From Macrostomum lignano (lineage: Eukaryota): a DNA stretch of 64,000 bases. Numbering within the stretch: the stretch's first letter is position 1; each line of letters starts with the position of its first letter. The notes under the pieces are model-generated. The model did no database searches, was not told the origin of the DNA, and saw only the letters and a list, made by a program, of their open reading frames with translations. Positions 1 through 64,000 of the stretch are shown here, piece by piece. A program made the translations under genes and the position numbers. The stretch spans positions 1 to 64,000 of the forward strand of contig NIVC01004017.1 in assembly GCA_002269645.1 (NCBI GenBank). The letters are read 5' to 3'.

Positions 1-30
1 TCAGAAAACACAAGCAGCCACATCGCTCAC

Positions 31-676
31 CGATATTTGTCTTCTAACCCAGCAGCGCAGAGCAGCACCAGGCCAACTTTGAAGCTGAGCACACGGAGTC
101 TACCGCTTCTCACGTGATCGTAGACGTTGAGCAGCCAATTCAAGCTCAGGTCGATAGTCTGGGCTTGTAGGCCGGCATCAGCACTACTGCCGCTGCTGCC
201 GCCTCGCCACCGCGTGTGCGACATCTGGCAAACAGCCAGCTAGACAGCTGGTCATCTGGGACACGTCAATGAGTCGATCTCCGGCAGCCGCGGTGCCAAT
301 GCCGTGATCTCTGAACACCTCAGCGCGGAGCCTAGCGACACCAGATCCAAGTACAGGGCCCGCGTAGTCTGCGTAGCTTAGCGGCGGTCCGGTAAGCCGC
401 ATACCGGATATAGTTCAGCTCCGTGAGGCTCTGCATCAGCTCGGCCATGATCGGATGATCCCAGCTGGTTTCTCGGGTGTCGGCATTGCGATAATAGGGA
501 AGCTGACTACGTTAGGATGAAGCATTCGTTGCCAAGGAGGTCGGACGCTGTTAGATACGGCTGGATGAGCTGTCTGTTGATGCTGCTGTTGCTGTTGCTG
601 TTGTACAGAATGCACAGAGCCTGTCATGGAAGCGTAGGATGCAGTCATGACATTGGGAACTAAAGACTGTCTTTGC

Positions 677-707
<31 letters not shown>

Positions 708-1310
708 GCTGTTGTTGTTGTTGTTGTTGTTGTTGTTGCTGTTGCTCTCGAAGATTAGCCAACAGACCGCACCGATGTTCAATAGCCGATCGCATGCTCA
801 TAACCTGCTGTCTAATATAGTTTAATCTGCTGGCTAAATCGTGATTGAGAACCACTCGAGCCTCTGACAGTTGCTGAGACTGACGCTCCAGACTGGCTGA
901 CAGGCGGGTCAGGGGCTCCAGGGTGCCGCTCAGGAACTCCTGCAGCCTGGCGGGCTCTGAGGCGCACTGGGCTGGGGTCAGCGAGTCCACAGAGGACCAG
1001 GCCGCCACTTCACGTTGGGCCGCTGCAGCGGCCGACTCTGCCTGAGCCGCCGTGTCCTCCAGAGCTGCCAGGCCGTGCAGGGCGAGCCGGAGCGACTCCG
1101 AGTGCGAGTCGATTCGCGATTCGAGCTCGCGGAATCGGCGATCGAGCTGGCCGATGGACCGGTTGAGCCGGTTGTCAAGGAAGCCAGTCTGCTGCTGCTG
1201 CTCGGCGTCAGCTAGGACGGAATCGAGCTCAGGACGTCGGGAGCGAAGTTCGCTGGCGAGGCGTTCGAGCTCGGGTGTCTGCTCGGATCGAACTGACTCG
1301 GCGTCGCCGC
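31..1310 (-). CDS. DMD: Dystrophin exon: R23-R24, polyQ hinge, WW domain and EF-hand 1; at least 4 frameshifts
   Basis: Acceptor CTTCTCCAG| at 1311 (phase 1), donor CG|GTGAGC at 30 (phase 2). The main frame stops at 436, but WW/EF homology continues in shifted frames ([46 protein letters not shown]; ALYLDL; VFRDHG; [13 protein letters not shown]). Confidence 0.93.
673..744 (-). repeat. Coding CAA/CAG tract (24 Gln)
   Basis: 72 nt of (GTT/GCT)n on plus, in frame between R24 and WW. Confidence 0.95.
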
Positions 1311-1339
1311 CTGGAGAAGTGGGGAGTTTTAATTGAGTT

Positions 1340-1995
1340 CGATCCCAAGCTGAGATCCCCGATTCATTCATTCCCAATTAACTGATCCCCAAGCTGAGAT
1401 CCCCGATTCATTCATTCCCAATTAACTGATCCCCAAGCTGAGATCCCCGATTCGCTGATCCCCAAGCTGAAATCCCGATTCTCTGGTCCCCAAGCTGAGA
1501 TCCCCGATTCAATCATTCCCAATTAACTGGTCCCCAAGCTGAGATCCCCGATTCTCTGATCCCCAAAGCTGAGATCTCCGATTCTCTGACGCCCCAAGCT
1601 GAGATCCCCGATTCTATGATTCCCCAAGCTGAGATCCCCGATTCTCTGGTCCCCAAGCTGAGATCCCCGATTCTATGATCCCCCAAGCTGAGATCCCCGA
1701 TTCTCTGATCCCAAAGCTGAGATCTCCGATTCTCTGACGCCCCAAGCTGAGATCCCCGATTCTATGATCCCCCAAGCTGAGATCCCCGATTCTCTGGTCC
1801 CAAGCTGAGATCCCCGATTCATTCATTTCCAATTAACTGATCCCAAGCTGAGATCCCCGATTCTCTGATCCCCAAAGCTGAGATCTCCGATTCTCTGACC
1901 CCCAAGCTGAGATCCCCGATTTTCAGATTGTCAAGTTGAGATCCTTCAACTCTCAGATCCCCAAGGTGAGATTCCCCAACTCTCAGATCCCCAGT
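1340..1995. repeat. 29-bp minisatellite filling intron 1311-2007
   Basis: Unit CCCCAAGCTGAGATCCCCGATTCTCTGAT. Confidence 0.95.
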
Positions 1996-2007
1996 CTAAA
2001 ATCTCAC

Positions 2008-2290
2008 CAAGCAGGAGCTGCTGCTGCCGCAACGCAGCCTCCGCCGTGGCCAGCCAGTCCACCAGCGACTTGACTCGAACTTGCAGCGCCTGCGACTGGC
2101 TTCGCCGACTCCGCCTACTGTGCTGACGCCGGCGAAGATCCTGACGGAGCGGCGTGGCGCGCTGCTGGGCCAGCTGGGTCCACCGGTGCAGCAGGCTGGC
2201 GGCCCGGTTGCACACCGGCTGCTGGTGCTGATGATGGGCGGCCAGCAGCTGCAGCTCGGCGGTGGCCAACTCGCATTCAGAGTCGAAGTC
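2008..2290 (-). CDS. DMD: Dystrophin exon (spectrin repeats about R21-22)
   Basis: TCTCACAG|GAC TTC at 2291; CTT G|GTGAGA at 2007; phases 0/1; 'VKSLVDWLATAEAAL'. Confidence 0.88.
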
Positions 2291-2305
2291 CTGTGAGATA
2301 GAGTA

Positions 2306-2315
2306 GTGGGTGTAC

Positions 2316-2375
<60 letters not shown>

Positions 2376-2455
2376 CAGTAGTAGTAATAGTAGTAGTATT
2401 AATATTAGTACTTAGTAGTAGTAGTAGTAGTAGTATTAGTATTAGTATTAGTACT

Positions 2456-2512
<57 letters not shown>

Positions 2513-2555
2513 CAGTAGTAGTAATAGTAGTAGTATTAGTATTAGTACTAGTACT

Positions 2556-2599
<44 letters not shown>

Positions 2600-2620
2600 T
2601 AGTAGTAGCAGTAGTAGTAT
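2306..2620. repeat. (TAG)n microsatellite
   Basis: Fills most of intron 2291-2669. Confidence 0.95.
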
Positions 2621-2669
2621 CAAAAAGAACAATAGAGCAGCACTACAGCACAGGTACAAAATGTCTCAC

Positions 2670-3319
2670 CTTCAGCTGACCGGCCAGCCGCCTCTCTTCC
2701 TCAGTTAATTCGGCCAGCTCATCAGCTGCGGCGGCGCCAGCATCTTCATTCTCTTCATCGTCGGCAACGCCGCTAGAAGACGTCGCCAGTGAATCTTCCC
2801 TTAGCGGCGTCAACGGTAGCGAGACCTCCCAGTGCCGGAGTCGAGCCTCGGACTTATCCAGCCTGCCGATCGCTTCCATGGAGATTGGCGGCTGAGCGGT
2901 GCCGCCGCCGACAACTCGCTCCCGAGACGACTGACGAACCGGCGGAGTTGGCGGCGCGTCGGGCCGGCGATGAGGCGGAGGCTTCGGTGGCAGCTTCGGC
3001 TGCTGCTGCTGCTGACGCTTCCGCTCCGCCAGACGCAGTCGGGCCTGCCTAAGCCGGTCCAGACGCTCCCGCATCGGTTCCGTGTTCTCTTTCGAATGCT
3101 TGACGCACAGCTGGGCACCTGAGTCGATGGCGGCACCCAGCTGGCTGTCCAGATCGTCCAGTCCAGTTGCTGAATCCGGCGACAGGCACTCCAGCAGCGA
3201 CTCCAGGTGCTGGCAGTTCTGCTCCCATTGCCGGAGCTCGATGGCGGTCTCTTCCATGGCAATGCGCCGCTGGTGCAGACCCGACTCCGCCGCCTCCCAG
3301 CTGGACACTACGCTGGAGA
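2670..3319 (-). CDS. DMD: Dystrophin exon (about R20-21 with Pro-rich insert)
   Basis: CCTACAG|TC at 3320 (phase 1); AAG|GTGAGA at 2669; 'SSWEAAESGLHQRRIAMEE'. Confidence 0.9.
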
Positions 3320-6046
3320 CTGTAGGATTGGCAGAGTGATAGGACTGAATCACACTACTGTACTGAGTAGTAGTAGTTTAGAGGGCATGCGCGGCCGGTG
3401 GGTTGTCCTGAGATTTACACCCATGAAGGCCAACCCCCTGACGGCGCAGAGAGTGTACATGCCTGCGTACAGTATTAGCGCGCTTCTATATTGAAGTTAT
3501 TTTCAAGCGCATTCCCGATGCTTAATTTCAAGATTCCGTGAGCCAATTAACAAGTGTAGCTGCATTTGGAACAGAAATTATTAAACAGAATTGGAACTAC
3601 AGAGAGCAGTAGTAGATAAGCTATAGACCAGCAAAACTGGTCAAGTGAATCCAACAACCAAACTCAATTACTTAATTCTCTATCTCCTCCCTAGCTACAG
3701 ACCAACTGCTACACCTCAAGCTCTAGTGAAATATGAGACAGATAGCTCCAGAAGAGAATACCAACCGGATTGCCATTCTGTCCTGGTCCGTGTGTCTTTA
3801 CTCTATTCCCAATGGGGATCGAGAGAGTAATGGAGAGCGCTATAGACCGATCCAGTGAGCGAGGGGCGGGGAGTAGTAAGCTCGCGGAAAGCTCGGCGTC
3901 AGGAGAAAGATGCGACGAGTTGATTAAATTTTATTTCCTGCTTCGCAAAACGAAATCCGCCTCCGCATGCAGCTTCCCACGCATGGCAGTTTCTTATCTA
4001 TGATCTCACTTTTATTATGCTTTCTTATTTTTTGCAAGATACTATAAGGGCGTGTTTTTGTCCAGCGCGACTAAGCTTTCGATACATATCGACGACACTA
4101 GATAATTTTCATAGACAGATAATAAAAGTCTTCTAATGTTTCTTTTGGCAAGCTCAAAATACCCGAATCAAGCAAAGATGCCAAGAATTTACGCGAGGAA
4201 TGAAAAACTCACCAAGGTCAAAAACAATGTCTTAGAAACGTTTATCGCACAACTGGTCGCACAAATTCGCATTTTTTTGTTGAATAATGCGAAACTAAAA
4301 AAAGACCAACAAGCCAATTTTTAGCAGGCGCGAGTTTGGACTACATTTTTTTCTATTTCAATTTTGTTGAAGAGACTTAATTATATTTAAGTTATTCATA
4401 AGGCTTTTTTTACTGAGTTTAAGTCTTGTGCGCAAGCCTTTCCGCCGATCTTGTACCTGGGGTCCGTCTCCTCTCTCTATCTCTCTCTCTCTCTATTTCC
4501 CTGTCTATCTCGCGCCTCACTCATCTCCAACCGCACAAACACCGCGCTTCTCCTGAAGCAGCCAGTAGCGTCGGCATCAGCATCATGCTCTTCCCCAGCC
4601 AGTCCTGTCGCCGTCTTCCCCTTCTCCCTCCCTCTCCCTTTCCTTTCTTCGATGCCTTCCTTTCCATCGCCGAGGATGGGGGTTAAACCAGAGCACCCTC
4701 TCCTCCCATTTTTTTCTAACACCGTCTATGCGCATGAGAAGAAAAACGAGCAAAAAGAGGCTGAGGGGGGATAGGAAAAACCCTTAAGCTCCATCAACCC
4801 CCTGCCACCCCCATCCTTTCGTAGTTTCCACAACGCATCTCTGCTCTGGCGGCAGCGAAGGAAAAGAGAGGAACAGTGAGAGAGATGATAAAACCTAGCC
4901 AGCCAGCTTTATATTTTCCAAATTCTCTCGCTCTGTCTTCTAACTCAAGAGGGGGACTTGAGAAACGAAAAAACACAGCATATAGAAGAGAGGGATGTTA
5001 AAAAAATTGGAATCAGAGAAAGTTGAATCCTTCAGAAGTCCACCCTGAGCCGCCTTAGAGAGCGACTTTTTTCTCTCGCCTTTCAAATGCCATAACATCA
5101 TCTCATCCTGTCAGCTGTGAAGTCAAGACAAAAAAATAAGTCAAGACGGGGACTTTTGACACGGGAAAAAGCTCTTAAGACCTTCTTTGTTACTTTTGGT
5201 CGATCCGATTTGGTTCAACTCCGGTTGTCTGTTTCAATTCTAGAATTCCAGATTTTATAGAGATTTTTTGCGAAATGAAACAAGAGACGCAAGACAGAAA
5301 AGCTAATCAAATTAATAAACAGCAATGACCTGTTATTAAAAGGAAACAGAAACGTGACAGCCGCCAAATACGAAAGGACCCAGGATTTTTTATCATCAAT
5401 GAAATAAGAACGTTGGCATAAGGAAACAATTACAACTGCAGAACAGACTATCCACCGTGTGTGGGCAAGAGGCCCGAGAATGAAGATGAAAAATGGAAAC
5501 AATCACAGGGCACAACAGAGCATGACGGCCTGCTTTAAATACGGAACTACAACTCCGAAAAGGTGTAAAATATGAGGCCTAAAACTCTACAAATAATTTG
5601 ACGAGGGTCAAAGCAGCTGGCCACAACCCCGTCAAGTAAGTTATTAAATATTCATGCAGCAGAGGCGACGCTTGGACCAGCATGCATGCGCCAACCGGGC
5701 CAGATATTTATTTGGGCCCCCGAGGATCATGTCACGAACTTAAAGACGATCTTTAACGCCTTGTGTGCAAGATAGAAGAAATATCCCATACAGACTGCTG
5801 CAAGGATCATATCGGCACTGAGGCAAACTCACCAATATAACTGCGACGTTCCGTGAGGCAAGGAAGCTTTTAAGAGAAAAAAAGTTCTTCCCCTCCCTCT
5901 TTCTCTCTATCTCTGAAGTTGAAGGCCAGTCAAGTGTACGAAATTGCTTTCCACAACGTGAGGCCCATGGAGTCCCGTCTAGAGCCCACTTCCAGTTCAC
6001 TTATTATTAATCACTTCTTGCATACCGCTGGGATTGCACAGCTTAC

Positions 6047-6119
6047 ACTGGTCACACAGAGTCTTACACTTGTATTGCATAGGCTTCACTGTTTGAACCA
6101 TCGCTTGGCTACATCCCAT
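6047..6119 (-). CDS. Candidate alternative first coding exon, MGCSQAMVQTVKPMQYK(CKTLCDQ)
   Basis: ATG at 6119 directly after an in-frame TAG; two donors (T|GTAAGA after 6068, T|GTAAGC after 6047), both phase 1. Confidence 0.45.
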
Positions 6120-6582
6120 CTACGAGTACTATGCAGCAAGCAGAACTCTTGAAAACTTTAAAAAAAAACTTCGGACCGACCCGGGCATAACAAAGACTAA
6201 CATATCGTGATTCGTGACAGAAGACCTTGCTTAACCATCAATTATCAGGGAGCAAAACAAGCAATATTAATTAATATTTTTTACTAATAGAACATAATTT
6301 TTACACCTTTCTCTACGTAATTGGAATTCGTTACAGCAGCAGAATCTCACATCTGATCTAGAACGATCCGACTTAGAAAATGACAGCAGAACTTTTTCCT
6401 CAAAAATATTGACGCATATAAAGCTACTACTAACGAGTAACCAAACTAGAATATTAGTTTTATCCCAAGAGTAATGAAAGATGAAGATCTGATTTTTTTC
6501 TTGCAAAATATGGCTTGACAAAATTCGTAGAACTTAGTCTATCTTGCAAATCATAGTGGCTAAAGACACGCCTTGAACTCAC

Positions 6583-7228
6583 CACGGTTCGCATCATTAA
6601 CAATAGGAAATTCAGCACTTTTTTCTTCATCATCAATAAACGGCCTACGCGAACAAGGCCGACATTCTTCTGAGCAAGATGAGGCCGCAAAAATTGCCGC
6701 GCTAGTGGCGTCAGTAGCCTGACGCATTAACTTCTGCTGACGTAGATGCATTCGTTGTTGGCGCAATTTCTCGTCGGGACTGCACATTCTGCCACTCTGT
6801 CTGGCATTCTGCAAGCTGGGTATCTGGAATGCTGGTGCATGCCTACCAGCCGCCTGTACGTTTGTCTCCGATTCTGATCGGCGGAAACGCTTCCCGGACG
6901 GCGGGTTTTTATCAATACCAACAACGCTTGAAGCAGAAGATTCGTCCCAACGACGAGAAAACCAATCGGCTATGCCGGCAGCTATGTGAGCTGATGAAGC
7001 GCCATTTGTTGCGTTATTCGAGTCAGCGGAACTACAGCTTCTACTTCTACCGATGCTACACTTCGAAGATGAAGACTCCGTAGTAGAGTCATTGGATTGC
7101 TCATTTTGATCGGCGTCAGTTTCTGCATCACCGATGTCGCTTTGATCAGAAAACAAACCTAGCGATATAGTTGAGAATGCCTTAGTGGCTCGATAGACTT
7201 GACTCAAAGTTCGCCAGTAGGCAGTCAT
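6583..7228 (-). CDS. Candidate alternative first coding exon of a short dystrophin isoform (215-aa unique N-terminus)
   Basis: CACACCATGA start at 7228, 215 open codons, then CGT G|GTGAGT (phase 1), matching the phase-1 acceptor at 3320. Confidence 0.6.
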
Positions 7229-7481
7229 GGTGTGCAAGCAAGACCGACAGTATCGATAAGGAGAATACAGGCTCTGCGCGCAGCAAATATGTTATTTTCT
7301 TTGCTTACCTTTCTGATTTATTACCTAGGCCAGCTGAGCCTTGGTCCAATAATAAAGAAGCGAGCTAAGTGTATATCTATGCACAGGAGTTCTGTCAGAC
7401 TTGAAACTCTGTGATTGGACGAATCAAATCGTGCCGACAAACCTCTTTCAGCAGGGTGGCTGTATTCGAATATTATACATG

Positions 7482-7494
7482 CTTTTATACCAAT
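7482..7494 (-). promoter_or_regulatory. TATA box (TATAAAAG) with adjacent CCAAT upstream of candidate exon 6583-7228
   Basis: TATAAAAG at 7489-7482; about 230 nt of ATG-free leader follows to ATG 7228. Confidence 0.4.
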
Positions 7495-7674
7495 TTCTAA
7501 TTAAATACATTATTCGAAGCAATGCAGTTTATTCGTCACATATCTACCAAAAATCGTGACGATTTTCATAACGACTCCAAAAAACGACATGGAGACCTTT
7601 TTATAGCATTTCAAGGTGGTTTCTAAATGAATTTTAAAGCGGCTTTAAAGTGATTCTCGTGAAATTTTCCGGGT

Positions 7675-9590
7675 GATTCCCACAGCGACTTTGGAGAGAT
7701 TCTCATAAAATTTCAGGGTGAATCTCACAGCGACTTTGGAGAGATTCTAATGACATTTCAGGGTGACTCTCACAGCGACTTTGGAGAGATTCTCATGACA
7801 TTTCAGGGTGATTCTCACAGCGACTTTTGAAAGATTCTCATAGCATTTCAGGGTGATTCTCATAGCATTTCAGAGTGATTCTTCTCACAGCGACTTTGGA
7901 GAGATTCTCATGACATTTCAGGGTGATTCTCACAGCGACTTTTGAAAGATTCTCATAGCATTTCAGGGTGATTCTCATAGCATTTCAGAGTGATTCTTCT
8001 CACAGCGACCTTGGAGAGATTCTCATAGCATTTCAGGGTGATTCTCACAGCGACTTTGGAGAGATTTTCATAGCATTTCAGGGTGATTCTCATAGTATTT
8101 CAGGGTGATTCTCATAGCATTTCAGGGTGATTCTTATAGCGACTTTGGAGAGATTCTCGTTAAAATTTCAGGGTGATTCTCACAGCGACCTTGGAGAGAT
8201 TCTCATAGCATTTCAGGGTGATTCTCACAGCGACTTTGGAGAGATTTTCATAGCATTTCAGGGTGATTCTCATAGCATTTCAGGGTGATTCTCATAGCAT
8301 TTCAGGGTGATTCTTATAGCGACTTTGGAGAGATTCTCGTTAAAATTTGAGGGTGATTCTCACAGCGACTTTGGAGAGATTCTCATAGCATTTCAGGGTG
8401 ATTCTCACAGCGACTTTGGAGAGATTCTCATAGCATTTCAGGGTGATTCTCATAGCATTTCAGGGTGATTCTTATAGCGACTTTGGAGAGATTCTCGTTA
8501 AAATTTCAGGGTGATTCTCACAGCGACCTTGGAGAGATTCTCATAGCATTTCAGGGTGATTCTCACAGCGACTTTTGAAAGATTCTCATGATATTTCAGG
8601 GTGATTCTCACAGTGAATTTGGAGTGTTTCTCATTACCTTTCAGGGTGACTCTCACAGCGACTTTGGAGAGATTCTCATAGCATTTCAGGGTGATTCTCA
8701 TAGCATTTCAGGTGATTCTTCTCACAGCGACTTTGGAGAGATTTTCATGACATTTCAGGGTGACTCTCACAGCGACTTTGGAGAGATTTTCATGACATTT
8801 CAGGGTGACTCTCACAGCGACTTTGGAGAGATTCTCATGACATTTCAGGGTGACTCTCACAGCGACTTTGGAGAGATTCTCATAACATTTCAGGGTGACT
8901 CTCACAGCGACTTTGGAGAGATTTTCATGACATTTCAGGGTGACTCTCACAGCGACTTTGGAGAGATTTTCATGACATTTCAGGGTGACTCTCACAGCGA
9001 CTTTGGAGAGATTCTCATAGCATTTCAGGGTGACTCTCACAGCGACTTTGGAGAGATTTTCATGACATTTCAGGGTGACTCTCACAGCGACTTTGGAGAG
9101 ATTTTCATGACATTTCAGGGTGACTCTCACAGCGACTTTGGAGAGATTCTCATAGCATTTCAGAGTGACTCTCACAGCGACTTTGGAGAGATTCTCATGA
9201 CATTTCAGGGTGACTCTCACAGCGACTTTGGAGAGATTCTCATGACATTTCAGGGTGACTCTCACAGCGACTTTGGAGAGATTCTCATAACATTTCAGGG
9301 TGACTCTCACAGCGACTTTGGAGAGATTCTCATAACATTTCAGGGTGACTCTCACAGCGACTTTGGAGAGATTCTCATGACATTTCAGGGTGACTCTCAC
9401 AGCGACTTTGGAGAGATTCTCATAACATTTCAGGGTGACTCTCACAGCGACTTTGGAGAGATTCTCATAGCATTTCAGAGTGATTTTCATAGCGACGTTG
9501 GAGAGATTCTCGTAAAAATTTCTGGGTGATTCTCACAGCGACTTTGGAGAGATTCTCATAGCATTTCAGGGTGATTCTCATAGCGACTTT
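7675..9590. repeat. 45-bp minisatellite
   Basis: Unit CAGGGTGACTCTCACAGCGACTTTGGAGAGATTCTCATGACATTT. Confidence 0.95.
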
Positions 9591-10139
9591 AAGGCGATTC
9601 TCGAGGAGAATTTATCGATTCATTGATACTTTTTTCTCTTTAAAGCCATTGTAACAAAGCTAGCTTGTTGGAGAAATATGATGCAAAAAAACTGATTGAT
9701 ACAATCAGAGCTTCTCAGCAGCAGCTACACAAGCCTGTTGATATCAGCTTTCCACATGTGACGCATATAAGCTTTATAAACAGGCAGTTAGCAGATCCTG
9801 CCGCATTGACTCGAACGCTCTCGTGTTCCAGCCTTATAATAATCAGTGTCGTGCAAACAAAACAGATTGAAACGTGTCAAATTAGCTTCTAGAGATACAC
9901 CTGCGTGAAAGTACAATAGCTGCTAGTTAAATCCAGCGTTTAATTTGTACTCGGGACAGAAAACACAGCAGAAACTTTTGCAATGGGAATTATTGATACT
10001 AGCCACTACTAAGAACTGAGACTAATAGATTCAGATGTTTGTCTCTATCAGCCACTCTTGTCTATCAGTGTTTGTGGTCTGTCTATCTTTTGTGTCTACG
10101 TGACTTAGTCACTGACCCTCCGTCTGTTTGGACTGCCTT

Positions 10140-10183
10140 ATAGTGTCTGCCTGCCTGTCTGTCTGCCTGTCTGTCTGTCTGCC

Positions 10184-10220
<37 letters not shown>

Positions 10221-10251
10221 GCCTGCCTGTCTGTCTGCCTGTCTGTCTGCC

Positions 10252-10349
<98 letters not shown>

Positions 10350-10411
10350 AGTGTCTGTCTGTCTGTCTTAGTGTCTGTCTGTCTGTCTTAGTGTCTGTCT
10401 GTCTGTCTTAG

Positions 10412-10472
<61 letters not shown>

Positions 10473-10599
10473 GCCTGTCTGTCTGCCTGCCTGTCTAAGT
10501 GTCTGTCTGTCTGTCTTAGTGTCTGCCTGCCTGTCTAAGTGTCTGTCTGTCTGTCTTAGTGTCTGTCTGTCTGTCTAAGTGTCTGTCTGTCTGTCTTAG

Positions 10600-10636
<37 letters not shown>

Positions 10637-10755
10637 GTCTGTCTGCCTGTCTGTCTATCTGTCTGTCTGCCTCTGTCTGTCTGTCTGTCTGTCTGTCTGC
10701 CTAATTAGTATCTGTCTGTCTGTCTGTCTGCCTTCCTGCCTGCCTGTCTGTCTGT
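10140..10755. repeat. (TCTG)n microsatellite
   Basis: Direct inspection. Confidence 0.95.
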
Positions 10756-11282
10756 CCAACTTCTATGTGCTCTTTTAGTTAAAGTACATGTATGCAAGAA
10801 GAAAAAGCACTACAATACAATTCTTAATCGATATTTTAAGTTATATCGTACTTCATATTTGAGATCTGTGTCATAAGCGAGGAAAAAGGTCCTCCTAGCC
10901 AAAATTGTACTTTGTGCAAGAATTCTACACGGGTAAGGAGCCATTGCACTAATTGCGTAAGATATTCCAAATTAGGAATGTTAATTTAACTTGACACCTA
11001 CTCTGTCGATTTCATCCAGAAAGTGTGTGAGAGAGAGCGAAGGAGGTTAACAGCTAATAACTGAGAGCTGAATTTCTTCTTACAGTAGTTTAATTAAAAA
11101 AGTAATAAGTCACAAAGAAATACAGATATTGATATTATTTCTTTGCATTGACCTGATTACGTACACCACATAAATATAAGCGCAAATTTGTAAAGAATGT
11201 GAATTTGATACTTTATTAATAAGAGAAGCTTTTTTAATTAGATTATTCACTGTGCAACTCTCATATCTACAAGTTTTTTAAA

Positions 11283-11560
11283 AGATTCTCATATGGGATT
11301 CAGGGCGATTCTCATATGAGATTCAGGGCGATTCTCATATGAGATTCAGGGCGATTCTTATATGAGTTTCAGGGCGATTCTCATATGAGATTCAGAGCGA
11401 TTCTCATATGAGATTCAGGACGATTCTCATATGAGATTCAGGGTGATGCTCATGAGATTCAGGGTGATTCTCATATGAGATTCAGGGTGATTCTCATATA
11501 GGATTCAAGGCGATTCTCATATAGGATTCAAGGCGATTCTCATGAGATTCAGGGCGATTT
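11283..11560. repeat. 23-bp minisatellite
   Basis: Unit GAGATTCAGGGCGATTCTCATAT. Confidence 0.92.
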
Positions 11561-11644
11561 TCACAGCGAATCGAAAATCGAATCCTAAAGCATCAAGAAC
11601 CGATTAAAGCGCATTAAGCCCCAAACAAAGACCAATATACTCAC

Positions 11645-11810
11645 CTTGAGTATTGTAAGGAAAATTCTGTTTCCTCCGCAATAGAGTCTTGACTTCACGC
11701 AGACCGTCTCTGCGAGACTCCAGCTCGTTGATGTAGTTCTTCACTTTCACCAGGGCATCGTTCGGGCTTAAGCTGTCCACGCTGGCTATGGACTGACGGG
11801 ACAGGTCTGA
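11645..11810 (-). CDS. DMD: Dystrophin exon (about R20 helix B)
   Basis: TGTTCCAG|TCA at 11811; CAA G|GTGAGT at 11644; open 55 codons 'VKVKNYINELESRRDGLREV'; phases 0/1 fit neighbours. Confidence 0.85.
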
Positions 11811-12099
11811 CTGGAACAGTGAGATTGAGTTTTAGCGTGTTCTTTCTGCACTACTTATTTAAGGCGATTGAGTAGAAATTAGGGTTTTTTAGAACTTTTT
11901 TCTACAGATGCATACAGCAGGAAAAGGTTCAGTGGTTTTTGAGTGACATTTAGTGAACTCAAAAGAACATATTCTAGTGATCACAGATGGTAAACTCATT
12001 CACTTTACACACCGTGTGAACTCAAGTGAATCATTTTTTTACAGGCGTGGTAACTACCAGTATGAATTTAGAATAGATCAATTTTCTTTTTGGATTCAA

Positions 12100-13035
12100 G
12101 GCGATTCTCATATGGGATTCGGGGCGACTCTCAGATGAGATTCAGGGCGACTCTTACATGAGATTCAGGGCGATTCTCACATGAGATTCAGGGCGACTCT
12201 CAGATGATATTCAGGGCGACTTTCAGATGAGATTCAGGGCGACTCTCAGATGAGATTCAGGGCGATTTCCACATGAGATTCAGGGCAATTCTCACATGAG
12301 ATTCAGGGCGACTTTCAGATGAGATTCAGGGCGATTCTCATATGAGATTCAGGGCGATTCTCACATGAGATTCAGGGCGATTCTCACATGAGATTCAGGG
12401 CGACTCTCAGATGAGATTCAGGGCGACTTTCAGATGAGATTCAGGGCGATTCTCATGAGATTCAGGGCGACTCTCAGATGAGATTCAGGGCGATTCTCAC
12501 ATGAGATTCAGGGCGACTTTCAGATGAGATTCAGGGCGATTCTCATGAGATTCAGGGCGACTCTAAGATGAGATTCAGGGCGATTCTCACATGAGATTCA
12601 GGGCAATTCTCACATGAGATTCAGGGCGACTCTCACATGAGATTCAGGGCGACTTTCAGATGAAATTCAGGGCGATTCTCACATGAGATTCAGGGCGACT
12701 CTCACATGAGATTCAGGGCGACTCTCATATGAAATTCAGGGCGATTCTCACATGAGATTCAAGGCGACTCTCACATGAGATTCAGGGCAATTCTCACATG
12801 AGATTCAGGGCGACTCTCACATGAGATTCAGGGCAATTCTCACATGAGATTCAGGGCGACTCTCACATGAGATTCAGGGCGATTCTCACATGAGATTCAG
12901 GGCGACTCTCACATGAGATTCAGGGCAATTCTCACATGAGATTCAGGGCGACTCTCACATGAGATTCAGGGCAATTCTCACATGAGATTCAGGCGACTCT
13001 CATATGAGATTCAGGGCGACTCTCACATGAGATTC
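12100..13035. repeat. 23-bp minisatellite (same family as 11283)
   Basis: Unit GAGATTCAGGGCGA(T/C)TCTCACAT; ends about 8 nt from the donor at 13048. Confidence 0.95.
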
Positions 13036-13048
13036 AAATGCAACTCAC

Positions 13049-13633
13049 GTCATCGCAGTCTGGCAGTTTGCCAATAGTAATTCGTTGATTCTTCAAAAAA
13101 TGATGAATTTTCTCCAGCCAGGCAGCCAAATGATGGAGCGACTGCGGATCAAATACTGGCGATGGGGAGGCTGAAGATGACGATAGAGGAGCAGCAGATG
13201 AGGACACAGTTTGAGGTCGTTGAGGCGTAATCGCGCTGGGACTCGCCGATTGGTTGGCCTCGGTGTACATAGCAACTAGTCGCAGCCAATCACTGGCTAG
13301 TGAGCGCATTCGAGTTTTTAACGAGTCGCTGACTCCACAGTCGCTGGCATTGTCCGGCCGGCCGTCCAGCATAGTTGAGTACCGTTCGGTTAATAATCGA
13401 TACTCGGTCTCTCGGTCGGACCAGTCTCTCGGGCTGATGTCCACCAGGGCCAGACGCTGCTCCGACGTCATGTCGCCAACCTGAGAAGTTGGAGTGCTGA
13501 CCAGCTGGTTGGCTATCCAAGACTCCAGGTCGTCTAGAGAGGCTTGGAACGCTTCTAGAGAGCAGATGTCGGATTCCAGAGCCAGCTGCCTCTCCGCTAC
13601 GGTCAGCTGCAGTTGGCTGTACAGATTGCCGAC
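13049..13633 (-). CDS. DMD: Dystrophin exon (about R19, hinge 3, start of R20)
   Basis: GCGCAG|GTC at 13634; GAC|GTGAGT at 13048; 'LAAWLEKIHHFLKNQRITIG' resembles human R20 start. Confidence 0.9.
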
Positions 13634-13721
13634 CTGCGCGCGTGTTCAAGAACAAAGTTTATACTACTTGTTTAGTTTGAAAAATCAGTAGTGCGATTTG
13701 CTTTTTATTATTATGGTTTCT

Positions 13722-14592
13722 AAAGATATGAAGTGTCGGAGAGATGAAATGTCGGAGATATGAATTGTCAGAGATATGAAGTGTCGGAGATATGGATTGT
13801 TGCAGATATGAAGTGTCGGAGATATGAAATGTCGGAGGTCCGAAGTGTCGGAGATATGAAATGTCGGAGGTATGAAATATCGGAGATATGAAATGTCTGA
13901 GATATGAGATGTCTTGAGATGTGAAGTTTCGGAGATATGAACTGTCAGAGATATGAAGTGTCGAAGATATGAAGTGTCGAAGATATGAAATGTCGGAGAT
14001 ATGAATTGTCAGAGATATGAAGTGTCGGAGATATGAAATGTCGGAGATATGAAATGTCGGAGATATGAAATGTCGGAGATATGAATTGTCAGAGATATGA
14101 AGTGTCGGAGATATGAAATGTCGGAGATATGAATTGTCAGAGATATGAAGTGTCGGAGATATGAATTGTCAGAGATATGAAGTGTCGGAGATATGGATTG
14201 TTGCAGATATGAAGTGTCGGAGATATGAAATGTCGGAGGTCCGAAGTGTCGGAGATATGAAATGTCGGAGGTATGAAATATCGGAGATATGAAATGTCTG
14301 AGATATGAGATGTCTTGAGATGTGAAGTTTCGGAGATATGAACTGTCAGAGATATGAAGTGTCGAAGATATGAAGTGTCGAAGATATGAAATGTCGGAGA
14401 TATGAATTGTCAGAGATATGAAGTGTCGGAGATATGAAATGTCGGAGATATGAAATGTCGGAGATATGAAATGTCGGAGATATGAATTGTCAGAGATATG
14501 AAGTGTCGGAGATATGAAATGTCGGAGATATGAATTGTCAGAGATATGAAGTGTCGGAGATATGAAATGTCGGAGATATGAAGTGTCGGAGA
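13722..14592. repeat. 16-bp minisatellite with about 401-bp higher-order duplication
   Basis: Unit GGAGATATGAA(A/G)TGTC; variant block TATGGATTGTTGCAG at 13791 and 14192. Confidence 0.92.
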
Positions 14593-14761
14593 TACGAAGC
14601 GAAGGAGTTTTGAAAGAAGCTGCTTTTCAGAGATATAAAGCCCCCGCTAAGAATTTAGGCGACAAAATTGAATATGATAAATATTTCTGGGAAATCAAGA
14701 AAATTGAGAAAATTATTAAACACATCTTGCTAAGAATTTACTAGGTAACAAAACAACAAAC

Positions 14762-15119
14762 CTTATCGGCTTTCTCTTTAAAAGCAGCAATCTGGTGCTG
14801 CTGCTGTGCCGCCGCAGGACCCGATGCCAGCCGCTCGCAAGCGCCCAGCAGTTCACTGACGCGAACACCCTCGGTCTCCAGGCCGGTCTGAACTCCGGCC
14901 AGTTCAGTCAGCAGTCGCCGGTGACCAGGCAGATCGTCCGCTAGCAATAATTGGCGCTTAGAATAGCGCTCGGCGCCAGACTCTACGGTAGCTTTGGCGC
15001 GAGTCAGCCAAGCCAGCAGGGAGTCGCATTCCTTTGTTAAATCCTCCAGCTGGGTGGCGGCCTCGGCAGACGGCAGGGAGCGAATCGAATGCGTCGGAGT
15101 TGACGTGACTGAGCTAGAC
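14762..15119 (-). CDS. DMD: Dystrophin exon (spectrin repeat)
   Basis: CCTCTCCAG|G at 15120 (phase 2); AAG|GTTTGT at 14761; 'DSLLAWLTRAKA'. Confidence 0.88.
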
Positions 15120-15269
15120 CTGGAGAGGTAAACAGTGGGAGTAAGACGACTCTATTGCTCTAGGATAATGCCTCGTCATCTAATTAGTGGTTTTTATGCG
15201 TACATCAAGGTTTGAATGTTTAAAAAGTCAAATCTTGTTACAGCGGTTGAGAAGGTCGCAAACAAGTAA

Positions 15270-15500
15270 TATTAATAAAATAATAATAATTGATTACACC
15301 TGCAGTTCAAAGGACGGTGGGGGGTCGCCACACACAGCCTCAATTACCCCAGCTAATGCTGACAGCCATTTTACAGCTGGGTGAACTGAAGCAATGCAGA
15401 GTTAAGTGTCTTGCTCAATGACACTAATTGTTCCTAAGGGGTCGAGAATCGAACCCCGACCTTTCAGTCGTGAGTGCCGACGCTCTAACCGATTACCGCA
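15270..15500 (-). mobile_element. tRNA-headed CORE-type SINE
   Basis: B box GGTTCGATTC; core GTGTCATTGAGCAAGACACTTAAC...CAGCTGTAAAATGG resembles the MIR CORE; (ATT)n tail; second copy at about 57240. Confidence 0.75.
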
Positions 15501-15939
15501 AATTCTAAGACTTTGTCCCACAACGAACGAACAAACATAGCCTTAAAACACTCGGCAGTTTTTTTAGAATTATTTCAGTAAAACACAGAACTGCTGCTAG
15601 TAGCAAGAGTAGCGAAACCGATCAATAACGGCCTTACTCCTCCAGTTATACAGGCTCTCACTCTCTCCACCCACAAGCAGCTATAGCCTGCCTCTCTAAT
15701 CTGGACAACTCGCGGATCGATTCTAAGAAAGAATATGCGCAGTTTTCTCTATTTCTATCTCTTACTAGTAGCGAGTTTGCTTACTCACTAACCCGTGTGT
15801 GTGCATAGAAGCTCCGCAAAGGAGATGCTTTATTGGACGGGCACAGATTTTTGTCAAAGGCAAGCTGCTTACATGCACTAGTTTTGTAGTGTGTAAATTG
15901 AATATTAAATTCACAATAGTTATTCATTTGGCTTTAGTG

Positions 15940-16670
15940 GTGTTTGTCTTAGTGTCTGTGTCTGCCTTAATGCCTGTTTCTGTCTGGGTGTCGATGTGTC
16001 TGCCTTAATGTCTGTGCCTTTCTTAGAGTCTGCCTTAGGCAGACAGACAGAGACTGTATGCCTATGTCTGTGTCTGTCTTATAGTGTCTGAGTCTTAGTG
16101 TCGATATGTCTGCCTTAATGTCTGTCTGTGTCTGTGTTAGCGTTTATATGTCTGCCTTAATTTATGTGTCTTAATGTCTGTCCTAGTGTCTGTGTCTGTC
16201 CTAGTGTCTGTCTGTCTCAGTGTCTGTGTCTGTCTTAGTGTCTGTGTCTGTCCTAGTGTCTGTCTGTCTCAGTGTCTGTGTCTGTCTCAGTGTCTGTGTC
16301 TGTCTTAGTGTCTATCCTAGTGTCTGTGTCTGTCCTATTGTCTGTGTCTGTCCTAGTGTCTGTGTCTGTCTCAGTGTCTGTGTCTGTCTTAGTGTCTGTG
16401 TCTGTCCTAGTGTCTGTCTGTCTCAGTGTCTGTGTCTGTCTCAGTGTCTGTGTCTGTCCTAGTGTCTGTCTGTCTCAGTGTCTGTGTCTGTCTTAGTGTC
16501 TGTGTCGTTCTTAGTGTCTGTGTCTGTCTCAGTGTCTGTGTCTGTCCTAGTGTCTGTGTCTGTCCTAGTGTCTGTGTCTGTCTCAGTGTCTGTGTCTGTC
16601 TTAGTGTCTGTGTCTGTCTTAGTGTCTGTGTCTGTCCTAGTGTCTGTGTCTGTCTTAGTGTCTGTCGGTC
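15940..16670. repeat. About 18-bp GTGTCT-based minisatellite
   Basis: Unit GTGTCTGTGTCTGTC(C/T)TA. Confidence 0.9.
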
Positions 16671-17659
16671 CAACTTTGTGTTTTAGCGTCTGTCTGTCTG
16701 TCTCTCTGTCTGCATTAGCATCCGCCAGTCATATCTGCCCATGCAACTTTTCCCGGAAAAATAGAATTAGTAATCCGAGTAGACAGCCGTGCATAACAGC
16801 GCATAGCAAATACATGATTGGGTACAAAAAAACTTGATACTCAAAACATTGTCGCCCAAACAGCAGGCCACGGAGGTGCGGGATTAGCCAATATCGAGAT
16901 GTTATTGGCCTGGTATTGTGTATTCACACGAGGATTTTTATTTGATTTTATATTGCATTTCTCGATCACGTCATACACTTCTCTGCCTCTCCCTCTCTTT
17001 ATCTCTGGCATTCTGCATCTCAGCTGCCATTCTCAAATGCATTTCTAGACGGGGGGGGTGCGAAAATTGCTACTGAAATTACCTACGCATTACAAGGCCC
17101 AAAATATCAATATGAAATATACTAAGCTAGGTTGCATTGAAACTACAATTAACTCCGGAATGCGGTGCCATATACTACTACAATGAAAAGTACTAAAATT
17201 TCCAGATCCCTGCAATACTAGTAAATAAAAAACACACTAAGCACTAATTAGGTAGCGAAAGACGCTGCTAGGTCAGGTAACCCCCCCCCACACACACCCT
17301 CATGCCAATCTTTCAACTGCTCCGTGTCCGCAGGCTAATTAAGGCTGGTCACCTCCGCGCAGTAGCCAAGTTAGCTGGATATCTGAAGAAGAGAAGCAAC
17401 CCCCCCCCCAAAAAAAAAGTTGCAATCAGAAAAACAGAAAGCAGGCACAGCGAAAATGAGAGACAGACGAAAAAAGATCAATTTTGGTTGGCGTAGAAAA
17501 CACAAGAGTGAATAGGAGCTCACACTTATCCTTATAGCGATTGTTCAGTTATGCGAAAATCTTATTAGAAAGCTTTCACAGCGGTGCTAACACATAGCTT
17601 TGAGACTAAGTTGCGATGTAAAGAAAGAGTAGGAAGTGAGAAAGAACTGCTAGAGCGAG

Positions 17660-18125
17660 ATAGAGACAAAGGGGGCAGTGAAGAGACGAGAGTGAAGGAA
17701 GGAGAGTGAAGAGACGGGAGTGAAAGGAGAGTGAAGAGACGAGAGTGAATGAAGGAGAGTGAAGAGACGGGAGTGAAGGAAGGATAGTGAAGAGACGGGA
17801 GTGAATGAAGGAGAGTGAAGAGACGGGAGTGGATGAAGGAGAGTGAAGAGACGGGTGTGAAGGAAGGAGAGTGAAGAGACGGGAGTGAAGGAAGGAGAGT
17901 GAAGAGACGGGAGTGAAGGAAGGAGAGTGAAGAGACGAGAGTGAAGGAAGGAGAGTGAAGAGACGGGAGTGAATGAAGGACAGTGAAGAGACGGGAGTGA
18001 AAGGAGAGTGAAGAGACGAGAGTGAATGAAGGAGAGTGAAGAGACGGAAGTGAAGGAAGGAGAGTGAAGAGACGGGAGTGAATGAAGGACAGTGAAGAGA
18101 CGGGAGTGAAGGAAGGAGAGTGAAA
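17660..18125. repeat. 28-bp purine-rich minisatellite
   Basis: Unit GAGAGTGAAGAGACGGGAGTGAAGGAAG. Confidence 0.92.
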
Positions 18126-19139
18126 AGAAGCGTGAGGGGAGTGGTCATTAGGAAGGGTAGATAGGTAAAATGAAAAGAGGAGAGTGATTAGTGACTAGAC
18201 AAGAGTGATTAGATAGAAGTGAACATATTTGAATGGAGAGATCATAAAAAACGCAGACTTTTTAAAACTAATGTTTGAGTAAAAGTCAAAGTCTAACACA
18301 CGAAAAAATACACAAATTCTCAAAAAAGAGAAACAGCGCTTGTGAACTCTAAAATACAAGAGAGCTATTCAACATAGAGACAGTTTCTGCCAGATATTAT
18401 TAGACACACAAAAAACAGACCAGCTGGATGCAGTCGGGGAGAAAGAAGTTAGTAAAGCCGCCAACAGGATGAAGGGGAAGAGAGAGATAGGGAGAGAGAG
18501 AGACAGATAAGAAAGACGAAAAAAAGCAAACGAGCATCTCCAATGCAGAGAATCTCCCTGAAATCTCTAGGGTAGAACGGCTCGCAAGGGGGGGGGCAGA
18601 GGACAGTCCCATGCGCACACTCAGGGGCAGGGGAAGGGTTAGACTGTTGGGATGAATTTAGAAGCTGATTGAATTGGGCAGAGCAAAGAGTCCCGGAACA
18701 ACTCCCAGATCTTCGCGTCAACTTCACGATCGTCAAAATCAGCCGGATAGAGAAGAAAAAAATAAGCGAGGTACAGCTTAAGACATGTACCGCTGGGTGC
18801 TCCTCTACACCGGTTTGATTGGGGGAATTGAACTGCCAGATCAGACTCTGCGTGATGATGGGATAAATAGGATAAATGGGATAAATTACTGGGCACCGGT
18901 CTGAGTATTTGTTGGTAAGCTAAGCTGTACTAATCTATATAATTGGAAAGTTTTGGAATTTTATTTTCTAAAATAAATCCTAAGCTATTCAGAGAACTTT
19001 ATAAAAGCTTGGATTAATTTTTTATGCTAAAAAAGTTCAGCTCAGCCTAGTTCTTAATAAGACAAGTAGACTTCTGACTAATACTTAGTCTACTACTAAG
19101 GTGTCAAACTTTCCATTCACATAAGGTCCTTATTTCACA

Positions 19140-19580
19140 AAAACCCTGCGATGTTGTTCACACAAACCCTGGAGGTCCATGCAAAACCCTGTAGTTCACA
19201 AAACCCCCGCAGTTCACACAAATCCTACAATTCACACAAACCCAGTTCACACAAATCCCTACAATTTACACGAACTCCTGCAGTTCACACAATCTCTAAA
19301 GTTCACACAAACCCCTGAAGTTCACACAAACCCCTATAGTTCACACAAACCACTGCAGTTCACACAAACCCCTGCAGTTCACACAAATCCTTACAATTTA
19401 AACAAACCACTGCAGTTCACACAACTCTCTACAGTTCCCATAAACCCATACTGTTCACACAAATCCCTACAATTCATATAAACCCTATGCAGTTCACACT
19501 AATCCCTACAGTTCACATAACCCCCTGGCAGTTCACACTAATCCCCACAGTTCACATAAACCCCTGCAGTTCACACCAAG
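19140..19580. repeat. Degenerate 19-bp minisatellite
   Basis: Unit TTCACACAAACCCCTGCAG. Confidence 0.85.
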
Positions 19581-19964
19581 ATGTCAAGGCTTACGGGGGG
19601 CATTTCTGAGATGCGAAGGCTAAGAGGTCAGAAGCTACATTTAGTTTATTCAAAAAATTACTTTATTATTTGTTGGCTCTCCAAATATTTGTCCCTGACA
19701 ATTTTACTCGAATAAGGGGATTTATAAAACTGAAGAAGGAATGCTTTTAAGAAATGTGCTTTCATTTTAAATGATTTACATAAATAATTTTCATCATTTG
19801 CTTATTGGCCGCCCCTTCGGGGGGGGGGCGCTAGATGGCTAGTCTAATATACTAAAAATGCTTCGTTTCCATATTGGGTATGCTACTGATTTAGACCTGT
19901 AGACAGATACTTAATTGATACACAGGCAGTGGCGGCAGTCCATGACAGTCGATCTGCCACTCAC

Positions 19965-20372
19965 ATCGCCTCAGCTTCACTGCCGATTACTAAGCGCGAC
20001 TTAATCTCTGCTGACAAATCTTTATCATTATTGGCGACATCTGTGAATGCTTGAGCAGTTAACACAGTCTGGCGACACTGGCGCAACAGGGTCAACACTT
20101 CCGACTTTGAGTACTGAGATTCGACGCAAATCAGCTGGCAATTCTGACTGGCCCTGCTGCTCAGGGCTGGCGATGACGAGCGAGTTTCAATAGCGGCATC
20201 GATTAATAGAGTTTCGGCTTCGGTTACTAGGGCTTCGATACGATTTAACAAACAGTTCGACTGGTTGCCAGGGGCAATGGAAGCTGAAGAGCAGCAAGAG
20301 CAGCAGGTACTGGTGACGCTGTGAAACTCCAGGATGAATTGGCGCCATCGACTCGCTGAGTTCATCCAGCGG
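19965..20372 (-). CDS. DMD: Dystrophin exon (divergent, Ser/Cys-rich; phase 2-2)
   Basis: ATTTTCAG|C at 20373; AT|GTGAGT at 19964; 408 nt open frame linking the phase-2 neighbours. Confidence 0.78.
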
Positions 20373-20614
20373 CTGAAAATTTTGTAATGTAAGGGCGAGA
20401 GTTATTACCACGGAAAAAAGTATTTTTAAATGCAAATAAACGAGAAAATAAATAAACAGCGTGTAAGAAGCTGAACTTTTATCTTTCATTAAAAAACCTT
20501 AATATTTTCCGATTTAAATTTTCACTTAAAAACATCTGTGATTTCTTTATTCTTAATCTCTGATTTCCAAATAATTTCTCCGATTTTTAGTCATTTTCTC
20601 CTCCTATTTTCAGT

Positions 20615-22295
20615 CTTTCTCTTCTCCCATTTTCACTCTCTCTTCTTTCATTTTCACTCTTTCCCTTTTCCCATTTTCACTCTTTTTCTTCTTCCATTTT
20701 CACTCTTTCCTTTCTCTTATTTTTACTCTTTCCTTTCTCCCATTTTCACTCTTTCTCTTCTCCCATTTTCACTCTTTCCCTTCTCCCATTTTCACTCTTT
20801 CTCTTCTTCCATTTTCACTCTTTCTCTTCTCCAATTTCACTCTTTCTCTTCTCCAATTTCACTCTTTCCTTTCTCCCATTTTAACTCTTTCCCTTCTCCC
20901 ATTTTCACTCTTTCCCTTCTCCCATTTTCACGCTTATCCTTCTCCCATTTTCACTCTTTTTCTTCTTCCATTTTCACTCTTTCCTTTCTCTTATTTTTAC
21001 TCTTTCCTTTCTCCCATTTTCACTCTTTCTCTTCTCCCATTTTCACTCTTTCCCTTCTCCCATTTTCACTCTTTCTCTTCTTCCATTTTCACTCTTTCTC
21101 TTCTCCAATTTCACTCTTTCTCTTCTCCAATTTCACTCTTTCCTTTCTCCCATTTTCACTCTTTCCCTTCTCCCATTTTCACGCTTATCCTTCTCCCATT
21201 TTCACTCTTTCTCTTCTCCCATTTTCACTCTTTCTCTTCTCCCATTTTCACTCTTTCTCTTCTCCCATTTTCACTCTTTCTCTTCTCCCATTTTCACTCT
21301 TTCTCTTCTCCAATTTCACTCTTTCTCTTCTCCAATTTCACTCTTTCTCTTCTCCCATTTTCACTCTTTCCATTCTCCATTTTCACTCTTTCTCTTCTCC
21401 CATTTTCACTCTTTCTCTTCTCCAATTTCACTCTTTCCCTTCTCCCATTTTCACTCTTTCTCTTCTTCCATTTTCACTCTTTCTCTTCTCCAATTTCACT
21501 CTTTCTCTTCTCCAATTTCACTCTTTCCTTTCTCCCATTTTCACTCTTTCCCTTCTTCCATTTTCACGCTTATCCTTCTCCCATTTTCACTCTTTCTCTT
21601 CTCCCATTTTCACTCTTTCTCTTCTCCCATTTTCACTCTTTCTCTTCTCCGATTTTCACTCTTTCTCTTCTCCAATTTCACTCTTTCTCTTCTCCAATTT
21701 AACTCTTTCTCTTCTCCCATTTTCACTCTTTCCATTCTCCAATTTCACTCTTTCCTTTCTCCCATTTTCACTCTTTCTCTTCTCCCATTTTCACTCTTTC
21801 CATTCTCCCATTTGCACGCTTATCCTTCTCTCATTTTCACTCTTTCCCTGCTCCCATTTTCACTCTTTCTCTTATTCCATTTTCACTCTTTCTCTTCTCC
21901 CATTTTCACTCTTTCTCTTCTCCAATTTCACTCTTTCTCTTCTCCAATTTCACTCTTTCTCTTCTCCCATTTTAACTCTTTCCCTTCTCCCATTTTCACT
22001 CTTTCCCTTCTCCCATTTTCACTCTTTCCCTTCTCCCATTTGTACTCTTTCTCTTATCTCATTTTTACTCTTTCCCTTCTCCCATTTTTACTCTTTCCCT
22101 TCTCCCATTTGTACTCTTTCTCTTATCCCATTTTTACTCTTTCCCTTCTCCCATTTTCACTCTTTCCCTTCTCCCATTTGTACTTTTTCTCTTATCCCAT
22201 TTTTACTCTTTCCCTTCTCCCATTTTTACTCTTTCCCTTCTCCCATTTTCACTCTTTCCCTTCTCCCATTTTCACTCTTAATTCACTTTTCAGCA
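20615..22295. repeat. 23-bp pyrimidine-rich minisatellite
   Basis: Unit TTTTCACTCTTTCCCTTCTCCCA. Confidence 0.95.
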
Positions 22296-22864
22296 TAGTT
22301 AAATGCAAGCTGAAAAAACATTTTAAAAATACAAAAAGCGCAGAATTCATTTTGATTTTGTCATCTACATACGCACAGCAATTAACAGGCAAAAACAGAC
22401 AATCAGCTTAAGCCCAAATATCGGCAATTTAGGCACCATACTGACAAAGAAAAACCAAGCACACGCTTATTAAAAAGATTGTTAAGCACACCAAAAGAAA
22501 ACTCGACAAAGATGTTAAAGCAGCGGAAAACCGGCAGAAAAGATTTGTCTTGCTTTGGTTCCAGAGAAAAAGCGGAGACGGACACAGGGACACAGAGAGA
22601 ATTGCGGCGATCCCAATGTGGCACATTAGCTGATGAGGAACAGCAGCTGTTATTAGCTGTGCAGTTTCTTCGGCATCAAGCAAATATTGGATGCAAGCCA
22701 AAGCAGAAGAGACTGAAGCCTCAGACTTTTAGCGCTGACGGGATACGCGTCCTCTAATGCTGCACATTGTAGTGCGAATTGCAGCGCAGGGATGCAGCTT
22801 TGCGAATCGCGTATGGCAATAGAATTTATGCATCAATTGGTCTGACCCAATGTTTATTAATCGG

Positions 22865-22971
22865 ACTGTCTGTCTGTCTACCTGTCTGTCTGTCCGTCTG
22901 ATTGTCCATCTGTCTGTCTGTGTGTCATAATGCCTGCTTGCCTGCCTGTTTGTCTGTCTGTCTGTCTGTCC

Positions 22972-23020
<49 letters not shown>

Positions 23021-23074
23021 GTCATCTGTCTGTCTGTCTGTGTCATCTGTCTGTCTGTCTCTGTCATCTGTCTG

Positions 23075-23120
<46 letters not shown>
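22865..23120. repeat. (TCTG)n microsatellite
   Basis: Direct inspection. Confidence 0.92.
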
Positions 23121-23121
<1 letters not shown>

Positions 23122-23739
23122 ATGTATTGACTATCCGCTGCTCAGCTGTCCTAATACACCCAGACCCGTACCAGCAACAGACTATATTTCAGTACCAATA
23201 ATGAAACAAAGCCAATTGTGCCAATGTGTAGTCAAAGCAAGCACGAGCCAGCCACCCCACCGATAGTTTATTTCTTTGATTAAAAAACATCTGTTCTAAC
23301 TAGCGCTTTTATAAATCTCGCAAAGTAATCTCATTATTAGGCCAAACACTTGAATGTCTGAAATATTTTTACTATTATAATTTTTCTTTCTTTGTCATTT
23401 GAGTGGCTTCATTTATCTATAAAGCGAGATCACGTGACCGGACACAGAGGCCGGGACAACTTTATCAGCAGCTTGGCTTTTCCAGCTATAAGCACGTCTA
23501 CAGCAATAGTAGACATTTGTAGTTATTATATGATTTACATAATAAATACTCATATATACATGTAATTGTGTACGCAAAGACCTTCACCATTATTTGCGTC
23601 ACGCAGAGTCCCGTTAAGCTGATCATAACTGTCAGTTTTAATCGCTCCTGCTGACTGTTGAATCCGTAAAGACAATGGGATGAGCAACATCTAATGTGAA
23701 TAAAGAAACATGAAAATAGATTGATAGATAATCGTATAT

Positions 23740-23931
23740 AGACAGACATGACAGACAGACAGACAGACATGACAGACAGAGAGACACTAAGACAGACAGG
23801 GACAGACAGAGAGACACTAAGACAGACAGGGACAGACAGACAGACAGACAGACAAAGGCAGACAGACAGACAGACAGGCAGACAGACAGACAGACACTAA
23901 GACAGACAGACACTAAGACAGACAGACACTA

Positions 23932-23994
<63 letters not shown>

Positions 23995-24295
23995 GAGACA
24001 CTAAGACAGACAGGGACAGACAGACAGACAGACAGACAGACAGGCAGGTAGGCAGGCAGGCAGGCAGGCAGACAGACAGGCAGGCAGACAGGCAGACAGG
24101 CAGGCAGACAGGCAGGCAGACAGACAGACAGACAGACAGGCAGGCAGACAGGCAGGCAGGCAGACAGACAGACAGACAGACAGACAGACAGGCAGGCAGG
24201 CAGACAGACAGACAGGCAGGCAGACAGGCAGGCAGGCAGACAGACAGACAGACAGACAGGCAGACAGACAGGCAGGCAGACAGACAGACAGGCAC
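23740..24295. repeat. (CAGA/CAGG)n microsatellite
   Basis: Direct inspection; inverted relative to 22865. Confidence 0.92.
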
Positions 24296-24799
24296 TCAAA
24301 CAATCCTCAGAGCAAGCGCAGCAGATATGATAGAAAATTCCCTAACAACAATACCCAGGCCAAACCCTAAAAATCAGAGCTCCCAGAGCACCAGTGAACG
24401 ATAAGTCAGTTGTGTACGCATGGCTAAACTTGAATTAACAAAAATCAACTCAACTAAACAGCACATGAGTTCAACCATTCATCGCTCCAGTTCATTCGAC
24501 TAAAAATAGGTGAGCAGTGAGCAGATGGCAATTTAACAGAAAAATAATCTCTCTTTTAAAGTGGCATCTTTTTCAATAGCATTGATCTACAAAGCTACTC
24601 GAGAAGAAGCTTGCAACGTGCATTATTATAAGCTTTTTGAGCTTGTCAGTTGAAAAAATGAAACTAGCTGCCATTCACTCCGCAATTCAAGATGAGCTAA
24701 GCGGATAGAAGTCTACTTTTCATCGCACACGCCACTTCAAATTTATGTTTTTCAGCATATTAAAAATTTCAACCTCAATTTGAAAAAAATATATTAACA

Positions 24800-25253
24800 T
24801 ATAGAGAAAAGAGAGTAGCAGGGATAGAAGAGAGAGAGAGAGTAGCAGAGATAGAAGAGAGAGAGAGAGTAGCAGAGATAGTAGAGAGAGAGAGTAGCAC
24901 AGAGAGAGAGAGAGAGTAGCACAGATGTAGAAGTGAGAGAGTAGCACAGAGATAGAAGAGAGAGAGAGTAGCACAGATGTAGAAGTAAGAGAGTAGCACA
25001 GAGAGAGAGAGAGAGTAGCACAGATGTAGAAGTGAGAGAGTAGCACAGAGATAGAAGAGAGAGAGAGAGTAGCACAGATGTAGAAGTGAGAGAGTAGCAC
25101 AGATATATAAGAGAGAGAGAGAGTAGCACAGATGTAGAAGTGAGAGAGTAGCACAGATATATAAGAGAGAGTAGCACAAATGTAGAAGTGAGAGAGTAGC
25201 ACAGATGTAGAAGTGAGAGAGTAACACGGAGAGAGAGAGAGTAGCACAGAGAT

Positions 25254-25313
<60 letters not shown>

Positions 25314-25729
25314 CACAGATGTAGAAGTGAGAGAGTAGCACAGAGATAGAGAGAGAGTAACACGGAGAGAGAGAGTAGCACAGAGATAGAAGAGAGAGTA
25401 GCACAGATGTAGAAGTGAGAGAGTAGCACAGAGATAGAGAGAGAGAGTAACACGGAGAGAGAGAGTAGCACAGATGTAGAAGTGAGAGAGTAGCACAGAG
25501 ATAGAGATAGAGTAACACGGAGATAGAGAGAGTAGCACAAATGTAGAAGTGAGAGAGTAGCACAGAGATAGAGAGAGTAGCACAAATGTAGAAGTGAGAG
25601 AGTAGCACAGAGATAGAGAGAGTAGCACAAATGTAGAAGTGAGAGAGTAGCACAAATGTAGAAGTGAGAGAGTAGCACAGATGTAGAAGTGAGAGAGTAA
25701 CACGGAGAGAGAGAGAGTAGCACAGAGAT

Positions 25730-25789
<60 letters not shown>

Positions 25790-26340
25790 CACAGATGTAG
25801 AAGTGAGAGAGTAGCACAGAGATAGAGAGAGAGTAACACGGAGAGAGAGAGTAGCACAGAGATAGAAGAGAGAGTAGCACAGATGTAGAAGTGAGAGAGT
25901 AGCACAGAGATAGAGAGAGAGAGTAACACGGAGAGAGAGAGTAGCACAGATGTAGAAGTGAGAGAGTAGCACAGAGATAGAGATAGAGTAACACGGAGAT
26001 AGAGAGAGTAGCACAAATGTAGAAGTGAGAGAGTAGCACAGAGATAGAGAGAGTAGCACAAATGTAGAAGTGAGAGAGTAGCACAGAGATAGAGAGAGTA
26101 GCACAAATGTAGAAGTGAGAGAGTAGCACAAATGTAGAAGTGAGAGAGTAGCACAGAGATAGGGAGAGTAGCACAAATGTAGAAGTGAGAGAGTAGCACA
26201 AATGTAGAAGTGAGAGAGTAGCACAGAGATAGGGAGAGTAGCACAAATGTAGAAGTGAGAGAGTAGCACAAATGTAGAAGTGAGAGAGTAGCACAGAGAT
26301 AGGGAGAGTAGCACAAATGTAGAAGTGAGAGAGTAGCACA
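24800..26340. repeat. Compound GAGAGAGTAGCACA minisatellite with embedded (GA)n runs
   Basis: Alternating GAGAGAGTAGCACAGATGTAGAAGT / GAGAGAGTAGCACAGAGATA units. Confidence 0.92.
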
Positions 26341-26417
26341 GTTATGAATAAAAAAGCACAGTCAACTCACAAAAGCAATGACAGAATATAAAAATATAAT
26401 AAAACAGATTGACTCAC

Positions 26418-26455
26418 TGAATTCTGGCGTTCCGTTGAGCAGCTGAGTGAGACAT
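26418..26455 (-). CDS. Weak candidate alternative first exon (MSHSAAQRNARI)
   Basis: CA|GTGAGT donor, phase 2, matching the acceptor at 20373; upstream out-of-frame ATGs weaken it. Confidence 0.25.
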
Positions 26456-26576
26456 CCATACGCAGACTTTGCCGTCTTCGACAATGTTCACTCCGAACTT
26501 AATCCATTATGTAAGACTTCATTAGCAGACGCTTAGCGGAGTTCATATTGTTTGCACTTCAGTGCTTAGTTTAAAC

Positions 26577-26610
<34 letters not shown>

Positions 26611-26641
26611 ATTATTTTCTTTAGCTTAGTTTGAAGTACTT

Positions 26642-26762
26642 TTTTATAACAGATGCAAGAAGGTGACTGGGAGAATAGATTTCCTACAGCTGAAATTGCT
26701 AGCTTTTCTAGAAAGGCACTGGCCTTCGCTGATTGGCCCTGTCTCAGCCAATAGAAAATTGG
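26642..26762 (-). promoter_or_regulatory. Possible promoter: TATAAAA plus three CCAAT boxes
   Basis: TATAAAA 26648-26642; ATTGG 26732, CCAAT 26748, ATTGG 26758. Confidence 0.25.
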
Positions 26763-26984
26763 TTAGATAACTAAAATGTGAGAATACATGTTTTAGCTTT
26801 GCATACTACTAGAATATCATTTTAATTGTACGTCGTATTGCTGTTGTGTTATCGATATTTTGCATAACTAACTTTATAAATATATAGCTCGTATAGAAAG
26901 TCAAAGGGTCGTAACTGTATATAGGGATTAAATGCAAAGAAGTAGATGGAGAGAAAATTGAAAATATCTCTCTATGGTGGAGAG

Positions 26985-28055
26985 GGAGTAGACGGGAGAG
27001 AGAGAAAAAAAGAGATAGAGGAAGAGAGGCCCTAGAGAGAGGGAGAGGGGAGAGAGGGAGAGGGAGAGAGGGAGAGGGAGAGAAGGGGGAGAGAGGAAGA
27101 GGGACAGAGGTAGAGATGGAGAGAGAGATAGACAGGAGGGAGAGAGGCAGAGATGGAGAGAGAGATAGACAGGAGGGAGAGAGGCAGAGATGGAGAGAGA
27201 GATAGACAGGAGGGGGAGAGGCAGAGATGGAGAGAGAGATAGACAGGAGGGAGAGAGGCAGAGATGGAGAGAGAGATAGACAGGAGGGAGAGAGGTAGAG
27301 ATGGAGAGAGAGATAGACAGGAGGGAGAGAGGCAGAGGTAGAGATTGAGATAGACAGGAGGGAGAGAGGCAGAGGTAGAGATTGAGATAGACAGGAGGGG
27401 GAGAGGCAGAGGTAGAGATTGAGAGAGAGAGAGATAGACAGGAGGGAGAGAGGCAGAGATGGAGAGAGAGATAGACAGGAGGGAGAGAGGCAGAGATGGA
27501 GAGAGAGATAGACAGGAGGGGGAGAGGCAGAGATGGAGAGAGAGATAGACAGGAGGGAGAGAGGCAGAGATGGAGAGAGAGATAGACAGGAGGGAGAGAG
27601 GCAGAGATGGAGAGAGAGATAGACAGGAGGGAGAGAGGCAGAGATGGAGAGAGAGATAGACAGGAGGGAGAGAGGCAGAGGTAGAGATTGAGATAGACAG
27701 GAGGGGGAGAGGCAGAGGTAGAGATTGAGAGAGAGAGATAGACAGGAGGGAGAGAGGCAGAGATGGAGAGAGAGAGATAGACAGGAGGGAGAGAGGCAGA
27801 GATGGAGAGAGAGATAGACAGGAGGGAGAGAGGCAGAGATGGAGAGAGAGATAGACAGGAGGGAGAGAGGCAGAGATGGAGAGAGAGATAGACAGGAGGG
27901 AGAGAGGCAGAGATGGAGAGAGAGATAGACAGGAGGGAGAGAGGCAGAGATGGAGAGAGAGATAGACAGGAGGGAGAGAGGCAGAGATGGAGAGAGATAG
28001 ACAGGAGGGAGAGAGGCAGAGATGGAGAGAGAGATAGACAGGGGGGAGAGAAAGG
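26985..28055. repeat. 37-bp purine-rich minisatellite
   Basis: Unit GAGAGAGATAGACAGGAGGGAGAGAGGCAGAGATGGA. Confidence 0.93.
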
Positions 28056-28674
28056 AGAGATACAAGAGGTAGATAGAAAAAGGAGCTATTCCAGACAGAA
28101 ACGGCAGGGAGGTAGGGTGCAGCCGAGAGTGGATAGAGCTGACAGAGACACAAAGAATCGCTAGAGCACAGGAAAGTAATCTAAATAAAGTCTGAGATAG
28201 CGGGCCGCAGAGGTCAAAGCACATTCAATGCTTAGGAAATTTTAAAATAAGCACAATAAAAAACCTGTAAATAGGAGCGGAAGATCGCCTCAATTGACTG
28301 GCATGCTATATACTCAAGAGGATTAGCCGGCCCCGGCTCCCAAGATAATATTTGATGAAAATCTATTTAGCAACACAAGGGAACTGACGTTTCACAAGTG
28401 AAGTGTAGTTTGAATAAAAACTGTTTAATATGCACTGCTGTTAACTATCACCGCGGACTCTAGGGGTTTGGGGTTCGAGTCAAGGAATTGAAACTGATGC
28501 ATTCCTATTCCTATAGCATTGATTATAAATACTAATTATCGGTTGTAAATAGCAATATACATGTGTCTTGCTCTAGATTAATTCACAACAAAATAACTAA
28601 CTACATGTATGCACTTAAAAATAAATAATAAAAAGAAAAAAACTGTTTAAGATCCTCTGATTTCACTCAACAGC

Positions 28675-29210
28675 ACAAAGAGTGGGTCTAGCAATCCAGT
28701 GAAAGTTACGGAGAGTGGGTCTAGCAATCCATTGAAGGTTATGGAGAGCGGGTCTAGCAATCCACTGAATGTAATAGAGAGCGGGTCTAGCAATCCACTG
28801 AATGTAATAGAGAGCGGGTCTAGCAATCCACTGAATGTTATGGTAGAGAGGGTCTAGCAATCCACAGAAGATTAGGGTAGAGAGGGTCTAGCAATCCACA
28901 GAAGATTAGGCTAGAGAGGGTCTAGCAATCCACAGAAGATTAGGCTAGAGAGGGTCTAGCAATCCACAGAAGATTAGGCTAGAGAGGGTCTAGCAATCCA
29001 CAGAAGATTAGGGTAGAGAGGGTCTAGCAATCCACAGAAGATTAGGGTAGAGAGGGTCTAGCAATCCACAAAAGATTAGGGTAGAGAGGGTCTAGCAATC
29101 CACTGAATGTTATGGAGAGAGGGTCTAGCAATCCACTGAATGTAATGGAGGGTCTAGCAATCCACTAGATTGAATTTAATAGAGAGGGTCTAGCAATCCA
29201 CTGAATGTTA
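28675..29210. repeat. 33-34-bp minisatellite
   Basis: Core GGGTCTAGCAATCCAC. Confidence 0.92.
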
Positions 29211-29754
29211 TCGAGCATGGATCAATAGCTAGTATATTAGCACAGGCGATTTAACTACAGCCTTTCCCAAGGCCATTCCCATATTTTGAGGTCACAGAGA
29301 CAAAAAATCAGGGGATTAAGATAAACAGATTTCGCTCGTCAAAGCTCAACTCAAACCTATCCACGTGATGCCGGCTCATAGGCCAGAGGGATGAGCAGCT
29401 GGGCTCAATAAGTGCATGCCTTCCTTTTATCAGCATGAAATAGATAAATCTACGAATGAAACTACACCTAAGCTGTGATTTATACATATGGCAACCGCAT
29501 CTTAGTACCTGTCTGGCTGAGCAAAACTCCAAGCTAATATTGACTAAAACTGAAGCTCGGCAGCATATGCTGCCTATATAGCTAGCATCATCTTAAGTAG
29601 CATATCATTGTTCAAATATAATGCTTTTATAATTTCATAGATAGTTGCCAAGGTAAATATGAACTCAAATAATAAGATAAGAAGGTTACCTGGCGTTGAC
29701 ACAAGGTTGCCGATTTTATATCAGCTTATATACCAGGTGGGATACTGCACGTAG

Positions 29755-31185
29755 CATGTGGGATTTCCAGAATGGGGAGTTTACTAAATGGGATATTTCC
29801 AGAATAAGGAATCTACTAAATGGGATTTCCAGAATAGGAAATCTACTGAATGGGATATTTCCAGAATGGGGAATTTACTAAATGGGATTTCCAGAATAGG
29901 GAATCTACTAAATGGGATTTCCGGAATAGGGAATCTACTAAATGGGATATTTCCAGGATGGGGAATCTACTAAATGGGATTTCCAGAATAGGGAATCTAC
30001 TAAATGGGATATTTCCAGAAGAGGGAATCTACTAAATGGGATTTCCAGAATAGGGAATCTACTAAATGGGATTTCCAGAATAGGGAATCTACTAAATGGG
30101 ATTTCCAGAATAGGGAATCTACTGAATTGGATATTTCCAGAATGGGGAATTTACTAAATGGGATTTCCAGAATAGGGAATCTACTAAATGGGATTTCCGG
30201 AATAGGGAATCTACTAAATGGGATTTCCAGAATAGGGAATCTACTAAATGGGATTTCCAGAATAGGGAATCTACTGAATTGGATATTTCCAGAATGGGGA
30301 ATTTACTAAATGGGATTTCCAGAATAGGGAATCTACTAAATGGGATTTCCAGAATAGGGAATCTACTAAATGGGATTTCCAGAATAGGGAATCTACTGAA
30401 TGGGATACTTCCAGAATGGGGAATTTACTAAATGGGATTTCCAGAATAGGGAATCTACTAAATGGGATTTCCGGAATAGGGAATCTACTAAATGGGATAT
30501 TTCCAGGATGGGGAATCTACTAAATGGGATTTCCAGAATGGGGAATCTACTAAATGGGATTTCCAGAATAGGGAATCTACTAAATGGGATTTCCAGGATG
30601 GGGAATCTACTAAATGGGATTTCCAGAATAGGGAATCTACTAAATGGGATATTTCCAGGATGGGGAATCTACTAAATGGGATTTACAGAATGGGGAATCT
30701 ACTAAATGGGATTTCCAGAATAGGGAATCTACTAAATGGGATATTTCCAGAATAGGGAATCTACTAAATGGGATTTCCAGAATAGGGAATCTACTAAATG
30801 GGATTTCCGGAATAGGGAATCTACTAAATGGGATTTCCAGGATGGGGAATCTACTAAATGGGAATTCCAGGATGGGGAATCTACTAAATGGGATTTCCAG
30901 AATAGGGAATCTACTAAATGGGATATTTCCAGAATAGGGAATCTACTAAATGGGATATTTCCAGAATAGGGAATCTAATAAATGGGATATTTCCAGAAGA
31001 ATAGGGAATCTACTAAATGGGATTTCCAGAATAGGGAATCTACTAAATGGGATATTTCCAGAATAGGGAATCTACTAAATGGGATATTTCCAGAATAGGG
31101 AATCTACTAAATGGGATTTCAAGAATAGGGAATCTACTAAATGGGATTTCCAGAATAGGGAATCTACTAAATGGGATTTCCAAGA
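29755..31185. repeat. 30/32-bp minisatellite
   Basis: Unit ATGGGA(TA)TTTCCAGAATAGGGAATCTACTAA. Confidence 0.95.
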
Positions 31186-31266
31186 TGGGATATATACAGA
31201 ATTCAGTTAAACATTTTGAACATCAATAATAATAATTGAATTATACAAAGCTACAAGGATGCTCAC

Positions 31267-31790
31267 CCAGCGGAAGCCAGCATTTTCTTGCACCGATCCA
31301 ACTGACTACTCAAATTAAACAGCTGAGTAGTAGTAAACAGATGATTCGCCGAGGCGAATGCAGTTTCGCAGCCATTCAACTCGTCGACAAGATCAGCGGC
31401 GTTGTCCATCACAATAGCCGAATACTGGGGCAGATCGATAGAAGCTGGCTGCTGCTGCTGATGAGCTGTTTGGAAGTCAACAAACGGACCCGAGCCGCCC
31501 GAAGAAGTCCGACTGCGCGCGGCCGTGGCGCTCCGAGGAAACCGCTGCCCGATGGAGTCAGTCAGGCGTTGCAGGCGCTGCTTCAGCTCGGCGGCCAGAC
31601 GATCGCGCTGCGAATCGGCCGTGGAGCGGATTCGAACCACGGACGCCTTGGCCGAGTCGGAGGCTATTGCTACAGTTGACGAAGGCTCGGCTGTAGCCGG
31701 GGGTCGCCAGTTGAGGCAGTCGAGGTCGCGAAAGCCTCTGCGCTGCAGCTGCTCAGTCAGGGAGGCGATTCTTCGCTCCGATGCCGGTTG
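31267..31790 (-). CDS. DMD: Dystrophin exon (divergent rod region)
   Basis: TTCCCTAG|CAA at 31791; GG|GTGAGC at 31266; 174 open codons; phases 0/2. Confidence 0.82.
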
Positions 31791-32505
31791 CTAGGGAAGC
31801 GAATGTTGGAAAATGAAGCTGGATATATACTACTACTAACCAGGCCAAGAATATAGATTTAGTACTAATTAGATGACGAGGCATTTAGCCTTTATAAGAC
31901 ATGCAAGTTACTCCTGCCGTTTACCCAAAGTGGTATTAATTTACTTTAGGGTTTCTTTCTTAGGTACGTCGCATTTTTGGTCAAAAAGTAAGTCGCGTGG
32001 CCAGTGTAAATCAGGGGGGGGGGAGTTGCACATGTGCGACGAGATGTCACGGTACGAGCCGCCTAACCGTCCTCAAAGAGTCGCTAAAAAGTCAATTTGA
32101 GGCGTTTTATTGTCTATGACTCTGTGACTCTGATGAATTAGAATTGCATTTCGCATTTGATAACAACTCTATTTAGTCTACTTGACTCAGTAGAAAGTTA
32201 AGCGCAAACGCAACGATTCTTGGACGACTTTTTCGCGACTCTCCGATTGTCACGGTAACATTTTTAATCACCATAAATGAGTTGCTATGCATGGTTTGGT
32301 AAAATTTGGTAAGAGTGTACTTGTATAGTAATGGAAAAAAATGAATATTCACAGGTAGGTTGCGGGAATCCTGACAACGACACAAGCTTAATTTAAGCTA
32401 AAGCTGAGGTCTCCATTATTAAATCCGAGGCTCTGAGGTCAACTGAAGGTCAGGTGCACTTTAATAGTAAAACAAATAGAAGGATCTCATTAGGAAGTGA
32501 CTCAC

Positions 32506-32622
32506 CTGACCAGAAGAGGCCACCTGCTCCTGCAGCGAGACCAACTCAGTCGCTAACTGGTGAGTCGAATTGAGAAACGACACCTCCTTGTCTAAGAAGG
32601 CAATTTTATCGCGCCAGAATGA
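32506..32622 (-). CDS. DMD: Dystrophin exon (39 codons, SFWRDKIAFLDKEV...)
   Basis: ATTTTCAG|TCA at 32623; CAG|GTGAGT at 32505; phase 0-0; too short for the ORF track. Confidence 0.82.
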
Positions 32623-32634
32623 CTGAAAATTGTG

Positions 32635-33115
32635 CGAAAAAATCGATAACTGAGTTAAAAATCGATAATTAACTTTAAAAATCGATAAGTGAATTTAAAA
32701 AATCGATAATTAAGGTAAAAATCGATGATTGAGTTAAAAATCGATGATTGAGTTAAAAATCGATAAGTGAGTTTAAAAAACCGATAATTGAGGTAAAAAT
32801 CGATAATTGAGATAAAAATCGATAACTGAGTTAAAAATCGATAATTAAGTTTAAAAATCGATAAGTGAGGTAAAAATCGATAATTAAGTTTAAAAATCGA
32901 TAAGTGAGTTTAAAAAACCGATAATTGAGGTAAAAATCGATAATTGAGATAAAAATCGATAACTCAGTTAAAAATCGATAATTAAGTTTAAAAATCGATA
33001 AGTGAGGTAAAAATCGATAATTAAGTTTAAAAATTGATAAGTGAGTTTAAAAAATCGATAATTGAGGTAAAAATCGATAATTGAGTTAAAAATCGATGAT
33101 TGAGCTAAAATATTT
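32635..33115. repeat. 19-bp minisatellite with ATCGAT core
   Basis: Unit AAAAATCGATAATTGAGTT; starts about 12 nt from the acceptor at 32623. Confidence 0.92.
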
Positions 33116-33280
33116 ATAACTGAGTATAAAAATGTAAAAAAAACTTGCTACTAGATAATAAACTGATTTCATTACAAATATAATTACAGGAAAATCATTT
33201 TGCTTTTTAAAGAAAAAAACTTGTATTTAAGAAGAAAATAATTTTTTGTTTTCAAGAATTAACTAAACAACAAGGTGGAG

Positions 33281-33575
33281 GTCTTCTTTATTTGAGGCTG
33301 TTCCTGTGGCACCCTGTGTGCACTTTAAGCGACATTGTCACACAACCGGCGAGAGGCATTGCTGCCCATTCCACAGCGCGCGGATACCTACGCAGTCATA
33401 CTCATACGCACAGGCACACACTCACACAGGAGTGTACAGCGGCCCTAACTTTATTGATGGTAAGGCATGTACACTTCACTCACTGTGCCTTGGGGGGGGG
33501 GGTGGCCCTCAAGCGGGGTGTTAATTGCACGAGCAGAGCCAAGCCGAGACTCCAATTTCAAACTGAGTTTCCAAT
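33281..33575 (-). mobile_element. SINE family A copy (5' truncated)
   Basis: Shares CACTTTAAGCGACA...ACAGGAGTGTACAGCGGCCCTAACTTTA...GCCAAGCCGAGA with the 62176 copy. Confidence 0.75.
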
Positions 33576-33627
33576 CGTATTTCTAAGAATCCTAATCCCA
33601 AGAAATCCGAAGCGTCCGAAGACTCAC

Positions 33628-33822
33628 CTGCAGCTGCAGCAGTTCATGCCGATGCGACAGCACAGACGGCGGTAGAATGTTTGGCGACACCCAGCCGTCT
33701 CCGTCGCTTTCGGAGAAGCCAGCGGCCTCCTCGTCGACACTGGCGCTGGGATAAGCGGCATTGAATTCGGCTACTGCGGAGCCGATGTCCTTGGTGATTA
33801 AACCGAATTGACCGCGAAAAAA
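33628..33822 (-). CDS. DMD: Dystrophin exon
   Basis: TATTTGCAG|TTT at 33823; CAG|GTGAGT at 33627; phase 0-0. Confidence 0.82.
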
Positions 33823-35808
33823 CTGCAAATACAATTTTTGTACAGATTAATAAATTAACTGCTCTAATTTTCACAATATCAGGCGACACTATAGAAGCAG
33901 TTGAGTACATAAAACCGGTATGCAGGATAGATATTGTAATGATAATTCAATCAAATCAAGAAAAATATTAGCGTATTATACTCAAGGACTACTCATGTAG
34001 TAGGATTGGAAACTAAGTTTCTTGGAGACGTTACGATAGGATACGAGACGGGCCATAGACAGTATAATAACTAGATGGGCCACTCGGCACATTTGCGTGT
34101 AAGCTACTTTCAGTTCAGTAGTAGGCTAGACAAGCATTTTAATGTATTTTTGAAGCCAGGGCTCATTTATTGGCTCTTCCCCCTCCCACCTCCAGTTTAA
34201 ACCCTCCAATCGCACCGCGCCTTTCCCTCTACCCACGGGACGAGCCCAATTTTTATTGCCTTTCTCGGAATTCCAGCCTAAAGCTGCCATGTACATTTCG
34301 GTGGACTGGCCAATGTACATTCTGGCTGAACCAATTAGCAAGTTGTTTACGCCTGTAAGCTTGGGTTCTTGGCTTCTAAACTTATCAAAGCTGGCTTTAC
34401 TTTTATAAAATAGCTTATGCATTCTTCTTTGCTACTGAACTGAAAGTAATAACACATTTTGCTCTGAAAAAATATTACAACCCTGTAATTTATTTCTTCG
34501 ATAAAACCTGCGTCCTAATTTTTTTTCAAGAAACATAGTTTCCCGTACTACCCGAGTAGTACGACCTTGGTATTACTATCGGTAGCGCGGCTGGTAAGAA
34601 CCCTATTTACACACACTCTATCTTATCTTAAGTAGGGTATCAAAAGTAAAAAAGTTCAAGATCCTCAAGAAGGTGCTTTTTAAAAAGCAAAGCGACATTT
34701 CTAGAAAATTAATCAGTGAAAATACCCAAATTTCAAAGCACTGAGTTACTCAATCAAGACTGCAAACGCTTTAAAAAGATATTGTTACTCGTAAGTTTTA
34801 GCGAGAAAAAAGCCAACATGTTCACGCCACTCTGCTCTCCATTGCGATGGATTACTAATTGATCAGAACGGCCAAAATAACGTTTACGATTGGCCGCATT
34901 ATAACAATCATTGAATGCTAAGCGCAGTCTAAAAGCCACACGTGTTAAGTTAAAAAAGAAACGATTCAGGATAATGCCTTAAAATTTCAATTTGCGATCA
35001 AATGCGCCGATGCTACTACTGAGTTCCACTACATCAGTAGTTAAAAAATCAAATTCAAACGCATAAAATGTTTCTAATGTTTTAATTAATTAACTTTTTT
35101 ATCCGTATACTCGTTCTCTCTACTGATGACGTCACTATTAGTAGCATCACCCGAGAATCAATTTAAGAAAATTTGGATTTAAAATTCTATAAAATCTAAA
35201 TAATTAATGATTTTAATAGACTTGAAGTGTTGGTAATTTGTGCTGGACAACAATAATATGGTTGATAGAGATGGGAAACAGTTTGCAAAAATATTTTTGC
35301 AGTGAAGTCTTTTATTTATTTCCATAAGAGAAGAGAAAGTTTAATTGGTCCAGCCAAAACTATAAGGAATGCATATTTAATTTTTCGTTTAAAATGCACT
35401 AAGTGAAAAAACTAACAGCTAAATCGCGAGTTTTATTTTTCTTGACTACAAGACAAAGATAATAAGCCAATAACGTGCTGCAATTGGTATTGACCAAGTA
35501 ATATATAAATATGATATTTCGATGCAAATCTAATTTAAAAAAAATTAACATGCATTATAATACTCGTTAAATATAAAGGCAATGCTTAAATAAGGAAATA
35601 TATTGTAATTTATTTTTACGTAAGTTATAACAGTAAATAATATATAAGATAATAATATTTAAAATATCCGATAATATGAAACTTTATTTTACAAAAAAGA
35701 GCCAAGCAGATGATTATTAAATTAGCTACACATCTTTATTTTATTTCTAATCTGTTTCCTAATTTCGCTCAACACACGGTCGCCAGCAGTTAGCGGTCAC
35801 AAACTTAC

Positions 35809-35832
35809 TGAATTGCAAAAGTCCGAAAATAT
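35809..35832 (-). CDS. Candidate 24-nt microexon (IFSDFCNS)
   Basis: TTGTTTATTTGCAG|ATATTTTCGGACTTTTGCAATTCA|GTAAGT; phase 0-0 between two phase-0 exons. Confidence 0.5.
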
Positions 35833-36211
35833 CTGCAAATAAACAATTATTATTAAGGAGTTTATAAATAATTAAATAAATAAAATAAATAAACAGCGTC
35901 GATACAGAGTCGATAAATAACTTTTACATGGTTTGTGTGCATAAATTTCTTTTTACTTGGGTTAGCAGTGAGTTTTGCCCAGCATTTGTTTTGGTGCAAT
36001 CAATCAGGTTGTAAAATTTGATTTGAAATTATATCGAAAATTGTGTCGTTTGTTTAAATACGAGTGTTTATATACAGACGCGCGAACGAATATTTTTATG
36101 ATTAATTTATCTGTCAAACCGATACTCAAATGACTCTACTTACAGTAGAAAGTGAAACATTTTCTAATACTTCTGATTTTATAGGTCAGCTAAATAAAAA
36201 TGTTTACTTAC

Positions 36212-36460
36212 CTCAGCTTGTACGCGAATTTGTGCAACGCTGTTCACGCTTGCTAAAGAGTCGCGCATCAGCTGTGCGCCACGAACAAGATCTTCAATTT
36301 GTCCGCGAATCACATTTAAACGCTCTTTAGCTACGGCTATGCTAGTTGATGGAGACTGGGGCACAGATGATGGAGCTTGATTTTGAACTGCGACGCTCTG
36401 TTGCGGCGACATGGAGTCTTCAATAGCGCCGTCTGCACTCTTGTCGCTTGTTAGTAGACT
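36212..36460 (-). CDS. DMD: Dystrophin exon (hinge-like, Ser/Pro-rich)
   Basis: TAATTTCCAG|AGT at 36461; GAG|GTAAGT at 36211; phase 0-0. Confidence 0.85.
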
Positions 36461-36614
36461 CTGGAAATTAAAACAAATAAATACAAGCATCCATGCACTC
36501 ACAGTTAACTTTATGCACTTACTTATAATATTGCTAAATAAATATAATAAATGTTTTAAACCATATTAATAGAAATAAAAACGTAGGAAGAACTTGGTCC
36601 TAAGGATAAGGTAA

Positions 36615-37890
36615 GTGCAGTTTCTCTGTGTTTATGGGTGTGTTTCTATCTCAGTTTCCCTGTGTTTATGGGTGTGTTTCTATATCAGTTTCCCTGTGTT
36701 AATGGGTGTGTTTCTATATCAGTTTCCCTGTGTTTATGGGTGTGTTTCTATATCAGTTTCTCTGTGTTTATGGGTGTGTTTCTATATCAGTTTCCCTGTG
36801 TTTATGGGTGTGTTTCTATATCAGTTTCTCTGTGTTTATGGGTGTGTTTCTATCTCAGTTTCCCTGTGTTTATGGGTGTGTTTCTATATCAGTTTCCCTG
36901 TGTTAATGGGTGTGTTTCTATATCAGTTTCTCTGTGTTTATGGGTGTGTTTCTATCTCAGTTTCCCTGTGTTTATGGGTGTGTTTCTATATCAGTTTCTC
37001 TGTGTTTATGGGTGTGTTTCTATCTCAGTTTCCCTGTGTTTATGGGTGTGTTTCTATATCAGTTTCTCTGTGTTTATGGGTGTGTTTCTATATCAGTTTC
37101 CCTGTGTTTATGGGTGTGTTTCTATATCAGTTTCTCTGTGTTTATGGGTGTGTTTCTATATCAGTTTCCCTGTGTTAATGGCTGTGTTTCTATCTCAGTT
37201 TCCCTGTGTTTATGGGTGTGTTTCTATTTTAGTTTCCATGTGTTTATGGGTGTGTTTCTATATCAGTTTCTCTGTGTTTATGGGTGTGTTTCTATATCAG
37301 TTTCCCTGTGTTAATGAGTGTGTTTCTATCTCAGTTTCCCTGTGTTTATGGGTGTGTTTCTATATCAGTTTCCCTGTGTTAATGGGTGTGTTTCTATCTC
37401 AGTTTCCCTGTGTTTATGGGTGTGTTTCTATTTTAGTTTCCATGTGTTTATGGGTGTGTTTCTATATCAGTTTCTCTGTGTTTATGGGTGTGTTTCTATA
37501 TCAGTTTCCCTGTGTTAATGGGTGTGTTTCTATCTCAGTTTCCCTGTGTTTATGGGTGTGTTTCTATTTTAGTTTCCATGTGTTTATGGGTGTGTTTCTA
37601 TCTCAGTTTCCCTGTGTTTATGGGTGTGTTTCTATCTCAGTTTCCCTGTGTTTATGGGTGTGTTTCTATCTCAGTTTCCCTGTGTTTATAGGCGTGTTTC
37701 TATACTATTTTCCTTGTGTTTATGGGTGTGTCTACCTCATTTTCCCTGTTTATGGGCGTGTGTCTTCCTCAGTTTCCATGTTTTTATGGGTGTGTTTCTA
37801 TCTCAGTTTCCATGTGTTTATGCGTGTGTTTCTATCTCAGTTTCCACGTGTTTATGGGTGTGTTTCTATTTCAGTTTCCCTGTGTTTTTG
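36615..37890. repeat. 34-bp minisatellite
   Basis: Unit GTTTCCCTGTGTTTATGGGTGTGTTTCTATATCA. Confidence 0.95.
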
Positions 37891-38253
37891 TGTGTGTTTC
37901 AACTTTTAGTTTCTACGTGTTCCCATGTACATTTCTTTGTTTTTTGCCTTAGAAGCTGTCTGTTTGACATCAGCTCTCGCGGCAAAAAAGCATGCATATG
38001 GCGATCAATCAAAAGAAATTGCAACCCACATATAGCTACATAAAAAGTACAAAGTTCCCTTTTAAATAGAAAAAAAATCACAAAAAGAGGCTGTTGCTTT
38101 TTTACTCTCGGTTCAATATTAGTTAGCAGCGCTAAGGACTTCGGTCTTAAAACAAAAAAATTGTTTGACAGATGACTATTTGATTTATGATATTGAAATT
38201 GCTCATTAATAAATAGCGGCAGTGCAATACGGCACTGATATTTTTGAACAAAC

Positions 38254-38490
38254 CTCCAATTTTTCATCGACGATATCCAATCTCTCAAGGGCTACAGCAG
38301 CAGCTTCTGACACGTCCGCAGGGGTCACCGAGGCGGCGCCACCGACAGTTGACTGGGGCAGCGACGGCTGCTGCTGCTGCTGCTTCGAAGTCGGGCTGCC
38401 GTGCTGAGCAGCAGCACCGATCAGGCTGGCAGCAGCGTCGCGAACTTCGCCAACTCGAGACCGAACTTCGGATAGCTCATGCTGGAGATT
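38254..38490 (-). CDS. DMD: Dystrophin exon (about R15)
   Basis: CCCTCCGCAG|AAT at 38491; GAG|GTTTGT at 38253; '[23 protein letters not shown]' resembles human 'RLKAELNDIRPKVDSTRDQAANL'. Confidence 0.87.
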
Positions 38491-38503
38491 CTGCGGAGGG
38501 GTG

Positions 38504-38504
<1 letters not shown>

Positions 38505-38543
<39 letters not shown>

Positions 38544-38602
38544 GATAGATGGATAGATAGATAGATAGATAGATGGATAGATAGATAGATAGATAGATAG
38601 AC

Positions 38603-38634
<32 letters not shown>

Positions 38635-38653
38635 GATAGATAGATAGATAGAC

Positions 38654-38713
<60 letters not shown>

Positions 38714-38764
38714 GATAGATAGATAGATAGACAGATAGATAGATAGATAGATAGATAGATGATG

Positions 38765-38807
<43 letters not shown>

Positions 38808-38867
38808 GAATAGATAGATAGATAGACAGATAGATATATAGATAGATAGATAGATAGATAGATAGAT

Positions 38868-38926
<59 letters not shown>

Positions 38927-39027
38927 GATAAATAGATGGATAGATAGATAGATGATAGATAGATAGATGATAGATAGATGGATAGATAGATAGACAGATA
39001 GATAGATAGATAGATAGATAGATGATG

Positions 39028-39065
<38 letters not shown>

Positions 39066-39088
39066 CAGATAGATAGATATATAGATAT

Positions 39089-39162
<74 letters not shown>

Positions 39163-39174
39163 TATAGATAGATG

Positions 39175-39213
<39 letters not shown>

Positions 39214-39440
39214 GGATAGATAGATGGATAGATTATTTATAGATAGATAGTTAGATAGATAGATGGATAGATAGATAGATAGATAGATGATAGATAGATG
39301 GATAGATAGATAGACAGATAGATAGATAGATAGATATATAGATAGATGATAAATAGATGGATAGATAGATAGACAGATAGATAGACAGATAGATAGATAG
39401 ATAGATAGATGACAGATAGATGGACAGACAGATAGATAGT
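38505..39440. repeat. (GATA)n microsatellite, about 930 bp
   Basis: Direct inspection; begins about 14 nt from the acceptor at 38491. Confidence 0.97.
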
Positions 39441-39595
39441 GGTTTAATGAACTAATATATTAATGCATATAATGACTAATTAGAAGTGAATTGCACTTTG
39501 TGATAATTACACTAATACTAATCCCGATAACTAACCAGTATAATCGTTCAGTAGTCACTTATTTAGGGCATAGAATCAGTAAAAATTAAGCTCAC

Positions 39596-39691
39596 CCCAT
39601 TGAAATGAGTAATTTTCGACGTTATAAATGACGAAAACTTATTAGTAAACATAATACCTATAATTTTACGTATCTGCATGCGTCTCTGCAT
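39596..39691 (-). CDS. Candidate alternative first coding exon (32 aa, MQRRMQIRKIIGIMF...)
   Basis: ATG at 39691 with an in-frame TAG six codons upstream; GGG|GTGAGC donor, phase 0, matching the acceptor at 38491. Confidence 0.5.
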
Positions 39692-39812
39692 GCGCTTGGC
39701 AGGAAACTATCTGAATACTCGAAATGGTCAACTGGCAGAATATCTCAGGAGGAACTACTCGACTCCTTTTTAACTCGGAACTGTCAGCTCTATGCATCGC
39801 ACTTGAACTCTA

Positions 39813-40004
39813 CTATTTATAGATGCCTCTGGCTACCAATTGCGGACGCGATGGATGGCAGGGCAGGAGGATGAGGAGAGAACGAGGCTGCTTTGGAAGC
39901 ATCTCACACTTGGCCAATCATCAATCAACTTTTTTCTATTCAGCGCTGGCTGGGCCTTCCTCAAGTCACAGGAGGAGGCAGTTTGGTTTTTTATTATACA
40001 GCTG
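39813..40004 (-). promoter_or_regulatory. Candidate muscle-type internal promoter: MEF2/TATA composite, CCAAT box, E-box
   Basis: CTATAAATAG at 39822-39813 fits MEF2 CTA(A/T)4TAG and contains TATAAA; CCAAT 39914-39918; palindromic ataCAGCTGtat around 39999-40004. Confidence 0.45.
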
Positions 40005-40399
40005 TATGCATATGAAAAACTTCGTTTTTACTCCATACTCGTAACAGAGTTCCGCCTTTCCCGTTGCCTTGAACTATCGATTATATTTTCGCGCACCAGC
40101 TCTCGCTTTTGTAATTATTTCTCGGATTTTGCGTAAAGTTCGTATTCTTTGTGGTAGCAATATTTTTGGTTGCGTTTTATTCATACCGTAGCTACTAGCA
40201 TATATGCTTGAAGTCTTAAATGTCTCTGCCGATTCTTGACAACCATTTCTTGCTCATTGTTCCTGTGAATCAATCACTTTGTATCCCCTATTGTCCCGTC
40301 ACTTTAAGTTACATCCTTTGTTGTCCCTTGTTATTATGTCACTATCATTTCTTGTACATTGTTTTAATGTTACATCACCCTTTATTGTCCGTTGCCTTA

Positions 40400-40795
40400 A
40401 TGTCACATTATCCTTTATTGACCCTTGTCTCAATGTAACATTATCCTTGTCATTTGTCTCAATGTCACATTATCCTTTATTGTCCCTTGTCTCAAAGTCA
40501 CATTATCCTTGTCATTTGTCTCAATGTCACATTATCCTTTATTGTCCCTTGTCTCAATGTCACATCATCCTTGTCATTTGTCTCAATGTCACATTATCCT
40601 TTATTGTCCCTTGTCTCGATGTCACATTATCCTTGTCATTTGTCTCAATGTCACATTATCCTTGTCATTTGTCTCAATGTCACATTATCCTTGTCATTTG
40701 TCCCAATGTCACATTATCCTTTATTGTCCCTTGTCTCAAAGTCAAATTATCCTTGTCATTTGTCTCAATGTCACATTATCCTTTATTGTCACTTA
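40400..40795. repeat. 29/33-bp alternating minisatellite
   Basis: Core TTGTCTCAATGTCACATTATCCTT. Confidence 0.9.
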
Positions 40796-41589
40796 TCTAT
40801 ACATATTGTTCTTGATTTATCCTGCTCATAACATCAGCGTCTATGTTCCAGTCGACCGCGTGTCAATATTATATTTTTTCAATCTCCTTGTAAATAATAT
40901 TACACATAGTATAACGAACAGATTAACAAGTACGACTCTAGAAGCAAGCGTGCTTAATGGATACGAAGGCGGGCATTTAAGGTTGTGAGAGTATCTATCC
41001 TTCAAGAAACAAGAGAACCACGTACTAGGTAAAGAGGGATTAAGGCTAAGCTGATCAGTGCATATACACACTCGCACACTACACGCTTAGAGCATAGTGT
41101 GAGCTGATGAAATGAGCCAGCAACTAATATAGCTCAGCACAAATATACTACTTTACTATATTACAGTACTACACAAGCTGAAGCAACTAAAAAACAAGGC
41201 TTATTACAGATAAGAGAGAGAGGGAGAAAGTGAGCGAAGCAAAGGCCAGTCCCGGTCTCAGCTACAGGTTTAGCCCAACTGATTGATTTGCCTTGCGGGT
41301 CTATTTATCTGTCCGGCCATCTATCCAGGTTCCAGTTATCAATACACTCCACTCTTTTCACAATATATCAATGCAGCAACGAGCAGAAATTCTTTAATAA
41401 ATCCAAATCAAAACAAGACTGACTGATGCTCGCTTGATTCTGCGCACTTAATGCTTTTATCGAAGGCATTGAGTTAGTTCAATCTATCGAGTTCTCGTTG
41501 AAAACAAATCGCAGATGCACATTTGTGCCTCTTTCGACGCGAAATCATTGCAGTGTGTGCTTATCTTGGCGTGCAGCTATACTAAAGCG

Positions 41590-42025
41590 GACTAATGTTA
41601 ATGCGCGCTTATGCCAGTTCGCGCTTATGCTACTGCGCGCTTATGCTAATGCGCACTTATGCTTCTGCGCGTTTATGCTAATGCGCGCTTATGCTACTTT
41701 GCGCTAATGCTAATGCGCGCTTATGCTAATGCGCGCTTATGCTACTACGCGTTTTTGTTAATGCGCGCTTATGCTACTGCGCACTTATGCTAATGCGCGC
41801 TTATGCTTCTGCGCGTTTATTCTAATGCGCGCTTATGCTACTTTGGGCTTATGCTAATGCGCGATTATGCTAATGCGCGATTATGCTAATGCGCGTTCAT
41901 GCTAATGCGCGCTTATGCTACTGCGCGCTTATGCTAATGCGCACTTATGCTTCTGCGCGCTTATGCTACTTTGCGCTTATGCTAAAGCGCGCTTGCTACT
42001 GCGCGTTTTGCTAATGCGCGCTCAT
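41590..42025. repeat. 16-bp CpG-rich minisatellite
   Basis: Unit ATGCGCGCTTATGCTA. Confidence 0.9.
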
Positions 42026-42934
42026 TTCGGCGTGTCTTAATTTTGATGCGCGTTTGATCGGCAAATGCGATGAGCGCAATCCTGACGCGCACTTTTTTCT
42101 GACTCGCGCCTCAGCTGGAACGGGCTAAATTTGATGTGCGCGCGTGCTATAAATGCACGGCTTCAGAAGTCTTCATCCACCAACTTGTCAATCAAAATAG
42201 CCAAACTAACACGCTTATGCATAATACTGAAGTGGCTTGCTACTATAACTATTAAAAGCCATTGTCAGAATTGACTTCCTATCTGTTCTATAGAATAGAA
42301 TTAGCTAATGGATGGAAGGCATTGGCACTTAGCTTATAAACACGAGTATGTAGGAGTCATTTAAGCATTGGAACCAGATCCCTGACCGCACACTCCGGAG
42401 CATTTCAATAAAACGAATTTTTATAATTAATATCATCTGGTTTCCGATGCAAAAAAGTTCGAAGCTAGGAGATTTTTTCCGATATTAAAACCAGATTTCA
42501 CGGTGGGAATGAAGTCAACACGGCGACAAATTAAAGGAGTTTTAAGCTGCATTATTTCCGGGCATCGATTCTAATTTATTTGATCAGGATTTTTGCATTA
42601 ACGTAATTATTTTTTTCTTTCATATTTTTCTTTTGAACGTCCAAGTATAACTACTCGTTTCACGAAAACTTTCCCAGAAAAAATTATTTTACACTACTTA
42701 TGATAGCAAAAAACAAGTAGTGTAAAATGCAAATACAAACAAACTGCATATTCTAACTTTCTGGAATATTCCAAGATGTAAAGTTTGCATTGTTTCTGTT
42801 ATTTAAAACATTGAGTGACAAGGTTGGGTGAGTAGCCTACATTTAGAAGATAGTTAGAGAACACTAGATCGACCAGGTTACTAGACAAAACTTGACAAGA
42901 TTTGGCAGCTCCAGCGTGGCAAGGTTGAGTATAC

Positions 42935-43535
42935 CAGAATGACAATAATGAGTAGACTATAATAACAAAGGTGATACACTAGAGTGACAATAATGAGTAG
43001 ACTATAATAACAAAGGTGATACACTAGAGTGACAATAATGATTAGACTTGAGTGACAATGATGATTAGACTAGAGTGGCAATGGTGATCAGACTAGAGAC
43101 AATGATGATTAGACTAGAGACAATGATGATTAGACTAGAGTGACAATGATGATTAGACTAGAGTGACAATGATGATTAGACTAGAGTGACAATGATGATT
43201 AGACTATAGTGACAATGATGATTAGAATAGAGTGACAATGATGAGTAGACTATAGTGACAATGATGATTAGACTATAGTGACAATGATGATTAGAATAGA
43301 GTGACAATGATGAGTAGACTATAGTGACAATGATGATTAGACTAGAGTGACAATGATGATTAGACTAGAGTGGCAATGATGATTAGACTAGAGTGACAAT
43401 GATGATTAGACTAGAGTGACAATGATGATTAGACTAGAGTGACAATGATTAGACTAGAGTGACAATGGTTACTAGACTAGAGTGACAATAATGACTAGAC
43501 TAGAGTGACAATAATGACTAGACTAGAGTGACAAG
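42935..43535. repeat. 23-bp minisatellite
   Basis: Unit AGACTAGAGTGACAATGATGATT. Confidence 0.92.
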
Positions 43536-43582
43536 ACGAATGCTGGAGCAGAAAAAGAGCAGCAAATTCAAAGCAGACTCAC

Positions 43583-44224
43583 AGAAATCACTGCCGGGTC
43601 AACCAGTGCAGCAGCACGGCCCGACTCAGACTCTCTAGCCGCCAGCAGCTCCTCAACAAGGGCTTCGATTTCGCTAATCCTGCCGCCGATATCGTCGAGT
43701 TTAAGCATCGCAGCCGAGGCCGGGCCAGCCACAGCTTCATCATCCAGCAGACCGCTAGCAAATTCGTCAATTGGAACATCTTCAACATCGGCAGACGTTG
43801 CTTCGGATTCTTTGCGTTCGTGCAATTTCTGTTGTTGTTGCTGCTGCTGCTGCTGCTGTTCCATATCGAAATCCAGATCAGAAATTCGAGTTTCAATAGC
43901 AAATTTCTTAGTCTCGAATTGCACTATTAACTGCTCGATATCGTCGAATGCGTCAGTAACTGGGGGCAGGTCTTCCGTCAGGTCGCCCAGAGCCTCCACC
44001 CGCTGTAGAATAGCTGGAATAATTTGATTGGCAAGATTGTCAAGACGATGCTTCAAATCGCGACAAGTCTGAGCACTACTGCCGTTGTCTTCTTCAGCTT
44101 CTTTTGCTGGCTGTTGCAGAAATTCATCAGCTGCTTCTAGCCAAGAGCGCAATTGTTGCAGTTCAGCGTCAAGCGATTCTACTAGAGGCAGCGCCTTGGC
44201 AAGCTTATCAAGAGCCGGCTGAAC
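43583..44224 (-). CDS. DMD: Dystrophin exon (about R13-14, polyQ insert)
   Basis: CCTGCAG|GTT at 44225; TCT|GTGAGT at 43582; 'LQQLRSWLEAADEFL'. Confidence 0.9.
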
Positions 44225-44409
44225 CTGCAGGTTTTGTTTGTAACAATTGATTATCATTATCGGCTGTAAAAGTTTGCGAGGCCCTAATCAAGTGCATTGT
44301 TACTATTTCAAGAGAACATAAATTTGAAAAAACCAGCATTATTCGACTGTTTAAAAAAATTGAAATATAGCGTCAGTTAAAACTTTAGTGCGAATGTGTA
44401 CGTGTTTGG

Positions 44410-44502
44410 ACACAAACACACACACAGACTGACAGACAGGCAGACAGACAGACAGACAGATAAACAGACAAAGACAGACAGACAGACAAAGACAGACAGA
44501 CT

Positions 44503-44552
<50 letters not shown>

Positions 44553-44594
44553 TAAACAGACAAAGACAGACAGACAGACAAAGACAGACAGACT

Positions 44595-44690
<96 letters not shown>
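44410..44690. repeat. (GACA)n microsatellite
   Basis: Direct inspection. Confidence 0.95.
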
Positions 44691-44692
<2 letters not shown>

Positions 44693-45419
44693 GTCATTAG
44701 CAGCCTAATAATATTTCAATAACGAATAATAAATCGTTTTCTTTTCCTTTCAGATTATCATCAAGTTTAGCAGGGTAACAAAAAAACCCTGAGAGGCATC
44801 TGAATAAAAAATCAGAATCATTACTAACAGAACAGAAAGAAACGGTTCACAAAGAGACAAAATAGAAATTCTGTATTTTATATTTAAAAAAGGAAGTTGT
44901 CAAAGAAAAAACCTGTGTGCAGAAAGACATGTCCGGTTAAAATTGAACTGACAATGGGTGGAGAAGCAATATAACTGGCCAGGGGTTAGAAATAGATGAA
45001 TACACGGAATTTCACTTCTAAACACACTGACTGCCCGCCCGTTGACGGCATGTCAATCAATTGGATAACTTCAATGCAGCAGCAGCTCTTGTTGTCGAAT
45101 ATGTACTTTTGAATTTGCATTTTTCGACAAGCAGCTAAACCATAATAAGTATATTATATTATCACTTTTAATTCCAGTCGCTTTCTAAAAATAGTGTGTC
45201 ATTTATCAGGAATAGAACAGGGAGATACACCAAAAGGAAGCTTTACTTTAATCTGCCATTAGCTTTCTAATTAATCTGTTAAGCTCGGTCTCAACTGTCC
45301 AACTCCATTAATGTCTATCGAATGGGAACCTGTTTGATGTGGCTCAAGAGAGGTACAGAGGATAATAATTATATATGCGCACAAGCAGACCTTTTTTGAC
45401 TCTGCACTTTTAACTTGAC

Positions 45420-45760
45420 TAATAATGCCACACTAATACTACTTCTAATGCCATACTAATACTACTGCTAATGCCACACTAATACTACTGCTAATGCCAC
45501 ACTAATACTACTGCTAATGCCATACTAATACTGCTAATGCCATACTAATACTGCTAATGCCACACTAATACTACTGTTAATGACACACTAATACTATTGG
45601 TAATGCCATACTAATACTAACTGCTAATGTCACACTAATACGAATGCTAACGCCACACTAAAGGCACAACAACTGTTACTACTACTAGTGCTGCTACTGC
45701 TACTATTACTACTACTACTACTACTACTACTAATACTACTACTACTACTAGTGCTACTAC
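45420..45760. repeat. 23-bp minisatellite followed by (ACT)n
   Basis: Unit CTAATGCCACACTAATACTACTG. Confidence 0.85.
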
Positions 45761-47184
45761 TACTTTACAATATTTGATAACATGCCCAGAATAGCCACAT
45801 ATAGCTTAAAATAGAACGTATTAAGGAAACCATACAAGCTGCACAAAATGCATGTACAAAATCAGCTAAGCCGAGAGTACATCCATATATAAGCGCAAAC
45901 TTGCATAGAATCCCCTATAGGAGTATCTGAGAATACGATTCCATGCTCGGGAAGATAATAACGCAGTAGGTTATGCCTAGCTAATTATCATATAATCAGC
46001 GCAACGAAATAAAGTAGACATAAAGTAGATTAAATGGTTAACTTGGCCCTTCAGCTTGTAAAACTAGGGTATACGGCGGGAGTAAATATTACCACCGTTA
46101 TATACAGAGATTCCTCGTCACCTACTTAGTGCCTCACTACATTTTTTTAGATAAAGGAGAAAGAGATTTAGGAAAATAGCGTATTTATAAGCTTATAGAC
46201 TTACCTAAATTAATAAATAACTTCAATAGTTCAAACTACTATCGATGTTGTTTTTTAAAGATTCGAAAACGAACGTCATATGATTTAGATAAAATGAGAC
46301 AGGAGATGAGAGGTGACTAGCGCTGGTACAGATATAGATAAAGATTTTATATACACGCAAGGGATTAGTACTTAAATCCCCATTGGCTTCACCCGGCCCC
46401 GAGCAGGGTGGTGGGGTGGGGAGGCGAAGCAATTTTTGTAAAGGAAATGACGAGAGGAGAAGAGGTTAGAAGAGGGGATTGGCTGCATCCAACCAGAAAA
46501 AAATGCTTCAGAACGGCAAACCCGAACATACTACTACGACAGTCCGAATCCTTGTTGTATTATAAAATCTGGTTGTCAGAAAACACTGGACAGGGGGTAC
46601 TAAAATCCCAGCTAATCATCATCGACGAAGGGCTTAGGAAAGAGATGTAGAGTGTACAGTGCTTTTGTATATCATTCCTCATAAGATCTCAGTATTTGAA
46701 TACTTCAAGAATATTTGACGAAAATAAATGTGAAAACCACACAGTTAACAAAAACAAAAGTTTTGCTTCTTAAAAAGAAAATAATTGTTATTCTGGATTT
46801 TGCTATCAAGATGATGAAATATAGGAAACTTACAAGTTCAACGTGCGTTTTAATCTTAAATTAAAATTGCTTTTTTTAACAACATTTACGTTTTGAATCA
46901 AACTACTTAAAGTAGGCTAAAAGCATGCAACAAATAAAAATGTTGCACAAACAAATTTTCCATGATTCAAGCTATATGCTACTGCTATAATTATAACTAT
47001 TTATACTATAATAATAATTATTTATAATAGTTATATTTAATAATTATAATAATTAATAATTAATAATTAATAATTATAATTATAATTATTAATAATAATT
47101 ATTTATAATTTATTATGCTATAATAATAATTATTTATACTATAAGTAGAGAAAATGAGTATTAAATAAAAAAAATGAAACTCAC

Positions 47185-47340
47185 CTGCTCTGACAGTCGA
47201 TCAAACAGGCCTTCTAAACGTCCTAATTCAGCCAATAACCGCTTAGGAAAGTCGACCTGCTTCTGTTCAACCAATTGTTTGCCAGTGGCCACAACGTATT
47301 GCAGATCGGGCTGCAGCTCGCTGAGCTGGGCGGACACACT
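47185..47340 (-). CDS. DMD: Dystrophin exon (about R12)
   Basis: TTCCACAG|AGT at 47341; CAG|GTGAGT at 47184; 'LSELQPDLQYVVATGKQLVEQKQ' resembles human 'LSEVKSEVEMVIKTGRQIVQKKQ'. Confidence 0.92.
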
Positions 47341-47639
47341 CTGTGGAATCGATAAAATTTCTATTTCTGATTGATAGTTGAAATTTAATAATTCACGTAC
47401 AGTGGCGAGTGCCTTTATGCTTTGCTAGAGTTTAATCAATATTTCATAGATTAGTCAAGAGGTCTGGATGTTGAAATTTTATATTAACATTAACATCTGC
47501 AGTTGAGGTGAGTATTAATCCTCGGTAGATGTACTTTTTAATGTACTTTTAAACTACCAAGCCTTACCCAGAAAAAATCATGAAACATCAAAATCTCACA
47601 ACAATAAAAAAGACCGAAAAATAAAAATTTCACTCTTTC

Positions 47640-48345
47640 AGAATAACAAAACTACAAAATCTCACCCCTACAATAACGAAACTACAAAATCTCACCCTTA
47701 GAATAACGAACGAAACTACAAAATCTCACCATTAGAATAACGAACGAAACTACAAAATATCACCCCTAGAATAAAGAAATTACAAAATCTCACCCCTGGA
47801 ATAACAAAACTACAAAATCTGACCCATAAAATAATGAAATATCAAAATCTCACACCTAGAATAACAAAACCTCAAAATCTCACCCCTAGAATAACAAAAT
47901 ATTAAAATCTCACCCTTAGAATAAAAAAGATACGAAATCTCACCCCTGGAATAACAATAACAAAGCTACAAAATCTCACCCTAGAATAACGAAACTACAA
48001 AATCTCACCCTAGAATAACGAAACTACAAAATCTCACCCCTAGAATAACAAAATTACAAAATCTCACCCTAGAATAACGAAATTACAAAATCTCACCCCT
48101 AGAATAACGAAATTACAAAATCTCACCCTAGAATAACGAAATTACAAAATCTCACCCTAAAATAACGAAATTACAAAATCTCACCCTAAAATAACGAAAT
48201 TACAAAATCTCACTCCTAGAATAACAAAGATACGAAATATCACCCCTGGAATAACAATAACAAAGCTACAAAATCTCACTCATATAATATTGAAATATCA
48301 AAATCTCATCCCTGGAATAACAAAACTACAAAATCTCACCCCTAG
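47640..48345. repeat. 29-30-bp minisatellite
   Basis: Unit AAAATCTCACCCCTAGAATAACGAAACTAC. Confidence 0.9.
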
Positions 48346-48445
48346 ATTAAGAAAACTTCAAAATTTCATCTCTAGAATGAAAATCACAAAATATTTCCGA
48401 TACTGTGCTTAACAAAGGATCCCAATTAAAAATTCGGGGACTAAC

Positions 48446-48683
48446 CTCGGCAAATTCCTTTGTCCTCTGCACATCCTCCGGCTCAATAGACAGCAAATCC
48501 AGCAAATGCAGCCGATCATTCAGACTCTCCAGCTCGCGCCGAACCCGATCCAATTTTGGCTCGAAGTCCGCCGGCCGCTGAAATCTGTTGAGCAGTTTGG
48601 CCACGTAGTCGAAACTCGCTCGGAGATGGTCACGAACGCCCTCGAGGCGGAGAGCGGCGTCTTTGTTGCCAGATGACATGTGT
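48446..48683 (-). CDS. DMD: Dystrophin exon (about R11-12)
   Basis: ATCCCTCAG|A at 48684 (phase 2); GAG|GTTAGT at 48445; 'RFQRPADFEPKL' resembles human 'LFQKPANFEQRL'. Confidence 0.92.
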
Positions 48684-48719
48684 CTGAGGGATACAAAGGG
48701 ATTAATATTATTATTAGAA

Positions 48720-50945
48720 ATCCCACCCAGTTTAAATTGATGATTTTCCAAAATCTTCCCCAGTTTAAATTGATGTTCATCCAAAATCTCACCCAGTTTA
48801 AATTGATGTTCATCCAAAATCTCACCCAGTTTAAATTGATGATTATCCAAAATCTCACCCAGTTTAAATTGATGTTCATCCAAAATCTCACCCAGTTTAA
48901 ATTGATGTTCATCCAAAATCTCACCCAGTTTAAATTGATGATTATCCAAAATCTTCCCCAGTTTAAATTGATAATTTTCCAAAATCTCACCCAGTTTAAA
49001 TTGATGATTATCCAAAATCTTCCCCAGTTTAAATTGATAATTTTCCAAAATCTCACCCAGTATAAATTGATAATTTTCCAAAATCTCACCCAGTTTAAAT
49101 TGATGTTCATCCAAAATCTCACCCAGTTTAAATTGATGTTCATCCAAAATCTCACCCAGTATAAATTGATGATTATCCAAAATCTCACCCAGTTTAAATT
49201 GATGATTATCCAAAATCTCACCCAGTTTAAATTGATGTTCATCCAAAATCTCACCCAGTTTAAATTGATGATTATCCAAAATCTCACCCAGTTTAAATTG
49301 ATGATTATCTAAAATCTCACCCAGTTTAAATTGATGATTATCTAAAATCTCACCCAGTTTAAATTGATGATTATCTAAAATCTCACCCAGTTTAAATTGA
49401 TGTTCATCCAAAATCTCACCCAGTTTAAATTGATGATTATCCAAAATCTCACCCAGTTTAAATTGATGTTCATCCAAAATCTCACCCAGTTTAAATTGAT
49501 GTTCATCCAAAATCTCACCCAGTTTAAATTGATGATTATCCAAAATCTTCCCCAGTTTAAATTGATAATTTTCCAAAATCTCACCCAGTTTAAATTGATG
49601 ATTATCCAAAATCTTCCCCAGTTTAAATTGATAATTTTCCAAAATCTCACCCAGTATAAATTGATAATTTTCCAAAATCTCACCCAGTTTAAATTGATGT
49701 TCATCCAAAATCTCACCCAGTTTAAATTGATGTTCATCCAAAATCTCACCCAGTATAAATTGATGATTATCCAAAATCTCACCCAGTTTAAATTGATGAT
49801 TATCCAAAATCTCACCCAGTTTAAATTGATGTTCATCCAAAATCTCACCCAGTTTAAATTGATGATTATCCAAAATCTCACCCAGTTTAAATTGATGATT
49901 ATCTAAAATCTCACCCAGTTTAAATTGATGATTATCCAAAATCTCACCCAGTTTAAATTGATGATTATCCAAAATCTCACCCAGTTTAAATTGATGTTCA
50001 TCCAAAATCTCACCCAGTTTAAATTGATGATTATCCAAAATCTCACCCAGTTTAAATTGATGATTATCCAAAATCTCACCCAGTTTAAATTGATAATTAT
50101 CCAAAATCTCACCCAGTTTAAATTGATGATTATCCAAAATCTCACCCAGTTTAAATTGATGTTCATCCAAAATCTCACCCAGTTTAAATTGATAATTTTC
50201 CAAAATCTTCCCCAGTTTAAATTGATGATTATCTAAAATCTCACCCAGTTTAAATTGATGATTATCTAAAATCTCACCCAGTTTAAATTGATGTTCATCC
50301 AAAATCTCACCCAGTTTAAATTGATGTTCATCCAAAATCTCACCCAGTTTAAATTGATGATTATCCAAAATCTCACCCAGTTTAAATTGATGATTATCCA
50401 AAATCTCACCCAGTTTAAATTGATGATTATCCAAAATCTCACCCAGTTTAAATTGATGATTATCTAAAATCTCACCCAGTTTAAATTGATAATTTTCCAA
50501 AATCTTCCCCAGTTTAAATTGATGATTATCTAAAATCTCACCCAGTTTAAATTGATGATTATCTAAAATCTCACCCAGTTTAAATTGATAATTTTCCAAA
50601 ATCTTCCCCAGTTTAAATTGATGATTATCTAAAATCTCACCCAGTTTAAATTGATGATTATCTAAAATCTCACCCAGTTTAAATTGATAATTTTCCAAAA
50701 TCTCACCCAGTTTAACTTGATGATTATCTAAAATCTCACCCAGTTTAAATTGATGATTATCTAAAATCTCACCCAGTTTAAATTGATGATTATCTAAAAT
50801 CTCACCCAGTTTAAATTGATGATTATCCAAAATCTCACCCAGTTTAAATTGATGATTATCCAAAATCTCACCCAGTTTAAATTGATAATTTTCCAAAATC
50901 TCACATTGTTTTAATTGATTATCCGAAATCTCACCCAATTTGAAT
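48720..50945. repeat. 33-bp minisatellite (about 67 units) with 594-bp higher-order duplication
   Basis: Unit CCAAAATCTCACCCAGTTTAAATTGATGATTAT; TATAAA variant at 49061 and 49655. Confidence 0.96.
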
Positions 50946-50989
50946 TGATGATTATCAAAATACCTCAAAACCACAAAATGAGGTCCTAC

Positions 50990-51198
50990 CTATCGTAAGT
51001 CTCGTCCAGTTTATTCAAAGTCTCTCTGTGCTGATCAATCTCTGCCCGGAGTCTCTCAGCCTCGTCGGGACAGTCCGCTGCCAGCAGTTCAGCTTCCATT
51101 TTGTTGGTCATGAAGTCTTCAGCTACTGGCAGCCATTCTTGCATGGCGTTGGTGCGACGCTCCAGGTCTTGTATGCTGTCCAGACTCGAGCTGAGGAC
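50990..51198 (-). CDS. DMD: Dystrophin exon (about R11)
   Basis: CTCCACTAG|GTC at 51199; AG|GTAGGA at 50989; 'NAMQEWLPVAEDFM'; phases 0/2. Confidence 0.88.
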
Positions 51199-51339
51199 CT
51201 AGTGGAGATCGAGAATAAAAACACTGTACGCACTGGTTCTTAATAGGTTTGCGGGGTTAGGAGATGATTTTATATGCAAGTATTTACAAAGCTTATCGTG
51301 TAGTTTCAGACAGATTCTTAGAGAGGATTGGAGGGAAAT

Positions 51340-51742
51340 TCCCAAGGGGATTAAGGAGACGATTATCAAGAGATTGGAGGGTGATTCTTAAAGGAGATTA
51401 AGGGCGACTCTCAAAAGCATGGGGGAGATTCTTAAATTGAATAGGAGGGCGATTCCCAAAGGAGATTGGAGGGCGATTACTAAAGGATATTGGAGGGCGA
51501 TTACTAAAGGAGATTGGAGGGCGATTCTCAAATGAGATTGGAGGGCGATTCTCAAATGAGATTGGAGGGCGATTCACAAAGGAGATTGAAGGGCGATTCT
51601 CAAAGGAGATTGTAGGGCGACTACAAAAGGAGATTGAAGGGCGATTTTTAAAAGAGATTGGAACGCGATTACTAAAGGAGATTGAAGGGCGATTCTCATA
51701 GGAGATTGGAGGGCGACTCTCAAAGGAGATTGGAGGGCGATC
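51340..51742. repeat. 24-bp minisatellite
   Basis: Unit GGAGATTGGAGGGCGATTCTCAAA. Confidence 0.88.
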
Positions 51743-51779
51743 TTATAAATACTTGTTAACAAATATATTCTGTCAACTA

Positions 51780-52566
51780 CGATGGGTGTCCCAGAAGTAG
51801 TGTCACTTTTGCTTGCTTCCACAAGTATTAATGTGTGTTAAAAACGTCATATGCCTTAAAAGTTAGCGGCTTATTTTAGCTTTCATGCCACGAAAGTCCC
51901 ATTTTTATAAGTGCTTCCTGCTGTAAGCAGCATGCATTCGTTCGCATACCCTTAGCCATAAAAATACACACCGCGTAGTGCTTCTATGCTCACTTAGAAG
52001 AAAGCCACAAGTACAGCTGATCAAGCACAGAGTTGCAAGACAGCAGTTCGAGGCTGGCCGGCAGTATGTTTTGCCAACTTACCCAACGGTGGTTGGTCTT
52101 TGATATCTACAGCCAGCCTCGAACTGTTCGATCCACCTGTAAACCGTTCGTCGACTGATGGAATCGGGACCGTGAATGCGGGTCAGGTTTTCGTGAATTT
52201 CAGGGCATCTCTGACCAAGACTCTAAAGTGTAAAAATTGCGTGTCTCTGCCCTTCTGTAGAGTGAAAGTTAGGGTCCATGACTGGAACAAGTCTTGCAGC
52301 TGCTGTCTTGCAACTCTGTGCTTGATCAGCTGTACTTGTGGCTTTCTTCTGAGTGAGCATAGAAGCACTATGCGGTGTGTATTTTTATGGCTAAGGGTAT
52401 GCGAACAAATGCATGCTGCTTACAGCAGGAAGCACTTATAAAAATCGGACTTTCGTGGCATGAAAGCTAAAATAAGCCGCTAACTTTTAAGGCATATGGT
52501 TTTTTTAACACGCATTAATACTTGTTGAAGCAAGCAAAAGTGACACTACTTCTGGGACACCCCTCG
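51780..52566. mobile_element. Tc1/mariner-type MITE with about 268-bp terminal inverted repeats
   Basis: Arms 51778-52046 and 52300-52568 are near-perfect reverse complements; termini TA|CGA(T/G)GGGTGTCCC with TA on both sides. Confidence 0.85.
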
Positions 52567-52590
52567 TAAAACAGCGATAAAAAAACTCAC

Positions 52591-52938
52591 CTCCATCCTA
52601 TCCTCCACCCTCTGCTTAGCCGAGTTCAACTCTCTAGTATAATCTTCAAACGACTCTACAGCTTTTTTAGCTTTTAATTCGACGTCATCATCATTAGCAT
52701 CATCCTCAGGTGGCTCTTCTTCGGCAGCTGCAGCAGCATCTGCGGCGGCTTTGGCCGCAGCAACAGACGCCGATGCTTCCTCATTGACGCTGTTCAGCGA
52801 TTCAGCCAGAGAGCGGAGCTGCTCGCGACGAGAACTGCTCGCCTCATCTTCGTATGATGTATTAACTGCTTCGAGTCGTTCCAGATCTGTGCAGTAGTCT
52901 TCGGCGTCTAGGTGTTCACGGCTCATTGAACTGTCCAC
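52591..52938 (-). CDS. DMD: Dystrophin exon
   Basis: TTGTCCAG|GTG at 52939; GAG|GTGAGT at 52590; phase 0-0. Confidence 0.87.
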
Positions 52939-53589
52939 CTGGACAAGTGAAAAAAGAATCAATGAAACACGGGGCTAATTTAGAAAGTCTGAGATGCAGA
53001 TTTTATGAATCAATGTGCCGCGCTGGGTGTGAAGAGTCAAGCTGCTCGACCCAGTGAAAGCGGTACGCAGGCAAAGAAGCTTGTCAGAATCACTTGCGTC
53101 GGTCGCCTCAGAGTCGTTGCAAGATAAAACACGAAAGAAGAAGACTCAGACGATTCTAAAATTACGATATTCTACGGTACAAGTCGCCAAAAATTCGTCG
53201 AAGAGTCGCATTTAAAAGAGTCAATTTGAGGCGCTTTATATTGTCTGCGACTCTGAAACGACTCTGGGGCCGTAGAGTCGTATCTGACGCGTGCCAAAGT
53301 CGCTGTTAGAATCACTGAGGTTGCGTCTCCAGAGGAGGCACCAGAGGAGGTGGAGAGGACATGAAGAGAGAAAAGAGAAGAGAGATTGGAGAAACGATAG
53401 GTGAGGGAGAAAGGAGAAGAGATGAGACGAAAGGAGAGGAGGCATGAACTAGGAGAGGGGAGTGGAGAGAAGAGAAGAGGAGAGAAGGGGAGAGGGGAGA
53501 GGAGAGGAGAGGATATTAGAGAAGAGAGATCCTTATACAGGCCGATTTGCCATTTTGAAGTTTCAAAGCACCCGAAGGCCAGATAGAGA

Positions 53590-53647
53590 GGCTTTTGAGG
53601 GCCGCACGTGGCCCGCGGGCCGGAGTTTGCCAGCCCCTGGTCTAGCC
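53590..53647 (-). mobile_element. hAT/Charlie-like transposon terminus
   Basis: CAGGGGCTGGCAAACTCCGGCCCGCGGGCCACGTGCGGCCC next to a TCTAG-containing flank; partner end not found. Confidence 0.55.
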
Positions 53648-53745
53648 ATATCAATACGCACAGGTTAAGAATTAGTTACCAGTTTAATTGAAATGCCCAA
53701 CCCACCCCTAACCGAATGAGTTCAATCCAGCAAAGCAAAACCAAC

Positions 53746-54120
53746 CTGTTTATTAGCCTTGCGAATCCAGTCCTTCTCCAGTTTGAGCAGGCTGTGAAAG
53801 CTGTGCACAGCAGTGAGCATGTTAGCTTTCCGTCTAGAGGCCAGCTGGCCTGCTTGGTCAATTATCGACTGTATGCGAGCTTTCAAACTGTCCGGCATTT
53901 TATCACTGTAATTGGCCAAATGGCTTCGGCCAGTTTCGGACAGTTCAGCTGCCAGCTGTCCGCTGTTTGACAAGTCGCTGGTGCTGACTGAGCGCGGCTT
54001 CGCCTGCTGCTGCTGCTGCTGCTGCTGTGATGAAGCAGAGTCGGCGGCCGCGGCAGCCGCAGAGAGGCGAGATTCGCTGGAGTCGCACCAGGCTTCCATT
54101 GATTGCAGGGCGGCGAAGTT
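53746..54120 (-). CDS. DMD: Dystrophin exon
   Basis: AACCGCAG|AAC at 54121; CAG|GTTGGT at 53745; 'LQSMEAWCDSSESRL'. Confidence 0.83.
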
Positions 54121-54129
54121 CTGCGGTTG

Positions 54130-54267
54130 CGGTTGCGATTTTGGGGTGGTGTACGAGTGTCAGCTGTTTCACACAGGGGGTGCGGTTGCGATTTTGGGGT
54201 GGTGTACGAGTGTCAGCTGTTTCACACAGGGGGTGCGGTTGCGATTTTGGGGTGGTGTACGAGTGTG
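54130..54267. repeat. 53-bp tandem repeat (about 2.6 copies) abutting an acceptor
   Basis: Copies start at 54130, 54183 and 54236. Confidence 0.92.
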
Positions 54268-54274
54268 AGCACAT

Positions 54275-54400
54275 CGGCCCAGGCTCGATTCCAAGTGCAG
54301 TCAAATTGATTTCGGGACTGAATTGGAACCTCGGCTTGGCTCTGCTCGTGTATAGTTAACGCCTTTGAGGGCCGACCCCTAAGTCACAGTGAAGTGTATA
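54275..54400 (+). mobile_element. SINE family A fragment
   Basis: CGGCCCAGGCTCGATTCCAAGTGCAGTC...GGCTTGGCTCTGCT matches 55720-55800. Confidence 0.7.
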
Positions 54401-54916
54401 TACCAGTGTACAGATATGGGAGAAGGAGAGGAGGAGGGAGAGATAGTGAAAAAAGAGAGACGGGGGAGAAGAGAGGGGAGAAGGAGAGAGGGAGAGAGGG
54501 GAGGAGAGAGGAGATGGAGAGAGTGGAAAAAGAAGAGAAGGGGAAGTAGATAGAAAGAGGAGATGGGGAGAAGGAGATGGGGAGAAGGAGATGAGGAAGG
54601 AGAGAGAGGGAAAGGGAGAGGGGGAGAGGGATAGTAGGAGGAGGGGTAAGAGGAGAGGGAAAAGAAGAGAGGGAAGAGATGGGCAGAAGATGAGGGAGAA
54701 AGAGACAGAGAGAAGTAGCGGGGGAAGAAGAGAGAGAGAGAGAGAGGAGAGGTGGAGAGGGGGAATAAAGATCAGAGGCAAAGCAGGATGCGGAGATACC
54801 ATCCCAGGCCATGGTCCAGACCATAGCGCGCACACAAGCGTTTAGAGATCCAAAGAATCGGTATCAGCAGACAAATAACAATGACTGAGAAATACTACAG
54901 AGACCAGTCTACTCAC

Positions 54917-54925
54917 AAGTAGCAA
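54917..54925 (-). CDS. Candidate 9-nt microexon (LLL)
   Basis: AATGTTTTAG|TTGCTACTT|GTGAGT; phase 0-0; separated from the upstream exon by a 46-nt intron. Confidence 0.35.
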
Positions 54926-54971
54926 CTAAAACATTTTGCAGCAAAAATTGAACTCAAAAAAGATTCCTTAC

Positions 54972-55283
54972 CTCGAGTCTGGCGCACAGCTCTGCTCGTT
55001 GCGCTTCCAACCGTTGCTGCACCGGCGCCAATCCGTTAGCAACCGATTCGGACCTGGCGCTAAGCGCCGCTCGATAACTCTCTTCGCAATAGGCGGCCAG
55101 TTCGCCGACTAAATCGCGAACAGCGCTAGCTTTTGGCGCCAGCGCCATCACGTCGGCAATGGCGCCGTCTAATTCGGCTAGTTGAGATTTCAAATCGGCG
55201 CGAGATTCTACGCGAACCAAAGCCAGAGTGCTGGCGAATTCGCTCATGTCCATGGACCAGTTCTCGAGCTCTTGTAGCTGCGA
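54972..55283 (-). CDS. DMD: Dystrophin exon
   Basis: CAATTCAG|TCG at 55284 (alternative AG 6 nt further in); GAG|GTAAGG at 54971; 'QLQELENWSMDM'. Confidence 0.85.
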
Positions 55284-55327
55284 CTGAATTGTGAGTTGGT
55301 TTTGCGGGATGCTCAGAATCAAGTTCT

Positions 55328-55605
55328 CATGCATTGAAATACCCCTATCCTAATGCATTGAAATACTCCTATCATAAAGCATTGAAATACCCCTATCCTA
55401 ATGCATTGAAATACCCCTATCCTAATGCATTGAAATACCCCTATCACAATGCATTGAAATACCCCTAATTAAAATACATTGAAATACCCCTATCACAATG
55501 CATTGAAATACCCTTATCTTAATGCTTTGAAATACCCCCAATTAAAATACATTGAAATACCCCTATCCAAATGCATTGAAATACCCACATCGCAATGCAT
55601 TGATA
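55328..55605. repeat. 24-bp minisatellite
   Basis: Unit ATGCATTGAAATACCCCTATCCTA. Confidence 0.9.
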
Positions 55606-55695
55606 TACACTTTATATCAAACATCTCGACATAGAAGCAGCCTATCTAAAAAACGTACATAATTTTCAAATAAAGCATCTGTGTCCCTATAAAAC

Positions 55696-55985
55696 GGGGG
55701 CCGTAGTCTGGTGGTCCAGCGGCCCAGGCTCGATTCCAAGTGCAGTCACATTAATTTGGGGATAAATTGGAATCCCGGCTTGGCTCTGCTTGTGCAATTA
55801 ACGCCCAGCCGCAGGGCCAACCCCCAAGGCACATTGAAGTGTACATGTCTAACGATAAATAAAGTTAGGGCCGCTGTACACTCCTGTGTGTGTGCCTGTG
55901 CGTATGACTGCGTACGTATCCGCGCGCGCTTGTGCGCCTGCTCAGGGGAGTCGGTTGTGTACACGAAGGGCCGATCGACCCTTTC
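55696..55985 (+). mobile_element. SINE family A copy with a deletion in the head
   Basis: GGGGGCCGTAG...GGCTCGATTCCAAGTGCAG...AAAGTTAGGGCCGCTGTACACTCCTGTG; inverted relative to the 62176 copy. Confidence 0.75.
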
Positions 55986-56602
55986 GTGTAGATAAGAAAT
56001 TGGTACACAAGACCGTAAATAAATAATCTTAATGGTTTTTCTCTTTTCAATTTCGCACTGCGGGGTCAAAGGGGCGCTAATTAGCTATCAGATAAATCAA
56101 TTACTCAGTTTTTTACAGATCCTTTATCTTGATATTACAATTAAATTATCGATTGATTGATTCTGGCTATCTTCTGTTATCTCTCGACTTCAATCCCGTT
56201 ATCAATATCAACCATGGTCAAAATTAGCAACCCTTGCCCCATTCTTTCGGGAAAGTCAGCCCACTGTCTTATTAGTATATGAAGCCCTTACTGGCTTAAA
56301 TGTATTCCTAACATAATTACCCACATTATCGTGTTCAATAAAGTCATTCCTGCACGCTGAAGAGTCGATTGACCCTGTCGGCTGTATGTACTTGTAGATA
56401 AAAAAATAACAGCATTTTATAGCTACTTTATTACCCAATTTCTTTGCGCACTGAGTTCACATGTACTATCAGGCCATGTTAGTAATCAGCAAGCAACCCT
56501 TGCCTATTTCTCAATCTCAATTAATTTAATTAGCATGCTTAAAGTGCACCAAGTTACACACAGGCCTGTCTATATAGAACCATAGCAGGTCAGCCAACTC
56601 AC

Positions 56603-57211
56603 GCAAATCTTCGCCCTCTTAGCCACCAGATCGCCGACAAACTTGGCCCGACTCTCCGCTCTGCTAGCCAAATCCGACAGGCGCCGGATGAGCGCCCCGG
56701 CAGCTGTCTGCCTGTCCGGCTGGCTGGGGTCCGCTGCCAGACCTTCCAGCCGTGTGAGGCTCTCGCCGCCTCGCCGTTGCAGCAAAGCCACCAGGCTAGT
56801 TAAATGTCGGTGCCGCTCCGTCAGGCCGCCGCCTTCTTCGTCGCCGTCATTGTCCTCGTCTGAGGCGACGGCGATTGGCCGGCGAAGCAGCTGAGCAACT
56901 TCGTCGCACCAGGCCTCGGTCTCGCCGATCAGGCGCCACAGGGGGTCGCGCTGTTCCCGGCTGGCCCGCTTGTGCAGCTCGGCCAGCGCGTCGAAGGTGG
57001 CCAGCCAATCGGCGCTGAACTCGGCATAGTCTCGCTCTACTAGCTGCTGAGTTCTCGAGGCTTGCTCGCCAACGTTACTACTAGCGCCGTTGTTGTTAGT
57101 AGTAGTAGTAGTAGTAGTAGCCTCGCTAGTAGCTGAGGATGCACTGGAGCCTAAGCTGCACTGCAGTTCAGATAGGCGAGTGGCCAAGTCTCGATGCTGA
57201 GGATCCAGTTC
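56603..57211 (-). CDS. DMD: Dystrophin exon
   Basis: AATTTCAG|GAA at 57212; TGC|GTGAGT at 56602; 'LIGETEAWCDEV'. Confidence 0.88.
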
Positions 57212-57239
57212 CTGAAATTGATATTAATAATATAATAGT

Positions 57240-57460
57240 TATTATTGATGTGCAACTGACATCTCAGTGCAAGGACTGGGGGTTGCCACACACACCTTCA
57301 ATTACCCCAGCTAATGCTGGCACCCATTTTACAGCTGAGTTAACTGAAGCAATGCTGAGTTAAGTGTCTTGCTCAAGGACACAAATCGTTCCAAGTGGGA
57401 TCGGGAATCGAACCCCTGACCTTTCAGTCGTGAGTCTGAGCTCTGACTAATCCCCCCATC
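57240..57460 (-). mobile_element. tRNA-headed CORE-type SINE (copy 2)
   Basis: GGTTCGATTCCC; GTGTCCTTGAGCAAGACACTTAAC...CTCAGCTGTAAATGGG; aligns by eye with the 15270 copy. Confidence 0.75.
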
Positions 57461-57548
57461 TCTTAGATGGACTTTTATCGATCTACGGCTAAACCAAGTC
57501 TTTGACTTGGTACACCAAAAATACAACAGCTGCCTGAAACTGACTGAC

Positions 57549-58097
57549 CTTCATCTCTGCCAGCCTCTCTGCAGCCGCCTCGGCCAGCGGCGCCAGCTGA
57601 CCGCCTCTCTGCCCGGCCGCGCTCTGCAGGAAGTCCCGCTGACGGTTCAACGCCAGCCTCAGCTGGGTCAGGCATTCGTAGAATCCTCTGACTCGATCGG
57701 CCACCGCGGCCCGCCGCTGACAGTCCTGCCACACAGCGCTCAGCTCTGTCCAACGCTGCTCAATCTCTTCTAGTAGTTCCTGAATTTCCAAAGCGCTTTC
57801 GGCTGGCACGCGACCCTGCGAAATGCAGGAATCGCCCAGCTGCCTGACAGCAACCAGACGAGGCTCCCAGGTGTTTAATTCGTCGCGAATATCGTCTAGG
57901 AGTAGGCGATGCTGATCGGCTGATAGTTTCTCGGCAGCATCGCCGCTAGCTGCAGCGGATGCTGAGTCCTGCTGAGACTGCTGCTGATGAAGGCTACGCC
58001 GGCTGGCTTCCATTAGGCTGCTACGAGCGCTGTGTGTTAGCGATGTCAATTCTAGCATTGATTCAATGCGATCGAACCAGTCTAGCAGACTGCGAAC
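57549..58097 (-). CDS. DMD: Dystrophin exon (about R4-5)
   Basis: CCAAACAG|GTT at 58098; AAG|GTCAGT at 57548; 'SLLDWFDRIES', 'EEIEQRWTEL'. Confidence 0.9.
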
Positions 58098-58762
58098 CTG
58101 TTTGGTTGAGAAAGACAATATTGCATTGTTATAGGAGCCGGGGTTTGGCCGATAGACTACCTAGCTGTGACAACCATAGCCAGTCACGAGCCCATAGACG
58201 CTAAGGCTGAGATAGCCTTATGTTTCTCGTCAATGGCCTATGGCCACCAGACGAAATCAAACTACAGGATTGGCGTTCCATAGTTAACTGCAAAGAATTG
58301 CGGAGTCAGGCGTGGATGTCATCACCCAGTTGCCTGCGCTACCTGTCCCGCAAATTGAGCATAATCTGATTGAGCACTCATGCGTCGCAAAATACCCAAA
58401 TTAAAGCCTGAAATCATGCAACTGCTCTCCTCATACATGGTTTCGGCCATAGACAATCGTCGAAGCATGGGTTGAATAAGATTGGCCGTGTCTTCAATTG
58501 AATGCCCTTAAAGCTTCGATAGTTTACCATAGACAGTTTTGTCAGAGCTACACTTTGAGAGTGAGGAGAGTTGGTTTTAGGGCTCCCCAGTGCGAGTACC
58601 ATAGACTATTTCATGCTTTCTAACAAATCAATGAATTTATTGGATAGCCAGGCTAAAAAGCACCGTACAGTTACCATACAAAATCTTGAAGCCATTGATA
58701 TCAACTTCGATAACAGTGCTTGAAGATTATCACCAAAAAACATATATTCTTTTCCAACCAAC

Positions 58763-59032
58763 CTTATAGTTCAAATCGTCCACTACGCTATCCCCAAGGT
58801 CCTCGCCAGCAGAGTCGCCGCCGCTGCCGCCTCCACCAGCCGAAATCGGCATCGCCGGTTTTAAATCGCCAAAATCGCCAGCCTTCCATTTGGCTAATTT
58901 TTGACGCAGCGCTTCCGCACATTTCGGATTGTCGTGACAGGCTGACGTCACTTCTTCGGCTGTGGTCTCCAGCTTGCGCACGCAGCTAGATAGTGATTTC
59001 ACCTTCGCTTCCTGGGTGTCCGATGAGAACAC
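58763..59032 (-). CDS. DMD: Dystrophin exon (about R3 / hinge 2)
   Basis: CGTCGCAG|GTG at 59033; AAG|GTTGGT at 58762; phase 0-0. Confidence 0.82.
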
Positions 59033-59243
59033 CTGCGACGGGGAAGGGTTGTTAATTTATGTTATTACCTGTCACTAGTTAGTTAGCAAGTATTCAGATG
59101 AGCAACCAAATCTACTGGCGCTAAGACAGGCATTGTTTGTTTTGTTGTTTGGGCAGCACTGTGTTCTTGGTTTTTATTGCGACGCCGTGATCAACGATTA
59201 ATAATACAAAGACTGCTCAATTAGCACGGGAAACTATGCTTCT

Positions 59244-59789
59244 TAGAAAATGTTTATGAGGCTGGTTGTCACCGAAAAAAATACACTACGGAGATATGTT
59301 GTGCCTGTCACATAGCTTTATTGATATTCATAAAGTTTATCGTTCAGAAAATTAGGATTCTATGTTATTTTATATTCTACATACAATTGCACATGTCCTG
59401 CGCCTATACACCATTAAAATGGCATGGCTCGACTCATTGGTTTTATGAATCTATTTTGTCATTCTTAGCTGATTGTGTAACAATGTGTGTAACAAAGATG
59501 ATAAAATAGATTCATAAAACCAAATAGTCGAACTGTGCCATGCATTTTAAAGATTTTTAGGTGCAGGGAATGCACGTAGAGTAAAAAATTAACATAGAAT
59601 CCTAAATTTTTTAACGAAAAAACTTTATAAATATTCATGGAGCTATAGGAAAGGTACAACATATCAGAAGATGAACATTGAGTCTGCCTCCTATGGAAAG
59701 CAATAACAATTTTTGTGCTGAAAAAACGAAAACTTCCTATCACCGTAGCGTATTTTTTCGGCGAAAACCAGCCTCCTTAACATTTTCTA
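59244..59789. mobile_element. Foldback/palindromic MITE-like element
   Basis: Left TAGAAAATG...GAGGCTGGTT..CCGAAAAAAATAC mirrors the right end; inner arms GGTTTTATGAATCTATTTT / AAAATAGATTCATAAAACC; centre about 59480. Confidence 0.7.
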
Positions 59790-60002
59790 TGGTTCGACTG
59801 TCTCTTTAATATAATATAACTACAACTAAAGAAACAAGATCAAAACTGAGAACATTTAGCTAGTACATAAATTGTCCACTATGCCGACTATGCTATCGAT
59901 GGAGAATTTCCTGCTTTAAAATTGCATCCTTTTTGGCAGAATATCAGACAATAGAAATTAAAATAATCCTAATTCCTTTACTACAAAAACATGACAACTC
60001 AC

Positions 60003-60821
60003 CACATCTCTAAGCAAGCTTTCATCCTCTTCAAATTGTCTCCAAGCCAGCAAGGCCGATTGCAGATCTGAGAATCGCTCAGAATTATAAGCCATGGTGT
60101 CTGTCCATCTAGCAGCTAGGCCTTCGATTCGGGTTTCCGTTCCACTCTCGCCATTAGCATCGGCGTCCAATACCAGAGCGTCCTGCACTGACGCTACCAG
60201 AGCTTCCTGTATCTCCAAGTAGTCTTGAAACTCGCGATGCGATCTTAACTGCCGCTTGATGTCTTCTACAAATGGACCGACGCCGCCCACCGTCTCCTGC
60301 TCGATGCGGCCCTCAGCCCAGTGCAGAAATCCGCTCAGCCGTCGAATATCTCGCTCTTGAAGCGCGGCCAGACGCTTTCTTAGTCGAGCCTCTTTAGCAA
60401 CAGCGGCTTGTCTGAGCGCGTCCCATCGGGTCTGAAGCAGCTGCACCTGCGACTGAATCTCTTTCCTAGCCGGACCGCTCAGCTCTCCGGAGGTGAGCAG
60501 TGCATCAGCCAGTTCCAAGACGCACCTGACGTCCTCCTGATTCTCAGTCAGCTGATCGGCAATTGCTTCGTGATCGCGATACTGCCGGCGAGCTTCGCGA
60601 ACTGTGCTCAACTCGGATTCGGACACGGGCTCCGCTACCTTATCAGCGGGCTGCTGCCGATTCGAGTTTAGTTCGTCATTGTCAACAACGTCGTCGTTGT
60701 CGTCGTCTTGCTCGTCGGCAGCCGAGGCGACAAGATCTTCGGCGTCGAATAGCCATTCGAGGCAACGCTCCAGCGAGTGTTGATAGTCGCGCAATAGTGG
60801 CAATTGTTGCTGTTGCTGTTG
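60003..60821 (-). CDS. DMD: Dystrophin exon (spectrin repeats R1-R2, start of R3)
   Basis: T-tract ...TATAAACAG|CAA at 60822; GTG|GTGAGT at 60002; 'LQTRWDALRQAAVAKEARL', 'VGPFVEDIKRQLRSHREFQDYLE' match human R1/R2. Confidence 0.94.
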
Positions 60822-61009
60822 CTGTTTATAAAAAAGAAAAAAAGACATATTAGTATGCGTGAATATGTATTAAGCAGACGAATATTGAAAATCAAAGACT
60901 ACAGATAAGAAGACAGAGATGATACAGAAGAGATTAAGCTACCCTGCTGCTGAGTACACCAAAGTGTATTGAAAGACCTGTGGGACAGCAAATCCTACGA
61001 AAATATTTT

Positions 61010-62150
61010 ACGGTGTTGCACATCCTGCAAATGGATTGTATGGTGTTGCACATCCTACGAATGGATTGTATGGTGTTGCACATCCTACGAATGGATTGTA
61101 TGGTGTTGCACACCCTGCGAATGGGTTGTATGGTGTTGCACACCCTGCGAATGGATTGTATGGTGTTGCACACCCTGCAAATGGGTTGTATGGTGTTGCA
61201 CACCCTGCGAATGGATTGTATGGTGTTGCACATCCTATGAAAGGATTGTATGGTGTTGCACATCCTACGAATGGATTGTATGGTGTTGCACACCCTGCGA
61301 ATGGGTTGTATGGTGTTGCACACCCTGCGAATGGATTGTATGGTGTTGTACATCCTACGAATGGATTGTTTTTTGTTGCACACCCTGCGAATGGATTGTA
61401 TGGTGTTGCACATCCTATGAAAGGATTGTATGGTGTTGCACATCCTACGAATGGATTGTATGGTGTTGTACATCCTGCGAATGGATTGTATGGTGTTGCA
61501 CACCCTGCGAATGGATTGTATGGTGTTGCACATCCTATGAAAGGATTGTATGGTGTTGCACATCCTATGAAAGGATTGTATGGTGTTGCACATCCTACGA
61601 ATGGATTGTATGGTGTTGTATATCCTGTGAAAGGATTGTATGGTGTTGCACATCCTACGAATGGATTGTATGGTGTTGCACATCCTATGAAAGGATTGTA
61701 TGGTGTTGTACATCCTACGAATGGATTGTATGGTGTTGCACATCCTACGAAAGGGTTGCATGATGTTGTACATCCTACAAAAGGATTGTATGGTGTTGCA
61801 CATACTACGAAAGGATTGTATGGTGTTGTACATGCTAAGCTACGAATGGATTGTATGGTGTTTTATATCCTACGAAAGGATTGTATGGTGTTGTACATGT
61901 TACGCTACGAATGGATTGTATGGTGTTGTACATGCTATGAATGGATTGTATGGTGTTGTACATGGTACGAATGGATTGTATCGTGCTGTATATCCTGTGA
62001 AAGGATTGTATGGTGTTGTACATGCTACGAATGGATTGTATGGTGTTGTATATCCTACAAATTGATTGTATGGTGTTGTATATCCTGTGAAAGGATTGTA
62101 TGGTGTTGTACACACTACAAAAAAACTACAGGGGTTGCACAACCTACGAA
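61010..62150. repeat. 30-bp minisatellite
   Basis: Unit ATGGATTGTATGGTGTTGCACATCCTACGA. Confidence 0.95.
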
Positions 62151-62175
62151 GGGACTATAGAGGATTGTGCGCCGT

Positions 62176-62534
62176 TTTTTTTTATTAGAGGCAGGGGGGT
62201 TGTGTGCACCCTGGCGCACTTTAAGCGACATAGGCACACAACCGGCGAGAGGCATTACTGCCCATTCCGCCGACTCCCCTGAGCAGGCATACAAGCGCGC
62301 GGATACGTTACGCAGGCACACACTCACACAGGAGTGTACAGCGGCCCTAACTTTATCAATTGTTAGGCATGTACACTTCACTGCGCCTTGGGGGGTTGGC
62401 TCTCAAGGCCGTTAATTGCACAAGCGAGCCAAGCCGAGATTCCAATCCAGCCCAAAATTAATGTGGCTGCACTTGGAATCGAGCTGGGTCGCGGCACACC
62501 AGAGCAGCTGCGCTACCGCTGGGCTACGGCCCCC
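62176..62534 (-). mobile_element. tRNA-derived SINE family A, full-length copy
   Basis: Head GGGGGCCGTAGCCCAGCGG (A box) ... GCTCGATTCC (B-box-like); A-rich tail; body shared with three other copies. Confidence 0.75.
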
Positions 62535-62964
62535 TGATTGTGCGCCGTACAAAAGGACTAACTGTAGAGGTAACACAGAGGTAATGTTTAAAATTAGTGT
62601 AAGCATATAACCACAAAAATTCCAAAAAATAAAACTAGAGAAACTTAACACCGAGCTAGCTTTTCACCTATACACACAGGAACGCGTGAATGTTGCACTA
62701 ACACTTTCTTGGGCGATATATAAAACATCTAATTTCCTGTCTTACAATTTTGTTGCTGCACTGTATAGAGCAGATCTCCTAGGTACAGGAAGACAAATTT
62801 AAGCATTTGCTGATATGACCAAGTCTATAGGGTAAAATAAAATGCTAAACATCATGGTCGAATTCAGATCAAATTTCAACTTTACAAGCGACAATAAAAC
62901 TATAAAAATCGCGTTCCTTCAGTCGTAGAATCTATTGGTAACCCGCTAAAAAAGGTAATTCAGT

Positions 62965-63339
62965 ATGAAGACCATATTTACAATTCTCCAAGCACTGTTG
63001 TTAACCAACATTCCAACTATTGCATTAGCTGATAGTTCATTTGTAGGGTTGCTAAATCCGGCTCTACCAAATACTCAATTCCGACTGTTTCAAAATCAAC
63101 CAGCCAATTCGCAGAAAGCTTCAGATGAGTTTTGTCGCAGTCAAAGCTTAATGCCTGTTGACGCAACCGAAGTACGCTATGTTTGGAAACAACTGCCCTA
63201 TAATATATCATTCTATTTGGGCAGCAAGATTGAAATGACAACCGACTATCCGGAGATCGAACGCGGCGAAGTGTTGTGCTTTCCATGCGTCGGCAAAGCG
63301 GTAAATAACGTTTTAACAGGCTTTTTTTGGCTACTCTAG
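62965..63339 (+). CDS. Small secreted protein, possibly divergent C-type-lectin-like; antisense to and probably nested in dystrophin
   Basis: 124-aa non-repetitive ORF with a signal-peptide pattern (MKTIFTILQALLLTNIPTIALA|D); 'ASDEFCRSQSLMPV' and 'FYLG' recall CTLD motifs; TATAAAA at 62901; possible donor GCG|GTAAAT at 63301. Confidence 0.55.
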   Translation: MKTIFTILQALLLTNIPTIALADSSFVGLLNPALPNTQFRLFQNQPANSQKASDEFCRSQSLMPVDATEVRYVWKQLPYNISFYLGSKIEMTTDYPEIERGEVLCFPCVGKAVNNVLTGFFWLL

Positions 63340-64000
63340 TAATATTCAGCGCCTATTAAAAGAAACGTAGTCTAATCAGCTTGAGGGGATTGAAAATTGA
63401 TTTTGGGGTCCAAAACCTTTACTTTACGTAAGCGGTACGAAGCTATACAAATTTAGGAATTAATTTATGCTAGCTCGAATAATGAACTGAATTTTAGCGT
63501 AATTAAAGAGGCCTTATTAATTAACTGGCGCAGACAGCTAAGTACATACATGAACATTGAAACTACGCCCCAGCTACTAGCACCCGAAGACGGAAAATTT
63601 CTAATTAATTAATAGTCCCGTTTGAAAGGACACACTGTAGCTAGTGCCTCTAGTAAGTACTGTGCATACAAGCCACGTTTTATATGCAACTATATACTCC
63701 TATATGCAAACGAAATGTGAATAAAAAGAGAGCATCCAGCACTCAAACTAAAGCAAACTCCATCCAGCCACAGCCCCAACCCCCAAGAGAGTTTCATAAC
63801 GAAATTAAACCTCGATTGATCAATGGTCAGCGAGTGAAACTTGCTTATTCTGAACCCACCTACCCCCTCTCAGTTGTGTAGAAAAGTGGAACTTAGCTAA
63901 CTAATAGTTTTATAACTTAGACCGACAGAATCAATCTTTGAAAAGCTTTTGAAAGCTGGCATAACCAAATGAAGAACGTTTGTAGTTCCCATTTGATTGA

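Follow-up and report, generated by a model that had tools for sequence, protein, structure and literature searches.

A candidate alternative first exon for a short dystrophin in an intron of the Macrostomum lignano dystrophin gene

Short dystrophins made from internal promoters carry nervous-system and non-muscle roles in vertebrates and flies. Such isoforms arise from intronic promoters in vertebrates, sea urchin and Drosophila, and those of the fly have unique N-terminal domains (PMC1790709, PMC2840664); the precedent in vertebrates and Drosophila that was invoked in an earlier, sequence-only reading of the DNA studied here is upheld by these reports. Jin et al. describe the orthologue of human intron 55 as host of the first exons of Dp116, G-utrophin, sea urchin SuDp98 and Drosophila Dp205, and argue that this promoter is ancient (PMC1790709). 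How often the short-dystrophin arrangement arose is an open question in evolution (PMC1790709). A narrow literature search found no paper on dystrophin isoforms of flatworms.

We analysed 64,000 nt of DNA from the flatworm Macrostomum lignano (positions 1 to 64,000 of contig NIVC01004017.1; this whole stretch is called the window below). Tentatively, and with somewhat less than even confidence, we interpret a minus-strand segment of the window as an alternative first exon of a short M. lignano dystrophin, preferably under a promoter of its own. The segment would serve as an alternative 5' exon, located in the 8.3-kb intron that separates exon 11810-11645 from exon 3319-2670. Transcription would start 5' of the ATG at 7228, probably at an intronic promoter; behind an ATG-free leader, the transcript would encode a 215-residue, Ser/Ala/Arg-rich and mostly disordered N-terminus, with splicing from 6583 to 3319; we infer the use of this junction, the transcription start site and any function. 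The product would lack an actin-binding domain and the larger part of the rod, and would retain about four spectrin repeats together with WW, EF-hand and ZZ. Exon 3319 starts ~570 residues ahead of the WW, and ~150 of these are low-complexity (proline-rich, acidic or polyglutamine inserts), so that roughly four spectrin repeat lengths remain; the earlier estimate of a start 'in about R20' is fair on this count. The proposed arrangement comprises the following features.

7590..9590, no strand: 45-bp minisatellite, ~42 copies, immediately upstream of the putative promoter
7489..7482, minus strand: candidate TATA box TATAAAAG, read directly from the sequence
7460..7229, minus strand: putative 5' untranslated leader, ATG-free; the nearest upstream ATG is at 7480
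7228..6583, minus strand: coding portion of the candidate first exon: start codon ATG, 215 codons and a single last base, which ends it in phase 1
6583 (last exon base G) and 6582-6577 (GTGAGT), minus strand: candidate donor GTG/GTGAGT, 12.7 bits, phase 1
6562..6560, minus strand: read-through stop codon of the unspliced frame, 222 aa counted from the ATG
11810..11645, minus strand: upstream constitutive exon, donor AAG/GTGAGT, phase 1
3319..2670, minus strand: downstream constitutive exon and proposed partner, phase 1 acceptor CTACAG/TC

The predicted product is similar to vertebrate Dp140 both in size class and in the length of rod retained, about R19/R20 to R24; the first exon of Dp140 is non-coding, and translation starts far downstream. 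Where vertebrate first exons are unique, they encode far fewer residues than 215, and the length of the unique head next to them counts against our interpretation. The Dp140 promoter is a tetrapod innovation (PMC1790709), and a common origin of Dp140 and the candidate is excluded. By analogy of design, the closest counterpart of the predicted isoform is Drosophila Dp186. Like the candidate, Dp186, Dp205 and Dp117 of Drosophila have an intronic first exon with a sizeable unique N-terminal domain joined to the distal rod, and Dp186 retains four spectrin repeats plus WW, EF and ZZ (PMC2840664), compared with about four repeats in the predicted flatworm product. However, the fly isoforms have no sequence similarity to the candidate, and they are proven by cDNA, mutants and conservation within Drosophila, whereas the flatworm isoform is predicted from sequence. 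Dp205, moreover, comes from the orthologue of human intron 55 (PMC1790709), and the flatworm candidate lies elsewhere. Vertebrate Dp116 and G-utrophin and sea urchin SuDp98 share with the candidate the N-terminal truncation, the start in the distal rod and the internal first exon, but they keep about two repeats and originate in the orthologue of human intron 55 (PMC1790709), whose likely flatworm counterpart is one intron further downstream than the candidate.

This difference in position can be followed in the flatworm gene itself. By extrapolation of a collinear alignment, the first residue of exon 2290 falls at residues 2733-2735 of mouse dystrophin (9c3c_D), which, with a mouse/human offset of 7 residues at the WW, corresponds to about human 2740-2742. 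The first codon of human exon 56 is 2740 (c.8218), and the exon starts in phase 0. Phase 0 also applies to flatworm intron 2669-2291 (379 nt), and because of the mapping of exon 2290 and the shared phase it is likely to be the counterpart of human intron 55. Human dystrophin intron 52 is of phase 1; no collinear alignment of exon 3319 with mammalian dystrophin was obtained that would bear on orthology to that intron. The candidate is one intron upstream of this likely counterpart, a position that fits an independent origin. Its earlier description as 'independently evolved' agrees with a place outside the likely counterpart of human intron 55 (PMC1790709).

From its sequence, the gene spanning the window on the minus strand is the M. 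lignano dystrophin, as had been claimed, because it combines spectrin repeats, a WW region that aligns with human dystrophin, a dystrophin-type EF-hand and a near-identical M. lignano protein with a ZZ domain. Pfam Spectrin was matched at 59961-60869(-) (E=3.7e-13) and at 57492-58160(-) (E=1.6e-05), and the mouse dystrophin rod gave weak matches that were collinear with the flatworm gene. After one-base frameshifts had been repaired by hand, the region from the WW through the start of the EF region aligned with human dystrophin 1EG3 (E=4e-21) and was also collinear with mouse dystrophin 9c3c_D. Pfam EF-hand_2, the dystrophin-type EF-hand, was found at 30-239(-) (E=6.8e-11). The exon from 1310 downwards was 98% identical to UniRef entry A0A1I8FBI6, a ZZ-type domain protein of M. 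lignano with the domains EF-hand_2, EF-hand_3 and ZZ; the ZZ domain of the gene lies beyond the edge of the window and is present in this protein, to which the 98% identity applies over the common exon. More than 20 dystrophin exons were found in the window, and the introns between them are full of minisatellites.

Several observations on the locus were made alongside. In the WW/early EF-hand exon (window 300-520(-)), at least two single-base frame repairs were needed to read ...KLRRLQRALYLDL, and A0A1I8FBI6, which derives from another assembly, has different frame errors within the matching stretch; these errors are probably assembly indels and not signs of a decaying gene copy. Intron 2008/1310(-) is a second phase-1 intron and splits a Gly codon at ...QQQLLLG/GDAESV, a junction that aligns with ...APVGGDFPAV of mouse dystrophin near residue 2826. 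We know of no human intron near this residue, and intron positions are therefore only partly common with vertebrates. By eye, a GC-rich segment at 38250-38500(-) reads like spectrin; otherwise only its antisense shadow on the plus strand had been picked up, and it is probably one more dystrophin exon, missed by the 90-codon filter. The output of a whole-window repeat scan was dominated by a 33-bp minisatellite and contributed nothing on the candidate exon. At 48350-50989, a 33-bp minisatellite of ~67 copies is open in one minus-strand frame for 880 codons and continues straight into a genuine spectrin exon, whose true acceptor is likely at 48683. A (TGTC)n microsatellite of ~150 units (10144-10756) has an inverted copy 13 kb away at 23856-24302, with arms of up to 447 nt that are 72-83% complementary. 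An inverted repeat in an intron (51778-52046 and 52300-52568; 269 nt, 96% complementary, 253-nt spacer) looks like a foldback or miniature-transposon structure.

The start codon of the candidate (ATG, 7228-7226) lies inside CACACCATGA in the context ACCATGA, with an A at -3, and the 215 open codons said to follow it were confirmed. From stop to stop the frame comprises 243 codons (7291-6563) and sits, on the same strand as the gene, within dystrophin intron 11644-3320. Depending on the assumed composition, ~0.002-0.03 frames as long as 243 codons would be expected by chance in one window. The intron control set for frame length still contained tandem repeats, in which frames reached 598 codons, and length is therefore informative for non-repeat sequence only.

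A codon model trained on 21 confident exons of the dystrophin gene scored the candidate at +0.207 bits per codon in frame 0 and gave negative values for all five other frames. This score exceeded those of 759 out of 759 intron windows (maximum 0.163) but was lower than that of every real exon (0.30-1.02), which counts against a real exon. Codon-position periodicity (chi-square 34.7) was within the range of real exons and stronger than in any of 74 non-repeat intron windows (highest value 27.6) or of 2000 simulated chance frames (highest value 31.7). Against a real exon speaks that the periodicity was strong in the first half only (chi-square 40.4, versus 10.1 in the second). The candidate was the sole frame of the 8.3-kb intron with a clearly positive total score and, across the window, the only non-repeat frame of 90 codons or more not belonging to a known exon that joined a positive score to strong periodicity.

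Third-position GC of the candidate (0.41) equalled that of the flanking intron, compared with 0.57-0.72 in the three nearest exons, so that synonymous usage looks unselected; the synonymous choices lean towards A/T, and codon usage is unlike that of the dystrophin exons. We take the frame to be truly coding, with selection that is weak or recent. The third-position GC, still intron-like, would also fit an origin of the exon from intronic sequence. A more far-reaching proposal, which we consider doubtful, is that a flatworm-specific coding exon arose in this way and gave a Dp186-like dystrophin from an intron without a known dystrophin promoter elsewhere in animals.

The candidate sequence is unique in the window, and tandem, flanking direct and inverted repeats are all absent. 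A mobile element or retrocopy was rejected, as there were no flanking direct or inverted repeats, no second copy in the window and no domain match. We also rejected a decayed triplet repeat as the source of the periodicity, since serine is encoded by all six codons (24 TCN and 12 AGY) and Tandem Repeats Finder reported nothing in the candidate. The assembly carries single-base indels in real exons, and the ends of the candidate frame could thus be slightly off. M. lignano is a hidden tetraploid (PMC5704211), and genomes exist for its relatives M. cliftonense and M. hystrix (PMC10468722).

The 215-residue head contains 36 Ser, 26 Ala, 20 Arg and 15 Asp, and its 27 basic and 27 acidic residues give a net charge of zero. 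Of the earlier characterization as 'Ser/Asp-rich non-spectrin' sequence, the second part stands, since a Pfam scan of the peptide found no significant domain and no spectrin, and the first part needs correction to Ser/Ala/Arg-rich (Asp 15/215). AlphaFold2 was given the head followed by the opening 107 residues of exon 3319, with no alignment. It gave pLDDT values <50 over most of the head, with one confident helix (151-183) and a low-confidence N-terminal helix, and predicted confident spectrin-like helices from residue 213 on, that is, exactly at the exon junction. The first 27 residues (MTAYWRTLSQVYRATKAFSTISLGLFS, 7148-7228(-)), for which that low-confidence helix is predicted, include three basic and zero acidic residues, and this predicted N-terminus resembles a targeting presequence.

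Neither a word-indexed search of the 215-aa peptide against 5.8 billion proteins nor a full HMMER search against 1.84 billion cluster representatives returned a significant match. The genuine neighbouring exons 13636, 11810 and 3319, used as control queries, also gave nothing in the same databases; these databases therefore lack the relevant genomes, and missing homologues of the head carry no weight. An exact look-up of the unspliced frame product from three starts, and of A0A1I8FBI6, found none on record.

Splice matrices were built from 18 donors and 14 acceptors of the dystrophin gene, and each real donor was scored with its own sequence left out. Donor 6583 (12.7 bits) falls in the upper half of the real donors (4.2-15.3), a score that only 9 of 3165 minus-strand GTs reach, and the real donor at 60003 has the same nine bases, GTGGTGAGT. 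M. lignano is reported to use GT[G/A]AG at donors and CAG at acceptors (PMC8629364), and donor 6583 agrees with the former. It is positioned 7 codons ahead of the closure of the frame at 6560. Its phase is 1, as exon 3319 needs, which bears out the earlier statement that G/GTGAGT is in phase for that exon; the one base left by donor 6583 or 11645 and the two from exon 3319 (G+TC) form a Val codon either way. All three possible joins (11645 to 3319; 6583 to 3319; 11645 to 7158...6583 to 3319) are free of stops. Acceptor 3319, itself part of the training set of the matrix, has the highest score downstream of 6583 (16.9 bits). Seven AGs of at least 3 bits lie between the two sites, the best at 5114 with 8.7 bits, and all of them run into a stop within 5-47 codons; only acceptor 3319 keeps the frame open (225 codons).

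On the upstream side, the acceptor-like sites at and within the frame are these.

7273, minus strand: acceptor, -3.3 bits; 15% of the AGs of the strand do as well
7158, minus strand: acceptor CTAG/GT, -9.7 bits; 40% of the AGs of the strand do as well
6669, minus strand: acceptor, 0.6 bits; bottom of the real range (0.5-14)

A usable acceptor before the candidate frame is absent, 7158 and 7273 being no better than background AGs, and a strong donor without an acceptor to match is what one sees in first exons. Scored as a phase 1 donor, CTAG/GTTTGT at 7159(-) reaches 7.0 bits; with this donor, a shorter alternative first exon (7228-7159, 23 codons and one base) could join 3319 in frame.

The 5' end is the least secure part of the proposal. 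Upstream of the start codon, the motif TATAAAAG was found on the minus strand where the sequence-only reading had placed it. It occurs four times on this strand, and TATAAA 45 times; the motif is common in the AT-rich intron and weak alone. The ATG at 7480 is the only one between the TATA motif and the start codon, which leaves 252 nt free of ATG, slightly more than the ~230 nt claimed before, and only 2.4% of intronic ATG-to-ATG gaps reach this length. A transcription start ~30 nt past the TATA motif would map near 7461-7455, where no clear initiator motif was found. A transcript of the candidate exon would probably start at an intronic promoter upstream of 7228, with the TATA motif at 7489 as the sole candidate element. 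The output of a bacterial-type promoter scan was disregarded as irrelevant to a eukaryote. RAMPAGE data exist for M. lignano (PMC5730564).

Among other explanations, a separate same-strand gene nested in the dystrophin intron holds up best, and we consider it unlikely. Such a gene would consist either of a single exon of 222 aa that ends at the stop at 6560 or of two exons, with splicing from 6583 to, for example, 5114, where the protein would end 5 codons on. The frame's own ATG, its ATG-free leader, the TATA motif and a codon usage unlike that of dystrophin exons would all suit a nested gene, as would the targeting-peptide-like first 27 residues, basic and free of acidic residues, the score of acceptor 5114 (8.7 bits) and AATAAA signals at 5712, 4016 and 3935. 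In the single-exon version, however, a near-consensus donor in the last 7 codons, in a phase that fits exon 3319, must be a coincidence, with a chance of ~0.002, given that 12 GTGAGT lie outside exons on this strand of the 64 kb. A single-exon gene would also have no poly(A) signal within 850 nt past its stop, the first AATAAA/ATTAAA being that at 5712, and the intron contains no further coding-like segment.

It is distinctly less probable that the open frame is non-functional, whether it arose by chance, is a dead exon or is left over from inserted coding sequence. The intron-like third-position GC, a codon score under that of every real exon and the prediction of a mostly disordered peptide point in this direction, as does the failure to find homologues anywhere, for which the exon controls show the databases to be uninformative. 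By contrast, the length, the periodicity, the strong in-phase donor at the end, the ATG-free leader and the good start context are jointly very unlikely by chance. The frame is intact although the assembly shows indels in real exons, and signatures of repeats or insertion are absent.

We hold it to be very unlikely that the short dystrophin mRNA receives a trans-spliced leader at an acceptor within the putative leader (e.g. 7407/7406), with no internal promoter. Trans-splicing affects some 30% of the genes of M. lignano, with a spliced leader whose last three bases are ATG (PMC8629364, PMC5730564). Site 7406, which resembles an acceptor, scores 6.9 bits with the cis-splice matrix and has no in-frame use from exon 11645, and site 7273 is in frame with the open frame. 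The reported motif [T/C]TNCAG (PMC8629364) is nevertheless poorly matched, in part by 7406 and hardly by 7273, and if the ATG of the leader were spliced to 7406, a short upstream frame of ~27 codons would result. The ATG-free stretch of 252 nt also begins far upstream of either site, in keeping with a longer, retained leader. At the weak acceptor GCGCGCAG/AGC at 7273(-), the ATG of the spliced leader would give an in-frame start 15 codons upstream of 7228. In the boldest variant of the proposal of a flatworm-specific exon, the 5' end may be formed by spliced-leader trans-splicing within the dystrophin pre-mRNA, with no promoter.

The least probable explanation is an alternatively included internal exon of full-length dystrophin, either a phase 1-1 cassette from 7158 or an 87-nt cassette from 6669, both ending at 6583: both would be in frame between exons 11645 and 3319, and acceptor 6669 is at the lowest edge of the real range, but the ATG-free leader would then serve no purpose, the 6669 version would leave unexplained the strongest coding periodicity, which lies upstream of that site, and the acceptor of the 7158 version scores like a random AG and is a TAG, whereas 12 of the 14 reference acceptors are CAG, with the frame open for 44 codons further upstream. 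Of the earlier suggestion of a cassette starting at codon 22, the CTAG/GT and the open translation are thus real, and the acceptor is not convincing.

We regard the alternative first exon as a plausible annotation hypothesis, a predicted instance of a known isoform type. Transgenesis and RNA interference work in M. lignano, and the unique exon would permit isoform-specific knock-down in this animal. If confirmed at a non-orthologous intron, the exon would argue for repeated, convergent invention of short dystrophins; and if the more far-reaching proposal of a flatworm-specific exon is true, the 'unique head plus distal rod' design would have arisen independently for the third time.
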